Made by a program: the position numbers and the translations under genes
IMG/VR virus record: IMGVR_UViG_3300020036_007076
Location: 5,325 to 69,324 of that record
Reading direction: 5' to 3' (one strand)
DNA: 64,000 bases
Origin: a virus
Lineage: Duplodnaviria; Caudoviricetes
The notes under the pieces: generated by a model
Seen by the model: only the letters and a program-made list of their open reading frames with translations
Told to the model about the DNA's origin: nothing
Databases searched by the model: none
Part shown: positions 1-64,000 of the stretch, piece by piece
How positions within the stretch are numbered: position 1 is the stretch's first letter
How the letters are laid out: each line of letters opens with the position of its first letter

Positions 1-236
1 ATTGTGAAGAAATAGCTTCAAAATTAATTTACTAGGATTACAAAATCTTTTAACGTATATTTATTTTATGATATCAATTCAGTTTACTAATGTACCTAAT
101 GTAGAAGAAGAAATAAGGATTATGAGTGAAAAATATATATTTAAATCAATAGAAAGATATACTTGTTGGTATGATAAAACTTCTATTGTTAGAATATTTT
201 TTTATGAAAATGCCTTTTAACATATATATTTAAAAC

Positions 237-500
237 ATGAAATTAAGAATAATAGAAATTATCCAATATCCTGGAGCTAAAGGAAAAAACAACCAACACA
301 GTAATTATTTTATTATTGAACAAAAACATCTTTTTAGATGGAAACAAATAAAAGTAATTGATATTCATGAGTCTACTAAATCATATCATTCATATTTAGA
401 TGCGGAAAAAGATATTTATGAAAATTATATGAATAGATGGGGAGAATGTATAAAAAATGGAAATGTTTATACTTGGAAACCATATTCATTCTGGGGGTAA
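237..500 (+). CDS. hypothetical protein
   Basis: ORF in the co-directional early block. Confidence 0.6.
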   Translation: MKLRIIEIIQYPGAKGKNNQHSNYFIIEQKHLFRWKQIKVIDIHESTKSYHSYLDAEKDIYENYMNRWGECIKNGNVYTWKPYSFWG

Positions 501-720
501 AAAAATGATTAATAAAGAACAATTAAACTCAATAAATTTTATTTCAGATGATGGTACTTATTATTATGATAAGGGAACATTTGATTATCAATATAATATA
601 AAAAACCAAGAATTATGGTATTATAATGATGGTTATGGAGATGAAGAGTTTATGTGTAGAGTAACAGATATAGAAGAATTAAAAAATTTAATAAATTATT
701 CGGATTATGAATTTAATTGA
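487..720 (+). CDS. hypothetical protein
   Basis: ORF 457..720; more likely start is MINKEQ after an A-rich leader (start approximate). Confidence 0.5.
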   Translation, partial: HSGGKKMINKEQLNSINFISDDGTYYYDKGTFDYQYNIKNQELWYYNDGYGDEEFMCRVTDIEELKNLINYSDYEFN

Positions 721-1159
721 AATATTTAGTATTATTATAATACATTGGATTGCTGATTTTGTATTACAAACAGAAAAACAAGCAACAGGAAAAAGTAAAA
801 ATTGGAGCGATTTACTTTCTCATACATCAGTATATAACTCCGTTTGGGCGGTATTTATTCCTATATATTTTATAGTATTTGGTCATGTTGGAGTTTTTAT
901 GGCAATATTATTATCTATGTTATTTGTAGTAATAACATTTATCTTCCATACAACAACAGACTATTTTACAAGTCGTTTAAATTCTAAATTAATTCCTGAA
1001 AGAGAATATGCCCATAATTATGGTAAAGGTGTAGATAAATATTCATTTTTTAGATATAAAAACGAAAATTGGCATAATTTCTTCGTATCAGTTGGGTTTG
1101 ACCAAGTATTACACTACATCCAATTATTCACAACATATTATTTATTAAAAACTTTATGA
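707..1159 (+). CDS. DUF3307-like membrane protein
   Basis: HWIADFVLQT at N-terminus, DQVLH at C-terminus, hydrophobic segments. Confidence 0.75.
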   Translation: MNLIEIFSIIIIHWIADFVLQTEKQATGKSKNWSDLLSHTSVYNSVWAVFIPIYFIVFGHVGVFMAILLSMLFVVITFIFHTTTDYFTSRLNSKLIPEREYAHNYGKGVDKYSFFRYKNENWHNFFVSVGFDQVLHYIQLFTTYYLLKTL

Positions 1160-1332
1160 TAAAAATATTCAAAAGATTATTATTTATATTAATTTGTTGG
1201 TGGGTTTTTCCATTAAATATATTGATTGCTTTTTTATTAGCAATCCCATATTATATTATAACAGGAAAACTTTCGATGGATGCTAAACCATTTAAACAAA
1301 TAAATGACTGGTTATTAAATTTAACCGAATAA
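1156..1332 (+). CDS. small membrane protein (paralog of 5107..5301); not in ORF track
   Basis: MIKIFKRLLFILICWWVFPLNILIA...YYIITGKLSMDAKPFK matches MKNILKRLLFILLIWVPLLNILVA...YFIITGKFIFDAKLFK. Confidence 0.7.
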   Translation: MIKIFKRLLFILICWWVFPLNILIAFLLAIPYYIITGKLSMDAKPFKQINDWLLNLTE

Positions 1333-1449
1333 TATTTGAACTCGCCGTTCATTATTTAGGGGAAAAGGGGGATAGGTTTAGTGGATTTTACCTCCCCCTC
1401 CCTTTATACTTTACTAGGATTATAAAATCTTTTAATATATATTTATATT

Positions 1450-1890
1450 ATGAAAAAAACAATTGAAATCCCAAATTATGAATTTTCTCCATTCCTTATA
1501 TTAGAAGGGGGGAGAAGTTTACACGATGGGGAAAGATACCTTGTTAAAAGTTTAAATTATTGGAATGTTGATAATTGGGTTATTGATAATTTATATGAAG
1601 ATCCTTCAAGACTTGCTGCAATGCAATTCTTAAAACCTAAAACTATAATTTTAGGAACAACAGGTGTTTATATAGAAAAATTAAAAATATTAATAGATTT
1701 ATTTTTCAGTTTAAAACTTGATTATATTGAAAATGTTATATTAACAATATCTGCTGAGGATGTATTGTGGGATGAAATTAAGAAATTGAAAAAGATAAAT
1801 AAAAAAGTTAAATTTTTCACTTTAGAATCTTGTCCTTCAATGTTTGATGATGAAGGGGAAAAGTATGAAATAGCTAAATTAAAATTATAA
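1450..1890 (+). CDS. hypothetical protein
   Basis: ORF directly after promoter repeat at 1415. Confidence 0.7.
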   Translation: MKKTIEIPNYEFSPFLILEGGRSLHDGERYLVKSLNYWNVDNWVIDNLYEDPSRLAAMQFLKPKTIILGTTGVYIEKLKILIDLFFSLKLDYIENVILTISAEDVLWDEIKKLKKINKKVKFFTLESCPSMFDDEGEKYEIAKLKL

Positions 1891-2846
1891 TGGATAAAGT
1901 TAAGGAAGAAAAAACATATAAATTATATTTTTATGAATGGGGTAATTTAGTAAAATTTGGGAAGGGGAAAACTGGAGCAAATAAACATGAATTTAAAACA
2001 TTTGAGGAATGTGAAAAACGAATAGAATATTTACTTTCACTTGCACGTATCCAAAATCATACAGAAAAACCAAAACAACAACTTAAACGACCAAATTTAA
2101 AATATAAAGTTGGAGATGAAGTTGTTTATAAGGGGTATATTGGAATTATCGCAGGGATAGGAAGTATAGAGGCTACTCATGAATATAAATTCAAAGGTTA
2201 TTCTGGTTGGCATGATGGAGATAGTGAACATTATATGTTTGATGAGAAAGGAAACAACATTAAACACGTTTGGGGTAATGATTATTTGTACGTAGATGAA
2301 TTTGAGTTAAAGCCTTATATTAAACCTAATCAAACAACAAAACAACAACTTTCAAAATATAAAATTGGGGAGAATGTTAAAGTAAAAATATATGATAATT
2401 ATTATAATGGAACTATTGAAGGAATTCAATATGGTACTGATAATAGAATAACTGGTTATAGATTTTATGGTTTTAATAAAGGTGGGCATAGTGGTGCGTT
2501 TAATACTTATGATTATGACCATTATGGAGAACCAATTAAATTTATTTCTAAAGAAAATACAAGATATTATTTTATAGAAGCATCATCTGTTATATATTCT
2601 TATGATATTAAAACACAAAATCCTCCAACAAAAGTTTATGACCCTCACACATTTGAAGAAAAATTTGTTTCTAGTAGTATTGAATTATCACCAATCCCTG
2701 AGGAAGAATTGGGGATAGATTTAGATTTTGAATATCCAACAGTGTGGGAAGATGAAATGGAAACTAAATCAAAAACATTAAAACATCAATCTCCAAAAGT
2801 AATGCAAATTAGTAAAAAACCATCTAAACTTTCACTCAAAAACTAA
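1890..2846 (+). CDS. hypothetical protein with two internal SH3-like repeats
   Basis: KQQLKRPNLKYKVGDEV...YKFKGYSGWHDG and KQQLSKYKIGENV...YRFYGFNKGGHSG. Confidence 0.6.
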   Translation: MDKVKEEKTYKLYFYEWGNLVKFGKGKTGANKHEFKTFEECEKRIEYLLSLARIQNHTEKPKQQLKRPNLKYKVGDEVVYKGYIGIIAGIGSIEATHEYKFKGYSGWHDGDSEHYMFDEKGNNIKHVWGNDYLYVDEFELKPYIKPNQTTKQQLSKYKIGENVKVKIYDNYYNGTIEGIQYGTDNRITGYRFYGFNKGGHSGAFNTYDYDHYGEPIKFISKENTRYYFIEASSVIYSYDIKTQNPPTKVYDPHTFEEKFVSSSIELSPIPEEELGIDLDFEYPTVWEDEMETKSKTLKHQSPKVMQISKKPSKLSLKN

Positions 2847-3256
2847 TGAAAACATTACTATGGCTTGATGATATAAGGTCACCATTCGAAAATGATGGGA
2901 GTTGGTTAGTGTTCTCTCCTATTGAACAACCTTTTGAGGTTATATGGGTTAAAACTTATGATGAATTTACTAAATGGATAACAGATAATGGATTACCAAC
3001 TGCAATCTGTTTTGACCATGATTTAGGAAAAGACATAGCATTGGCTAATATCAAATCTGGAATGAGTAAACGTGAAGCAAAAAGAATTAGACGTAACTCA
3101 ACAAAAACAGGAAAAGATTGTGCTAATTGGTTAGTAGAATATTGTATGGATAATGAAAAGGATTTACCTTTATATAACATTCAATCAGCTAACCCAGTAG
3201 GTAAAGAAAATATAGATGGATTATTAAAAAACTTTTTAAAATTTAAAAACAAATGA
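2846..3256 (+). CDS. cyclic-phosphate-processing receiver-like domain protein
   Basis: LWLDDIR, ICFDHDLG, TGKDCANWL and IQSANPVG motifs. Confidence 0.7.
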   Translation: MKTLLWLDDIRSPFENDGSWLVFSPIEQPFEVIWVKTYDEFTKWITDNGLPTAICFDHDLGKDIALANIKSGMSKREAKRIRRNSTKTGKDCANWLVEYCMDNEKDLPLYNIQSANPVGKENIDGLLKNFLKFKNK

Positions 3257-3498
3257 ATATAACATTAATAATTTATATAATTGGAATGATAGTTTCATAT
3301 TATATGATGAGAAAAATAGATAAATCATTTACTTATCTAGATTATACTTGGTTTGATGTATTAAGTTCGATGTTCTCTTCTCTTCTGAGTTGGATTACAG
3401 TATTAGTTATATCACCTTTATATATAAAAAGATGTGTTAAAAATGAATTTATTAAAAAATTATTTTCCAAATTGAAAACACCACCAACATGGCTTTAA
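3253..3498 (+). CDS. small membrane protein
   Basis: two hydrophobic stretches. Confidence 0.55.
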   Translation: MNITLIIYIIGMIVSYYMMRKIDKSFTYLDYTWFDVLSSMFSSLLSWITVLVISPLYIKRCVKNEFIKKLFSKLKTPPTWL

Positions 3499-4148
3499 AA
3501 AAACACACTCAACTACCTATCCCTTCAGGTTCAAGTTGGGATAAAAAAACATATAATCCATATTTTTTATTTAATGCTTGGTTATATAATAAATTTCCAC
3601 ATACTTGGTTTTATAAAAATTATGATAAATTTATCCAAACCCCAATAAGTAGTTTTATTGGAGGTGTAAAATCATTAATTAGATGGCTTCCAATTATATG
3701 GAAGGATCGAAATTGGGATAGTCACTATACATTAGAAATATTAAAACATAAATTAATATTACAAAGAGAATATCTTGTTACAAACAATAGATTTACTACT
3801 GTAGATGTTGTTAATAGAGATATTACATTATGTCTTAATTTAATTGAAAGACTTCAAGATGATTTTTATGAAGTAGAATATCAAGATTATTATGAAGAGG
3901 ATATGTGGTTTGAACCAATTGAAGGAGGAATGTATAGTGTAAAATCAAAAGTAATAAGAGAAAATTTACAAGATTATTTTGATAAATATCCTTTAGTTGT
4001 AAGTAAAATTTATAGAAAACACCCACAACCATATTCAACTCCTCCTAATATATCAATTGCTCTTCAAGTTGGAACTGAAAATCATGAAAGATGTAAAAGA
4101 TTATTGTTTAAAGTTTTACAAGATAAAATCGAACATTGGTGGGATTAA
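3489..4148 (+). CDS. hypothetical phage protein
   Basis: 219 aa ORF ending in WWD. Confidence 0.7.
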   Translation: MALKKHTQLPIPSGSSWDKKTYNPYFLFNAWLYNKFPHTWFYKNYDKFIQTPISSFIGGVKSLIRWLPIIWKDRNWDSHYTLEILKHKLILQREYLVTNNRFTTVDVVNRDITLCLNLIERLQDDFYEVEYQDYYEEDMWFEPIEGGMYSVKSKVIRENLQDYFDKYPLVVSKIYRKHPQPYSTPPNISIALQVGTENHERCKRLLFKVLQDKIEHWWD

Positions 4149-4166
4149 TTAAATAAAATAATAGTT

Positions 4167-4484
4167 ATGTTTAAAATAGGACAAAAAGTAGTTTATATTA
4201 CTGGTATACACATGGAAAAAGGTACTATATGTGTAGTATCTGATGTAGAACAAAACCCTTGTGGATGTACTGACATTGCAATAAATGGAGAAAAAATCAT
4301 AAGAAACCCTGTATTTGGAGGTGGAATTAGATGTTCTGATTGTGGTAGTGTATATGAAAAAAATTATGTTGTTAGAGGAAATAATTGGAATGCCCATTCA
4401 TTCCGTCCATTAGATGAATCATTCGCAGAAGGGATTATTGAAATGATTGAAAAATCAATTGAAGAAGAATTGGTAAATTATTAG
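4167..4484 (+). CDS. hypothetical protein with CxC/CxxC motifs
   Basis: MFKIGQKVV start; stop TAG is the first TAG of a promoter repeat. Confidence 0.7.
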   Translation: MFKIGQKVVYITGIHMEKGTICVVSDVEQNPCGCTDIAINGEKIIRNPVFGGGIRCSDCGSVYEKNYVVRGNNWNAHSFRPLDESFAEGIIEMIEKSIEEELVNY

Positions 4485-4532
4485 GATTACAAGATTTTTT
4501 AACATATATTCAAATAAATTAAAATAAAGGTT

Positions 4533-4718
4533 ATGGAAGATCAATTGATTAAGCGTATAAAAGGTGGGATGTTTGCTATTAAAACCAAACAAAAAACACC
4601 ACAAGATGCAGGTTTAGGAGTTTTATTTAATAAATTAAAAATTATTAATAAACCAATGCACGATGAATTAATGAATGATTACAAAGCAACTCTTCAACTT
4701 TTAAAAGATGATAAATAA
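4533..4718 (+). CDS. hypothetical protein
   Basis: follows promoter repeat and AAAGGTTATG leader. Confidence 0.7.
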   Translation: MEDQLIKRIKGGMFAIKTKQKTPQDAGLGVLFNKLKIINKPMHDELMNDYKATLQLLKDDK

Positions 4719-4884
4719 AGAATGGATTGATGATTTATTCTTTGAATCAAAACAAAGATTAAATTGGTATATTCAAGGTATTGGGATACATGGGTTAACC
4801 CCAGATTTATTCTCAAAACTAACAACAAAAAGGTTATGTGAAATCTATAATATTGATAAAAAATATTTTAAAAAATAAACAAAC

Positions 4885-5106
4885 ATGGACGGAATATTTA
4901 TATTAGCAATTTTAATTTTATGGTTATTTTGTGGATTAATGGGATTTATCCTAATAACTACAGAATGTAACATGAAAAATTTAAAAATAGTAAAATATAC
5001 ACCTACTAAATTAATTTTTTATATGCTTATAATGGGATATTTAGGATTAGTAATAACATTGTTTGTACCTGTTGAAAAATATTTAAAAACAGTTAAGAAA
5101 AAGTAG
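4885..5106 (+). CDS. small membrane protein
   Basis: two hydrophobic helices. Confidence 0.55.
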   Translation: MDGIFILAILILWLFCGLMGFILITTECNMKNLKIVKYTPTKLIFYMLIMGYLGLVITLFVPVEKYLKTVKKK

Positions 5107-5301
5107 ATGAAAAATATATTAAAAAGATTATTATTTATACTGTTAATTTGGGTACCACTTCTAAATATATTAGTGGCTGGAATATTAGTGGCTCCTTATT
5201 TTATAATAACAGGGAAATTCATATTTGATGCTAAATTATTTAAATTAATAATGAATCTTCATTACAATTTAATTGAACAAAAAAATAAAAATGGAAAATA
5301 A
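5107..5301 (+). CDS. small membrane protein (paralog of 1156..1332)
   Basis: similarity visible by eye. Confidence 0.65.
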   Translation: MKNILKRLLFILLIWVPLLNILVAGILVAPYFIITGKFIFDAKLFKLIMNLHYNLIEQKNKNGK

Positions 5302-5719
5302 AAATACACCAATTTATCCAATAGCAGATTTAAATAATCATCCTTCATTACTATTTGGTTTAACAAAACGAGAATATTTTGTTGGTTTAGCTATGCAAGG
5401 ATTATTATCAAATCAGTCAATCACAGAACATCATGGAGAATCTGCAATAAAATGGATTACTGAGCATTCAATTAAACAAGCAGATGAAATATTAAAACAA
5501 TTAGGATTAAATATAATAGAAGAATCAAATGAATTCTTTAAAAATAAAGATGAAGTTTGGGTAAAAGATTTAGAGGATGAACTTCCAGTAAGTGCTATTT
5601 TCATTAAATATAATGATTCTAACCAAAAATTTAAATATAGGGTTATAATAGGAGGAAATGATTATGAATCTGATGTTGCTTTTTGTAAATTAAAAGGAAC
5701 TGACCAAAAATGGTATTAA
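5291..5719 (+). CDS. hypothetical phage protein (TKREYF..AMQGLL family)
   Basis: GLTKREYFVGLAMQGLL motif; start reassigned to MENKN. Confidence 0.65.
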   Translation: MENKNTPIYPIADLNNHPSLLFGLTKREYFVGLAMQGLLSNQSITEHHGESAIKWITEHSIKQADEILKQLGLNIIEESNEFFKNKDEVWVKDLEDELPVSAIFIKYNDSNQKFKYRVIIGGNDYESDVAFCKLKGTDQKWY

Positions 5720-5747
5720 TTTAATTCACCCTTATATAAAATATAAT

Positions 5748-6152
5748 ATGAACAATAAATCAACTTACAGCAATAAACATATAGTTAGAGTTACTCTAAT
5801 TCAACCAAAACCAATAAAATGGTTAGAATTTAGAGAAGCTAAAACCAAAACATATTTATTTGGTTTAATAAAAAGACATACTCCTGAAAGATATAGGAAT
5901 GTAGATAATTGGGGACATAATAGTTATTATACAGAAGAAGAACTACAGAATAAAAAATGGGAGTATAATTTTGCTCCTTTAATTAAAGATAAAAAGGTAT
6001 ATTATCCATATTCTGTGGAGGTGGTGTTTGTGAATGGACATAAATTCATAAGTCCAGATATTTACACTAATGAGAAAGCAGAAGAATTATATGAATATTA
6101 TATAAGTTTAATGGCAAGAAGATTTGGAAATTTTAATTCTGAGATTGAATAA
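5748..6152 (+). CDS. hypothetical protein
   Basis: ORF. Confidence 0.6.
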   Translation: MNNKSTYSNKHIVRVTLIQPKPIKWLEFREAKTKTYLFGLIKRHTPERYRNVDNWGHNSYYTEEELQNKKWEYNFAPLIKDKKVYYPYSVEVVFVNGHKFISPDIYTNEKAEELYEYYISLMARRFGNFNSEIE

Positions 6153-6209
6153 AGTACTAGGATTACAAAATTTTTTAACATATATTTATAAAAATTAAAA
6201 GATATACAA

Positions 6210-6764
6210 ATGACAGACGAACAAATATTTAAGGGATGTATTGATAATAATCCTTTAGCTCAAGAATATCTGTATAAAAAATATCATAAAGATATGTTTA
6301 AAGTATGTTTGAGATATGCTAATTACGATTTCAAAGAAGCTGAGGATATGTTACAAAATGGATTTATAATGGTTTTTAGAAAAATAGATCAATATAAAGG
6401 AACAGGCCCATTAGGGGGGTGGATTAGAAGAGTAATAGTTAATGTATCACTTACTATGGTGAGAAAAAACAAACTAAACCATTTATCCATCATGAATGAA
6501 TCAGGTGTAGATAAACAAGTTTTCATTTCATCTCCATTTACCAACTATACTGATCAAAATGTTAATAATAAAGACTTATTAAAAATAATACAAACGCTAC
6601 CTACTGGCTTTAAAACAGTATTTAACCTTTATGCCATTGAAGGCTATTCGCACAAAGAAATTGGCGATATGCTTGGTATTTCGGAAGGAACTTCTAAATC
6701 GCAGTACTCAAGAGCAAAAACTCATTTGAAAAAGATGGTAGTAGAAAGTGGATTTACTTATTAG
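6210..6764 (+). CDS. ECF-type RNA polymerase sigma factor (sigma-70 family, RpoE-like)
   Basis: Region 2 (AEDMLQNGFIMVF...GWIRRVIVN) and region 4 (LPTGFKTVFNLYAIEGYSHKEIGDMLGISEGTSKSQYSRAK), typical of Bacteroidota ECF sigmas. Confidence 0.92.
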   Translation: MTDEQIFKGCIDNNPLAQEYLYKKYHKDMFKVCLRYANYDFKEAEDMLQNGFIMVFRKIDQYKGTGPLGGWIRRVIVNVSLTMVRKNKLNHLSIMNESGVDKQVFISSPFTNYTDQNVNNKDLLKIIQTLPTGFKTVFNLYAIEGYSHKEIGDMLGISEGTSKSQYSRAKTHLKKMVVESGFTY

Positions 6765-6812
6765 GCTTACAAAACTTATAATCGTATATTCAAATAAATT
6801 AAAATAAAGGTT

Positions 6813-7142
6813 ATGGAAAATCTAAAACATACTAAAGGTAAATGGTATGCTTGCTGTAAAGATAAAACACCTCATTTTGTCTTTTCTAAAGACGGAGAGG
6901 TTACAATTTGTATTCCTTGTAAAAGACAAGATACTGGAATTGAACTGTCGGATGAAGAATTTAGAGCCAACGCAAAACTAATTGCATCTGCTCCTGATTT
7001 ATTAGACGCTTTGATTGAGGCAAAAGAACAAATAGAGCATTTGGCTTGGAAATTAAATAAAGATGGTAGTGATTTTGCAAAAGTTACAACTAAAGAAGCT
7101 TTAAAACAAATAGAAAACACAATCAATAAAGCAACAAAATAA
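6813..7142 (+). CDS. hypothetical phage protein (HTKGKW...ANAKLIASAPDLL family)
   Basis: recurrent phage protein motif; own promoter repeat. Confidence 0.7.
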   Translation: MENLKHTKGKWYACCKDKTPHFVFSKDGEVTICIPCKRQDTGIELSDEEFRANAKLIASAPDLLDALIEAKEQIEHLAWKLNKDGSDFAKVTTKEALKQIENTINKATK

Positions 7143-7143
7143 T

Positions 7144-7311
7144 ATGACAAATCGAGACAAAGCAATTGATATTTTATCTGAATTATCATTACAAGGAATT
7201 TCTAATGAACAAATCATAGAACACATTCTAACCAATGTATTATCAGGAGATAAAGCATTAGAAGTAATGAAAGATTGTGCGGATGAATTTTCTGTCAATT
7301 ATGAAGACTAG
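7144..7311 (+). CDS. hypothetical protein; not in ORF track
   Basis: MTNRDKAIDILSEL...SVNYED*; stop overlaps promoter TAG. Confidence 0.6.
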   Translation: MTNRDKAIDILSELSLQGISNEQIIEHILTNVLSGDKALEVMKDCADEFSVNYED

Positions 7312-7344
7312 GCTTATATAATTTTTTAACATATATTTAAAAAT

Positions 7345-7740
7345 ATGAAATTAACACAAGAACAAATAGAAAAAATTAATAAAGAATGTCCTTATGATCA
7401 AGGTATATTTAATGAACCATTTGGTATTCCAAATAATGTTAAAGGATTAGTCATATATGGTCGTTATGAATCAGGAGGGGTAAGTGGTGGATCTTGTTGG
7501 GATTCTAGTAATCCACAACCATACTACAGAGAATCTCCCCCAGATAGAATGAAAGTATTGGATTTAGTTTTGAGAGAAATTAACCCAAATATTTCAGTTT
7601 TAGATTATAGATTAATAAGTGGTCTTATTCAAAGTAGTACAGATACAGATTGGGAATATTATGGTAATCATACCGATTATGTGATTGAATATATATTGTT
7701 AGAAGAGTTATATCAAACATTAGAAAAATTAGGTTATTAG
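7345..7740 (+). CDS. hypothetical protein
   Basis: ORF between two promoter repeats. Confidence 0.7.
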   Translation: MKLTQEQIEKINKECPYDQGIFNEPFGIPNNVKGLVIYGRYESGGVSGGSCWDSSNPQPYYRESPPDRMKVLDLVLREINPNISVLDYRLISGLIQSSTDTDWEYYGNHTDYVIEYILLEELYQTLEKLGY

Positions 7741-7783
7741 GCTTACATAATTTTCAAGTGTATATTTATTAAAAATAAAGGTT

Positions 7784-8044
7784 ATGAAAAGAGAAGAATA
7801 TGTTCAAATGCGTAATTCCAAAACCATATCAATGGAATTAGCTTGGGAATTTTACCAATTAACTCCACACAAATCTCCAAAAGTACCAATTCAATTATTT
7901 GAACAAGTATTTCCAATGTTCTTACAAGGAATATTAATGTTCAATTCAACTATAGATAAATTATATCTCCACTACGACATGAAATTCAATGTTCATAAAT
8001 TAGATGGAACATTTAAAGGTCAAACAATTTCTAAATATTATTAA
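7784..8044 (+). CDS. hypothetical protein
   Basis: follows promoter repeat. Confidence 0.65.
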   Translation: MKREEYVQMRNSKTISMELAWEFYQLTPHKSPKVPIQLFEQVFPMFLQGILMFNSTIDKLYLHYDMKFNVHKLDGTFKGQTISKYY

Positions 8045-8247
8045 AAAATGGAAACAACAAATCTTATTTATCACTTATTAGTGGTATTAATGTCAATAGT
8101 TATGTTTAACACAAAAATAACTGCACCAAATGATTTTCTTGAAATTATTCTAAAATCACTTGCAAAATTAGGTTCATTATTTTGTATGTTATATGCTGGA
8201 GTTTAGTTGTTTAAATATTTTGGAATTATATAAAATAATATGGAATA

Positions 8248-8296
8248 TAACGGCATCAAGCTATGCGCTCGTTTTAATAGCGCATAGGTTGTGTTA
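8248..8296 (+). repeat. attC-like site S1
   Basis: TAAC ggcat CAAgCTATGCGCT cgttttaat AGCGCATAGgTTG t GTTA. Confidence 0.8.
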
Positions 8297-8435
8297 GTTG
8301 GTGCGGTTGCCAGTGGGCTGGTTCTGTTTGTTTTTGTTCTTTTTTGAGAAGGGAGGGGAATTTTAACAAATTATTTGAAACTTTTATTTGTATATATCGT
8401 ATATATGATGTATATTTACTGAAAAATTATAAACC

Positions 8436-8678
8436 ATGAAAACAAAAGAATATAATACAGTTGGTACAGTTGCTTTAAAAGCAGGCGGAACAATGGAAAT
8501 AGGTTCATATTTCAAAGAATTTGAATGCGAAGAAACTGGAATGAAATTAATTGAAGAAACACCAGTTGGATTAATGAGAATTACAGGTATAAAAAGAACT
8601 GTAATATTACCAACAGGAGAAAGAGAAAATTTTATGACTGAAACCACATTTGAAATATTTAAAAAATTAATGAAATGA
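8436..8678 (+). CDS. cassette 1 gene A, hypothetical
   Basis: inside cassette GTTAGTTG(8293)...CAACTAAC(8838). Confidence 0.65.
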   Translation: MKTKEYNTVGTVALKAGGTMEIGSYFKEFECEETGMKLIEETPVGLMRITGIKRTVILPTGERENFMTETTFEIFKKLMK

Positions 8679-8830
8679 GTAAGCAACGTAAAAATATAGA
8701 CTTCACTGATTTTTGTATTGAACAAATTTCGATTGAAGCAGTAAAGAAAAAAACCGATTTCAAGAATTATATTCAGGAATTATCTGAACGTGAAGCTGTG
8801 CGGTTGGCAAAAAAGAACAAAAACAAATAG
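8675..8830 (+). CDS. cassette 1 gene B, small hypothetical; not in ORF track
   Basis: MSKQRKNIDFTDFCIEQ...KNKNK*; ends immediately before CAACTAAC. Confidence 0.55.
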   Translation: MSKQRKNIDFTDFCIEQISIEAVKKKTDFKNYIQELSEREAVRLAKKNKNK

Positions 8831-8834
8831 CAAC

Positions 8835-8920
8835 TAACGGACGGCAATATATGTAGTTGCCTTGCACGAACTTAAAAATTAGTATAAACCTTAATAGGCA
8901 ATTACATATATTGCTTGTTA
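8835..8920 (+). repeat. attC-like site S2
   Basis: TAAC ggacg GCAATATATGTAGTTGCC ... GGCAATTACATATATTGC tt GTTA. Confidence 0.85.
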
Positions 8921-8934
8921 GCAAACGTTTTTTT

Positions 8935-9267
8935 ATGGATTATAAATTAACAACAAATATACAATATTCACACCACGATAAAGATGGTGCTGACAGAAAT
9001 TATATATCATATTTTTTGAATGGCATATTAATATTGAAACAAAAAATACCATTCGATACAAATTGGGAACGTGGCTTTGATAGACGAACATCAATATATG
9101 ATGAATATATTTTGAATGGTAAAATGTATCAAAAACGTAGAAAGTGGCTTGGATGTTCTAATGAGGATAATGATAAAACGGAAATACGAGAGGTGTCATT
9201 CCCATTATCAAAAAATAGATTAGCACAATTTGATATACCAAAGGACTTTCGGATTGTGGTGTCTTAA
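8935..9267 (+). CDS. cassette 2 gene, hypothetical
   Basis: start reassigned to MDYKL; flanked by GTTAGCAAAC and GTTTGCTAAC. Confidence 0.7.
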   Translation: MDYKLTTNIQYSHHDKDGADRNYISYFLNGILILKQKIPFDTNWERGFDRRTSIYDEYILNGKMYQKRRKWLGCSNEDNDKTEIREVSFPLSKNRLAQFDIPKDFRIVVS

Positions 9268-9276
9268 TATGTTTGC

Positions 9277-9402
9277 TAACGTAAAAGTATTGCCGAAGGT
9301 GGGGGCATTAAACCACCAAAGCTAAATTGAAACACAAATGATTGTTAAACCGATGAAGCACCATAGTAGCACTTCTGCCCCACTTTTGGCAATACAGTGT
9401 TA
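9277..9402 (+). repeat. attC-like site S3
   Basis: GTATTGCCGAAGGTGGGG ... CCCCACTTTTGGCAATAC between TAAC and GTTA. Confidence 0.85.
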
Positions 9403-9431
9403 GGTGCAGTGCTTCTCACAAATTTAAAATA

Positions 9432-9680
9432 ATGAAATACATAATTTATGAAATGATTACACCCGAACACTTACAAAAAGTAGTTCAAGAAGGTTATGGT
9501 TACACAAAAACACTTTACAGAAATGTCTTAGAAAAATTAGATGTTTCAGGTGTTGAAGCAGAACACCAAACATTAGAAATGGCTATGGCTGAAATTTTGT
9601 CAAAAAAAGATAAGTTGAAACACTTAGAATTAACGATACTTCCTGTAATAGCAATTTCTTGGGACGGTGAAGTTTCTTAG
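9432..9680 (+). CDS. cassette 3 gene, hypothetical
   Basis: flanked by GTTAGGTGCAGTGCT and AGCATTGCACCTAAC. Confidence 0.7.
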   Translation: MKYIIYEMITPEHLQKVVQEGYGYTKTLYRNVLEKLDVSGVEAEHQTLEMAMAEILSKKDKLKHLELTILPVIAISWDGEVS

Positions 9681-9689
9681 CATTGCACC

Positions 9690-9816
9690 TAACGGCTTCG
9701 GGCTTTGTGTCCGTTGGCGACTTAACCCACCAATGTTAAATTAAAATACAAAACTTGATAATATGAAAAATGTTGAATTGAAAAACGAAACCCCCACTTT
9801 TGGCAATGTGCTGTTA
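9690..9816 (+). repeat. attC-like site S4 (hybrid arms)
   Basis: left arm CGGGCTTTGTGTCCGTTGGCG; non-matching right arm CCCCACTTTTGGCAAT. Confidence 0.8.
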
Positions 9817-10152
9817 TGCCCCGTTTTGGGTCAAACGTATAATTACTTTGATGATGGGAAGATTAACCCAAGTCGAAGAATGGAAGTGGTTATAACAGAA
9901 ATTATTCCATTTGCCGAAATAGATTTAGAAACTTTAAATAATTGGAAAGAAGAAGTTGAAGAATGTGATTGGCTTTATGCTAAAGAAACGGATTTTTTTG
10001 TAAAGGCTGATTTGAAAATTTCCGATAATAAGACTGAAAAGATAATTTTTGTAAGAACCATTAATAATAACGATGGCTGGTTTAGTCTTGGATGGTGGGG
10101 AGGTAGATTAGACATAGATGGTTCGTTAAACGCTCTGTTAAATGGGGCATAA
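9763..10152 (+). CDS. cassette 4 gene, hypothetical; start codon lies in the S4 loop
   Basis: MKNVELKNETPTFGNVLL encoded by the hairpin; stop is the TAA of TAAC. Confidence 0.7.
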   Translation: MKNVELKNETPTFGNVLLCPVLGQTYNYFDDGKINPSRRMEVVITEIIPFAEIDLETLNNWKEEVEECDWLYAKETDFFVKADLKISDNKTEKIIFVRTINNNDGWFSLGWWGGRLDIDGSLNALLNGA

Positions 10153-10277
10153 CGTTTCTCGGCTTGTTGTCAGGCGGGGATTTAGAAACACAAAACTTTC
10201 AATTATGATACGAAGATTATTAGAATTACTACACTTGATTAAACCACAGAAGCCCCGCTTGCAACAAACCGATGTTA
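10150..10277 (+). repeat. attC-like site S5
   Basis: TCGGCTTGTTGTCAGGCGGGG ... CCCCGCTTGCAACAAACCGA. Confidence 0.85.
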
Positions 10278-10414
10278 GCGGAAGTGCTTCTCGTAAGCCT
10301 AACCCTTATCAGTTGGTTTGGTATAAGCAAGGTTGGTCGGAAAACAGAGTTAGAAAAAACAACTCAAAATATTGGGAATTTGAAATAGAACACAATGGTC
10401 TGCGGTTGCCATAG
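10205..10414 (+). CDS. cassette 5 gene, hypothetical; start in the S5 loop
   Basis: MIRRLLE...PRLQQTDVSGS; cassette ends GTTAGCGGAAGTGCT and AGCATTTCCGCTAAC. Confidence 0.6.
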   Translation: MIRRLLELLHLIKPQKPRLQQTDVSGSASRKPNPYQLVWYKQGWSENRVRKNNSKYWEFEIEHNGLRLP

Positions 10415-10423
10415 CATTTCCGC

Positions 10424-10549
10424 TAACGGTTTGCAGATTGCCGAAGGTGGGGCATTAAACCACTAAACTTTAATTAAAATACAAAACTTGATAATATGAA
10501 AAATGTTGAATTGAAAAACGAAACCGCCAATGGCACAAAACCCGTGTTA
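10424..10549 (+). repeat. attC-like site S6 (hybrid arms, reciprocal to S4)
   Basis: left arm ATTGCCGAAGGTGGGG; right arm CGCCAATGGCACAAAACCCG. Confidence 0.8.
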
Positions 10550-10765
10550 TCGGCTGGTTGGATTTCTGTAAAAGAGCAATTACCTGAATGTTGGAGTCAA
10601 CACCGAAATGATTATGGAAGTGGTTACGTTCTTGGTTATACTAAATATGGTGAATGGGAAATAACTCAACTTTGGAATAATAAAGATTGGGAAGGTGATG
10701 ATGACAATGAAGGTGATTATATTACTCATTGGATGCCGTTGACCGTTCCACCAACTTGCCGATAA
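10496..10765 (+). CDS. cassette 6 gene, DUF551-like
   Basis: WISVKEQLP...ITHWMPL; start in the S6 loop; stop is the TAA of TAAC. Confidence 0.75.
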   Translation: MKNVELKNETANGTKPVLSAGWISVKEQLPECWSQHRNDYGSGYVLGYTKYGEWEITQLWNNKDWEGDDDNEGDYITHWMPLTVPPTCR

Positions 10766-10891
10766 CGGTACTCAGATATATTTAGGTTTTCTTTTTAATA
10801 TATAAAACAAAAAAATAAACGAAGATGAAACATTTAAAAACACCACAAGAGTTGAACGAAGCATCAGAAAACTTGAATATATCTGATGTTA
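10763..10891 (+). repeat. attC-like site S7
   Basis: TCAGATATATTTAGGTTTTCT ... AGAAAACTTGAATATATCTGA. Confidence 0.85.
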
Positions 10892-11049
10892 GCCACAGTA
10901 TGACTGGTGAAGGTATGAACAGCCTTGAATTTTTTGATATGATTAAAAAGGAATGGTGTGTAAGTGAAGAACAGTATAAGCCATTCTGGAATGATGTGTT
11001 AACATTTGCTCGAAAGTATCACAAAGAACGTAAGGAATATTGTGGCTAA
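10825..11049 (+). CDS. cassette 7 gene, hypothetical; start in the S7 loop
   Basis: cassette ends GTTAGCCACAGTAT and ATATTGTGGCTAAC. Confidence 0.65.
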   Translation: MKHLKTPQELNEASENLNISDVSHSMTGEGMNSLEFFDMIKKEWCVSEEQYKPFWNDVLTFARKYHKERKEYCG

Positions 11050-11066
11050 CGGCCAATACTGTGTTA
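11047..11066 (+). repeat. attC-like site S8 (internally deleted)
   Basis: TAAC ggccaatactgt GTTA; no hairpin remains. Confidence 0.7.
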
Positions 11067-11111
11067 TAGGTAGTTGTTTTAAAAATTAGCGTTGGCATTA
11101 AAAATATAAAT

Positions 11112-11390
11112 ATGAAATCAGCAGAAGAAATTTTGAAGCCGTATGTTGAAACACCATTCAGGCATACGCAAATAGTTGAAAAAGACAATGCGTTGTTAGC
11201 AATGCAAAAGTTTGCAGACCAATTTAGAGGCGTTGAATGGATTGCGGTTAAAGACCAAAAACCAGCAGATTATGACAGAGTGTTATATTTTGATAGCAGA
11301 GATGGAAATATGAACGTAGGATATTTTGTTTGGTCGCAAACGCCTGTAGATTATGTAACGCATTGGATGAAATTACCTGCTAAACCTTAA
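11112..11390 (+). CDS. cassette 8 gene, DUF551-like C-terminal domain
   Basis: WIAVKDQKP...VTHWMKLP; cassette ends GTTATAGGTAGTTGTTT and AAACAATTACCTATAAC. Confidence 0.75.
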   Translation: MKSAEEILKPYVETPFRHTQIVEKDNALLAMQKFADQFRGVEWIAVKDQKPADYDRVLYFDSRDGNMNVGYFVWSQTPVDYVTHWMKLPAKP

Positions 11391-11423
11391 CTGTGCGGTG
11401 GGAATTTTTGAAACAATTACCTA

Positions 11424-11508
11424 TAACGGTTGCAAATATACAACGTTTTTTGTTAAAAATTCTAAATAAATTTGGTAGTCTGATAAAAATATTTTATATT
11501 TACTGTTA
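11424..11508 (+). repeat. attC-like site S9
   Basis: GCAAATATACAACGTTTTT ... AAAAATATTTTATATTTAC; weaker stem. Confidence 0.7.
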
Positions 11509-11524
11509 GCAAATCGTAAAAATT

Positions 11525-11671
11525 ATGAAAACTTACAAAGTATTATTTTGGTGGGGAAAAGTTAGAAGACAAGAATATGTAGATGCAGAAAAATTAGATG
11601 ATGCACTAAAGTTATTCAGACAAGGAAAATATGGTGATTATGATGTTATTAGCATAGTAGAAAGCGAATAA
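11525..11671 (+). CDS. cassette 9 gene, 48 aa hypothetical; not in ORF track
   Basis: MKTYKVLFWWGKVRRQEY...IVESE*; flanked by GTTAGCAAATCGTAAAAATTAT and ATAATTTTTATGTTTGCTAAC. Confidence 0.65.
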   Translation: MKTYKVLFWWGKVRRQEYVDAEKLDDALKLFRQGKYGDYDVISIVESE

Positions 11672-11684
11672 TTTTTATGTTTGC

Positions 11685-11811
11685 TAACGTAACGCAAGTA
11701 TAAGAAGTTGGGGACTTGAAAAAGTTGGCGTGGGTTCATCGAATCGGGTCAGTTATAGAAGCCGAAGTTCTCAATAGACTCATAACCCCCAATTTCTCAT
11801 ACTTGATGTTA
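11685..11811 (+). repeat. attC-like site S10
   Basis: CAAGTATAAGAAGTTGGGG ... CCCCAATTTCTCATACTTG. Confidence 0.85.
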
Positions 11812-11836
11812 TGTAATCGTTTTAATGTTACATAAC
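11808..11836 (+). mobile_element. gene-less cassette 10
   Basis: GTTATGTAAT cgttttaat GTTACATAAC. Confidence 0.7.
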
Positions 11837-11959
11837 GTTTTGCAGCTAAACGAGGTGGCTGATTAATACCTCGAAACTTAATTTAAATGTATAAAATTAT
11901 GAGTAAAGATAAAACTTCATTAGAAAACGAAAGCCAGCCATCTTGTTTAGGTGCTGTTA
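11833..11959 (+). repeat. attC-like site S11
   Basis: GCAGCTAAACGAGGTGGCTG ... CAGCCATCTTGTTTAGGTGC. Confidence 0.85.
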
Positions 11960-12102
11960 TAAACAGTATTTCTGATGATGGGTTAATTAAACTGTATAGG
12001 TTAGCTTATAATGATGGATTTGATAATGTTGGGGATAAGAAAGATATTATAAAACATAGACAAAAACAGATAGACAAAATTAAGAAGAAATATTGTTTAT
12101 AA
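11887..12102 (+). CDS. cassette 11 gene, hypothetical; start in the S11 loop (11887 or 11899)
   Basis: cassette ends GTTATAAACAGTATTTCT and AGAAATATTGTTTATAA. Confidence 0.65.
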   Translation: MYKIMSKDKTSLENESQPSCLGAVINSISDDGLIKLYRLAYNDGFDNVGDKKDIIKHRQKQIDKIKKKYCL

Positions 12103-12227
12103 AACACAAATGAGTTCTCAGCTTGACCCTACTCTTATGAATGTCAGCAGTAAACTTTTAGGAGTAATTACTCCATATAGTAACAGGTGCCTGATGGATC
12201 CCTGATAAGAAAGAGGGTGCTAAAAAT
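12103..12227 (+). ncRNA. putative structured RNA motif, copy A
   Basis: AACACAAATGAGTTCTCAGC..TGACCCTACTCTTAT..ATAAGAAAGAGGGTGCTAAAAAT, shared with 14984..15123. Confidence 0.55.
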
Positions 12228-12297
12228 TAAGTTAATTTATTAGGATTACAAAATATTAAAGTGTATATTTATTCTATAAATTTAAAATCACAAACAC

Positions 12298-13125
12298 ATG
12301 TCTGTAATTAAATTAGCACTTGAAAAACAAAGAGAAGAACTAATTGAGAAATTAGATATTGCTCAATCATCACTTAATGAACAAATTAATAAAGAAACAC
12401 ATTTATTATTTGATTCGATTGATGATGTGTTTAAAGATTCTAGAATTACTGTCTCTGACTGTAAAATTGAATTTTTTATGGATAGTTCCTCAGGAAAATG
12501 GAGTGGTCACTTCAGTATTGAAAGAAGAAATACCTATAGTTTTAAAGAAAACGCTATAAAATATCATCCCGCTATACTCAATTATAGTTCATGCTCTTCT
12601 CCTGATGAGTTTGAGTTAAAAGGAATGATTGGGAAAGGTAAAATTGCATTCCACCAACTAAATAAAACCAAAACTTGGGATGAAATGGTTGGATTAATGG
12701 ATAAATATGAACAATTGAAAGAGGAATTAATAAAACCTATTAGTGATGTAATTTACGAAATAAGAAATGAATTAGATCTTATCAAACGAAATGAAGAAAC
12801 TGAAAGAATTGAAGCATTAATCAAACAAAAAACAGTCAAATTAGCCAAAAACTATACTTTACAATTAAGTAATAGTAGATATGATAATATCAATTCAAAT
12901 GAATTCTTTTGGGAAGAAAATCCATCAGGTAAAACATACTCCATTTCATACACACATAAAACAAGAGTAAACCCATACTATGATGAAAATGGGGAAAAAT
13001 TGGAAGGTGAATATAAAGATGAAGTAATTAAACTAAATAAACGATTTAAAAAATCTGAAATCTATTATTTGGTTGGTGTTAAAATTAGAGAAGAAAATAA
13101 CCAATTAAACGAAAAAGAATTATAA
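12298..13125 (+). CDS. hypothetical protein
   Basis: 275 aa ORF after promoter repeat. Confidence 0.75.
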   Translation: MSVIKLALEKQREELIEKLDIAQSSLNEQINKETHLLFDSIDDVFKDSRITVSDCKIEFFMDSSSGKWSGHFSIERRNTYSFKENAIKYHPAILNYSSCSSPDEFELKGMIGKGKIAFHQLNKTKTWDEMVGLMDKYEQLKEELIKPISDVIYEIRNELDLIKRNEETERIEALIKQKTVKLAKNYTLQLSNSRYDNINSNEFFWEENPSGKTYSISYTHKTRVNPYYDENGEKLEGEYKDEVIKLNKRFKKSEIYYLVGVKIREENNQLNEKEL

Positions 13126-13127
13126 TC

Positions 13128-13427
13128 ATGGAAGTTATATCAATATCTGGAATATTATTAATATGTTTGGGAGTTATATTATTTATGCTTGGAATATTTT
13201 TACTATTTGAAGAACCATTTCCTGCCTTATTACCAGTAATTCCTTTAATAGTTGGATTTGGATTAATTTTTGGTGGAATTAAATTATTATCCCAACAATC
13301 ATCAAACCCACCTTACCGTTTCAAAACAATTCCAGTCCATAAAACAATAGATACATTATATAATAGTGTAGAAACTAAAGGAGATACAATTACAATTACA
13401 ACAAAACTCCTTAAATTAAAAGATTAG
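13128..13427 (+). CDS. membrane protein
   Basis: two N-terminal TM segments. Confidence 0.65.
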   Translation: MEVISISGILLICLGVILFMLGIFLLFEEPFPALLPVIPLIVGFGLIFGGIKLLSQQSSNPPYRFKTIPVHKTIDTLYNSVETKGDTITITTKLLKLKD

Positions 13428-13472
13428 GATTACATATTAAATAAGTGTATATTTATTTCAAATAAAAAGGTT

Positions 13473-13667
13473 ATGATGTCTGAAATAGCAAAATGTATAA
13501 TTTCTGCAATTCAAGAAGAACAAATACAGTCTAAATATATATTAGAATCGTTGGAAGAAGAATATTCTAATTTAAAAAATTTACCCCGTAAATTAAAAAA
13601 ACGTGAGAAAAAACGTATTATAAAAGATATGTATCATGCAAATTTAGTTAAAGATATATTTACTTAA
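13473..13667 (+). CDS. hypothetical protein
   Basis: promoter repeat and AAAGGTTATG leader. Confidence 0.6.
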   Translation: MMSEIAKCIISAIQEEQIQSKYILESLEEEYSNLKNLPRKLKKREKKRIIKDMYHANLVKDIFT

Positions 13668-13686
13668 TTTAAATAAAGGTTATAAA

Positions 13687-14073
13687 ATGAAAATCATACT
13701 TACACCCCAAGAATCAGAAGAATACTTCTACAACGCATTATGTAATGGATTGATGTATATTAATCAATACGGTATTGAAGTTATTGTTGATGAAAAAGCT
13801 TATAAAAAAGCCAAAAACACATTAAAGAAAAATAATAAAAATTGTTGTTATGAAGATGTATTGATGGAAGTGTTAAAACAAGGTGATAAACTTAACTTCT
13901 GTGAAACTGAAGAAATGAAGGATAATTATATAACATTGGATTTGGTTCATCAACGAGTAGAAAAAACAGAAGTAAGACATTTAATGGCTATGTTTGAAGA
14001 AGATGATGATGCTGATACAGCAGATTGTATTATTCAATCAGTGTTGTTTGATGGGGAAATTATTTATGGTTAA
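13687..14073 (+). CDS. hypothetical protein
   Basis: ORF. Confidence 0.7.
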   Translation: MKIILTPQESEEYFYNALCNGLMYINQYGIEVIVDEKAYKKAKNTLKKNNKNCCYEDVLMEVLKQGDKLNFCETEEMKDNYITLDLVHQRVEKTEVRHLMAMFEEDDDADTADCIIQSVLFDGEIIYG

Positions 14074-14091
14074 TATTTAAATAAATATATT

Positions 14092-14328
14092 ATGGTATCA
14101 ACAATTTTAATTACAAATATTCAAAATATAAATTTTGATCAAATGCAAGTCATTGATAATTCAAAAGTATTAGAAGAGAAATATGATTCACACATGGATG
14201 TTTTATTATTTGAGAATAAAAATAATAGGGAAAGAAGAAGATCTAATTTAATGAATGTTTCATTATATGATGATTTAATCATAAAAGATGATGGGAAATA
14301 TGTAATTTTACGAATGCTTTCTAAATAA
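14092..14328 (+). CDS. hypothetical protein
   Basis: ORF. Confidence 0.55.
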   Translation: MVSTILITNIQNINFDQMQVIDNSKVLEEKYDSHMDVLLFENKNNRERRRSNLMNVSLYDDLIIKDDGKYVILRMLSK

Positions 14329-14334
14329 TATAAA

Positions 14335-14631
14335 ATGAAAAGTAACTTTGAATTTCTAAAACCTAATACCATGAAAGAATTGGGTTTTGATTGTGTTAAG
14401 GATAAAAATGATGGTTATTTCGAATATAGAAATGACGGAACTAAACATTATAATAAAGATTATAACAAAACATTCCCTGAACCAAAAGGTAAAGTGATTA
14501 TTTATGTTAATTTTACCTATGGTGAAACACCATTTATCGGAATAACTCAAGATGGGGATACAAGAATTGTATATAATGGAGTGTGTAGTTCCAAAGAGTT
14601 TTTTATTGATTTAATAAACAACGTTAGATAA
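14335..14631 (+). CDS. hypothetical protein
   Basis: ORF. Confidence 0.65.
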   Translation: MKSNFEFLKPNTMKELGFDCVKDKNDGYFEYRNDGTKHYNKDYNKTFPEPKGKVIIYVNFTYGETPFIGITQDGDTRIVYNGVCSSKEFFIDLINNVR

Positions 14632-14699
14632 TTTACTAGGATTACAAGTTAGTATAGTGTATATTTATAATATAAGATTAAAAAATAATAGGTTCTTTG

Positions 14700-14983
14700 A
14701 AAATATTGATCGCAACGTTTGAGGACGCCTCCTTCTCCTCAGAAGTAAAGAAAGATAAAACTGGTCTAGTTGCGATCATTCTTAAATAGGTTAAACATTG
14801 AATACCTTTGTAAATACCTAATTAGCCGACCTGGTGTTGGCTTCTAATGGGTGGATAAGTTTTACATAAAGATACCATCTCCTGAATCGACAGGGAACTG
14901 GCTTAACCGCCAGTGAAGTAATTCTGTGATGTGTTGTTCCCTTGAGAAAGGAATAGTGAGTGAATAGAATACGCAGTTTCTAC
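14700..14983 (+). ncRNA. putative structured ncRNA(s) behind a dedicated promoter
   Basis: no + strand ORF; helices GATCGCAAC/GTTGCGATC, AGCCGAC/GTTGGCT, ACTGGC/GCCAGT. Confidence 0.45.
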
Positions 14984-15123
14984 AACACAAATGAGTTCTC
15001 AGCAAAGTAGTTAATAGGACGGAATGGTCTGATGCTGGAATGAGCAATTAACTACATGACCCTACTCTTATATGTAATGTGAAGCATGAGTTTCTGAAGT
15101 ATAAGAAAGAGGGTGCTAAAAAT
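14984..15123 (+). ncRNA. putative structured RNA motif, copy B
   Basis: same three conserved blocks as copy A, with an extra inserted hairpin GTAGTTAAT/ATTAACTAC. Confidence 0.55.
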
Positions 15124-15361
15124 AATAAAAAACAAACACAACATGACTATTTTCGCTAAATTATTAGTAACAACTGCTATTTCATTTTTTATTACTTGGA
15201 TATTTGCATTTCCAACCACATCATTTACAAAACGAGGTATTAAAAAATTTGGTAGTTATGATAATTTTCTATACGTTATCGGTTTAATCCATGTTGTAAT
15301 AGCTTTATTAATAATATTATTAATGATATGGATTTAACAACACCTAAATATAATAAAACAT

Positions 15362-15631
15362 ATGGCTAGAATTCAAATCAAATCAATATTCGAACAAATT
15401 GCTGAAAAAGTATTTGTTATGACTGATGTAAATAAAGCTAAATAATTCATAACTGAATTTGTTAAAGAAAAAGAAATTAATGATTTGGATAAACAAACCA
15501 TTATTAAAAATGTTGATGAATGTAAAAACATTACAAGATTACACCAATACATCTGTAATTCATTGTTGAAATATGAAAATCTTTCAGTTAATACTAAAAA
15601 GACTGAAAAGAAAGAACAAGTAGAAGAATAG
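15362..15631 (+). pseudogene. ORF interrupted by an in-frame TAA at 15443
   Basis: MARIQIKS...NKAK*FITEF...EQVEE*; frame continues 61 codons after the stop. Confidence 0.55.
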
Positions 15632-15685
15632 GACTACAAAATCTACAAACATATATTTATTTTATAAATTTAAAACTTAAATATT

Positions 15686-16060
15686 ATGTTAAGATTTGAA
15701 AATAAAGATGGAATTGGTCCTTTCAGAGGTGGTTTCCCACGTAATATATTATCTGATGAGGTTAATAAAGAATTAAATTCATTTCTACACAACCATTATA
15801 ATTTTCCTACACCATGGATGGAAGAATTAGTGATGAGTGAATTAAGTACTGGAACACAATGGTTTTGTGCTTATATTAATGAAGAATTATTAAAACGATT
15901 CTGTACATTAAATCAATTCAAAGCATTACTTGAAGCAGGTTACAAATTATATAAAATCGAAGCATCCCAAGTTCAATGGGGTTCATATCAAAATATTTTC
16001 ACTAAAGAATCCTTAACAAATAAAACAGATATTACTGAAGAATTTCTGTTGAATTATTAG
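15686..16060 (+). CDS. hypothetical protein
   Basis: ORF between promoter repeats. Confidence 0.7.
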   Translation: MLRFENKDGIGPFRGGFPRNILSDEVNKELNSFLHNHYNFPTPWMEELVMSELSTGTQWFCAYINEELLKRFCTLNQFKALLEAGYKLYKIEASQVQWGSYQNIFTKESLTNKTDITEEFLLNY

Positions 16061-16103
16061 GATTACAAGTTAAATTAACATATATTTAATTTAAATAAAG
16101 GTT

Positions 16104-16406
16104 ATGAAAAAGAAACTAACAGAAAGAGAATTAGCTAAACAAGTTATCACAAAATTAGAAACTGATAAATATAGTGGGATTTGTGTTATTTTATTGATTA
16201 TGGTTGATGATTGGGGTGGTGATTATTTAGAAAGACACCTTCCTAAACTCTACAAACACCTTTCAAAACGAAGAAATTTTCATTATAAAAATGAAAATGA
16301 TTGTATTGGGAGAAAAATGGGGATTGGTGAACATTATTATTTATGGAAACCATATAACTCATCTCCACGCATCAAAATCTTAAAACAAGTTTATAAAATT
16401 AAATAA
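16104..16406 (+). CDS. paralog family member 1 (LPKLYKHLS...WKPY...PRI)
   Basis: motifs shared with 16409, 17150, 17969. Confidence 0.75.
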   Translation: MKKKLTERELAKQVITKLETDKYSGICVILLIMVDDWGGDYLERHLPKLYKHLSKRRNFHYKNENDCIGRKMGIGEHYYLWKPYNSSPRIKILKQVYKIK

Positions 16407-16408
16407 AT

Positions 16409-16693
16409 ATGACTGAAAGAGAATTAGCCAAACAAGTTATTAAAGAATTAGAAACCTCCCCTTTCCATCCAGGTATATGTAGTGCTTTAGGAGATATTAC
16501 TAATTCATCAAATTTAAGTACAAAATTACCTAAACTTTACAAACATTTATCTCAAAGAAGAAATTATTATTATAATGTATTTGATAGATTTTTAGGGAGA
16601 AAAAAAGGATATTATTCAATGTATTACTTGTGGAAACCTTATAATCACAAACCTAGAATAGCGATTTTGAAAAAAATATATAATATTAAATAA
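16409..16693 (+). CDS. paralog family member 2
   Basis: shared motifs. Confidence 0.75.
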   Translation: MTERELAKQVIKELETSPFHPGICSALGDITNSSNLSTKLPKLYKHLSQRRNYYYNVFDRFLGRKKGYYSMYYLWKPYNHKPRIAILKKIYNIK

Positions 16694-16705
16694 ATCCAAC
16701 ACATC

Positions 16706-16921
16706 ATGGCTAAAAGTAAAATTATGATGAAAACCAAAACCACAGAACAATGGTGGGAAGAATGGGAAAAAATTAAACAAGAAGTAATCACTGATGGTGA
16801 TTATGATTTGGATGAGGAAGATGAGTTTTATGATGAAGAAGATGAAGATGAAGTTAATCGTGAAACAGATTTTCTATTTGAAGAAAAATTTGGATTTGAA
16901 ATTCTTGATCTATACGAATAG
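16706..16921 (+). CDS. small acidic protein
   Basis: D/E-rich centre. Confidence 0.65.
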   Translation: MAKSKIMMKTKTTEQWWEEWEKIKQEVITDGDYDLDEEDEFYDEEDEDEVNRETDFLFEEKFGFEILDLYE

Positions 16922-16955
16922 GATTACATAATTTTTTAACATATATTTAAATAAA

Positions 16956-17153
16956 ATGAAAAATATGAAAATACTAATGTATAATATTGTTACAGGTGAT
17001 ATATTAATCACCCAAGCAAAACATGAAGGTAGAGTCTATCAGAGTTATTTAAATAAAGGTTATACAGCTATTGGAAAGATTAGTGGATTTAATATAGTTG
17101 TTGGGAAATTAATCAATAATGAAAATATAAATTTAAACAAATCTCTAAAATGA
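16956..17153 (+). CDS. hypothetical protein
   Basis: follows promoter repeat. Confidence 0.55.
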   Translation: MKNMKILMYNIVTGDILITQAKHEGRVYQSYLNKGYTAIGKISGFNIVVGKLINNENINLNKSLK

Positions 17154-17446
17154 AAACAGAAAAGCAAATAGCAAAAGAAGTAATTGAAATGCTTCAAAAA
17201 TATCCTGGAAAATACCATGGTATTTGTTTAATATTAATAGAATTAGGGTATACTATTGGCTTCAGTACAGGTGGTATAAAAGGACCATTACCTAAATTAT
17301 ACAAATATTTATCAAATCGAGTTAATTATAACTGGAATTTGGGGGTGAGTAGACGTGTTAAAGGTAATCATGATGGTTGGTATTGGAAACCATACCAATC
17401 AACACCACGTATTAAAATATTAAAACAAGTTTATAAAATTAAATAA
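17150..17446 (+). CDS. paralog family member 3
   Basis: shared motifs. Confidence 0.75.
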   Translation: MKTEKQIAKEVIEMLQKYPGKYHGICLILIELGYTIGFSTGGIKGPLPKLYKYLSNRVNYNWNLGVSRRVKGNHDGWYWKPYQSTPRIKILKQVYKIK

Positions 17447-17458
17447 ACATATAAAATT

Positions 17459-17487
17459 GGGAGTATTATTACTCCCTTTCTTTTTTA
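17459..17487 (+). terminator. intrinsic terminator
   Basis: GGGAGTA ttat TACTCCC followed by a T-rich run. Confidence 0.7.
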
Positions 17488-17542
17488 TTAGGACTACAAA
17501 ATTTATTAATGTATATTTAAACAAATAAAAAAATCCAAAACT

Positions 17543-17926
17543 ATGTCACAAAAATATTATACTAAATTAACTGATTTAGATCAGATTAAATTTATTCAAG
17601 AATGTATTTCAAATAAAAATTTATCTGTAAGATCTGCAACTATCAACTGTCCAATAGATAGACAATATCCATTTTTACTTTTAATTATTAAGGAGGATGG
17701 AGATGCTGAAATATGTCAGATGAAAAATCCAGATAAAAATGAATCAAAACTTACCCCCATTAAATTCAAACAATTAGTTAGAACCCATAAATTACCACCC
17801 CACATCAAATTAAATAATGATTATACAGCTATTATTACTTCTAGTGGTGTTAAAGTAGGTTGTCAATTATTTCCCCACAGTATTATTTTAGAATTGGCTG
17901 AAGTAATTAAAAAATTAAATAAATAG
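17543..17926 (+). CDS. hypothetical protein
   Basis: ORF between promoter repeats. Confidence 0.7.
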   Translation: MSQKYYTKLTDLDQIKFIQECISNKNLSVRSATINCPIDRQYPFLLLIIKEDGDAEICQMKNPDKNESKLTPIKFKQLVRTHKLPPHIKLNNDYTAIITSSGVKVGCQLFPHSIILELAEVIKKLNK

Positions 17927-17968
17927 GATTACAATATTTAGTATCGTATATTTATATAAATAAAGGTT

Positions 17969-18310
17969 ATGAAAGAAAACATATCTGAAATAGAATTAGT
18001 TAAACAAATCATTGAAAGACTTGAATCTAATAACCCAAGTTACTCAGGTATATGTTGTGTTATTAATGATATTATGTCTAATTATAATGATAGTGTAATT
18101 GAAGATTATTTACCTAAATTATATAAACACCTATCTCAACGCAATAATAATTATTATTATTGGGATAGAATTGGTAAAATAGAAATTAAAGGGGTAAGAT
18201 ATGGAAAAAGAAAAACCAGAATCAGAGGTACCCACAACCAATTCTATTGGAAACCTTTCCACCACCCACCTCGCATCGCAATTTTGAAGAAAGTATATAA
18301 TATTAAATAG
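17969..18310 (+). CDS. paralog family member 4
   Basis: shared motifs. Confidence 0.75.
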   Translation: MKENISEIELVKQIIERLESNNPSYSGICCVINDIMSNYNDSVIEDYLPKLYKHLSQRNNNYYYWDRIGKIEIKGVRYGKRKTRIRGTHNQFYWKPFHHPPRIAILKKVYNIK

Positions 18311-18374
18311 TTTATTAGGATTACTCTGTTTATTAACATATATTTACCTCAAATAAATAAAAAACCCAAATTAT

Positions 18375-18773
18375 ATGAATAATCTTGATCCAAGAACTAC
18401 TAATATTGTAGTTGATATTTTAAGTAAAACTACCAATAAAGAATTCACTAAAATAATTCAGATGGTGGTTAAAAAGAAAATTAAGAAAACTCTCAAATTC
18501 GAATATAACGTATCTCCATCTACCACTACAGATTGGAATGTTATCAGAGTGGAATTAGCAGATGTGTTGGGGGAAAATGGATTCCATTATTTCAATGATA
18601 AACGCAAAAAATTCAGACGAATCAAATTATATGGTATTAAGGATACAAAACAATTCCTTAAATTCGTAGCAAAACGTTACCCACACCTTCATATCTATCA
18701 TTCAAATGAAAATGATAAAAGTAAATCTTACAGAAACTATTATGATGGATATTGTTTTAAATTACCTTTGTAG
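18375..18773 (+). CDS. hypothetical protein
   Basis: ORF; stop overlaps promoter TAG. Confidence 0.65.
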   Translation: MNNLDPRTTNIVVDILSKTTNKEFTKIIQMVVKKKIKKTLKFEYNVSPSTTTDWNVIRVELADVLGENGFHYFNDKRKKFRRIKLYGIKDTKQFLKFVAKRYPHLHIYHSNENDKSKSYRNYYDGYCFKLPL

Positions 18774-18788
18774 GATTACAATTTAAAT

Positions 18789-19435
18789 TAACGGTTTGCA
18801 TAAGACCAGTAAAGGAATGCGAGAGATGAACTATCGAGTTACACAACAGATTGAGCGGGCTACGATGCTGAAATTACCGATACAACCTTTATTGGTTTTA
18901 TGCGGTGTTACCGCCCGTTTTTATTAATCCTTAAATCAATTTATTATGAGTAAAAAACTCGAAATACTAAAACAATCATTGGCAAAAAAAGAGGAACAAC
19001 TTAACGCTAAATTTGATACTCATTTTGCAACTGTAAAACAAGCCAATGGGCAACCGCTCAACGACAAAAGAAATGGACAAGCCACTTTAAACAAGTGGGA
19101 ACGCCAAAACGAAGGTATTAGGACAATTCAAAAAAGCATTGAAGCGACTAAACAGGCTATTGAAATTGAAGAAGGTAAGATAAAAGGAGTTGAACACACT
19201 AATACTTTTATACCTGCCGAAATTCAAAAGCTGGTTGAAACTGGCGAACTAATTCAATGGAGAAAACACCCGCATACTTTTTTTGTTGCTGGAGTTGATA
19301 AGGCTCGAATTGTTTGGGATGAAAAACGCAAAGTAGTTGCTCATAAATTTGTTAGTGAAATTACTATTCAAGAGCAACGGACAAAATTTGTCAGAATATA
19401 CAACCCATTGAACGCTCTTTTAAATGGGCGGTAAC
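18789..19435 (+). mobile_element. orphan attC-like hairpin plus cassette, joined to the TAAC of an early promoter
   Basis: TAAC ggttt GCATAAGACCAGTAAAGG...CCTTTATTGGTTTTATGC ggt GTTACCGCCCGTTT (18907)...gene...AAATGGGCGGTAAC (19435). Confidence 0.85.
18946..19434 (+). CDS. orphan cassette gene, hypothetical coiled-coil protein
   Basis: stop codon is the TAA of the terminal TAAC. Confidence 0.75.
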   Translation: MSKKLEILKQSLAKKEEQLNAKFDTHFATVKQANGQPLNDKRNGQATLNKWERQNEGIRTIQKSIEATKQAIEIEEGKIKGVEHTNTFIPAEIQKLVETGELIQWRKHPHTFFVAGVDKARIVWDEKRKVVAHKFVSEITIQEQRTKFVRIYNPLNALLNGR

Positions 19436-19898
19436 ACTGATTTTATGGAAGCATTTAATTATGCTATTTCAGAATGGAATGAATTAGCAGATGGTGATAA
19501 TAAAATCAAATCAATCCCACTACCTATATTAAATGAAGCATGGTTATTTTTCCAAGAAGAGGGTGGTATTTCAGTTAATATTATTCAAGCTATGATATGT
19601 CAAATGTGTTAACAAAAACACTAGGACTACATAATTAATAATCATATATTTACAACATGAAAAATGAAAAATTATTATTAACTATTAATATTATATTTGG
19701 TGTAATAGCTCTATCATTATATACATTAAGATACTTTGTAGAATTTAATATAATTTATCCTATTTGTTGTAACATAATTCAATTCATTACAATTATATTT
19801 CAATTGATTAAAATTAAATAAAAAATTCAATTTATATTAGGACTACACTATTTTCAAACATATATTTAAAACATAATAATTATAAAATTCATAACATT

Positions 19899-22800
19899 AT
19901 GTCAAAAATAACAAAATATTCTACCCTAAAACAAAACCCTCCTAAACTAACCATCAAACAAGGAGCAAAAGAAGTTATATTCACCACCATTTCATGTATG
20001 TGTGATAACATTCACTACTTAAAATTCAAGAAAAATGAAGAAGGTGAATTTAAAATGAATGGGAATGGACACTCCATAAGTAATTGGATGATGAAACACC
20101 CAACCCACGAAATAGAATGGAAAGCAGACGAAAATAACTGGGATGAAGTAATCGAAATGATTAATTCAGGTACTGAAGTAGTGGAATCTGTAATCAGTAG
20201 ATAATTTATTAGGCTTACACAACCTATTAACATATATTTACAACATGAAAAAGAAAAACATACACAACCCAACAGATATCCTTACTCATGTATCTAAATT
20301 AGCTAATAAGTTAGAGGATGAAGGTGAATTACAACACGACTTGGGTAAATTTATTCATCTCGTAACTGAATTTGGAATAAAAAAAGCAAAAACATTTGAA
20401 GAAATAGATGCATTTGCTATGGGGGTGTTAGTTCAATTATAATTAATTTATTAGGTCTACAAAATAAATCAACATATATTTACATTATAAATAAAAAAAG
20501 CAAAAATATGAAAAATCTAAAACAATATGAAATTGATGCTATAGTTAATATTATAGTAGAGCAAATCACTCCTCAATTACAACACAAAATCTCCCCTAAA
20601 AAATTAAAACAGATGGAAGTGGACTCTGAGGAAGTTAAACTATTAGATAAACAAATTGATGATTTAACAAATAAACAAAGAAAAATATATGATAAATATA
20701 AAAATGATAGTGAAGTTTCTTGTTATAATAGTTCCTCCCAAATATTCATCCCCCAAAAAGTAAAATTGGATTGGAATGAAAGATTAAAAATTAAAGACGA
20801 AATCATTATTTCATCAATAGCAAACAAGGATATTGAAAAATTAATTAATCAGTTGGTAAAAAAATATTCTAAATAAACCACTAGGATTACACAATTTTAT
20901 AACGTATGTTTACAATATAAGAAATTAAAAATATAAACATTTAAAAAACTATATATCATGAAAGTATCTGATTTAGAATTAAGTAGTATCTTCTTTTCTA
21001 TGGAACACCCATTTGAAATTGGAGAAAATGGAGCAATTAAAGGAAAATTAGGATTCCAAATCATAGTATATGAAACTACTGATGGTGGGATAGGTATTGA
21101 TATTGAACATGTTGATACTATGGATGTTAAATTTTTAGGAATTGATATCGAACTAGGTTATCAAGAATTCAAACAATTCAAAGCTAAATTACTTGAATTA
21201 GGTATAGATGTGAAAAAATTATTGGATGAAGAAGTAGATAAATTTACAGCTGAATTTAATGGAAATGAAATTATTAAAACAAAATTAAAACAAATGTTTA
21301 ATTCTATTAAATAAATAGGACTACAAAACAAAAAAGCATATATTTACAACATGAAACAAATAAAACCTTATAATCAAGTCAAAATTGGTGACATGGCAAT
21401 GGAAAGTCCCGATGCAGGTAATAATTGGGACCATGAATTAGGTGAAATTGTTTGGAAAGGTACTCTAAAAGAGCTTAAAAATTCAAAATATAATGATTTA
21501 GCAGATTATTGGTTTGATGAAGAAGATATATTAGAAGGTTATGATTTAGTTGTAGTTATAACTACTGGGTGGGATGGAGGACCAACATTGTTTGGTTATG
21601 ATGAAGACCCATGTAGCTGTGTTGTATTTGAAGATTAATTAAATTACTAGGCTTACAAAGTTTTACAGTGTATATTTACTTTATAAGAAATTAAAAAAAG
21701 CTAAATATGAACTCAAACCTACTTGTAGTTGAAATAAATATTCCCAATAAACTAATCAAAGCACCCCAAGGTAAAATATTAGTTAAATGTGCTGTAGGGG
21801 ATGAAGATGATGGATATGAAGGGATGACTCAACAACAAATAATAAAAAAGCTAAAAAATAATTATAAAGATACATTAGATTCCCTAATAGCATACTCAGG
21901 AGCAGAAGACTATACGATCGAGGATTGGTTAGAAGAAATGGGTGATGATGAAGATGCTACGCAACTACAATTATCAGATGAAATAAAACTAACACCCAAT
22001 GATGTATGGATATATTGTTTTTTAGATACTAAATTCAATGAGAATGTGGTGATGGATGATTTAATGTATGAGGTAAAACCAAACATATATTTACATAGAG
22101 GTTAAACAATTTCATTAGGACTACAAAACAAAAAAGCATATATTTAATTCAAATAAAAAAGCAAAACATGAAAAAATATCGTGTATCAAGATCAGGAAAA
22201 GAATTAGTTAAACGTGTGGATGATTTCTTCGTTGAAGCAGATAAATTAGGAGCAATACTAGATGACGATGCAATTGATGATGATGATGATTCACTAATAG
22301 GGATAATGAATAGTTTAGTTCAGGTAGGTGATGAAGGAATTACTGAAGAAGAATTCGATGAAACTATTGGGGGTAACTGGGAAGCATGTCTACCACATTT
22401 GGAATTGATAGAATAAAAACCAACATATTAGGCCTACACAACAATAAAGTGTATATTTACAATATGAAAAACATAACACAACAAATAGAAGAGCTAAATA
22501 ATTCCAAGATTGAACGAAAAAGAGTACAATCAGGATTCGAATATTATAGCGATGGAAATTTAGTGATGGAATTAGACGGATTATGCTTACAAACAAACAA
22601 TCCAATATTCCAACAAGCATTAAAGAATGCGTTTAGTGTATATGGGGTGAGATATCAAATTGAAAAATATAATAACAATGTGATAGGATACTGCTTGACA
22701 TTGAGTGGATTGAGAAAAATAGCTCATTTACTATAAGTAGTAGGTTTACAAAATAAAAAAACATATATTTAAAACATAATAAATAAAATATATCATGGCT

Positions 22801-22992
22801 AAAATATCTGAATCAAGACAAAGACAAATCATTGATAAGTGTGAAGATTTATTTGATGAAACAATTATGGGTGCACTGAGTGAAGATTTTGAATTCAAAA
22901 ACACTACCGAAGTAAAAACAGCCATTAATTCATTAATAACACACCTCAAATCTATAAATGTTGAATCATTAGTTAATGATGAAGACTATTGA
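19899..22992 (+). other. run of single-gene early modules, hypothetical (19899, 20245, 20508, 20958, 21351, 21707, 22168, about 22464, 22795)
   Basis: each ORF has its own promoter repeat; several are acidic. Confidence 0.7.
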
Positions 22993-23218
22993 TATAAGTA
23001 TATCTAAAATGTGACAAACTCGTAGATATGGATATACGGTTACGGGACAAAAGTCGGTGTATGTGATCGAGTGTCGAGGTGATGTGTGTTGTGTTTGTGG
23101 TTCGGTCGTAACCCCCCTGCCCCACCCCAGTCCCCTTTTGATATAGTTAACAGATATATACGATTTTGTTAGGATTACGCAGTGTTTTAACATATATTTA
23201 CACAAAAATAAATAAAAC

Positions 23219-23455
23219 ATGGAAATTCAACCAACATACCGCCAACACCTTAAACAACGAATCGATGATTTGTTGGGACAAGTCGAAAAGATACATGATA
23301 TAGTTGCGAACCAACTAATGGAGGTGAGTTTTATTGAGGATAATGAAGAAAAGCATTACAAACTATGCGACATGCAACGCTACCTTAACAAAGCAGACCA
23401 CCTACATTTTGAAATTTATATGTTGGATGAATTAAGAAGCTTACTATGTAAGTAG
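23219..23455 (+). CDS. hypothetical protein
   Basis: follows promoter repeat. Confidence 0.65.
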   Translation: MEIQPTYRQHLKQRIDDLLGQVEKIHDIVANQLMEVSFIEDNEEKHYKLCDMQRYLNKADHLHFEIYMLDELRSLLCK

Positions 23456-23881
23456 GATTACAGAATAAACAAGTGTATATTTACATTAAATAAAAAAGGT
23501 TATGATAGAAGTAATTATAACACCCAAAGTCATATTATCTCACTATTTAAATTAACATAAAAATATTAAACAACGTTTAAATCAACTCCACAACCAACAT
23601 TCAGTAAAATATATGGATGTGTGGTGTTGAATAGAATATAACATTGGGATGTGTGGTTGAAATATTTTACCAATCCAACGATGAAAACGTTCTTTCACCA
23701 TATGTATTATTGAATACAATGTGACAGGATTCCCACAGTGGAACAACGATAAGTGAATGCTCAGTCAGGACTGCTATCAATTGTTTAAGTGTTCAGATTA
23801 TTAATGCCTTTTGTTTGTGCTGATACAATTGCGTATCGGCTATCATTGTCCTCGCCTTAACAAACAAACACATCAACTAAC

Positions 23882-24391
23882 TTATTAGGATTACATATTG
23901 TTTGAGCGTATATTTACCTCAAATAAAAATAAATAATATGAGAAATGTAAGATATTGGTTCGATATATTTACTAAAATTAATAGTGAATGTGATGAGATA
24001 GAATATGTTCCGTTATCAAATGTTGAGTATTATACTGAACAAATATGGAACATGACTGAGGAAGGAGATTTACCGATAGATGAATGTAGAAGAATAGCAA
24101 TTGGAATATCAAAAATTAAATAAATTATTAGGATTACAAGTTAAATAAACATATATTTACCTCAAATAATTAAAATATAAATATATGAACGAACAACAAA
24201 AATTGGCTCACTTATTACAGAACGCAATTGATGAGTCTAATAAAATGTTTGATAATCAAACACAATCACATGCTTATATCATTGGTTATTTACAAGGAAC
24301 AATTAAACAAGTAATTGAAGAATTAAAATAAATTATTAGGATTACATATTGTTTGAGCGTATATTTACCTCAAATAAAAATAAATAATATG
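23882..24391 (+). repeat. 59 bp identical direct repeat (23882-23940 and 24333-24391) of promoter plus leader plus ATG
   Basis: ttattaggattacatattgtttgagcgtatatttacctcaaataaaaataaataatatg occurs twice. Confidence 0.9.
23938..24123 (+). CDS. hypothetical protein
   Basis: start reassigned to the ATG after the promoter. Confidence 0.6.
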   Translation: MRNVRYWFDIFTKINSECDEIEYVPLSNVEYYTEQIWNMTEEGDLPIDECRRIAIGISKIK

Positions 24392-24631
24392 GAAAAATTA
24401 AATCAAATAATTGAACAATTTATTAAATCTTCATTCTCAGAAAGTGAGATACTAGAATTAAATGAAGTAACAAATTTAGTAACTCAAATTCCAATTTCAG
24501 ATATTAATCCAAATATTGTTTCTGAGATTAAAAAATATGGTATATCTGTAGGTTATAGAAGTAATGAAACAGGATTAACGGTATATGTTGATAGTAGTGA
24601 AACTGAAGTATGGGTTGAAAGTTTATTTTAA
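24389..24631 (+). CDS. hypothetical protein
   Basis: start reassigned to the ATG after the promoter. Confidence 0.65.
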   Translation: MEKLNQIIEQFIKSSFSESEILELNEVTNLVTQIPISDINPNIVSEIKKYGISVGYRSNETGLTVYVDSSETEVWVESLF

Positions 24632-24676
24632 AATAAATAAGTAGGATTACCAAACACACAAACATATATTTACAAT

Positions 24677-24892
24677 ATGAAAGATAAAGAGCAATTAATA
24701 TCAGAAATATATAATATAAATCAGGAAACTGAATATATTACACGTGGGTTTATTAATGATGTGTTTGGGAATATACATGAAGTAGTTATATCAGATTATC
24801 CATTACAACCATCATTATATTTCGTTTATCCATATTCATCATTAGCTGATAAATTTATTTCAAGTCAATTACAAAATGCTTTAAATAAATAA
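24677..24892 (+). CDS. hypothetical protein
   Basis: follows promoter repeat. Confidence 0.6.
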   Translation: MKDKEQLISEIYNINQETEYITRGFINDVFGNIHEVVISDYPLQPSLYFVYPYSSLADKFISSQLQNALNK

Positions 24893-24978
24893 TTAGGATT
24901 ACAAGTTAATAAAGTGTATATTTACAACATAAGAAAAATAAATAATAATAACAAATAACAAATAAAAAAATCCAAACC

Positions 24979-25413
24979 ATGAAAAACGAAACAAAAAAAT
25001 CAGCAGCTAAAACTAAAACAGTTAAAGCTAAAGCAGTAAAAACAGTAGTTGAAACACCAGTAGCGGTAGTAACAACTGAAGAAACAAAACAATTAGGCCG
25101 TAAGGTAAACCCGAACAGCGAACGTCAAAAACGCTTAGCGGACAAAGCAGCTAAAATTGCTAGTGGGGAAATCGTTAAACGTGGTCGTCCAGTTGAAGGT
25201 GAATCAGCACGTCAACAACGCTTAGCAGAGCTAAAAGCAAAAGCTGAAGCGAACGGTGGAGTAATCAAACGTGGAAGAGCCATTAATGGTGAATCAGCAA
25301 GACAAAAACGTTTAGCTGAACGCGAAGCAAAATTAGCAGCGGGTGTAACAATTAAACGTGGTCGCCCAGCACAGCCAAAAACAGAGGTTGTGGTTGCTGA
25401 GGAAGTAAAATAA
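24979..25413 (+). CDS. basic K/A/R-rich repeat protein with AT-hook-like KRGRP motifs (putative DNA-binding/nucleoid protein)
   Basis: three GRx(V/I)xxxSxRQxRLA units plus a final KRGRP; strongly biased codon use. Confidence 0.7.
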   Translation: MKNETKKSAAKTKTVKAKAVKTVVETPVAVVTTEETKQLGRKVNPNSERQKRLADKAAKIASGEIVKRGRPVEGESARQQRLAELKAKAEANGGVIKRGRAINGESARQKRLAEREAKLAAGVTIKRGRPAQPKTEVVVAEEVK

Positions 25414-25423
25414 ATAGTGCAGT

Positions 25424-25460
25424 GTGAGCCCCTGGGAGAAAGGGGGCTCATACTTATTTT
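25424..25460 (+). terminator. intrinsic terminator
   Basis: GTGAGCCCCT gggagaa AGGGGGCTCAT followed by a T-rich run. Confidence 0.7.
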
Positions 25461-25649
25461 AGTCGGGTATATATACGATATATATCATAACTGCATAGTA
25501 TCCCATACGCGCCGTATTCCATATAACGGGCCGGGGGGTGGCGACAAAGATTTGGATTAATTTTCAGAGTTTATATAACTATAGTGGGTCGATGAGGTAT
25601 ATACTTATATATCACCCACAACAACACAACAACAAATAAAATAAAAAAT

Positions 25650-25901
25650 ATGAGAAAATTATTATGTTTACTTGGAATCCACAAACACGAATTCTATAGA
25701 TGGTCTGAATATTGGTATAATGTAGACGCTTGGAACCAAAAAGGAGGTAAAGTTAAAATATATAAATGTGCTTGTTGTGGTAAGTATTCTAAACCACCTA
25801 AATGGTATAAAAAAGAATATAGAAACCAATATCCATTTGTAGATATACATGGTTTCCCAGCTAAATGGCATCCCGAAGTAAAAGAAATAGCAGAATTATA
25901 A
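25650..25901 (+). CDS. hypothetical protein (LCLLGIHK...CACCGK)
   Basis: ORF with probable metal ligands. Confidence 0.6.
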   Translation: MRKLLCLLGIHKHEFYRWSEYWYNVDAWNQKGGKVKIYKCACCGKYSKPPKWYKKEYRNQYPFVDIHGFPAKWHPEVKEIAEL

Positions 25902-25922
25902 TTAAATATTATTACATAAAAA

Positions 25923-26258
25923 ATGGAACCAGACTACCCTCAACACTATAAAAATTACATAGGAGCCTATGGTAAACGTTTTTATAGACCTTTTGAAAAA
26001 GAGTACATCTTTAAAATCCTCGACTATAGAGTAAGAACAATGAAAGGTATATTAAATGAACATTGTGTTATTCCAGAATTTTTACTTGAAGATGGAACTG
26101 ATGAAACAGATAGTATATTTTCAGATCCAAGAGGTACGTGGTATGATTGTGAGGATACTTGCATTATAACAAACGAATTACCCGTTTTAAAAATTGATTG
26201 GGTGGCTAATGTAAACGACTCTGATTATGAAAAGGAGTATTTTAATCCATTTTTATAA
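25923..26258 (+). CDS. hypothetical protein
   Basis: ORF. Confidence 0.6.
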   Translation: MEPDYPQHYKNYIGAYGKRFYRPFEKEYIFKILDYRVRTMKGILNEHCVIPEFLLEDGTDETDSIFSDPRGTWYDCEDTCIITNELPVLKIDWVANVNDSDYEKEYFNPFL

Positions 26259-26410
26259 ATTGAATTTCCATATGGCCCTTTTTGGGAAAAATCCAAAGGA
26301 TTAACCTCTAAGAGAACCAAAAATTTTTACCCATAGAAAAAAGATATATACTTATATAATTTTCAATTAAATAATTGGGATTACAAGATTTTTAATCGTA
26401 TATTTAATAC

Positions 26411-26662
26411 ATGAGAGATAAAGATCCAAAGGAAAAAGCTAAAGAATTTGTTGATATGTTTTATTACATGTTACCAAATAATGGATATTTAGATTTGGGA
26501 ATAAACAGTTGCGATAGTAGATATAAAGAAGGTATTAAATGTGCTAGGAAATGTGTTAAAGAAATCATAAAAGCTTTAGATTTTAACAAAGAAAACCAAT
26601 TTATTATAGAAAATTATTGGAAAATTGTTGAAAAAGAATTGGAAGAAAATTTCGACCTTTAA
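26411..26662 (+). CDS. hypothetical phage protein
   Basis: PKEKAKEFV...CVKEII family-like; own promoter. Confidence 0.65.
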   Translation: MRDKDPKEKAKEFVDMFYYMLPNNGYLDLGINSCDSRYKEGIKCARKCVKEIIKALDFNKENQFIIENYWKIVEKELEENFDL

Positions 26663-26727
26663 TATATTTGTATATATGTATTAAGGATGTATAGAGATGA
26701 AAGTATATACGTATTAAAATAATATAT

Positions 26728-26808
26728 TGCGGAATGTGAGAAGATGGTATCTCATTGGCCTCATAAGCCAACGCGTAAGCCTCACGGGTTCGAGTCCCGT
26801 TTCCGCTA
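26728..26808 (+). tRNA. tRNA-Met (CAT), initiator-like
   Basis: TTGGC CT CAT AA GCCAA; GGTTCGAGTCC T-arm; probable 1:72 mismatch. Confidence 0.8.
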
Positions 26809-26905
26809 CAAATAAAAATAGTTAGAAATAACATGAAGCGTAACGTCATCCGGAGGGGTCCTACGTACCATGACAATGTTCGGGAGTTGTTTATTTTTAT
26901 TATTT

Positions 26906-26977
26906 GGTCCTATAGTTCAAGGGATAGAACAGAAGTTTTCTAAACTTCCAATACAGGTTCGAGTCCTGTTGGGACTA
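26906..26977 (+). tRNA. tRNA-Arg (TCT)
   Basis: GAAGT TT TCT AA ACTTC. Confidence 0.9.
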
Positions 26978-26988
26978 CAAAAATATAT

Positions 26989-27060
26989 GCTCCCGTCGTC
27001 TACTGGCTAGGACATTTGGTTTTCGACCAAAGAAAGACGGATCGATACCGTTCGGGAGTA
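26989..27060 (+). tRNA. tRNA-Glu (TTC)
   Basis: TTTGG TT TTC GA CCAAA. Confidence 0.88.
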
Positions 27061-27362
27061 CGATTACTAAGGTAAAGCTAAGGGTGTAAGAACCTTTATG
27101 TTGGTTAGGGGGAAGCCCCCATGAAATTCTAGGGTAATTTCTTCCTAGAGGTTAAATCCAACTAAAGTGCTAAACTATATAGATAAAGTTAACTTACTTC
27201 CTCTTAGTCTTCAATTGACAGGAATAATACTTTCACATCGGGGTACCTGTAAGCGATGATAACTTAGTAAGTCTTACGTCAATCCATTGACTGTTTCAAA
27301 GGAAGAATTAAATGGATTATTAAGTATGGGCGTCCATCACCTACGACAGAGGAAGACCATAG
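27061..27362 (+). ncRNA. unassigned structured ncRNA of about 300 nt
   Basis: ORF-free; several helices, including crossing pairs 27064/27263 and 27197/27348. Confidence 0.5.
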
Positions 27363-27374
27363 ACACAATTTAAT

Positions 27375-27757
27375 GGGGTCGCCAGGCTTTTGCTGGATAC
27401 TTAAGTTCTTTGAGATGCATGTCGTGTTAGTATTGGAAACACGTAAATAACCTATATAAAAATCAAATGACGAAAAGTCTACTTTTACTTTCGAAGACGC
27501 AATGTCTTTCGTTGGTGCTGATTTAGCAGTAGCTGCTTAATCAATTTGGGTTGTATCCAACCTAGAAACAGAAGGATGCAAGAAATGAATAGAAAGTTTG
27601 AGTTGGTTTACAACTATTTAAATGAAACCGTTAGTCGTAATTGAACTATTTCTCAAAATCAATTATATTTTGTTAGTTTAGAAAAATTGACTAAACATGT
27701 AAATGAATTTCACTCAACACTTATCCAAACGAGGGTTCGATTCCCTCCGGCTCCACT
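27375..27757 (+). ncRNA. ssrA: tmRNA
   Basis: 5' GGGGTCG pairs with 3' CGGCTCC-A (G3.U70); T-arm GAGGG TTCGATT CCCTC; tag ORF 27469-27540 DEKSTFTFEDAMSFVGADLAVAA*. Confidence 0.9.
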
Positions 27758-27797
27758 TTTTCGAACTCCATATTCATATTTATAGTAAAATATAAGT

Positions 27798-28202
27798 ATG
27801 AAAATATGTTCGAAGTGTAAAAATGAAAAGGAGGAAAAGGAATTTAATAAAAATTCTAAAAACAAAAAAACTGGTTTATCTTCCTATTGTAAAGAATGTG
27901 TTAGAAATTCTTCCAAAATATATTATATAAATAATATTTCAATATATAAGGAAAATTACCAAAAACATAGAATTTGGTATGATGAATATAAAAGTTCTTT
28001 AAGATGTTCTAGATGTCCTGAAAACCATCCATCATGTTTAGAATTTCATCATTTAGATCCTAATGAAAAGGAAGGTGGAATATCTGAAATGTTGAAGAGG
28101 AGATTAGACAAAGAAATTATTTTAAAAGAAATTGAAAAGTGTATAGTATTATGTTCTAATTGTCATAAAAAAGAACACTATAAACCTTTTATACATAAAT
28201 AG
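27798..28202 (+). CDS. HNH endonuclease with N-terminal Zn finger
   Basis: CSKC..CKEC; CSRC..EFHHLDP..CIVLCSNCH. Confidence 0.85.
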   Translation: MKICSKCKNEKEEKEFNKNSKNKKTGLSSYCKECVRNSSKIYYINNISIYKENYQKHRIWYDEYKSSLRCSRCPENHPSCLEFHHLDPNEKEGGISEMLKRRLDKEIILKEIEKCIVLCSNCHKKEHYKPFIHK

Positions 28203-28274
28203 CGGGGTAGAGAAGTGGTCATCTCGCAAGCCTCATAAGCTTGAGATCGTTGGTTCGAATCCAACTCAGCGCTA
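28201..28274 (+). tRNA. tRNA-Met (CAT), irregular acceptor stem
   Basis: CAAGC CT CAT AA GCTTG; extra base in the 3' acceptor strand; overlaps the HNH stop codon. Confidence 0.7.
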
Positions 28275-28432
28275 CAACAATACCTTATCAGGCCTCTCGA
28301 CTACCAAAAATGAAGCCCAAATGAGTGAGGTCTTTTTATGTGAATCAAGTTGGGTAGAACAAGATATGACTATGGAGCTCTGTTAAAGAGACGTTTTTAA
28401 CATCTCCTAAACTTTTTTAAATTAAATAAAAA

Positions 28433-28603
28433 ATGGCATTACCTATTAAAAGTACTCCAACTTTATATGGAGAAGATGCAAGAAAATTTTTGGAAGCTAT
28501 AGCTAATCCGAAAAAAGCATCTCCAGAAGAAATCGCTAGAATGAAAGCTCATTATGAAGATTTTAAAAAGATAATGGAGAAAAGTAAAGAAAATTTTGAG
28601 TAA
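28433..28603 (+). CDS. small hypothetical protein; not in ORF track
   Basis: MALPIKSTPTLYGEDARKFLEAI...KENFE*. Confidence 0.65.
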   Translation: MALPIKSTPTLYGEDARKFLEAIANPKKASPEEIARMKAHYEDFKKIMEKSKENFE

Positions 28604-28769
28604 ATTAGGAAATTTAAAATTTCCATCATATATTAAAGTATAAGAAAAAATAATAAAAATTGTATTTTTACAAAATTTACAATATGTATAATAAGAATTG
28701 ATATTCCTTATAAACGAATGGATATAGTACAAGGGCCATTCATATCATCTTAACAATTTAAATAATAAA

Positions 28770-28945
28770 ATGAAAACAACTTACATACATAATCAATTTA
28801 GTCCGTGCCTTCAGGCGACGTATCGTTTATCGATTGTCGATAATAAGGGATGGGGTATAAACCATGGTTCGGTATTAGATGTAGTTTAATTAAGATATAA
28901 TTAAATGATTAATCCGAACCAGGTAAAAGAGGTTCGGATTTTTTG
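28770..28945 (+). promoter_or_regulatory. leader peptide (28770-28889) with antiterminator/terminator; probable attenuator of the tRNA operon
   Basis: 39 aa ORF rich in G/C-ending codons; terminator AATCCGAACC/GGTTCGGATT-TTTT; competing CCATGGTTCGG inside the ORF. Confidence 0.65.
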
Positions 28946-28959
28946 TTTTATATACATAC

Positions 28960-29033
28960 GCGTCTTTAGCTCAGTTTGGTAGAGCACTGGTCTCCAAAAC
29001 CATAGGTCGTAGGTTCGATCCCTACAGGGCGTG
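28960..29033 (+). tRNA. tRNA-Trp (CCA)
   Basis: CTGGT CT CCA AA ACCAT. Confidence 0.9.
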
Positions 29034-29038
29034 CGAAA

Positions 29039-29109
29039 GGTGAAGAGTGTGGGTTCGATACCCATCGAGCCGTTAGGTCGGCTTGTAGTTTAAGTGGTAA
29101 AACATCACT
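29039..29109 (+). ncRNA. circularly permuted tRNA-like RNA (YrlA/Y-RNA-like architecture)
   Basis: GGTGA - T-arm GTGGG TTCGATA CCCAT - CGAGCCG ttaggt CGGCTTG - D-arm GTTT AAGTGGTA AAAC - TCACT. Confidence 0.7.
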
Positions 29110-29117
29110 CATTATAA

Positions 29118-29202
29118 GGAAGGTTGGCAGAGAGGCTTATTGCACTAGTCTTGAAAACTAGAGGATGTAAAAGTTCCGTGAGTTCAAATCTCACACCTTC
29201 CT
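29118..29202 (+). tRNA. tRNA-Ser (TGA)
   Basis: CTAGT CT TGA AA ACTAG; long variable arm. Confidence 0.9.
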
Positions 29203-29211
29203 CAATAAATT

Positions 29212-29298
29212 GGAAGTTAGGTAAATATTGGTTTGTTACGATAACCTGCTAAGTTATTCCAGGTTACACTGGTGAGAGTTCGATTCTCTTGACTTCCG
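29212..29298 (+). tRNA. tRNA-Ser (GCT)
   Basis: ATAAC CT GCT AA GTTAT; long variable arm. Confidence 0.88.
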
Positions 29299-29310
29299 CA
29301 TAAAATATAT

Positions 29311-29380
29311 GGGCGCGATGCCGAAGGCAGGCGGAAACTTTTGCAAAGTTTTTATTAGGGTTCGATTCCCTCGTGGTCCA
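29311..29380 (+). tRNA. tRNA-Ala (TGC), irregular
   Basis: AAACT TT TGC AA AGTTT; G3.T70 pair and A73; bulged acceptor stem. Confidence 0.6.
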
Positions 29381-29431
29381 CAAAGGTTTAGTTTAGAGAT
29401 ATCTATTTTCCTTAAAAAATGAATTCCACCA

Positions 29432-29504
29432 CATCATATAGCTCAGCTGGTAGAGCATTTGTCTGATAAGCAAAAGGCCGTTGGTTCAACTCCAATTATG
29501 ATGA
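29432..29504 (+). tRNA. tRNA-Ile (GAT)
   Basis: TTTGT CT GAT AA GCAAA. Confidence 0.88.
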
Positions 29505-29558
29505 CTTAAAAAATTAAAAAATGGAAACAAGTAAGAAAATCGAGGACGATAAGATTAT

Positions 29559-29630
29559 GTCCTCGTGGCGAGAAGGCACGCGCAGTATACTTTTAATATA
29601 CGGGTAGGGGTTCGATTCCCCTCGGGGACA
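29559..29630 (+). tRNA. tRNA-Lys (TTT)
   Basis: GTATA CT TTT AA TATAC. Confidence 0.82.
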
Positions 29631-29640
29631 CAAAATATAA

Positions 29641-29713
29641 GCTTTGGAAGCTCAGAAGGTAGAGCGGCTGACTGTTAATCAGATGGATGTGGGTTCGACT
29701 CCCACACGAAGCG
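29641..29713 (+). tRNA. tRNA-Asn (GTT)
   Basis: GCTGA CT GTT AA TCAGA. Confidence 0.88.
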
Positions 29714-29724
29714 CAAAAAATAAT

Positions 29725-29809
29725 GGGAGTAAGGTGAATATAGGTTTGTCACCACGGTCTGTAAAACCGCAGCTTTACGTAAGGGTAGGTTCGATTCCTA
29801 CTACTCCCA
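29725..29809 (+). tRNA. tRNA-Tyr (GTA)
   Basis: ACGGT CT GTA AA ACCGC; long variable arm. Confidence 0.88.
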
Positions 29810-29814
29810 CTAAT

Positions 29815-29887
29815 GGATCTTTAGCAAAGTTGGTCAATGCGCTTGTCTGAAGAACAAGTTATATCGGTTCGATTCCGATAGGGTCCA
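29815..29887 (+). tRNA. tRNA-Phe (GAA)
   Basis: CTTGT CT GAA GA ACAAG. Confidence 0.88.
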
Positions 29888-29893
29888 CAAAAA

Positions 29894-29969
29894 CGTGTAA
29901 TAGAGGAGTCAGGTTTATCTCGCTTCATTTGGGATGAAGAGCACGCAGGTTCGAATCCTGCTTACACGA
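29894..29969 (+). tRNA. tRNA-Pro (TGG)
   Basis: CTTCA TT TGG GA TGAAG. Confidence 0.9.
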
Positions 29970-29974
29970 CGAAT

Positions 29975-30048
29975 GCCCTTTTAGCTCAGCAGGAAGTAGC
30001 GCTTGTTTTACATACAAGAGGTCGTAAGTTCGATTCTTACAGAGGGTA
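29975..30048 (+). tRNA. tRNA-Val (TAC)
   Basis: CTTGT TT TAC AT ACAAG. Confidence 0.88.
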
Positions 30049-30054
30049 CTATAA

Positions 30055-30128
30055 GCAGGTAACGCATAAATGGTGGTGCATTGGTCTTCCAAACCGAAAT
30101 AGAGCGAGTTCGATCCTCGCTACCTGCT
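30055..30128 (+). tRNA. tRNA-Gly (TCC)
   Basis: TTGGT CT TCC AA ACCGA. Confidence 0.88.
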
Positions 30129-30202
30129 CAAAAGTTAAAATAGGTCATGATGACGAGACGCCAAATCCACGACTCATATGAATACTAATTAACTTTTATT
30201 AC

Positions 30203-30274
30203 GGTCTATTGGTGTAGGGGTAACAGTACTGTCCTGTCACGGCAGTGTCGCGAGTTCGAGTCTCGCATAGACCG
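30203..30274 (+). tRNA. tRNA-Asp (GTC)
   Basis: CTGTC CT GTC AC GGCAG. Confidence 0.9.
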
Positions 30275-30323
30275 CGAGTTGCACCTTTTTGAACCCATAT
30301 AATATTTATAATAAAATATAAGT

Positions 30324-30734
30324 ATGAAAATATGTTCGAAGTGTAAAATAGAAAAAGAATTAGATAAATTCTTTAAAAATAAAATGAATTGTAAAGATGG
30401 ACATTCTGCTTGGTGTAAAAAATGTCAATTAGAACATAAAAAAATTCATTATATTAATAATAAAGATAAATATTCAGTTAGTTCATTTAATAGTAAAAAA
30501 TGGTTTATTGATTTAAAAATTGGATTAAAATGTATAAATTGTGGATTTAATCATCCTGCAGCATTAGATTTTCACCATGTTAATCCTAAAGAAAAACTTT
30601 TCCCTATTAATTATAGTAATTTTGGTAGAAAAAGTAGAGGAGAAATATTAAAAGAAATAGAAAAATGTATAGTTTTATGTTCAAATTGTCATAGAATAGA
30701 ACATTCAATTAAATATAATGAATATATAAAATAA
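30324..30734 (+). CDS. HNH endonuclease, paralog of 27798..28202
   Basis: MKICSKCK start; DFHHVNP..CIVLCSNCH. Confidence 0.85.
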   Translation: MKICSKCKIEKELDKFFKNKMNCKDGHSAWCKKCQLEHKKIHYINNKDKYSVSSFNSKKWFIDLKIGLKCINCGFNHPAALDFHHVNPKEKLFPINYSNFGRKSRGEILKEIEKCIVLCSNCHRIEHSIKYNEYIK

Positions 30735-30808
30735 GCTTCATACGCATGAATGGTGGTGCACCTCACTTGTAATGAGGAATAGATTCGGTTCGATCCCGGA
30801 ATGAAGCT
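30735..30808 (+). tRNA. tRNA-Thr (TGT)
   Basis: CCTCA CT TGT AA TGAGG. Confidence 0.88.
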
Positions 30809-30874
30809 CTGTGTTGCAACTAATCTGAGGGTCCACAGGTCTAGCCTCAGTTAAAATGACAAAAAGGCCGACCA

Positions 30875-30947
30875 GTACCCTTAGCTCAGATGGTAGAGCA
30901 GTTCACTCATAATGAAAAGGTCACAGGTTCAATTCCTGTAGGGTGCA
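30875..30947 (+). tRNA. tRNA-CAT (elongator Met or Ile2)
   Basis: GTTCA CT CAT AA TGAAA. Confidence 0.85.
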
Positions 30948-30952
30948 CATAG

Positions 30953-31025
30953 GGTGAAATGGTTGAGTGGTTTTAAACACTAGTCTGCAAAACTAGGTAG
31001 GTTGGTTCAATTCCAACTTTCACCT
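30953..31025 (+). tRNA. tRNA-Cys (GCA)
   Basis: CTAGT CT GCA AA ACTAG; U73. Confidence 0.88.
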
Positions 31026-31036
31026 CAAAAGTATAC

Positions 31037-31110
31037 TCTCCCCTCGTCTAATTGGCAGGATGCGATGCTTTGAACATTGCGATGGTTTGGTTCGAATCCA
31101 CCGGGGAGAA
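31037..31110 (+). tRNA. tRNA-Gln (TTG)
   Basis: CGATG CT TTG AA CATTG. Confidence 0.85.
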
Positions 31111-31115
31111 CATAT

Positions 31116-31191
31116 GGTGTTAATAGCTCAATTGGTCAGAGCGCTTGTTTGTGAGATAAGAGGTTATGGGTTCGATCCCCATTTAATACCC
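31116..31191 (+). tRNA. tRNA-His (GTG)
   Basis: CTTGT TT GTG AG ATAAG; G-1 and C73. Confidence 0.88.
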
Positions 31192-31196
31192 TTAAT

Positions 31197-31269
31197 ACAC
31201 CGTTAGTTTAACTGGATAGAATGAGAGGCTACGAACTTCTTGGTATAGGTTCAAATCCTATATGGTGTA
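31197..31269 (+). tRNA. tRNA-Arg (ACG)
   Basis: AGAGG CT ACG AA CTTCT. Confidence 0.9.
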
Positions 31270-31281
31270 CGTTTAATTAAT

Positions 31282-31357
31282 GCCCAACTGGCGAAACTGG
31301 TAGTACGCGTTAGTCTTAGAAACTAAATTTTTGTGGGTTCGAATCCCACGTTGGGTA
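31282..31357 (+). tRNA. tRNA-Leu (TAG), short variable arm
   Basis: TTAGT CT TAG AA ACTAA. Confidence 0.85.
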
Positions 31358-31378
31358 CAAATATTTATTATAAAAAAT

Positions 31379-31459
31379 GCTCCCTTGGTGAAACTGGTAG
31401 TACACGATGAGCTTAAGACTCATTGCCTAGGCGTGCGAGTTCGACTCTCGCAGGGAGTA
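31379..31459 (+). tRNA. tRNA-Leu (TAA)
   Basis: ATGAG CT TAA GA CTCAT. Confidence 0.88.
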
Positions 31460-31474
31460 CAAAAAATTAAAATT

Positions 31475-31984
31475 ATGCGGATACATAGAATAAATAAAGA
31501 TTTAACTAAAATATTAGTTCTTAACTCAGACTATTTACCTGTGAATGTAACTACATTCAAAAAAGCATATAAACTAGTATATAAAGGAAAAGCTGAAATT
31601 GTTGAGCAAGATAACTTATATAAAGTAAATGATAAATTTACTAAACCATCAGTTATTCGTTTAATTAAATATGTTAATATCCCATATAGAAAAGTAGTTT
31701 TATCAAGAGAAAATATATTTAAAAGAGATGAACATAAATGTGCTTATTGCCCATCAGTTAAAAATTTAACAGTCGACCATATTATTCCTAAATCTAAAGG
31801 TGGTTTAAATACATGGGAAAATTTAATTACTTGTTGTTTTTCTTGTAATGCTAAAAAAGGAGATAGAACTCCTGAACAAGCAGGAATGAAATTATCATTC
31901 AAACCTAGTAAACCTCACCCTATATATTTTATTTATAAAATACATAAAGATGTAGAAAAATGGCAACCATATTTAATGTTTTAA
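31475..31984 (+). CDS. HNH endonuclease (McrA-like)
   Basis: CAYC..LTVDHIIPKSKGG..TWENLITCCFSCNAKKG; start reassigned to MRIHR. Confidence 0.88.
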   Translation: MRIHRINKDLTKILVLNSDYLPVNVTTFKKAYKLVYKGKAEIVEQDNLYKVNDKFTKPSVIRLIKYVNIPYRKVVLSRENIFKRDEHKCAYCPSVKNLTVDHIIPKSKGGLNTWENLITCCFSCNAKKGDRTPEQAGMKLSFKPSKPHPIYFIYKIHKDVEKWQPYLMF

Positions 31985-32062
31985 GTTAATTAATTTTCTA
32001 ATACTTTATTGGGATTACAAAATCTTTTAACATATATTTATACAAATTAAAAATTAAAAGAT

Positions 32063-32275
32063 ATGAAAAATTTAACCTTTCCAAAGATTTTTACAATTTT
32101 AATGTTTGTAATTTCTGCAATTTTATTGGTAACTAATATATTTGATATTACTAATTTTGGTTACTTAAATATATTTGGTTTATTTTTAACTCCATTTCTT
32201 ACTATGGGAATATTTAATATATTAACTTTGATTTCCCATCCTATAGAAATTATGTTTATTTTACTTTTTGAATAA
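32063..32275 (+). CDS. small membrane protein
   Basis: hydrophobic; own promoter. Confidence 0.6.
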   Translation: MKNLTFPKIFTILMFVISAILLVTNIFDITNFGYLNIFGLFLTPFLTMGIFNILTLISHPIEIMFILLFE

Positions 32276-32289
32276 ATTAATTATTTAAT

Positions 32290-32769
32290 ATGGAAAAAAC
32301 ATTTAAATCTCTCACACATATAACTGAGGAAGAGGCTGAGAAATATATATCTTCTAAAGAAGATTTTAAAAATAATACATTACATTTTTTCACTTTAACA
32401 CCATTAGAAGATGGTTGGGAGCAAGTAAATTATTTTACTAAGCGAACCAAAAAACCTATTCCTACTATAGGTGAAGGAAAAGAAATCATATATATAATGT
32501 CTAATCCTACATATCCAGGTTTATTAAAAATCGGATATACAGGTAAAGAAATTGAAACTAGACGTAAAGATCTATCTAAAGCAACAGGTGTTCCTACACC
32601 ATTTAAAATTGAATTTGTTTATAAATTACAAGGTAGAGGAGAAGAAATGGAACGTGAAATCCACTCATATCTTAAAGAATTTAGAACTAGCAATCAACGT
32701 GAATTTTTTGAACTAGAATTAAAACCAGCTATTAATGCTGTAAAGATTGTAGGAAAAAATTATATTTAA
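32290..32769 (+). CDS. GIY-YIG superfamily protein (T5orf172-like)
   Basis: IYIMSNPTYPGLLKIGYT...ATGVPTPF...REFF. Confidence 0.8.
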   Translation: MEKTFKSLTHITEEEAEKYISSKEDFKNNTLHFFTLTPLEDGWEQVNYFTKRTKKPIPTIGEGKEIIYIMSNPTYPGLLKIGYTGKEIETRRKDLSKATGVPTPFKIEFVYKLQGRGEEMEREIHSYLKEFRTSNQREFFELELKPAINAVKIVGKNYI

Positions 32770-32951
32770 TTATTTTATCAATATTTTGATTCCATTTTGT
32801 GTAAGTTAATTTTTACATAATTTGGAATCATTATATATTTATATTATATTAACATGTAAAATAAATTTTTATTTTAAATTTTTAGTTTAATTAAACTATT
32901 TATTAAATTTAATTAAACCATTTATTAAAAACATTTTTTATATTTTTTAAC

Positions 32952-33377
32952 ATGGATATAAATAAAATATTTAACATTTTTTCTACTACAATAGAACCTG
33001 AGGATGAAGATAATTCCTTATTGGTTGATTTTTCATCTCACCCACTATATTGGATTGGGGGATTTAATAAAATCCTTAATAATCAAGATTTTTTCAAATC
33101 ATATACTGAGCATATTTTTAATACATTAGCTTCTGAGTTAGATCTAGATGAAGTAGAGAGAGCAGGAAAATTTCTTATGTTTGAAAAAGCGTGGGGATAT
33201 ATAAAAAATCTAAATACTGAAAATCATTTTCATTTAGAATGTATAAAAGAAAAATCTAATAATAAGTTTTTAGAAAATCTAATAACAACAATTGAATTTT
33301 TTGAGAAAGAAGAAGAATATGAAAAATGTTCTATTCTACATAATATCTCAGAAAAAGTAAAAGAATTCTTATCTTAG
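32952..33377 (+). CDS. hypothetical protein
   Basis: C-terminal EEEYEKCSIL helix. Confidence 0.65.
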   Translation: MDINKIFNIFSTTIEPEDEDNSLLVDFSSHPLYWIGGFNKILNNQDFFKSYTEHIFNTLASELDLDEVERAGKFLMFEKAWGYIKNLNTENHFHLECIKEKSNNKFLENLITTIEFFEKEEEYEKCSILHNISEKVKEFLS

Positions 33378-33527
33378 CTTGATTCTTATTTCTTTATAAT
33401 GTATATTGATAATACGGGTTAAAAAAACATTAGATAAACAGACGAATAAACAATAATAACGTTGGATAATGTGGGACCACATGGATAACGTTGGGTATAA
33501 AATTTAAACAAATAATTAAAACCAAAT

Positions 33528-33719
33528 ATGAAACATAGAGATGCAGTAACTAAAAAATTAGACAATATAGAATCTGATTTGAATAAATTAAATTTTAATC
33601 TAAATCAAGGAGATAGAGATAATTGTTTTTTAACAATTGATACTATCAGAGAAAAAATTGATCAAATTAAAACATACATTGAAAATGAACCAATCATTGG
33701 AAATGAATTAAATAGATAA
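33528..33719 (+). CDS. small coiled-coil protein
   Basis: ORF. Confidence 0.65.
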   Translation: MKHRDAVTKKLDNIESDLNKLNFNLNQGDRDNCFLTIDTIREKIDQIKTYIENEPIIGNELNR

Positions 33720-33741
33720 TAAATTAAAAAATAAAAAAGTT

Positions 33742-34536
33742 ATGAATTTTACTGCAGAACAAATCCAAAGTAATTGGGATTCACTTATTAATTATATAGA
33801 TAATTATATTGAAGAACCCCGTAGAACTAAATTAAAAGATTTCTATTCTAAATATCAGGAAAGAATCATTTTAATGCCAGCATCTCATAAAAAAGAATAC
33901 CACAATGCTTTCCCAGGTGGATATGTAGAACATGTTAATCGTGTTGTTTCAGCAGCCCTTCAACTTAATAGTGTTTGGGTTAATATGGGGGTAGAATTAA
34001 ATTATACCGAAGAAGAATTAGTATTCTCAGCTATAAATCATGATTTAGGAAAAATGGGTAGTGAAGAACATGAAGCATACTTACCTCAAACAGATCAATG
34101 GCGTAAAGAAAAATTAGGTGAAGATTATTTATTCAATACAGAATTAGAATTTATGACTGTTCCTGATCGTAGTCTATATTTACTTCAGACTCATGGAGTT
34201 GAATATACCAAAAATGAAATGTTAGCAATTAAATTACATGATGGTATATATGATGAATCTAATAAACCATATTTATTGGGTTGGCTTCCAGGACAAAAAT
34301 TACGTTGCTCTTTACCATTAATTGTTCATCAAGCAGATTTCTTAGCTTCTAGAATTGAATTTGAAAGAGAATGGTTTCCTAAATTTAAAAATAACTTGGA
34401 TAATGGAAAAACAAATGGTACATTACCTAAGAACACCAACGGAAAAAAAATCCCTATCAAAACAAAAGCATTAGGTGATATGAAAAGTGAAGGATTAAAA
34501 AAAGCATTTAATACTTTCTTTACCGAGGATAATTAA
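33742..34536 (+). CDS. HD-domain phosphohydrolase
   Basis: HNAFPGGYVEHV, NHDLGK, LHDG, HQAD motifs. Confidence 0.85.
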   Translation: MNFTAEQIQSNWDSLINYIDNYIEEPRRTKLKDFYSKYQERIILMPASHKKEYHNAFPGGYVEHVNRVVSAALQLNSVWVNMGVELNYTEEELVFSAINHDLGKMGSEEHEAYLPQTDQWRKEKLGEDYLFNTELEFMTVPDRSLYLLQTHGVEYTKNEMLAIKLHDGIYDESNKPYLLGWLPGQKLRCSLPLIVHQADFLASRIEFEREWFPKFKNNLDNGKTNGTLPKNTNGKKIPIKTKALGDMKSEGLKKAFNTFFTEDN

Positions 34537-34560
34537 CCTATTAAATTATAAAAACAAATA

Positions 34561-34592
34561 AAGGTTGTGTTTAATAGCACAACCTTTTTTTA
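34561..34592 (+). terminator. intrinsic terminator
   Basis: AAGGTTGTG tttaatag CACAACCTT followed by T run. Confidence 0.75.
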
Positions 34593-34613
34593 TCAACTAA
34601 ATTTAACAAAACA

Positions 34614-34883
34614 ATGGTAACTACAATTATTATTTTAATTTTTATTATTTTAATATTATTTTTTGTAATTTTTAATCTATTAAGAAAAAACGAAAAATGT
34701 GAAGATATTATTAACTCATATGAATCTTATATGACCAATTTATCTAACACAATCAACTTCTCAGATAAAAAACTAAAAGAGATTGATGCTAAAGGTTCAT
34801 TTGAAGGAGATGATGAAGTAGGTTTTTTCTTTAAACAAGTTAAATATTTACAAGAACAATTAAACAATTTTAAAATTCAATAG
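34614..34883 (+). CDS. membrane-anchored protein
   Basis: N-terminal TM segment. Confidence 0.7.
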   Translation: MVTTIIILIFIILILFFVIFNLLRKNEKCEDIINSYESYMTNLSNTINFSDKKLKEIDAKGSFEGDDEVGFFFKQVKYLQEQLNNFKIQ

Positions 34884-34888
34884 AATAT

Positions 34889-35767
34889 ATGTCTAAAAAT
34901 TATTTTACCCTAGATACTGAAAGAGCTATTATACAATATAATTTGAGTATAAATCCTGCTGAAAAAAGTAAGATTTATGATGATAAAATTCATTATGCTT
35001 TTTTTAAACTTACTCAAAATATAATTCATACTTTTAAATTTTACTATACAGAAGTTGAAAATATTGAAGATTTACAACATGAAATTATAATATTTCTCCT
35101 AACCAAAATTCATTTGTACCATCATAGTAGAAGTATTCAGGATAGATTAAATAAAATAATAAATAAAGAATTCAAAGAATCATATGATTTAGATTTTACT
35201 CATTTTACTAATGATTCCCCTATCATAACTCAGGATCAAATTAACCAATTTATTTCAACACTTGAAGTATCTGAAAAATGTATGGAGAAGTTAAAAAAAT
35301 TAACACCACCTAAAGCATATTCATATTTTGGTACTATTGTTAAACGTTGGCTTATATTATATAATCAAACTAACTATAAAAAACGAATCAATTCTACTCC
35401 AGTCTCCACAATTGAAGAAGATAATATATATTCGTATAATATAGAAGAAAATAATTCTCCTAGTGATAAATTAAATAATAATGATAAAATCTCTTTATTT
35501 ATTGATTTATATGTTGATTATTGTACAAATAATATATACACTATTTTCCCAAAAGAAATTGATTCTAAAATAGCAGATGCGATATTAGAATTATTTAGAA
35601 AAAGAGATAATTTAATTATATTTAATAAAAAAGCATTATATATCTATATACGAGAAATGATTGATGCTAAAACACCAAAAATTACCAAAATAGCGGAGGA
35701 ATTATATGATATATATAAAAAAGGTTATATTTTTTATTTAGAAAATGGTTATATAAAGTTTCAATAA
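34889..35767 (+). CDS. putative phage sigma-factor-like protein (late transcription?)
   Basis: sigma region-2-like EDLQHEIIIFLL...KAYSYFGTIVKRWLI; sits at the start of the structural block. Confidence 0.55.
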   Translation: MSKNYFTLDTERAIIQYNLSINPAEKSKIYDDKIHYAFFKLTQNIIHTFKFYYTEVENIEDLQHEIIIFLLTKIHLYHHSRSIQDRLNKIINKEFKESYDLDFTHFTNDSPIITQDQINQFISTLEVSEKCMEKLKKLTPPKAYSYFGTIVKRWLILYNQTNYKKRINSTPVSTIEEDNIYSYNIEENNSPSDKLNNNDKISLFIDLYVDYCTNNIYTIFPKEIDSKIADAILELFRKRDNLIIFNKKALYIYIREMIDAKTPKITKIAEELYDIYKKGYIFYLENGYIKFQ

Positions 35768-35803
35768 AATGTATATTTATAATAAATAAAATATTTATAA
35801 ATT

Positions 35804-36154
35804 ATGAGCAGTTTAGAATCTGAAATATTTGGTGGTAAAAAACTTAAAGATTTATTCCAAGAAATTTATTCCAATCAAAAAAAGAAAGAAAAACAAATCT
35901 CAATTTTAATTGATGAATTAAAACCAATGATAGAAAATATTGGTGATGCTACTCTTATAGTTCCACTAATTAAAGAATATTTAGAAATTGGAGTTAAAAA
36001 TGATGAACAATTAATTAAAATGGCTACTATTATACAACGTTGTCTTTTAAATGTAGCATCATCAAATAATGGGGATGGAAGCCTAATTTCAGAAGCTGAA
36101 AAAGCTCAATTATTAAAAGATATAAATAAATTAAATAATAAAGAAGAAAATTAA
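35804..36154 (+). CDS. hypothetical protein
   Basis: ORF after late motif. Confidence 0.7.
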   Translation: MSSLESEIFGGKKLKDLFQEIYSNQKKKEKQISILIDELKPMIENIGDATLIVPLIKEYLEIGVKNDEQLIKMATIIQRCLLNVASSNNGDGSLISEAEKAQLLKDINKLNNKEEN

Positions 36155-37404
36155 TGAGATATGGTTTTTCAGGATTAAATCATAATTTAAATTCAAATAA
36201 AAATAACAATTTTGAATTAGGAAATAATAATCCTCTTACCATCATATCAATCAGAGTTATCAGTATAATTTTAGATAAATCTCATCCTAGATTTGAAGAA
36301 TTAGGAGGATGGAATTCATTAGGAGCAATTGAATATGAATTAGTTACTAATCCAAATCCAAATTCTAAACTATATCCAGTTGCATATCCTATTAATCCTA
36401 ATATAAAAACTTATCCATTAGTTAATGAAATAGTATATTTATTATCATTACCTAATACAGAAATAGGTAAAACTAATACTTCTAATAGACAATATTATAT
36501 TAATATAATAAGTTTATGGAATCATCCTCATCATAATGGATATCCATCAAACCCCTCATCTTTACCTCCTTCACAACAAAAAGATTATGCTCAAACCCAA
36601 GGAGGAAACGTAAGAAGAGTAACAGACCAATCTACAGAAATATTTTTAGGTAAAACTTTTAAAGAACGCTCAAATATTCATCCGTTATTACCATTTGAAG
36701 GTGATTTTATCTTAGAAGGTAGATGGGGTAATTCAATTCGTTTAGGAAGTACTGTTAATAATTTAAACAATTGGTCATCTTCAGGAAATAATGGAGATCC
36801 AATTTTTATAATAAGAAATGGTCAAGGAATTAGATCTAATGAAGGGTGGGTTCCTATTACTGAAGATATAAATAAAGATGATTCATCTATATATTTAACT
36901 AGTACTCAAAAAATCCCTATTAAATCTAATAGTATAAATGATAAATTTGATTTTACCAGTTATAATTTATCAACGCCTCCACAATCCCCAAATGAATATG
37001 CTGGAAAGCAAATAATTCTCAATTCAGGAAGATTACTATTAAATTCTAATTATGATCATATATTACTCAATTCGGCAAAATCTATCAATTTAAATTCTCA
37101 AGAATCAGTTAATATAGATACTAAAAAATTCATAATCCAATCAGATAAAACATATTTAGGTAATGAAGAATTAGCCAAAGAACCGTTATTATTAGGTAAT
37201 TCTACAGTTGATTTATTAAATAATTTAGTTTCTTCCTTAGAAAATTTAGCAACTGCATTACAATCAACACAAACTCCTCCTGCAGTTCCCTATCAACAAT
37301 TATCATTAAACTTAACAATTCCAGCATCACAACTTAAAACAAGTTTAAAAGCTATAAAAGAACAATTGAAAAATATAACTTCAAAAAATAATTTTACTGT
37401 ATAA
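36154..37404 (+). CDS. baseplate hub/spike-like (gp5-like) protein
   Basis: OB-fold-like N-terminus; beta-repeat C-terminus (IILNSGRLLLNS..ILLNSAKSINLNS); upstream of gp25/gp6-like genes. Confidence 0.55.
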   Translation: MRYGFSGLNHNLNSNKNNNFELGNNNPLTIISIRVISIILDKSHPRFEELGGWNSLGAIEYELVTNPNPNSKLYPVAYPINPNIKTYPLVNEIVYLLSLPNTEIGKTNTSNRQYYINIISLWNHPHHNGYPSNPSSLPPSQQKDYAQTQGGNVRRVTDQSTEIFLGKTFKERSNIHPLLPFEGDFILEGRWGNSIRLGSTVNNLNNWSSSGNNGDPIFIIRNGQGIRSNEGWVPITEDINKDDSSIYLTSTQKIPIKSNSINDKFDFTSYNLSTPPQSPNEYAGKQIILNSGRLLLNSNYDHILLNSAKSINLNSQESVNIDTKKFIIQSDKTYLGNEELAKEPLLLGNSTVDLLNNLVSSLENLATALQSTQTPPAVPYQQLSLNLTIPASQLKTSLKAIKEQLKNITSKNNFTV

Positions 37405-37952
37405 TGGCTAATTTATCTACATTTTCTTTTGAAGAGTATTATGATACTTTAAATAAATTATCTAATATAGATGCATTTAATATAAAACCTAATACCCCTG
37501 AATCATTTATAAGTGATAATATAAGATTATTTATTGCTCCTACTTTAAGAGCATATATATCTATTTTTAGAGAAAAATTATATGAAAAATATAAATTACC
37601 TGAAGATTTCCCAACTACTAATCTAACAACCCAATTTTTATCATTAGATGAAGAAAAAAAGATTTTAGGAATAGAAGAATTTAATAATTGGAAACAATAT
37701 TGGAACGCATATCAGGATTATAGAAAAAAGACCCCACAACTACCTCCAAGAGGTACTGTAGGTACGGAAGAATTAATAGATGCTTTGGTTTTTGGAAGAA
37801 GAAATGCTAATTTATTTGGAGCATATCAAGTAAATTCTCCTGAAGTATCTAAAACAGCTACTAAAACAAATCAAGAAATAAAAGATACTCAACAAAAAAA
37901 TTTAACTCAAAGTAAAATTACCTCAATCAAATCATCAGTAAGTAAAATTTAA
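37404..37952 (+). CDS. hypothetical protein
   Basis: ORF in structural block. Confidence 0.65.
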   Translation: MANLSTFSFEEYYDTLNKLSNIDAFNIKPNTPESFISDNIRLFIAPTLRAYISIFREKLYEKYKLPEDFPTTNLTTQFLSLDEEKKILGIEEFNNWKQYWNAYQDYRKKTPQLPPRGTVGTEELIDALVFGRRNANLFGAYQVNSPEVSKTATKTNQEIKDTQQKNLTQSKITSIKSSVSKI

Positions 37953-37955
37953 TAA

Positions 37956-38777
37956 ATGGTAGGAAAAGATAAAATACCTGTTTTATTAGTCAATAAATCG
38001 CAAGAATTGATTGATCAATTAATCCCTACTATTATTCAAATAGCATCTCAAGTAGGTATTGAAAATATAGGTCAAGCAAATGAAAAATTACCTAATACAT
38101 GTCTTTCTAAAGATGAATTAGAAAAAATTTTAATTATAAGAAATAATTTATTAACTAAATTAAATAATACCTCTAAATTAATAGAAACTTTAAGTAAACC
38201 CTTAGATGTACTAAATACTACAGTAAAGGTAACTTCAACTCTACTTACAACTACTAGTATAGCCAGAAAAGCTTCTAATATAGCTATAGCTGCTGTCCCA
38301 TCACCTCCAGGTACTCCAGGTGCAATAATTTCTACTCTAAATGTTTTAAAAGATTTAGAAGAATTTATTACTCCTAAAATTCAATTAGCTAAAAATAGTG
38401 TTACTTCTATTTCTAATATATTAGATTATGTTAATTCAATTTTGTCTAAATTAATAATTCTATTAAAATCTATAGATAAATATCTATTAGGGTGTAATGT
38501 ATCTGGGTTAGTAACTTTAAATGAATATTTAACTAAAGTTGATGAAAATTATAACCAAATCAAATCAGAACCAACAAATAAAGAAATATATCAAGGATTT
38601 ATTTTAGAAGTTGTAGAAGAACCATTTTCACCAACAGTAAGTAAAAGAAAAGCTGTTGCAAAAAATTCACAAGGTATTATTTTATTATCAACTCCTTCAT
38701 CCTTTACAACTATCCCACAAATTTTATTAACAGAACTTAAATTAATAATTGATAAAAATAATTTAAAAGCCAATTAA
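37956..38777 (+). CDS. hypothetical structural/helical protein
   Basis: ORF in structural block. Confidence 0.65.
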   Translation: MVGKDKIPVLLVNKSQELIDQLIPTIIQIASQVGIENIGQANEKLPNTCLSKDELEKILIIRNNLLTKLNNTSKLIETLSKPLDVLNTTVKVTSTLLTTTSIARKASNIAIAAVPSPPGTPGAIISTLNVLKDLEEFITPKIQLAKNSVTSISNILDYVNSILSKLIILLKSIDKYLLGCNVSGLVTLNEYLTKVDENYNQIKSEPTNKEIYQGFILEVVEEPFSPTVSKRKAVAKNSQGIILLSTPSSFTTIPQILLTELKLIIDKNNLKAN

Positions 38778-38794
38778 TTTAATATTTATAACAA

Positions 38795-39151
38795 ATGAAA
38801 CAACAAGAACTTAAACAACTAATTGAAGAATCAGTAAGAAAAGTATTTAATGAAGAATTAAAAAATATCTTATTAGAAGCAGTTAAAGGAAATAAACAAT
38901 CTATAACTGAATCTAATGATAGTAGAACAATTAATTTTTCAACAAATTCAATCCCACATAATCCAAATGTTAAACCTATTGATAAAAAACAGGCTTATAT
39001 GGATATATTAAATGAAACAGCAGAAGGTCCAAAATCTCCTTATGAGCAAGAATTTAAAATAAATGGACCAATAAATACTATGTCTGAAGGAAGTTCACTT
39101 CCTGAAGGTCAATTAAGTTTAGATAATATAATGAATTTAATTAATAAATAA
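38795..39151 (+). CDS. hypothetical virion protein with LKQLIEE leader
   Basis: late motif upstream; ITE/LLE motifs. Confidence 0.65.
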   Translation: MKQQELKQLIEESVRKVFNEELKNILLEAVKGNKQSITESNDSRTINFSTNSIPHNPNVKPIDKKQAYMDILNETAEGPKSPYEQEFKINGPINTMSEGSSLPEGQLSLDNIMNLINK

Positions 39152-39558
39152 TGGCATTTGGATCAAAGAAAATATTTCCAATAGATCAAAAACCAGGAAC
39201 TGCGGTTGGAATTTCTATTCCATTTAATGCTCCTAATGTATTTTTTTCCACATATACTACTAAAGATGCCATAAAAAATAATTTATTAAATTTTTTTCTA
39301 ACTAATAATAAAGAAAGATATTTAAATAATAAATTTGGTGCTAATTTAAGAGCCTTTATATTTGAACAAATTTCTTCAAATAATATTGATTTTTTACAAG
39401 AAACTATTCAATCATTAATAGGTCAATATTTTAATAATATAAAAATAGAAACCCTTAATATAAATGAATACCCAGATTCAAATGAAATAAATGTTATATT
39501 AGTTTATAGCATAATAAACACAGGAATTACAGATCAAATAGAAATAACATTTACATAA
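39151..39558 (+). CDS. baseplate wedge protein, gp25-like
   Basis: AIKNNLLNFFLTNNKERYLNNKFGANLRAFIFEQ. Confidence 0.85.
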   Translation: MAFGSKKIFPIDQKPGTAVGISIPFNAPNVFFSTYTTKDAIKNNLLNFFLTNNKERYLNNKFGANLRAFIFEQISSNNIDFLQETIQSLIGQYFNNIKIETLNINEYPDSNEINVILVYSIINTGITDQIEITFT

Positions 39559-39560
39559 TA

Positions 39561-41411
39561 ATGGCTACTAATAAAAATATAAAATATATAAACAAAGATT
39601 TCTCAGAATTTAGAGCTAATCTTATAGATTATACAAAAACATATTTTCCTACTACATTTAATGATTTTAGTCCTGCATCACCAGGTATGATGTTTATGGA
39701 AATGGCTTCATATGTTGGAGATGTTTTATCTTTTTATTTAGATAATCAAGTTCAAGAAAATTATCTTCAATTTGCTCGTCAATCTAATAATTTATTTGAA
39801 TTAGCTTATATGTTTGGTTATAAACCAAATGTAACAGGAGTAGCATTAACTAATATTGATTTTTACCAAAAACTTCCAGCTAAATTATCTGGTTCAACTT
39901 ACATTCCAGATTTTGATTATTCATTATTCATAAATGGAAATTCTACAGTAACTACTACTAATGGTATTTCTTTTCTTATTTCAGATCCAGTTGATTTTTC
40001 AGTATCTAGTTCATCTGATTATACTGATGTTTCTATATATGAAATTTCAGGTGGTAACCCAACATATTTTTTACTTAAAAAAACAAGAAAAGCAATATCA
40101 TCTACTATAAATTCAAAAACATTTACTTTTGGTAATCCTACAAAATATGCAACTGTTGAAATTAATGCTTCAGATATGGTAGGAATATTAGATTGTTTTG
40201 ATAGTGATGGAAATCAATGGTATGAAGTAGATTATTTAGGTCAAGAAATGGTCTATGATTCTATAAAAAATACTAATACTAATGATCCTACTTTATCTTC
40301 ATATAATAGTGATTCTCCTTATTTGTTAAAACTTAAAAAAATACAAAGAAGATTTGTAACTAGATTTAAAAACTCATCAACTTTACAAATTCAATTTGGA
40401 GCAGGCACAACAAATGACTCAGATGAAGTTATAGTACCTAACCCAGATAATGTAGGTATAGGATTACCTTTTGAAAAGACAAAATTAACAACAGCCTATT
40501 CCCCATCTAATTTTTTATTTACTAAAACATATGGGATAGCTCCATCCAATACTACATTAACTATAAGATATTTAACAGGAGGAGGAGTTGAATCAAATGT
40601 ATCTTCTAATACTTTAACCAGATTAAATGGTGATGTGAAATTTTTAAATTCAAATCTAACTGCCATTACAGCCGATAATATTTTTTCCTCATTAGCAGTA
40701 ACTAACCCAGAAGCAGCAAGTGGAGGAGGAGATGGAGATACAATAGAAGAAATAAGACAAAATTCTTCAATGAATTTTTCTACTCAATTAAGAAATGTAA
40801 CTCAAGATGATTATTTAGTAAGAGCATTAAGTATGCCCTCAAAATTTGGAAATATATCCAAAGCATATATAGAACCCACTAAAATTGCCTCTACATCTCC
40901 AAATGAATTACCTAGTATATTAGATTTATATGTATTAACTTATGATATAAATAATAAACTTAATAACGCATCACTTGCTTTAAAACAAAACTTATCAACA
41001 TATCTTTCTCAATATAGAATGCTTAATGATACTGTTAATATTAAAGATGGGTTTATAATTAATATAGGAGTAAATTTTGATATAATTGTACTTCCTAATT
41101 ACAATAGTAATGAAATATTAACTAAATGTATAAGTGCTTTACAATCATATTTCTCAATAGAGAATTGGCAAATAAATCAACCAATAATATTAAGAGAATT
41201 ATATATTCTTCTAGATAAAATAGAAGGAGTTCAAACAGTTAAATCAATTAGTATATCAAATAAAGTTGGAACTAATTTAGGATATTCTCAATATGCATAT
41301 GATATTTCAGGAGCTACTAAAAATAATGTTGTATATCCATCATTAGATCCTATGATTTTTGAGGTTAAATACCCAAACACTGATATACAAGGAAGAGTAG
41401 TTTCATTATAA
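39561..41411 (+). CDS. baseplate wedge protein, gp6/baseplate-J-like
   Basis: YINKDFSEFRANL...PGMMFMEMASYVGDVLSFYLD; GGGDGDTIEEIR; RNVTQDDY. Confidence 0.88.
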   Translation: MATNKNIKYINKDFSEFRANLIDYTKTYFPTTFNDFSPASPGMMFMEMASYVGDVLSFYLDNQVQENYLQFARQSNNLFELAYMFGYKPNVTGVALTNIDFYQKLPAKLSGSTYIPDFDYSLFINGNSTVTTTNGISFLISDPVDFSVSSSSDYTDVSIYEISGGNPTYFLLKKTRKAISSTINSKTFTFGNPTKYATVEINASDMVGILDCFDSDGNQWYEVDYLGQEMVYDSIKNTNTNDPTLSSYNSDSPYLLKLKKIQRRFVTRFKNSSTLQIQFGAGTTNDSDEVIVPNPDNVGIGLPFEKTKLTTAYSPSNFLFTKTYGIAPSNTTLTIRYLTGGGVESNVSSNTLTRLNGDVKFLNSNLTAITADNIFSSLAVTNPEAASGGGDGDTIEEIRQNSSMNFSTQLRNVTQDDYLVRALSMPSKFGNISKAYIEPTKIASTSPNELPSILDLYVLTYDINNKLNNASLALKQNLSTYLSQYRMLNDTVNIKDGFIINIGVNFDIIVLPNYNSNEILTKCISALQSYFSIENWQINQPIILRELYILLDKIEGVQTVKSISISNKVGTNLGYSQYAYDISGATKNNVVYPSLDPMIFEVKYPNTDIQGRVVSL

Positions 41412-41424
41412 ATTTTTATATTAC

Positions 41425-42537
41425 ATGGCAATTTTTAAAATATTTCCAACAAAAGATACAACATTATATTCTATGTATCCTGAAATGAATACAGGATTAG
41501 ATGAAATTATAGAATCATCCCTTGAAGTAGGTATCCTACCAGATCCTTCACCTCAAACAAGTCGATTTTTAATTCATTTTGATAATGATGAAATAACAGA
41601 TATTATTGATTCAAAAATCCAAAATTCTCAATGGACATCTAATTTAAGATGTTTTGTTGCTAATGTTACAGCTTTAAATTCTGATACAACAATTCAAGTA
41701 TTCCCTATTTCTCAATCATGGAATATGGGTACAGGAAGATACAAAAACTCCCCAGAAACACAAAATGGAGCAAGTTGGATATGGAGAGATTATCAAGGTG
41801 GAATTATATGGACTACTAGTTCATTTGCTCCAGGTTCAACAGGTTCTTATTCAGCTTCCGTTGATCCAGGAGGATGTACTTGGTATGTAACTCAATCATT
41901 AAGTGGATCTCAAACATTTAGTTATTATACTGATAAAGATATTAATATTAATGTTAAAAATATTGTAGAAAGTTGGTATAGTGGTTCTATATATAATGAT
42001 GGGTTTATTCTAAAACAACAAACAGAATTTGTAGATAATGAAGATGTACAACCTAAAATGAAATATTTTTCAATTGATACTCATACTATATACCCACCAT
42101 GTTTAGAATTTAAATGGAATGATTCATCTTTCTCTACAGGTTCTTCTACATTATCTACAATATCAACACAACCATTTGTTGTAGCATTAGGTGATAATCC
42201 AGGATACTTTTATTCAGGTAGTGTAAATGTATTTAGAGTATATTCTAGACCAGAATATCCTGTTAGAACTTTTTCAACATCTTCATATTTTACACAAAAC
42301 TATTATTTACCAACTTCTTCATATTATGCTGTGAAAGATGTATATACAAATGAATTTTTAATAGATTTTGATTCTACATATACTAAATTAAGTCAAGATG
42401 AAACTAGTAGTTTCTTTACTTTATATATGAATGGATTACAACCTGAAAGATATTATAAAATATTAATTAAAACTATGGTTGATGGAAATACTATAATATT
42501 AGATGATAATTATTATTTTAAAATAATTAATGGATAA
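41425..42537 (+). CDS. virion structural protein
   Basis: KDTTLYS N-terminus; beta-rich; structural context. Confidence 0.65.
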   Translation: MAIFKIFPTKDTTLYSMYPEMNTGLDEIIESSLEVGILPDPSPQTSRFLIHFDNDEITDIIDSKIQNSQWTSNLRCFVANVTALNSDTTIQVFPISQSWNMGTGRYKNSPETQNGASWIWRDYQGGIIWTTSSFAPGSTGSYSASVDPGGCTWYVTQSLSGSQTFSYYTDKDININVKNIVESWYSGSIYNDGFILKQQTEFVDNEDVQPKMKYFSIDTHTIYPPCLEFKWNDSSFSTGSSTLSTISTQPFVVALGDNPGYFYSGSVNVFRVYSRPEYPVRTFSTSSYFTQNYYLPTSSYYAVKDVYTNEFLIDFDSTYTKLSQDETSSFFTLYMNGLQPERYYKILIKTMVDGNTIILDDNYYFKIING

Positions 42538-43055
42538 TGAAAAAATTTAAAATTAGATTAATTATAAAAGAAGAAATTGAAAAAATTATTGGAAGGGGAG
42601 GTTCTAAAGAAGTTACTTCTTCTGATAATTCTAATGTTGTTACTAAAAAATTCTTAGGAAATATAAATAAAGAAAACCTATTAAAAGAAAAACAACTTGG
42701 AGATAAATATCCCAACTTTATAGCAAAAACAATAAAATTAACTGATAATTCACTTACACAAGAAAAATTAAATAATAATAAATTATATTCTCAAATAATA
42801 CTATCTCTATCAGAAGAGGGTCAAGAATTGTTTGAAGAAAGTGGTTTAGATGATGAATTTGAATTTTTAGTAAAATATCCTGAATATAATAAAAATAAGG
42901 AATTAAAAGATAAAATATCAAAATTAGATAATTTTGTAAAAAATACTCTTATAGGTAAAGAAAAAATATCAATCAATAATTTAGATTATCCTAATATGAA
43001 TAATATAGGATATGATAATAAAGGAAATATAAAATTATTAGAAATATTTTATTAA
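42537..43055 (+). CDS. protein-kinase-like fold protein, possibly degenerate
   Basis: IIGRGGSKEV Gly loop; D-x4-N (LDYPNMNNIG); IKLLE in place of DFG. Confidence 0.4.
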   Translation: MKKFKIRLIIKEEIEKIIGRGGSKEVTSSDNSNVVTKKFLGNINKENLLKEKQLGDKYPNFIAKTIKLTDNSLTQEKLNNNKLYSQIILSLSEEGQELFEESGLDDEFEFLVKYPEYNKNKELKDKISKLDNFVKNTLIGKEKISINNLDYPNMNNIGYDNKGNIKLLEIFY

Positions 43056-43056
43056 A

Positions 43057-43401
43057 ATGGAAAAATTAAATTTAACCAAAAAAGCATATGCTAAGAATCA
43101 ATTTGAAAAAGTTATAGATACTAAATTTTCACAATTAGCATTATCGCCATCTAATGAACAACCGGTTACTCCAACTATATCGATTGATGAATTTTTTCAA
43201 TACTATGATCAATTATTTTTCCAAATTCCTAAACTTGGTCCTACAAAATCTCATGAATACCTTATAAAAACAAGTTCCGAATATATAAATTTTACTCCAT
43301 TAAATGATGATATATCAGCCTTAGTAGATGAAATAAATGTATTACAACAACAAAATCTAGAATTAAATCAACAATTAGTAGAATTACAACTTCCTAAATA
43401 A
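43057..43401 (+). CDS. hypothetical structural protein
   Basis: ORF with C-terminal coiled coil. Confidence 0.65.
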   Translation: MEKLNLTKKAYAKNQFEKVIDTKFSQLALSPSNEQPVTPTISIDEFFQYYDQLFFQIPKLGPTKSHEYLIKTSSEYINFTPLNDDISALVDEINVLQQQNLELNQQLVELQLPK

Positions 43402-46400
43402 TGGATAAATTAGTCAATATCACCCAAGTAAATCCAGATAATCTTCAATTACAAAATTATACAATTGATGATGAATCTCTTATATCCAATTTTACTCAAG
43501 ATATTATTTTTAATCCCAACGAAGATTATTTAGAATATTTTGTACTTGATTTAAATCAAAATATTTTATTTAGTAATGTTGTAGGTTATCCTAATTATAA
43601 AATTCAAGATAATAATATATTAATTGATCCACAAAATAACCTGGAACTAGCAGGATTTACAGAAGGTCAATATTATACAATATATAATTTTTTAAAGCAA
43701 AAACTATCTTCATCTCCATATAATACTCTTTATATACAAGATATAAGTCCCGATAGAACTGAATTAAGATTAAATACAACAAAGATATCTAACTCTGATA
43801 TCATAGAATCTACTTCACAATTAGCTTTAGAAATCGCTAACTCACCAGGTTCATACAAAGATTTTTATTTAGATTTTGGTGATAATAATTTAATTATAGC
43901 TACTAATATTGCTTTGGATAATACAAATCCAACTAACTCTACAGTACTAATAAAATTATATGAACCATTACCTGAAAATTTTACTTTTCAGTCTCAATGT
44001 TGGGTAGTAGAACAAATAGCTGAATCTCAAGCTTATCAAATTGAATTAACAACAATTTTTACTCTTGAAGAAAACTTAAATTATATTGGGGGTCCTAATT
44101 TTAATTTACCTATTCAAGACCAAATAAATAATTCTACCTCTTATCAAAATTTAAGTACTCTTTCCCAAAACACATCTGTTCTAGGTTCAGGTAGTTTACT
44201 ATACCAAATAAATAGTATTTTAAAAGATAAAGGAATTGAAATTAACATAGACTATTCAGATTACTCTGATTTTGTTCATTTTTCATCCGCTCAAACAAGA
44301 TTAGAAAATTTTTATTATAAATTGGCCCTATTAGAAGAATACACATTAAGTGGAAGTTATTCTAATAACACCCCAACAAGTTCTTTCACTTCAGCAAGTC
44401 AAGGAATGTGGGATAATAAAATTAATGAAATAATAACTAATTTTGATGGATATGAATATTATTTATACTACACCTCAGAAAGTTATTCTTGGCCTAAATC
44501 CAATTCACAATATCCATATTTAAATTATTCTGTAAATGATCCTATTTCTTTAGCATGGTTTGTAACTCAATCTATTTCAGCATCATTATATGATAATGAA
44601 AATATTAATGGATTAATTAATACAATTCCTTCATATCTAAAAGAAGATCCTCAAAATGATCAATATATTTTATTTGTTCAAATGATAGGACAACATTTTG
44701 ATAATGTTTGGATCTATTTAAAAGATATCACTAACAAATTTGATTCAGATAATAGATTAAATTTTGGAATTTCAAAAGATATAGTAGCACAAGCAATAAG
44801 AGATTTAGGAGTAAAGATATATCAAAATAATTTTTCTACCACTGATTTATACTCAGCATTATTAGGAGTAACTAATTCTGGGAGTAATTTAAACATCCCA
44901 TTTACTACAGGATCATTACCATCTCCATCAGGATATGAATATATAAATTCATATGTAACCGCTTCATCATTAAATGATTTACAACCATTAGATGATGTTA
45001 ACAAAGAAATTTATAAACGTATATATCATAATTTACCTTACTTATTAAAGAAAAAAGGTACAGTTGATGGATTAAGAACTTTGATAAATATTTATGGCAT
45101 TCCTGATACAATATTAAGAATTAACGAATTTGGAGGTCAATCATCTAATATAACAAATTATGATAATTTTCAAGATCAATTCAACTATGAATTTTATTCT
45201 GAAGGAACAGGTTATTTAAAATACCCTCTAGATTTCAAAGCATCATTCTCAGGAGAATTTAGATTTAAAACTAATGGGATACCATCATCATCAATTTCAC
45301 AAGTATTATTAACCTCAGACGATACTTCTTCCCTTATAATAACATTACATTATACTGGATCAGGAAATACTAGTGGTTCATATTCTGGTTCAATTGTGGA
45401 CCCTTATAACAATTATGGTAATGTTACTTTAGAAGTAAGTGGATTAACATCAAGTGTTTATTTACCTGTGTTTGATGGAGATTGGTGGTCTGTATTATTC
45501 TATTATGATTTAACCTCACCTTATACTCAAAAATTATATGTTAAAAATAATATATATGAGGGATACGATGGAAATACTATAGGATTTCAAGCTTCTTCTA
45601 GCTTCAACAAAAATCCTACAGCGATATCAGGTTCATTATACTTATCATATCCAACAAATGTAGGATCTAATTATCCATTTTCTGGATCATTTCAAGAATT
45701 TAGATTATATAACACATTATTAAGTGAAAGTAAATTTAATGATTACGTTATGAATCCATTTTCTATAGAAGGAAATATGGTAACAGGTTCTCAATCATCT
45801 TTGAATACTTTATTATTTAGAGCTCCTCTTGGTGCATTGTTAGATAATGATTCATCTTTACTTATAAGATCTTCTTCACATTCTTCATTAACATCATATC
45901 CATCTGTACCATCATTAGGTTCTGCTACTAGTTTATATTATTTATCTGGTTCATTTACTTTTGAACCTAATACTGAATATAATTATCAAAATCAATTTAA
46001 TGCCGGAATAAAAAATGCAGTTTCAGATAAAATAAGAATAATTGATGAAGTATTACCAAGTGGAGATACTCTTTCCAAATATATATCAATCCAACAAAAT
46101 TCTTACGTAAGTGAAAGTTTCACCAAAGATGTTAATTATGTTGAAGTAGCATTTTCCCCTCAAGATGAAGTTAATGACGATATTATAGCTCAATTAGGCT
46201 CATTTAATATTGGTAATTATATTGGAGATCCAAGACAAGTATCATCTTCATTAACTTATTACCCTGATTTTAATAAATTAAGAGATGAATATTTTTCTAA
46301 ATATACTAATAATTATAATTTGTGGGATTATATAAGATTAATTAAATTTTTAGATAATTCTTTATTTAAAATGATACAAGATTTTACTCCTGCAAAAACA

Positions 46401-46535
46401 GGATTAGCAACAGGTATAGTAATAAAACAAACAATTTTAGAAAGAAATAAATATCCTTTACCTCAAGCAACAACAAATAGTGAAATAGCTTTTGTAGGAA
46501 GCCCAACATCAAGAACACTTAATATACCTTACTAA
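43401..46535 (+). CDS. large baseplate/tail structural protein
   Basis: 1044 aa; YLLKKKGTVDGLRTLINIYG (baseplate wedge-like); LamG-like segment. Confidence 0.65.
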   Translation: MDKLVNITQVNPDNLQLQNYTIDDESLISNFTQDIIFNPNEDYLEYFVLDLNQNILFSNVVGYPNYKIQDNNILIDPQNNLELAGFTEGQYYTIYNFLKQKLSSSPYNTLYIQDISPDRTELRLNTTKISNSDIIESTSQLALEIANSPGSYKDFYLDFGDNNLIIATNIALDNTNPTNSTVLIKLYEPLPENFTFQSQCWVVEQIAESQAYQIELTTIFTLEENLNYIGGPNFNLPIQDQINNSTSYQNLSTLSQNTSVLGSGSLLYQINSILKDKGIEINIDYSDYSDFVHFSSAQTRLENFYYKLALLEEYTLSGSYSNNTPTSSFTSASQGMWDNKINEIITNFDGYEYYLYYTSESYSWPKSNSQYPYLNYSVNDPISLAWFVTQSISASLYDNENINGLINTIPSYLKEDPQNDQYILFVQMIGQHFDNVWIYLKDITNKFDSDNRLNFGISKDIVAQAIRDLGVKIYQNNFSTTDLYSALLGVTNSGSNLNIPFTTGSLPSPSGYEYINSYVTASSLNDLQPLDDVNKEIYKRIYHNLPYLLKKKGTVDGLRTLINIYGIPDTILRINEFGGQSSNITNYDNFQDQFNYEFYSEGTGYLKYPLDFKASFSGEFRFKTNGIPSSSISQVLLTSDDTSSLIITLHYTGSGNTSGSYSGSIVDPYNNYGNVTLEVSGLTSSVYLPVFDGDWWSVLFYYDLTSPYTQKLYVKNNIYEGYDGNTIGFQASSSFNKNPTAISGSLYLSYPTNVGSNYPFSGSFQEFRLYNTLLSESKFNDYVMNPFSIEGNMVTGSQSSLNTLLFRAPLGALLDNDSSLLIRSSSHSSLTSYPSVPSLGSATSLYYLSGSFTFEPNTEYNYQNQFNAGIKNAVSDKIRIIDEVLPSGDTLSKYISIQQNSYVSESFTKDVNYVEVAFSPQDEVNDDIIAQLGSFNIGNYIGDPRQVSSSLTYYPDFNKLRDEYFSKYTNNYNLWDYIRLIKFLDNSLFKMIQDFTPAKTGLATGIVIKQTILERNKYPLPQATTNSEIAFVGSPTSRTLNIPY

Positions 46536-47014
46536 TGTCATTAAAAAATATTCTCATAACAGGATCTATAGGTAGTATTCCGTCTCAATCATACGGACAA
46601 AAAACTTATATATCTTCTACTGATAATCAATCTATTCCTATAGAACATATTACTGGAAGTAGTGGAGGATCAATGCCTGAATTAAACGGGAATATATCTT
46701 CATCTAATTTATTTGTTAATATTACTCAATCTTGGGAAGTAACAAACAATTCTCCCCTAGGACCAATTACTTATACTCATAATACTCAAGATGAATTTAT
46801 AAATGGTGAATTTAGTGGATCAACATTACAAGTATCAGACCAACGTCTAGTAGATGAAGATTGTATAAATTTATTAAATATAAATCCCACATTAGTAAAT
46901 TATAAAATATATTTTTATAGTAATAATGTAACTCCTTCAGGAATATTTTTAGATTCAGATACAACACCAAATTCAGGAGAAATATATTTATTATATGATT
47001 CATCATCACTTTAA
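46535..47014 (+). CDS. structural protein
   Basis: S/T/G-rich; structural context. Confidence 0.55.
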   Translation: MSLKNILITGSIGSIPSQSYGQKTYISSTDNQSIPIEHITGSSGGSMPELNGNISSSNLFVNITQSWEVTNNSPLGPITYTHNTQDEFINGEFSGSTLQVSDQRLVDEDCINLLNINPTLVNYKIYFYSNNVTPSGIFLDSDTTPNSGEIYLLYDSSSL

Positions 47015-47019
47015 ACAAC

Positions 47020-49722
47020 ATGCCAATATCAACAACCGTAACTAGATATTCTCCATCTGTCATAACTAAGGGAATTAAATATATTAAAATTAATAGATTT
47101 GATGAACAAGGTACTGATAATACTATATCTCTACAAGAATTAACTAATTTAAGATTATTATTTGAAGATTTAGGTATAGTAGATTTCCCAATATTATCAA
47201 TAGCTGAATACTCAGATTATTATTTATATAGAGTAGGTCCTGTTGTTTTAGGAAATTCAACTGATAAATTTAAATCACCAACAGATCCTAATACTGCAAC
47301 AGATACATACTCTTTAACCTCAGGAGATAATACATCTCCAATATTTTATGGATATACTAATACAACAGGAAGTATAAATGGAAATGGTTTATATAATTTT
47401 CAAAATGGTGGATATACCGTAACAGCAACATGTTATTTTTCAGCTAGTGCAACAGTAGTATCTAAAAAACAATTCTATGTCTTATTTACTGGATCTAATG
47501 GTATTATAAGTAAACAACTATTTAATCCAAATTTTGGAAGTCCTGGAACTGGATCTTATTCAGCTTCTATATCATACGTTCCAACATCTGGTTCTACATT
47601 AGGTGTGGCTTTTGCCTCTAGTTCAGTTAATATTAATTTTAACTTACCAAGTATTGACTTTAGAATAACTCAAGATATAACTTCATCTATTGATAATAAT
47701 ATACTAAATCATAATTTTAGTGCTTCTGCATATACTGGAAGTGATAAATTATACATCACTGATCCAGGTTCTTGGACAGGAATAGGTTTATCATCATCTA
47801 TAAATCCTCTTTCATATTTTACTTCCTCAACAAATAAATATACATTTGGTGATACTCCAAACCATTTAATTCATTTTACATCCTCAGTCTATCTTGAAGG
47901 ATCAGGAGGACAAATAATATTAGAATTAAGAAAAAATATTACTGATGTTATAGCAACTGAAGGATTCTCAGTAGGAGGTGGTACTACTGTTGCGATTTCT
48001 GCTTCATTTTTAGCTACAGAAAATGATGCATGCTTTTTATACATTAATAATGATGGATCAGGATTCACTGTTACAGCTAGTAATGTACAATGGCAATTTA
48101 CTCAATCTGTATCTCCACATTCTGAATCTAATTTAACAGTTTTAGAACCATATTTAACTGAAAATTTCTTTTATAGTGATTGTAATGCATTATATGGTAA
48201 TGCTGATGGATTAGAATATGATGATAGTTTTATGAAGATATTATATGATGATGGTTCTGTAATACCTTCAAACCAGTCAGAAATATTATCAAACACAGCA
48301 GAAAGAGCTCCTGTAAAATCATATAATTATGCTTTAAGAGCACAAGTTATTCCTAGATATAATGGTGTTAAATTAATCCAACAAAATAGAAATATATGGA
48401 CTGAAGGAGATACTAGTTTTGGAAAAGAACCATCTGTTCAAAATTTAGGAACATATTTTGCATATTTTGATTATATGAATGGTACTGATTATATATTAAC
48501 TAATAAAAAAGCCGCTCATATATTATATTTAATAGATAAAGATGGTAAAGTACAAACACCAACTTTAGATAGCCCATATTATCCTAATTTAACACAAAAT
48601 TTCCTCTCAGGAGAAAATGCCAATATTTCATTTGAAACTTCTACAGGTAATGCTGCTAATATTCAAGGTATTAAACCTATCATAAGATCAGGAGTTTACC
48701 CAAAACCAGTTATATATTCTCAAACAGGAAGCAATGCAAATTCTTCTTCAAATATAATATTTGATAATATATACGAATTATCTAATGTACCTGATTATTT
48801 AACAAGTATTTACTTATATCCTCAAACATGGCAGATAAATACATATAATAATTTTTTAGATGCTTATTTAGGAACTGATCCTATAGTTAATTTTATTTCC
48901 CCAAATGTAAGTTATAATAGTGTATCTCCTGATAGAAATCTAGAAATAGATGTTTCTTCTAATAAAACCCAAATTATTGCCTCAATTAGTATTCCATTAA
49001 AAACTGTATTTCCTACCCCATCAGCATTGGGAGCAATACGAATATTAAAATCTACTGATGGTGGTACTACATGGAATGAAATAGCTATACTAAATAATTT
49101 TTCAATAAATTCTTCATACGAAACATTTTCATTAAGTACCTCACCCCAAATCACTACTCTTGGAGATAAATATAGAGTCACAATTAATACAGTAGGGATT
49201 CCTGGATTTATACAACAAGGACAAGGAACATTTTCTCTATCACAAACACCCGCCCCATCTAATATTTCAATTAATCCTCCATATTGGATTACTGGATCTT
49301 TATCAAAAAATATACTTACAGGCTCAGCATTTACAGGATCTTATATAACAACATCCCCATTATATCAAACATTTCCATCTTCCTCAGCATCATATGAACC
49401 TGTTTTACCATTTACATTACAAACAAATGATGAAATTAGGTTTGAAGGAGACGAAACCCAAATATATACTATTACTACTGTAGAAACAGGAATAAGTGGA
49501 TCATTATATTTAACTTTAAATAGAAATATTGCCGATGGGACTGATTTAGATTCATTTTTAATAAGAAGATATACTCCTGACCCTGGATATATATTATTGG
49601 ATATACCTTCTGAAGGAGGAGGAACAGGTTTTATTTTTCCTGAACACGTTACTTTGGATGTTCAACGAAATTTTAATACCATAATACAAAACTTAAAAGA
49701 AAAAGGATTAATTCCAATTTAA
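47020..49722 (+). CDS. large tail/baseplate-associated structural protein
   Basis: 900 aa, S/T-rich, beta-type. Confidence 0.6.
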   Translation: MPISTTVTRYSPSVITKGIKYIKINRFDEQGTDNTISLQELTNLRLLFEDLGIVDFPILSIAEYSDYYLYRVGPVVLGNSTDKFKSPTDPNTATDTYSLTSGDNTSPIFYGYTNTTGSINGNGLYNFQNGGYTVTATCYFSASATVVSKKQFYVLFTGSNGIISKQLFNPNFGSPGTGSYSASISYVPTSGSTLGVAFASSSVNINFNLPSIDFRITQDITSSIDNNILNHNFSASAYTGSDKLYITDPGSWTGIGLSSSINPLSYFTSSTNKYTFGDTPNHLIHFTSSVYLEGSGGQIILELRKNITDVIATEGFSVGGGTTVAISASFLATENDACFLYINNDGSGFTVTASNVQWQFTQSVSPHSESNLTVLEPYLTENFFYSDCNALYGNADGLEYDDSFMKILYDDGSVIPSNQSEILSNTAERAPVKSYNYALRAQVIPRYNGVKLIQQNRNIWTEGDTSFGKEPSVQNLGTYFAYFDYMNGTDYILTNKKAAHILYLIDKDGKVQTPTLDSPYYPNLTQNFLSGENANISFETSTGNAANIQGIKPIIRSGVYPKPVIYSQTGSNANSSSNIIFDNIYELSNVPDYLTSIYLYPQTWQINTYNNFLDAYLGTDPIVNFISPNVSYNSVSPDRNLEIDVSSNKTQIIASISIPLKTVFPTPSALGAIRILKSTDGGTTWNEIAILNNFSINSSYETFSLSTSPQITTLGDKYRVTINTVGIPGFIQQGQGTFSLSQTPAPSNISINPPYWITGSLSKNILTGSAFTGSYITTSPLYQTFPSSSASYEPVLPFTLQTNDEIRFEGDETQIYTITTVETGISGSLYLTLNRNIADGTDLDSFLIRRYTPDPGYILLDIPSEGGGTGFIFPEHVTLDVQRNFNTIIQNLKEKGLIPI

Positions 49723-49768
49723 TAAAAATATAATTTAATAATATTTATAATAAAAATATAATAATAAA

Positions 49769-50422
49769 ATGGGATATTTAAATAATACTGTTATAACAGT
49801 AGATGCAATTTTAACAACAAAAGGAAGACAATTATTAGCAAAAAATGATGGTTCTTTCAAAATTACTCAATTTGCTCTCTCAGATGATGAAATAAATTAT
49901 ACTTTATATAATCCATCACATCCATCAGGTTCTGCTTATTATGGTGAGGCAATTCAAAATATGCCTTTGTTAGAAGCATTTCCTCAAGAAACCCAAATTA
50001 TGAAATCTAAATTAGTTACTCTTCCTAGAGGTACAGCTAAATTACCTGTTTTAGATTTAGGTTATTCTGCAATCGTAATTAAACAAGGTGCTTCATTAAC
50101 AATTACTCCTCAAACATTAAATTATTTTGGAGGAAATACTTTTGAATCTACTGGATACACAGCAACAATTTCAGATGTTAGATTATTTAGTACATTTGAA
50201 GGAGTAGGTGTAAATACTCCTGCCGCCCAAGCATTAAATACTACAACTACATTAGGAACAAATGTTTCCAAAACAGTTGTTGGTACTACAATTAATATAA
50301 GAGCAACTACTATAAATACTTTATTTGGTTCTAATAATCAATTACAAGCTACATTAACTGTAGTAGGTAGAGATAGTGGTGCTCGTTTAACAATCCCAGT
50401 AACTGTAACAAAAATATCTTAA
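49769..50422 (+). CDS. virion structural protein
   Basis: DAILTTKGRQLLA..FKITQFALSDDEINY. Confidence 0.65.
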   Translation: MGYLNNTVITVDAILTTKGRQLLAKNDGSFKITQFALSDDEINYTLYNPSHPSGSAYYGEAIQNMPLLEAFPQETQIMKSKLVTLPRGTAKLPVLDLGYSAIVIKQGASLTITPQTLNYFGGNTFESTGYTATISDVRLFSTFEGVGVNTPAAQALNTTTTLGTNVSKTVVGTTINIRATTINTLFGSNNQLQATLTVVGRDSGARLTIPVTVTKIS

Positions 50423-50431
50423 ATATAAAAC

Positions 50432-51439
50432 ATGTCTTTTAACCGTTTTTCACCCGAAGATTTTGTAGTAAGCTCTGATTCAATCACTTCAACCTTATGG
50501 TCAGGAGGAGCAGTAGCTTTAAATACTATTTATACTTCATCTACTCAAGAAGCAGGTTCTTCTGGAGATTTTTATTTAAATATTTATCAAACAGCTTCTA
50601 CAGAACCTGCTGCAGCAATTCAATTTGCTATAGCATATGGAAATAAAAATGGTAGTGGAAGCTCTTTATATAATAGCTCAGTTAATGGAGCATCACCAAC
50701 AAAAACTACATATGGTCAATACCAAAATTTAGTAATAGGAGATGAAAATACAGATTTTATATTTGGAGGATATACCTCATCAGATTTCTGGGTTATATCT
50801 GTAGATAGAACAAGATATAAAGAATCTTTATTCCCAGGTTCATTAGCACTAACAATTTCAGGAAGTACTGGAGCTCTTACATTAACAGATGATAGTCAAG
50901 TAGCTTCTTCAATAATATTTAATGATGCTGGAAGAGTATTCCAATTAGTTAGTGGTTCTCAAGGAACAGTATATACAGGATTATATTCAACAGGGTATAG
51001 TCCATCAGGTTCATATGGTTGGTTGTTACCAGATATTGGAACTATTATTTTAAATCCAAAAGCATTAAGTGCCTCAATTTCTTTATCTCCTAGTCAATCA
51101 TCAAACTCAGATGGGTTAAATTATAGAAAATTATATGATGCTTTAAATGGAGCTTCTGCAAAATCGTTCTCTTTAAATAGTCAAGAAACTATTTCTTCAG
51201 ATTACATATTTGTAAGAGCTAGAAATGCCGAATTTAATTATTCTGAAAATCCAAGTTTCATATCAGGTAGTACTGGAGAAGTATTATTTAATTCATTTAT
51301 AAATGCTCCACAAACATATATAACAACAATTGGTTTATATAATGATACTAATGAATTATTAGCTGTAGCTAAACTTTCAAGACCATTATTAAAAGATTTT
51401 ACAAAAGAAGCTCTAGTAAGAGTTAAATTAGATTTCTAA
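50432..51439 (+). CDS. virion structural protein
   Basis: C-terminal TYITTIGLYNDTNELLAVAKLSRPL, shared with the next gene. Confidence 0.65.
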   Translation: MSFNRFSPEDFVVSSDSITSTLWSGGAVALNTIYTSSTQEAGSSGDFYLNIYQTASTEPAAAIQFAIAYGNKNGSGSSLYNSSVNGASPTKTTYGQYQNLVIGDENTDFIFGGYTSSDFWVISVDRTRYKESLFPGSLALTISGSTGALTLTDDSQVASSIIFNDAGRVFQLVSGSQGTVYTGLYSTGYSPSGSYGWLLPDIGTIILNPKALSASISLSPSQSSNSDGLNYRKLYDALNGASAKSFSLNSQETISSDYIFVRARNAEFNYSENPSFISGSTGEVLFNSFINAPQTYITTIGLYNDTNELLAVAKLSRPLLKDFTKEALVRVKLDF

Positions 51440-51444
51440 AATGG

Positions 51445-52446
51445 ATGAGCGCTTACAAGCAACTTCTCACATCAGATATAATCGTTACTCCATTTGAGGT
51501 AAATAAAGAATTTACTTTTTATGGGGAAAGCGATTTAACTGGTTCTAATGTAGGAATTGATAGATTATTAGGTAAAAATATAACCTCATCATTATTTAAT
51601 CCTAATTCAGACCCAACAACTGGACAATTAGGTACTCAATATCAAAGATTAATTTATAATTCAATTAAAGAATTATATTATTCTAATTATTTAAGTTCTA
51701 GTTATGGTGATTCTATTAATAGACCAACCCTTATTCCTGGTTCTACCTCTGAAGGAGATGCTTTAATAGGTTCACCTTCAAATCAAGCATATTACAATTA
51801 CTCTCAAACTACATTATCCTATCCTAAATTCTTTCCAACTGGTTCTAACAATACAATTGGTGTAATATCAATCCCAGTTAGATTATTTGGTGATTATATT
51901 CAACCAACATCATTCAAATTAACCACAGAAAGTGGAAGTTTAACTGATGATGGTGAAGGAAATATTTTATATAATAGTAATATAGTAGGAAATATATTTT
52001 ATCCTCATGGATTAATTGTTATAACAGGTAATTCTCAATCATATAGTATTAGCGGTTCAGTATATGGAACAGCATTATATGGAGATGCTTTATATGGAGG
52101 AGGAGCTACATTCGCAGATGAATTAATAAATTTCATTACTTCATCAAATGTTACTTGTTCATTCTCTAGTTCATATACAATTTATGAAACTCAATACAAA
52201 TGTACTATAAGAGAAAACGAATTTAACTTAACATTAAATCCAACAGCTATTTCAGGTAGTACAAGTGATGGGGAAAAAAATGGTGTTCCTTATGGTTTCG
52301 TAACTGAATCATATTTTTCTCCTTATATTACCACAATAGGTTTATATGATGAAAATCAAAATTTATTAGCGGTAGGTAAATTAGCACAACCATTGCCAAC
52401 ATCCCCAACTACTGATACAACAATTTTAATTAACTTGGATCGATAA
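51445..52446 (+). CDS. virion structural protein (paralogous C-terminus to 50432)
   Basis: PYITTIGLYDENQNLLAVGKLAQPL. Confidence 0.65.
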   Translation: MSAYKQLLTSDIIVTPFEVNKEFTFYGESDLTGSNVGIDRLLGKNITSSLFNPNSDPTTGQLGTQYQRLIYNSIKELYYSNYLSSSYGDSINRPTLIPGSTSEGDALIGSPSNQAYYNYSQTTLSYPKFFPTGSNNTIGVISIPVRLFGDYIQPTSFKLTTESGSLTDDGEGNILYNSNIVGNIFYPHGLIVITGNSQSYSISGSVYGTALYGDALYGGGATFADELINFITSSNVTCSFSSSYTIYETQYKCTIRENEFNLTLNPTAISGSTSDGEKNGVPYGFVTESYFSPYITTIGLYDENQNLLAVGKLAQPLPTSPTTDTTILINLDR

Positions 52447-52877
52447 TGAAATTATTAAATATATTAAAGGAAATTTTACAAAATAAATTATTATATCATT
52501 CAACTGATATTAGGAACGCTATTGAGATTTTAAAATCGGGTGAAATTAAAACATATGAAAATAAATTAAAACAAACAAATCAAGATCCTTCAGATTGGTA
52601 TGATGACCCTGAATATGGTAAATACGTTTATGTTTCTGATTTCCCCCATAATGAGAATAATTATTATGGATTATCTGATTTAGATGTTACATTTGAAATT
52701 GATGGTAATAAAATAAAACATAAAGCTTTTCAAGCAGATGAAAGATATGAAGGGGGAACTATATCAATAAAAGGAAATATTCCATTAAAATATATTATAA
52801 AAGTAATATTACATACAAAAGATGATAATTTAATTTCTCTTTTAAATGATAAAAATATTAAATATGAAATAAAATAA
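52446..52877 (+). CDS. putative ADP-ribosyltransferase-fold protein
   Basis: LYHSTD..AIEILKSGEI; YVYVS; VTFEIDG; late E-rich strand. Confidence 0.4.
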   Translation: MKLLNILKEILQNKLLYHSTDIRNAIEILKSGEIKTYENKLKQTNQDPSDWYDDPEYGKYVYVSDFPHNENNYYGLSDLDVTFEIDGNKIKHKAFQADERYEGGTISIKGNIPLKYIIKVILHTKDDNLISLLNDKNIKYEIK

Positions 52878-52884
52878 ATAAGTT

Positions 52885-53364
52885 ATGAATAATTGGTTTC
52901 AAATATCACATGACCTAAGAAATATGGGTCGTGAAATAAAAACAGAATTTACTTCAATAGAAGATTTTCCTGAAAATACTTTTGGTTATATCTATTGTAT
53001 AACCAATCTAGATACTAATAAAATATATATTGGTAAAAAACAGATCTTATCTGTTACCAATAAAAAACTTGGTAAAAAAGAATTATTAGAATTACCAATT
53101 CAACGTGGTCGTAAAGTTACTAAAAAGAAAGTAACTAAAGAATCTGATTGGCAAAATTATTGGGGTAGTAACAAACCATTACTTGAAGATATTAAATATT
53201 TAGGTAAAGATAAATTCAAAAGAGAAATATTAAAGTTTTGTAAAACCAAAAAAGAACTAACATATTGGGAAATATATTACCAAATGGATAATAATGTCCT
53301 TACTTCAAATAGCTACAACGACTCAATTCTAGGAAGATACTACAGAAAAGATTTTAGCTTGTAG
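52885..53364 (+). CDS. GIY-YIG nuclease
   Basis: GYIYCITNLDTNKIYIGKK...YWGS. Confidence 0.75.
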   Translation: MNNWFQISHDLRNMGREIKTEFTSIEDFPENTFGYIYCITNLDTNKIYIGKKQILSVTNKKLGKKELLELPIQRGRKVTKKKVTKESDWQNYWGSNKPLLEDIKYLGKDKFKREILKFCKTKKELTYWEIYYQMDNNVLTSNSYNDSILGRYYRKDFSL

Positions 53365-53388
53365 TCCCAAATTCTTGTTCATATCATA

Positions 53389-54339
53389 ATGGTTATGGAA
53401 AATAGTATACTCATATCGTTAGTAGACTCTATATTAGGACCTGGTAAAAATACTGCTAGAGGAAACAGAGCATATGTTTGCCCTTTCCATATTTCAAACC
53501 CCCCAGGTAAAAAAAATTTTGAAATTAATTTTAGTCCTAATAATAATGGTGAAAATCCTTGGGCATGTTGGGGTTGTGGAACTAAAGGTAAAAAAATACA
53601 TAATTTATTTAAAAAATTAAAGGTAAGTCCTGATAAGTATGATCAATTAAGATTAATTATTAAATCAATACCCAAAGGTTATAATTTACCAACAGAAACT
53701 AAAATTGTAGAATTACCAAAAGAATTTACTTCATTAATTAATATTAAAAAACCATCATTACCTGCAAGAAGAGCAATAGTCTATTTAAAAAATAGAGGAA
53801 TAACAGAAAATGATGTTGTGAAATATAATTTAGGATATTGTGAAGATGGACCTTATAAAAATATGATTATAATCCCATCATATAATGCAGATGGAATGTT
53901 AAATTATTTTACAGGACGTTCATTTGAAAAGGATCCATTTATAAAATATAAAAATCCTGATGTATCAAGAGATATAATAGCATTTGAGTTATTTATAAAT
54001 TGGAATGTTCCTATAATAATATGTGAGGGGTTTTTTGATTCAATTGCTATAAAAAGAAATGCTATACCATTGTTAGGTAAAAATATACAACAAAACCTAA
54101 TGAAGAAAATATTTCAATCAAATGTTGAAAAAATTTATATTGCATTAGATAAAGATGCTATAAAACAAGCATTAAATTTTTGTGAATCACTAATGAACGA
54201 AGGTAAAGAAGTTTATTTAGTTGATCTTAATGATAAAGACCCTAGTGATATGGGTTTTTTAAATTTTACTAATTTAATTCAAAACACTTTACCATTAACC
54301 TTCTCAAATTTACTTGAGAAAAAACTTCAAATGATATGA
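53389..54339 (+). CDS. DNA primase (Zn finger plus TOPRIM)
   Basis: CPFH..CWGC; ICEGFFDSIA; IALDKDA. Confidence 0.9.
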   Translation: MVMENSILISLVDSILGPGKNTARGNRAYVCPFHISNPPGKKNFEINFSPNNNGENPWACWGCGTKGKKIHNLFKKLKVSPDKYDQLRLIIKSIPKGYNLPTETKIVELPKEFTSLINIKKPSLPARRAIVYLKNRGITENDVVKYNLGYCEDGPYKNMIIIPSYNADGMLNYFTGRSFEKDPFIKYKNPDVSRDIIAFELFINWNVPIIICEGFFDSIAIKRNAIPLLGKNIQQNLMKKIFQSNVEKIYIALDKDAIKQALNFCESLMNEGKEVYLVDLNDKDPSDMGFLNFTNLIQNTLPLTFSNLLEKKLQMI

Positions 54340-55121
54340 TAGAAAAAGGACATTCCATCCATAAAAAAAGTATTACAAGAATATTAGAATTAGATCCTGA
54401 AGGTAAACAAATTAACTTCTTAGATAATAGATTTTACAAACGTTATGAAGGATATTACCCATCAGTAACTAGTATACTTCAATATTTCCCCAAAGGTAAA
54501 TTCTTTGAAGATTGGTTAAAAGATGTAGGACATAATGCTGAATTCATAGCTAAAAAATCAGCAGATGAAGGAACACAAACCCACAGTTTAATTGAAAAAT
54601 ATCTAGAAGGCCACCAAATTAATTGGTTAGACGAACATGGTAATGCAACTTGCTCTTTAAATGTTTGGCAGATGTTACTAAAATTTGTTGAATTCTGGGA
54701 ACAAGAAAAACCAGAATTAGTAGAAAGTGAAATCCATTTATTTTCAGATAAACATAAGATTGCAGGAACATGTGATTTAGTTATCAGGTTAAGAGGAAAA
54801 TTATGGATATTAGATATTAAAACATCTAATAATTTACACACTTCATATGATTTACAATTAGCAGCATATGCTACTTGTTGGAATGAAACTTTTGAAGAAA
54901 AAGTTACCAACACAGGAATCATTTGGTTAAAGTCTTCTAAGAAAAAAGCAAATAAAGATGCAGATAGAATTCAAGGTAAAGGATGGGAAATATACGTATC
55001 TCCACGTTCTATTGAAGAAAATTGGGTATTGTTTGATAAAGTATATGATTTATATAAATTAGAAAATCAAACACAAGAACCATTATTCAATAAATTTCCC
55101 TTATCAGTTAAATTAAAATAA
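54336..55121 (+). CDS. PD-(D/E)XK exonuclease (Cas4-like family)
   Basis: PSVTSIL, GTQTH, AGTCDLV..LDIKTS, QLAAY. Confidence 0.85.
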   Translation: MIEKGHSIHKKSITRILELDPEGKQINFLDNRFYKRYEGYYPSVTSILQYFPKGKFFEDWLKDVGHNAEFIAKKSADEGTQTHSLIEKYLEGHQINWLDEHGNATCSLNVWQMLLKFVEFWEQEKPELVESEIHLFSDKHKIAGTCDLVIRLRGKLWILDIKTSNNLHTSYDLQLAAYATCWNETFEEKVTNTGIIWLKSSKKKANKDADRIQGKGWEIYVSPRSIEENWVLFDKVYDLYKLENQTQEPLFNKFPLSVKLK

Positions 55122-55175
55122 TTGATTTTCTATTAATTTCTAATATTTATAATGGATTAATCTTTACTACAATTC

Positions 55176-56285
55176 ATGGAATATTTAATTGACACACTTA
55201 CAAAAACTTTATTATCTGATAAAGATGTAAAATATTTACTTGAAGATTTATCGAAAGAAAAAGATACCCCAAAAAATCTTAAAGAAATCATAGCCTCATT
55301 AACTCAATATATGATTGATCAGGGAATGAATGTTTCTCCTTTACCTAAATTAATCATTAAAAACAGTGATTTAGAAAACGCTGAGAATGTTTTAGGTAAA
55401 ACTGCATATTACAATCCAAATAATTGTTCTATAGTATTATATACATTGAATAGACACCCTAAAGATATAGGTCGTTCTTTTTCTCATGAAATGATTCATA
55501 GAATCCAAGATAATGAAGGTAGATTAACTAATGTAACTACTAGTAATACTAATGAGGATTCTTCTTTAAAAGAATTAGAAGAAGAAGCATATTTGAGAGG
55601 AAATATGACTTTTAGAAATTGGGAAGATTCAATCAAAAACAAATCAAACTTAACAGAAGGTAAATTTGATAAAATTACAGGTTTAATAGTAGATAAGATA
55701 TGGCAATATATTAAAAAATCAAAATCACTAAAATCTCCTACTAATGTATATAAAACAACAATTAACATTGGTAAATATACTTTTTATTTAACTACATTTA
55801 TAAAAAGAAGTAATAAATATAATTTTCAATTAGCAGTAGATGCTAACCAAAAAGAAAATGAGATTCAAGTCTTAATAAATCTAAACCCAGATTATGAACC
55901 TGATTCATATGTTAAATTAAATTCTAAACTTCAGGATGCTGTAAGACATGAAATAGAACATACATTACAAGATCCTAAAAGTACTAATTTCACCCCTGGT
56001 AAACCAAAAATGACTTCTTCTTCATATAGAGGAGAAATCCAACATGATCCTAAAAAAATACACAGATATTTTACATTGAAAGATGAAATACCTGCAATGG
56101 TTAATGGATTATATAGACAAGCAAAAACAGAAAAAAAACCAATTGATGAGGTGTTTAAAGAATATCTCCAATTCTTTCTAGACTCAGGAGATATAAACCA
56201 ACAACAATTAGATAAAATAATAAAAGTGTGGAGCGAGTATACAAAAGCAAACCTCCCTGCAGCTAAGTTTTCAACAGATGTATAA
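55176..56285 (+). CDS. protein with two HExxH metallopeptidase-like domains
   Basis: FSHEMIH..EEEAY and VRHEIEH..EIPA. Confidence 0.55.
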   Translation: MEYLIDTLTKTLLSDKDVKYLLEDLSKEKDTPKNLKEIIASLTQYMIDQGMNVSPLPKLIIKNSDLENAENVLGKTAYYNPNNCSIVLYTLNRHPKDIGRSFSHEMIHRIQDNEGRLTNVTTSNTNEDSSLKELEEEAYLRGNMTFRNWEDSIKNKSNLTEGKFDKITGLIVDKIWQYIKKSKSLKSPTNVYKTTINIGKYTFYLTTFIKRSNKYNFQLAVDANQKENEIQVLINLNPDYEPDSYVKLNSKLQDAVRHEIEHTLQDPKSTNFTPGKPKMTSSSYRGEIQHDPKKIHRYFTLKDEIPAMVNGLYRQAKTEKKPIDEVFKEYLQFFLDSGDINQQQLDKIIKVWSEYTKANLPAAKFSTDV

Positions 56286-56811
56286 ATTAACAGATCTATA
56301 TAAACAAATAAAAGAAGAAGAATCAAATAACCAATTAACTCAATATAAAATATTTTGTGATATGGATGGAGTTATATGTGATTTTGATAAGAGATTTGAA
56401 CAATTTGGTGGGATGGGACCTAAAGCTTATGAAATTAAATATGGTATAAATAAATTTTGGGAACTTATAGATGATAAAGTTGGATATACTTTTTGGTCTA
56501 AAATTCCATGGATGCCTGAAGGTAAACAATTATGGTCTTATATAAGTAAATATAAACCATCTCTGTTATCTGCCCCATCTAAAAAAGCATCATCTAGATA
56601 TGGAAAAAGATTATGGGTAGCAGAAAATATCCCAGGAACACCTCTTCATCTAGCTGATAGAGCTAAGAAACAAAATTATTCCGGTAAAAATAAAATTCTT
56701 ATTGATGATAGAATTGATACTATTGAAGAATGGAATGCAAAAGGAGGAATAGGGGTTTTATTTACATCTACAAATCAAACAATTAATGAATTAAAAAAAT
56801 TAGGACTATGA
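56278..56811 (+). CDS. HAD-superfamily 5'(3')-deoxyribonucleotidase-like protein
   Basis: IFCDMDGVICDF; ILIDDR. Confidence 0.8.
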   Translation: MYKLTDLYKQIKEEESNNQLTQYKIFCDMDGVICDFDKRFEQFGGMGPKAYEIKYGINKFWELIDDKVGYTFWSKIPWMPEGKQLWSYISKYKPSLLSAPSKKASSRYGKRLWVAENIPGTPLHLADRAKKQNYSGKNKILIDDRIDTIEEWNAKGGIGVLFTSTNQTINELKKLGL

Positions 56812-57566
56812 GTAAATATAAGTATAAATTAAAAGAACAAGAAATTACATCTGGGGATGAAAGTGGAATTGGTAATGTTAGAGAGAAAAAAGACTTAGTT
56901 TTAATAGCTAAGGGTGATTATTCAATTGATAGTATTATCGATATATTAAATGATTCAAAAAATTATAATAAAGTATTTACTAAAAAATCATCTGAATTAG
57001 AAAATATTGAATTGGATATATACGGATATAAAAATATTCCAGCAAATAGTAAGAAAAATAAAGCTTTATTAGATTCTCAAAAAGAAAAATTTGGAGAACC
57101 ATTTTATAGAAAAATAGAAACTGAAACAGGAAGCAAATTTTCAGGTATTCAGAGTAGTGGATTTCCACCAAAGAGTAAATCAAATGATGAAATAGTAAAA
57201 AAATACGCATCTAATTCTACTGAAAAACCAATTAATAAGTTAGATTTAAAATATGAAAAAATAGAAGATAGAGAAGCTATAAAATTCTTTACAGACAATA
57301 TTTCTATAACAACATCAAAAATTGAATCTATATTAACAAATGCTGGATTGAAATCAGGAAAAGATTATTCTTTAGGTAAAAAATTAATTGATGAAAGTGA
57401 GTTACGTACTATGATTAAAGAATTAGTAAACGAAAATACTTCATTTAATTTAGACCCTAAATTAGCCTTTAAATTATATGATATTCTTAAATCTGAATAT
57501 CCCCAAATAGGAAATGATCATACAAAATCTTCATTTTTTTATTTTTTAAATGAAAAATTAAAATAG
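56808..57566 (+). CDS. hypothetical protein
   Basis: ORF. Confidence 0.65.
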   Translation: MSKYKYKLKEQEITSGDESGIGNVREKKDLVLIAKGDYSIDSIIDILNDSKNYNKVFTKKSSELENIELDIYGYKNIPANSKKNKALLDSQKEKFGEPFYRKIETETGSKFSGIQSSGFPPKSKSNDEIVKKYASNSTEKPINKLDLKYEKIEDREAIKFFTDNISITTSKIESILTNAGLKSGKDYSLGKKLIDESELRTMIKELVNENTSFNLDPKLAFKLYDILKSEYPQIGNDHTKSSFFYFLNEKLK

Positions 57567-57572
57567 TTATAT

Positions 57573-58142
57573 ATGTCTGAAAACGTATTAAAAAAAGACT
57601 TCAAACAAAAAGACATTCAACGTCTTCGTAATTTAGTTAAAGGTAACCAAAAAGAAAAATCCACAGTTGGTATTGGTTATGAAAAAAAACAAGAATTTTA
57701 CGAAGAAGGAGATGTATGGGATGCTGATGGAAGAACATGGACTATTATTGATGGTATTAAACAAAATATTACCAAATTAGATAAAGCTAAATCATCAATA
57801 TTAATGCCTTTATTTTGCCCACAATGTTCTAATTTAATGAAAAATAAATTTGACAAATTATTTTATATACAATATAATAGATGTTTTAACTGTCAGATAG
57901 ATTTTGAAACTGAAATCCGTAAATTAGGATTATGGGAAGAATACGAAAAAAATATCATAAACTCAGACCTAGATTCTATAATAAAAGATTATGGTGTATG
58001 GATGGATGAAATTTTAATTGGTTCTAATGAAAGCTTCATTACAGAAGCTGGAGATATAGAAAGATGGGTTGGAAATGGTAAGAAAAAGTTATTAGAAAAT
58101 AAAGAGGAAACAATTAAATATTTACAAAGCTTAAAAAAATAA
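57573..58142 (+). CDS. hypothetical protein with CxxC..CxxC
   Basis: CPQC, CFNC. Confidence 0.7.
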   Translation: MSENVLKKDFKQKDIQRLRNLVKGNQKEKSTVGIGYEKKQEFYEEGDVWDADGRTWTIIDGIKQNITKLDKAKSSILMPLFCPQCSNLMKNKFDKLFYIQYNRCFNCQIDFETEIRKLGLWEEYEKNIINSDLDSIIKDYGVWMDEILIGSNESFITEAGDIERWVGNGKKKLLENKEETIKYLQSLKK

Positions 58143-58146
58143 ATTT

Positions 58147-58770
58147 ATGGAGTTAATGCAAGGATTCATCACTATTTTTGTCGCATTGATTACGGCACTG
58201 GTAGGTCCTTTAGTAGTAGAGTACTTTAAAAATAAAACAAACAAAAAATCCAATAAAGATATCTTAGGTGAATCAATCCACACTGATGAAAAAATAGATC
58301 ATCAATTAGATTTACTAATGGAAGAATTTAAATGTGATAGAATTAGCATAGTCCAATTCCATAACGGAGGTAATTTTTATCCAACAGGTAAATCAATTAA
58401 GAAATTTAGTATTTTTTATGAAAAGACAACAGAAGGTACTCCATCAATAAAAGACACATCCCAAAATATTCCAGTATCATTGTTTCCAAAAATGTTTTCT
58501 CTTTTATATAAAGAAGGAGAAATAAACATACATAAATGTTCTGAAAATAATGTGGATTGTGGATTATTTCAAGTACGTGGGAAAAAATATAAAACCAAAT
58601 CATTTTATGTTGTAGCTATAAAAGATTTAAATAATAATTTTATAGGTACATTAACAATTTCATTTTATGCAAATGAACATAGATTTTCACTAGATGAATG
58701 GATAATATTAAGACAAAAAGTTGGAGCTATAGGTACTATATTAACTGACTATTTACATGATAAAAAATAA
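58147..58770 (+). CDS. membrane-anchored protein with GAF-like domain (possible holin/antiholin)
   Basis: N-terminal TM segment; DRISIVQFHNGG. Confidence 0.45.
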   Translation: MELMQGFITIFVALITALVGPLVVEYFKNKTNKKSNKDILGESIHTDEKIDHQLDLLMEEFKCDRISIVQFHNGGNFYPTGKSIKKFSIFYEKTTEGTPSIKDTSQNIPVSLFPKMFSLLYKEGEINIHKCSENNVDCGLFQVRGKKYKTKSFYVVAIKDLNNNFIGTLTISFYANEHRFSLDEWIILRQKVGAIGTILTDYLHDKK

Positions 58771-58810
58771 ATTTAATTAAATTTTTCAATATTTATAATA
58801 AAATTAAAAA

Positions 58811-59296
58811 ATGAGTAATTCATTCAAACACATGCAAAAATTAGCTTTTGGTAAACCCCTTACTGAATCAAAAGAGCAATTAAAAGATAAAATTAAAGAA
58901 TTATTATCTAATTCACTTGGTGAAGCTAAAAAAGGCGGAAAAAAAGCTAAAAAAGATATTGCCCCACAAGAAGATGTAGATATTAATATAGATGCAGAAG
59001 AAACACCTACAGATACTATAACTCCTGATACTACTGCATCTGTTGATATTGACCCAAAAGTAAAGGCAATCCAAGATTCATTACAAAAAGCATTAGCTAA
59101 TGCCAAAGCATTAGGTGATGAAAAATTAGTAGCACAAATAGGTAATACTATCACAATGCTTGTTAGAACACAAGTATTAGGAGCACAAAATGTAGCTGAA
59201 TCAAACAAGAAATATTATAAAGATGCAGAAGCTGATGATGCTGAACATATTAAAGCCTTAGAAAAAGATATGAAAGATGACAAACATTCAAGTTAA
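58811..59296 (+). CDS. putative internal head protein
   Basis: late motif upstream; MQKLAFG, LTE, acidic linker. Confidence 0.5.
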   Translation: MSNSFKHMQKLAFGKPLTESKEQLKDKIKELLSNSLGEAKKGGKKAKKDIAPQEDVDINIDAEETPTDTITPDTTASVDIDPKVKAIQDSLQKALANAKALGDEKLVAQIGNTITMLVRTQVLGAQNVAESNKKYYKDAEADDAEHIKALEKDMKDDKHSS

Positions 59297-59331
59297 ATTA
59301 ATAAATAAATAATCAATAAACCAAAAACAAA

Positions 59332-59505
59332 ATGAATACTAAAGAACTATTTGAACAAATTAGTGGGTTGTATGAAACAGCAAAAACTAACCACGAAGGT
59401 ACAACTAAAAAATCTCAACAAGCAGCTAGAAAAGCCCTATCAGAATTAAAAAAATTAATTCAAGCTTATAACAAAGCATCTGTTGCTGAAGCGAAATCAA
59501 AATAA
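59332..59505 (+). CDS. small basic protein resembling Bacteroidota Hc1-like proteins; not in ORF track
   Basis: MNTKELFEQI...AARKALSELKKLIQAYNKASV. Confidence 0.55.
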   Translation: MNTKELFEQISGLYETAKTNHEGTTKKSQQAARKALSELKKLIQAYNKASVAEAKSK

Positions 59506-59511
59506 TTTACT

Positions 59512-60009
59512 ATGGCATCACTTACCCCTAGAGAGTTAGAATTAAAAAACAAACTTTACAATCAATACAAACAAAATAAAAATAAATTTGTTAAAGATTA
59601 TGGGGAAAATGCTGAAAAAGTTATGACTGGTAGAGCTATTACATTAGCTAAACGCATGGCAGAAAAAGAAAATAAACTTAAAATAAAAGAAATCATCAAA
59701 AAGGCCCTTAAAGGGCCTCTTGATGAAATTGATTCTAATTTATTTGTCCAAAATAGAAAACCAGTACCTGATAAATCTCCAATAACTCCATTAATTCACC
59801 AAAAGAAAGAAAATCCAGAAGATGTAGTTAAACTTGACATTCCTCTTTTAATTCGTATGTTAGAATACGCTAGAGAAGATGCAAAAACAGATATGGATTT
59901 ACATTTTGTGGTTGAAAATATGATTGAATTATCAAAAGCAGATAGAGTATTAACTATGGAAGATTACGAAAGTATTATCTCTCCTTATTCAAAAATTGAT
60001 AATAAATAA
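59512..60009 (+). CDS. hypothetical protein
   Basis: DIPLLIRMLEYAREDAKTDMDLH domain. Confidence 0.65.
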   Translation: MASLTPRELELKNKLYNQYKQNKNKFVKDYGENAEKVMTGRAITLAKRMAEKENKLKIKEIIKKALKGPLDEIDSNLFVQNRKPVPDKSPITPLIHQKKENPEDVVKLDIPLLIRMLEYAREDAKTDMDLHFVVENMIELSKADRVLTMEDYESIISPYSKIDNK

Positions 60010-60014
60010 ATATA

Positions 60015-60560
60015 ATGGATAAAAATCAATTAAAAGATAAAATTAAATTTTTAGTAAAACAAGTCTATAACTCACCTGATAAAGCTGATAATAAAATAGA
60101 TTTGGATAACTCATCCCCTATATCTTTAGATAATACACGTTTTCCAGTATTAATAAAATTTCCAACACTTAAAGATACCATAATTAAATTACTTACAGAA
60201 CAATATGATTTATTTTTAAAGGATATAGAATGGGTTGCCCCACGTCCTACTACATTTCGTATTGTATTATCTAATGATCAAGTATTTTACTTAATTTTTA
60301 CTGAGAGAACATGGATAGGTAAAGTAGAAGGAAAAAAATATTATTTGTTAAATATTAGTGAAGAACAAAATTGTGTTGAATCTATAGCTAGAATATTAAC
60401 ATATGGTTCTAAACCTGAACCTAAAGAAACATCTGCCGAAGCAGCTTCTACTCCTAAAGAAGAACCATTAGACACATCAATCGCACCTGAAACACCAGTT
60501 GAAGAACCCCCAGTAGAAGAAACCCCACCAACAGATGAATTACCTGAGGTAACTCCTTAA
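60015..60560 (+). CDS. hypothetical protein with P/E-rich tail
   Basis: ORF. Confidence 0.7.
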   Translation: MDKNQLKDKIKFLVKQVYNSPDKADNKIDLDNSSPISLDNTRFPVLIKFPTLKDTIIKLLTEQYDLFLKDIEWVAPRPTTFRIVLSNDQVFYLIFTERTWIGKVEGKKYYLLNISEEQNCVESIARILTYGSKPEPKETSAEAASTPKEEPLDTSIAPETPVEEPPVEETPPTDELPEVTP

Positions 60561-61387
60561 TGAAATATATATATAACATAATTAATAAAGGTTTTAATAT
60601 CATTTTCAATTCTGTAGAAAATAATATTAGAAAAAATCTTTATAAAAAATGTTTATCAGATGATATAATAGATCTAATTATATGTAAATCAATTAAATAT
60701 AACAATTTATTTAATTTATATTTATATTTAAATAATCCTACCATATCATATAATGATTTGATAAATGAATCCGATTTAATAAAATTATTTTCCAAATCAA
60801 ATTTTGAACAAGCATTTATCGAAGATATAATAAATATATCTGGAACTTCAGGTACCATTACTTTTGGTAAAGGAGAACTTGCATTAATAATATTTATAAA
60901 TAATTCTTCCAAATACAATAAAAAAGGTGATATAATTGTAAATAATGTAGTTTTTGAAATAAAACGAGGCAAATCACAAATTTCAGAATCTAAATACTCT
61001 AAAAGAATTTCTAAATCAGATTTATTTTTAGGAGAAAAATCACAACAATTTATTTCTAAATACCATCCTAATTTATCCCAAAGAGTAACATGGGTTCAAT
61101 CGGTATATGAAACTGATTCTCCTAGTTGGGAATTAATTAATCTAATAAACGAATTATATCCTGGATTAGAAATTGAATTTGATTTATCTAATTATCATTC
61201 ATTAAATAATTCAATAGGATTAGCTCTAGTAAAAAATTATCTAAAAGATAAAATATTATTATTTATAGATAAAAATAACAAATTTATTTGTATTAAAGAT
61301 TATGATGAGTTTAAATCTCTTTTAAACAAAAAAATCAAATTCAGTATGGCTTCAGATTTAGTTCCTCGATGTGAATTAATTTTTTAA
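60560..61387 (+). CDS. putative PD-(D/E)XK endonuclease
   Basis: GKGELAL..KGDIIVNNVVFEIK. Confidence 0.5.
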   Translation: MKYIYNIINKGFNIIFNSVENNIRKNLYKKCLSDDIIDLIICKSIKYNNLFNLYLYLNNPTISYNDLINESDLIKLFSKSNFEQAFIEDIINISGTSGTITFGKGELALIIFINNSSKYNKKGDIIVNNVVFEIKRGKSQISESKYSKRISKSDLFLGEKSQQFISKYHPNLSQRVTWVQSVYETDSPSWELINLINELYPGLEIEFDLSNYHSLNNSIGLALVKNYLKDKILLFIDKNNKFICIKDYDEFKSLLNKKIKFSMASDLVPRCELIF

Positions 61388-61400
61388 TATATTTATAACC

Positions 61401-62399
61401 ATGGAATACCCAATTTTAAAACAACTTATTAGAGAAGCATTAAAATCCCCAATAAAAAAGGATACGTGTAATTGCGGATGTCATTCTTGTGAAAATGTAG
61501 GAAATAAGGGACCAGTAGTTAATAAAGATTTAAAAATAAAGATGACTGAAAACATGAAATATCATGTAGATAATAAGTTACCTTTAACTGAAACTAAATT
61601 AACTTATGGGTCTAAAGAATTTTTAGATTTATGGGCTGAAGCTCGTTATTTATATTCTCGTAATGCTATACATGTTAATGAAATTGATAAGAAATTTTTA
61701 ACTAAAACAAATTTGGGTGAATATGGTATATGTGAAGGAATTAAAGTTCCATTAGATTTACCTATATATAATAAAATAGTTAAAATAGAAGAAAATCATT
61801 TAAGTACTAAATTAGATGCTGATTTAAATAGTGGTACATTTATGTTACCTTATCAAGAATTATTAGATAAGATTGAAACCGATTTTGGAAAAAACGATTT
61901 ATATTACGAAATAGAACAGGCTATATTTGATGGTAATTTTTCAGATATTGTTAAAATATTAAAAAATTATGAGGTAGATAAAGAATATTTTCCTTTATTA
62001 AACCTTAATGAGAATAAATTTCTATACAAATATAATTCAAAGACAAGATCTACTAATAAAATTATTATTAATTCAATCAATGAAGACTCAGCTTCCAAAT
62101 TATATAAAATTGAAGGTTTATTAATTACAAATAACAAAATAAAACCCCAAAACCAAATTCTTTCAGATGTTAGGTCAATAACTGGGATAACTACAGTAGA
62201 TACTGAAGAATATACTCCAAGATTACCTAAAAAGGGACATTCATACGATAAATTAACAGTTAAAGTTGATCCATATCCATATTTAAAAAATGGAAAATTT
62301 GATGAAGAAACATTAAAACAAATAATTGATAATATAAATAATATTAGAGGTATAGTAAAATTTAAAGCAGACCCTCAATTAATAAACATAGGAATATAA
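61401..62399 (+). CDS. putative internal head protein (multi-module)
   Basis: LKQLIREAL leader; LTE, LNE, INE motifs between modules. Confidence 0.5.
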   Translation: MEYPILKQLIREALKSPIKKDTCNCGCHSCENVGNKGPVVNKDLKIKMTENMKYHVDNKLPLTETKLTYGSKEFLDLWAEARYLYSRNAIHVNEIDKKFLTKTNLGEYGICEGIKVPLDLPIYNKIVKIEENHLSTKLDADLNSGTFMLPYQELLDKIETDFGKNDLYYEIEQAIFDGNFSDIVKILKNYEVDKEYFPLLNLNENKFLYKYNSKTRSTNKIIINSINEDSASKLYKIEGLLITNNKIKPQNQILSDVRSITGITTVDTEEYTPRLPKKGHSYDKLTVKVDPYPYLKNGKFDEETLKQIIDNINNIRGIVKFKADPQLINIGI

Positions 62400-62401
62400 T
62401 A

Positions 62402-62947
62402 ATGAAAAACTATACAATAAGTGAATTAAAAAGTGAATTCAGCAAAAATTCATATAGTTGGTATAATTTCCAAATAGTTGGAATAAGATCTAAAGCAAAT
62501 AAACCAAACCAATTTGATGATTTAATAGGTGTAATTGCTAATGATAAAATTACTTGGTTTACAGGTACTACAAATCCAGGAACACATTGGTTAAAAAATC
62601 TTTTAAATCCAAAAGGTACAGCTATGTTAAAACCGGGACAATATATAGATTCATATCAATTAGGTTTACACCAAAATAAATATGAAGCATTTGTTCAAGC
62701 TAAACCTATTACAGTTTATAGAGATGGAGATAAAGATGATATAGCTGAAGAAACTAAAGTAACAGAAACTGGTTTTTTTGGAATAAACATACATAGAGCT
62801 AATGATAAATTAGTTTCTAAATTAATAGATAAATGGTCAGCAGGATGTCAAGTATTAAATAACCCTGATGATTTTAAAGAATTGCTTCACCAAGCAAAGT
62901 TATCAGGAAAAAAATTATTTACTTACACACTTTTAAATGAATTTTAA
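62402..62947 (+). CDS. putative endolysin, YkuD/L,D-transpeptidase-like fold
   Basis: GINIHRA-x11-WSAGCQV; next to a holin-like gene. Confidence 0.6.
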   Translation: MKNYTISELKSEFSKNSYSWYNFQIVGIRSKANKPNQFDDLIGVIANDKITWFTGTTNPGTHWLKNLLNPKGTAMLKPGQYIDSYQLGLHQNKYEAFVQAKPITVYRDGDKDDIAEETKVTETGFFGINIHRANDKLVSKLIDKWSAGCQVLNNPDDFKELLHQAKLSGKKLFTYTLLNEF

Positions 62948-62948
62948 C

Positions 62949-63206
62949 ATGGCATTCAAAATCAAACATTCGTATTACAAATCACCAACTCCAGCATTTT
63001 GGAGAAAAATTGGTGATTCATTACTTGCAGTTGCAGCTGTTATAGCTGTTGGAGGTATGTGGCAATTTGATACATTAAAAGAAATATTTACTGTATTAGA
63101 AATAAAATGTATAATTGGAGGTTCAATTGCACTTGCAATTATAGGTAAATTCCTTACCAACTTCTTCAAGGCTCCAGATAATAATAATAATCAACCAAAT
63201 AATTAG
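62949..63206 (+). CDS. putative holin
   Basis: two TM segments, directly after the lysin candidate. Confidence 0.5.
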   Translation: MAFKIKHSYYKSPTPAFWRKIGDSLLAVAAVIAVGGMWQFDTLKEIFTVLEIKCIIGGSIALAIIGKFLTNFFKAPDNNNNQPNN

Positions 63207-63247
63207 TTTTTACTAACTATTTTAATATTTATAACAAATATAAAACA

Positions 63248-63703
63248 ATGAACCAAAAAGAATTTAAATTACTTATTAGAGAATCTATTCAAGAATATAT
63301 TCGTGAAATAGACGATGCTGGAGATAGAGCAGCAGTTGAAGCAAAAATAAATAAATGTGAAGAAGCAATTGCATCTAGAAATAAAAAAATCGAAATGTCT
63401 GAATCATTAGAAGAAATGAAAGACATGGTAGACCCAGTTAAAATTAAAACTTTAAGATCTGAAATTAAAACTTTAGAAAAAAGTTTAAATAAATATAAAA
63501 AACAACTAGACAAAATGGATGGTAAAAACCAACCAAAAGAAGAAAAAAAAGAAGTTGTTACTGAAGAAGAACCAATATCTGAAATAGATTTAGAAATTGA
63601 AGATACTGAAGTAGTAAATGAAACAGCTGTTGAAGAATCAGAAGATTTTACATTAAATGAATCTCTTATTCGTATGAGAAAACTTGCGGGAATTATAAAG
63701 TAA
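63248..63703 (+). CDS. putative head core/scaffold-like protein
   Basis: FKLLIRESI leader; coiled coil; acidic linker; LNESLIRMRKLAGI end. Confidence 0.5.
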   Translation: MNQKEFKLLIRESIQEYIREIDDAGDRAAVEAKINKCEEAIASRNKKIEMSESLEEMKDMVDPVKIKTLRSEIKTLEKSLNKYKKQLDKMDGKNQPKEEKKEVVTEEEPISEIDLEIEDTEVVNETAVEESEDFTLNESLIRMRKLAGIIK

Positions 63704-63736
63704 ATTTGGAATATTAAAAACTTATATTTACATTAA

Positions 63737-64000
63737 ATGTATAAATTTTATAAAGATAAAAACGAGAATTTTGAGTGTAATATAGGATTAGAAGGTGCTA
63801 GTTTATCTAATGCTCAAGCTCGTTTAATTCTTGAAAATGAAGAATTTAATCTTGTATTTAAAGGTAATATAGATAAAGATGGAAAATGTATTGTTCCTAT
63901 AAAAAAATTAAAAATTTTAACTGAAGGTTTAACTGGAAAATTAAAATTAGAAGTAATAGTAGAAGAAGATACATATTTTTTACCTTTTCAAGATGAATTT
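63737..64000 (+). CDS. hypothetical protein, truncated by window end; not in ORF track
   Basis: MYKFYKDKNENFECNIGLEGAS...; upstream TTTGG-N13-TATATTTA promoter-like site. Confidence 0.6.
   Translation, partial: MYKFYKDKNENFECNIGLEGASLSNAQARLILENEEFNLVFKGNIDKDGKCIVPIKKLKILTEGLTGKLKLEVIVEEDTYFLPFQDEF

Follow-up and report, generated by a model that had tools for sequence, protein, structure and literature searches.

A 39-codon open reading frame (ORF) and an overlapping pair of alternative RNA structures, lying directly ahead of the main tRNA genes of a tailed phage (Caudoviricetes), probably constitute a working ribosome-mediated (leader-peptide) transcription attenuator. We place the probability of this reading at about 0.7 on sequence evidence, there being no transcript, ribosome or termination data, and it implies that the phage probably transcribes its main tRNA genes only when ribosomes decode slowly, for which no expression data are available either. 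The case is carried by features that can be observed directly, namely the ORF, the mutually overlapping structures, the roster of codons that the ORF contains, the persistence of these in natural variants and the occurrence of analogous, unrelated leaders in other phages.

Phage context and tRNA gene layout

The window, by which we mean the whole 64,000-nt stretch of DNA analysed, is part of a 69-kb IMG/VR virus record (IMGVR_UViG_3300020036_007076) with an estimated completeness of ~43%. It has a GC content of 25-30%, all of its genes are co-directional, and near-identical DNA was found in runs from wastewater and from freshwater. Among cultured phages the nearest relative is the Flavobacterium myophage immuto (160 kb; 46.6% amino-acid identity over a baseplate protein) and a Shine-Dalgarno-like motif is found at only 3 of 52 long phage genes, from which we infer that the host is probably a Flavobacteriia-like member of the Bacteroidota. 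ARAGORN and Rfam together identify 25 tRNA genes and a tmRNA in the window, divided into a small group upstream of the leader (Met, Arg-tct, Glu-ttc, the tmRNA and a further Met) and a main run, in whose gaps Rfam found no additional tRNA at E<=10.

26906, upstream of the leader: tRNA-Arg-tct
26989, upstream of the leader: tRNA-Glu-ttc
28960 to 31460, + strand: main run of 21 tRNA genes (19 amino acids, no Glu; ARAGORN, Rfam)
30324 to 30734: Cys-rich 136-aa ORF interrupting the main run

Several observations concern the array itself. The tmRNA at 27375-27758 matches Rfam RF00023 over its full length (73.7 bits) and was not called by ARAGORN; tmRNAs occupy the equivalent place in relatives L003, L005 and L010. 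The tRNA-Ala(tgc) at 29311-29379 is only 69 nt long, scores 23.1 bits in the Rfam tRNA model against a gathering score of 29, and may be degenerate. Between tRNA-Trp and tRNA-Ser lies a 67-nt stretch without assignment (29041-29107) that weakly matches the tRNA-like part of YrlA (Y RNA-like) at 27.8 bits, where the gathering score is 69. Two paralogous Cys-rich ORFs of ~135 aa (27798-28202 and 30324-30734) both begin MKICSKCK, each adjoin a tRNA gene and look, by eye only, like HNH-type homing endonucleases. Ahead of the first tRNA group (Met, Arg-tct, Glu-ttc), the segment 26663-26727 holds a TAnnTTTG box at 26663 and an 11-codon ORF (26687-26722) containing AGA and GAA; no terminator follows this ORF and its codon match is not significant (~0.08, a rough estimate).

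Leader ORF, codon roster and proposed switch

The leader and its switch occupy a 356-nt spacer ahead of the main tRNA run, comprising the following elements.

28604 to 28769, + strand: AT-rich 5' region of the leader, no promoter identified
28770 to 28889, + strand: leader ORF of 39 codons plus TAA, with an ATG start, open in all three haplotypes
28799 to 28857, + strand: GC-rich hairpin within the ORF (codons 11-30)
28861 to 28878, + strand: antiterminator 5' arm, within codons 31-37, pairing with 28909-28924
28884 to 28906, + strand: apical hairpin of the antiterminator, predicted by folding, holding the stop codon (28887-28889)
28909 to 28924, + strand: antiterminator 3' arm, overlapping the terminator 5' arm (28911-28920) and part of its loop
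28911 to 28944, + strand: intrinsic terminator with a 10-bp stem, a 10-nt loop and a T-run at 28939-28944

A sequence-only reading of this DNA had singled out a 39-aa ORF just before the main tRNA run, and an ATG-initiated ORF is indeed present there. The 20 nt preceding its start codon are A/T-rich and lack a Shine-Dalgarno motif, as do those of 49 of the 52 long phage genes, so that one criterion of an attenuator, a short ORF with a usable start in the 5' leader, is met by an ATG in a gene-like context; translation itself is inferred. No promoter could be recognised in 28604-28769, which contains neither a Bacteroidota-type TTTG-N19-21-TAnnTTTG box nor a copy of the recurrent TTAGGATTACAA motif of the phage and merely weak sigma-70-like matches. 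Six + strand copies of the motif TTAGGATTACAAnTTAAAT, which probably represents a type of phage promoter, are found in the early region (13424, 16057, 18770, 20451, 24128 and 24893; 1.2 expected by chance), and none lies before the leader. A candidate hairpin upstream of the leader (28699-28746) was rejected as not significant (z -0.2).

The leader was said to use many different amino acids, and our count bears this out: 19 of the 20 occur, every one of them within the first 28 residues. The only one missing from the peptide is Glu, and the tRNAs of the main run cover exactly the same 19 amino acids, Glu being missing from both. The correspondence extends to the level of anticodons: all 21 anticodon classes of the run at 28960-31460 are sampled by leader codon 28, including both Ser and both Leu isoacceptors, and the codons GAA, GAG, AGA and AGG, whose cognate tRNAs (Glu-ttc and Arg-tct) lie upstream of the leader, are absent. 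Arginine is instead specified by CGT, matching the Arg-acg of the run, at a usage in phage genes of 4.0 per 1000 for CGT versus 18.8 per 1000 for AGA. Full coverage without GAR or AGR codons has a probability of 5e-6 under phage codon usage and 7e-5 among nucleotide-shuffled ORFs that stay open, and of 20,519 stop-free 39-codon windows in six frames of the 64 kb only 12 reach 21 classes, all of them in the leader frame. The significance of the roster rests on this coverage and exclusion test, which was framed after the peptide had been seen; a simple binomial enrichment is uninformative for this leader (P 0.03), the run reading 91% of codon space. The GC-rich hairpin within the ORF by itself raises codon diversity, all 21 classes being reached with a probability of 0.26% under nucleotide shuffling. 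The tRNA called Met(cat) at 30875 has G1-C72 and C4:G69/C5:G68, which we take to be features of a lysidine-modified tRNA-Ile2, in which case it would, by inference, match the two ATA codons of the leader.

The codons had also been described as atypical for this genome, and a CAI-like index of 0.39, against 0.77 +/- 0.10 for gene windows, bears this out, only 0.09% of gene windows having an index as low. The rare codons cluster inside the in-ORF hairpin (dG -22.4 kcal/mol, z -3.4, 2 of 200 shuffles), which is unchanged among haplotypes save for a bulge/synonymous change at 28850. Rare NNG and NNC codons may sharpen the sensitivity of the leader or may merely build the hairpin, and the data do not separate the two; the function of the hairpin is likewise only inferred, an RNA polymerase pause, a ribosome-slowing element and a timing element being possible on purely speculative grounds.

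The terminator reported at 28911-28944 is significant by folding (dG -13.9 kcal/mol, z -4.0, 0 of 200 shuffles), with arms at 28911-28920 and 28931-28940. It ends 15 nt before tRNA-Trp (28960) and therefore leaves no room for a promoter between the two. A custom scan found only two perfect-stem terminators on the + strand of the 64 kb, of which this is one; the other (34563-34584) directly follows ORF 33742-34536. The earlier proposal that 28862-28872 can pair with the terminator 5' arm proved true and too modest, as the pairing is larger, joining 28861-28878 to 28909-28924 through 16 pairs with two 1-nt bulges and capped by the hairpin at 28884-28906. This antiterminator (dG -22.4 kcal/mol, z -6.5, none of 200 shuffles as good) and the terminator share 28911-28924 and are mutually exclusive. 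None of 2000 shuffles of the upstream segment equals the true pairing with the terminator arm, and among 2,558 genomic 50-mers only the true site pairs this well with it. The last nine codons (31-39) cross the antiterminator 5' arm and the cap, the stop codon lying 9 nt beyond the arm and inside the cap, so that a further criterion of an attenuator, an ORF end overlapping the antiterminator, is met by codons 31-37 forming the arm and by the stop in the cap. No anti-antiterminator (1:2) pairing was found by folding, the hairpin at 28799-28857 being self-contained and excluding 28861-28878. Such a pairing is a trp-type feature that attenuation in general does not require; its absence means that termination would depend wholly on tight coupling of transcription and translation. 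Rfam assigned no family of any kind to 28604-28959 at E<=10, its other matches in the window being tRNAs, the tmRNA and weak, chance-level ones, and a T-box riboswitch, whose hallmarks would be a stem I bearing a specifier loop and a conserved T-box sequence in the bulge of the antiterminator, was rejected on this basis. The possibility that the terminator arms are relics of tRNA T-arms was rejected on inspection, no T-arm pairing being present.

In ribosome-mediated attenuation, as a general principle, stalling leads to read-through and completed translation leads to termination (PMC1183508). On this model the polymerase would transcribe a short ORF whose decoding draws on every one of the 21 tRNA species of the downstream run. 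If all codons were decoded fast, the ribosome would pass codons 31-39 to reach the stop, where it would unwind and occupy the antiterminator 5' arm and cap; the terminator (28911-28940) could then fold and transcription would end 15 nt before tRNA-Trp. If any sampled aminoacyl-tRNA were scarce, the ribosome would be expected to stall within codons 2-28, upstream of the switch, in which case the more stable antiterminator (-22.4 versus -13.9 kcal/mol) would form first and the polymerase would enter the tRNA genes. The predicted default is read-through because the antiterminator is both transcribed first and more stable, and termination would need a ribosome translating to the end in step with the polymerase. 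The predicted outcome is feedback control of the phage tRNA supply or, more broadly, a sensor of decoding capacity. The classical attenuation logic suggested by the sequence-only reading thus fits the geometry, since a ribosome reaching the stop must melt the antiterminator, whose arm and cap codons 31-39 traverse, while the coupling of transcription and translation, the direction of the response and the dependence of read-through on leader translation and tRNA charging remain inferences. A single possible RNA run, X7, showed no depth over 28708-28945, which carries no weight for or against expression, since transcript ends do not show in contigs. It also counts against the model that, behind a ribosome halted at the stop of the window haplotype, ~28861-28871 would be re-exposed, given a footprint size taken from general knowledge.

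The same architecture could also operate without translation, which has not been shown for the leader, if a protein, small RNA, tRNA or metabolite acting on the hairpin at 28799-28857 set the switch and the ORF were incidental. This hairpin is stable and invariant, would account for the rare codons and lies only 3 nt from the antiterminator. However, it overlaps neither arm of the switch, no Rfam family is found on 28604-28959 even at E<=10, and neither the 21/21 roster with its exclusion of GAR and AGR codons nor the matching rosters of unrelated leaders in other phages would be explained, so that we regard an untranslated switch as unlikely.

Contigs from three public runs cover the leader element, and in three near-identical haplotypes the ORF, the roster and the antiterminator pairing are all kept. 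The antiterminator energies are -22.4, -16.2 and -21.4, each stronger than the terminator, which is identical across haplotypes except at loop position 28923. One haplotype, X2, differs by 11 substitutions and 2 indels over 28684-29038, and 8 of these 13 differences fall within 28862-28889. Five of the six antiterminator pairs that it changes are still paired, through a double change at 28862/28923 (C:G to U:A) and the changes C:G to U:G, A:U to G:U (twice) and G:U to A:U, and one G:C pair is lost through a deletion, leaving an antiterminator of -16.2 versus a terminator of -13.9. The deletion also shifts the reading frame, moving the stop to 28876, inside the antiterminator arm, so that three residues take the place of the last eight; residues 1-31 and the complete roster are unaffected. 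This covariation comes from one low-depth contig (depth about 5) and offers modest support only. Haplotype X2 also lacks the upstream 56-aa gene, 28418 being joined to 28603 with 7 other letters, and has 78 other letters in place of 29039-29196. The retention of the leader without the 56-aa gene indicates that the element belongs with the tRNA run, and the junction places the left edge of the retained element near 28603. The 56-aa ORF (28433-28603) appears to be an optional insert, a 62%-identical copy of which lies inside the tRNA array of an unrelated 364-kb phage (L002, 10001-10141).

These variants bear on another account, in which a plain or leaky terminator of the upstream unit (tRNA-Met/Arg/Glu, the tmRNA and small genes) merely lowers expression of the tRNA run and both the ORF and the alternative pairing are due to chance. 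Co-directional genes and the lack of a recognised leader promoter would suit it, as would the 10-nt loop, which from general knowledge suggests moderate strength, but the antiterminator pairing is far beyond chance (0 of 2000 shuffles) and its pairs are kept in X2, the element stays with the tRNA run where the 56-aa gene is absent, and the roster statistics oppose chance, all of which makes this account quite improbable. We give very little credence to a functional small protein, or a terminated transcript of ~180-340 nt acting in trans as a small RNA with tRNA control secondary, even though trans activity is on record in Sinorhizobium for leader peptides as well as for terminated attenuator RNAs (PMC6614838, PMC7298713), because the C-terminus is not conserved (the X2 frameshift), no gene with exactly the product of the leader is on record in the contig collection, and the roster would be left unexplained.

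Beyond the three haplotypes this leader has no identifiable homologue. The exact switch pattern has no match in IMG/VR, BLASTN and nhmmer searches of the leader against 18 related loci returned noise only, and a 20-mer scan of metagenome contigs gave two chance matches in unrelated GC-rich DNA. L003, the closest relative by the downstream 159-aa gene, is without the whole module at 28418-32288, which consists of the 56-aa gene, the leader, the 21-tRNA run and the next ORF; in its place L003 has a tmRNA, then a homologue of 28274-28417 and then ~450 nt of unrelated DNA. No tRNAs are present in the syntenic region of phage immuto. A synteny-based comparison is ruled out by these two absences. 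The tRNA operon and its leader look like accessory, exchangeable cargo.

Codon-matched leaders in other phages

Since the tRNA-Trp gene of the window resembles that of Cellulophaga phages, we examined Cellulophaga phage phi4:1_13. IMG/VR phages were also examined, among them 114 loci retrieved by a tRNA-Trp pattern without further selection. The codon-matched leader ORFs found are as follows.

phi4:1_13 (L020, KT962245), 2430 to 2498: leader 1
phi4:1_13 (L020, KT962245), 3390 to 3473: leader 2
phi4:1_13 (L020, KT962245), 5136 to 5234: leader 3
L002, 3494 to 3619: leader ORF
L132, reverse complement, 15 to 143: leader ORF
L041, 11322 to 11399: leader ORF

Three terminators divide the tRNA array of phi4:1_13, and each stands immediately ahead of a tRNA and behind a short ORF. 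In leader 1, 11 consecutive codons (QRLHLQELEQP) cover all seven anticodons of the Pro-Glu-Gln-His-Leu-Leu-Arg run (P about 2e-6), and 22 of the 26 codons of leader 2 are cognate to Ala-Lys-Ile-Gly-Met-Asp-Thr-Val-Arg-Met (P 4e-4). Leader 3 (NYCTYNNSNWSFSY) is rich in Asn, Tyr, Ser, Trp and Phe and precedes a Tyr-Ser-Asn-Trp-Phe run, with a codon-level P of 0.017. Cross-controls between leaders and runs indicated that the matching is specific, and the leaders encode Arg by CGT or by AGA according to which Arg tRNA the run contains. A Bacteroidota-type promoter box is common to leaders 1 and 2, occurs in a one-mismatch version at leader 3 and is also found before the L002 leader. In L041 and in phi4:1 leaders 1 and 3 the start codon follows the promoter -7 box at a distance of 4 nt, suggesting that these three leader mRNAs are leaderless.

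In L002, the 364-kb IMG/VR phage, a 41-codon leader starting MKTT has 31 of 40 codons cognate to a 13-tRNA run (P 3e-5) and contains an 8-mer complementary to the terminator arm. Among the 114 loci the best terminator-proximal ORFs are also codon-matched, L132 with 15/15 anticodons at P 1.2e-4 and L041 at P 1.3e-4; the values for L002, L132 and L041 (3e-5 to 1.3e-4) stand among 53 ORFs tested. In six analogous leaders we compared the in-ORF partner of the terminator 5' arm with shuffles, and it stood out in L002 (9/1000) and L041 (2/1000), was marginal in phi4:1 leaders 1 (58/1000) and 2 (49/1000), and was no better than shuffles in L132 (104/1000). The analogous leaders share no sequence similarity with that of the window. 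The design is not universal, the tRNA region of phage T5 having no roster-type leaders.

Like the leader of the window, these are short ORFs (often beginning MKT or MKI) followed by a terminator that immediately precedes a tRNA run; their codons match that run, and several contain a partner of the terminator 5' arm within the ORF. They differ in that each covers a subset of 5-17 tRNAs, whereas the single ORF of the window covers a near-complete set, contains a large hairpin of its own and follows a longer 5' region in which no promoter box could be recognised. The general tRNA-shortage sensor that had been inferred from the window alone gains support from the sampling of 21/21 run anticodons without any of the upstream-only codons, and from the matches in independent phages. 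An untranslated switch, a leaky terminator and a trans-acting product each fail on the roster and on its recurrence, and in the absence of expression data none is excluded. For the leader of the window we are inclined, with slightly better than even confidence, towards a wider interpretation: one 39-codon leader would act as a whole-repertoire decoding sensor, with one codon per each of 21 tRNA species ahead of a default-on antiterminator, turning on a near-complete private tRNA set when any species is limiting, and it would be part of a widespread, undescribed class of phage tRNA-operon attenuators. Within this interpretation a tRNA might become limiting through codon-usage mismatch, host shut-off or a tRNA-cleaving defence; there is no evidence here for the link to anticodon nucleases that had been suggested.

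Relation to known attenuators and implications

Enterobacterial attenuators include the multivalent leaders of ilvGMEDA (Ile/Val/Leu) and thr (Thr/Ile) as well as trpL, hisL, leuL and pheL. Like these amino-acid operon leaders, the element described here combines regulatory codons in a short translated leader (predicted in our case) with an intrinsic terminator and with an antiterminator that excludes it and has its 5' arm at the ORF end. Unlike them, it precedes tRNA genes rather than genes for biosynthetic enzymes, carries a one-of-each roster for 21 anticodons (19 amino acids) in place of a run of codons for one to three amino acids, and lacks a Shine-Dalgarno motif, as expected for a Bacteroidota-type host. 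It further departs from the trp type in having no 1:2 anti-antiterminator, and its untranslated default is predicted to be read-through, not superattenuation. B. subtilis vmlR (PMC9226507) and bmrCD (PMC4191407) similarly combine a leader ORF with a terminator, slowed translation turning on genes that relieve the translation problem, but they sense antibiotic-stalled ribosomes and control ABC-F or transporter proteins, and their leaders are not rosters of the regulated products. Sensing of tRNA supply by terminator/antiterminator switching is shared with T-box riboswitches, which however need no translation: their specifier codon and T-box bulge contact a single uncharged tRNA directly, and the genes that they control are synthetase and amino-acid genes; the element of the window is too short for a T-box and samples 21 tRNAs. 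Full-text searches of the literature turned up no account of tRNA genes being controlled by leader-peptide attenuation, whether in phages or in bacteria.

Judged from its sequence features, the leader appears to apply the logic of classical attenuation to tRNA genes. Discussions of phage tRNA arrays usually treat them as constitutive cargo that offsets codon bias or tRNA-targeting defences. A built-in sensor, if true, would mean that phages regulate their tRNA supply by decoding-speed feedback, and would carry classical attenuation beyond amino-acid genes into the control of tRNA genes. The design would give a testable readout of the tRNAs that a phage treats as limiting and a compact natural part reporting shortage of any of 21 tRNAs. 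It also offers an annotation rule whereby the roster of a leader equals the regulated run and so defines transcription units within tRNA arrays. The leader of the window would be the extreme case, sampling a near-complete set and skipping exactly the codons that are served from outside the unit.
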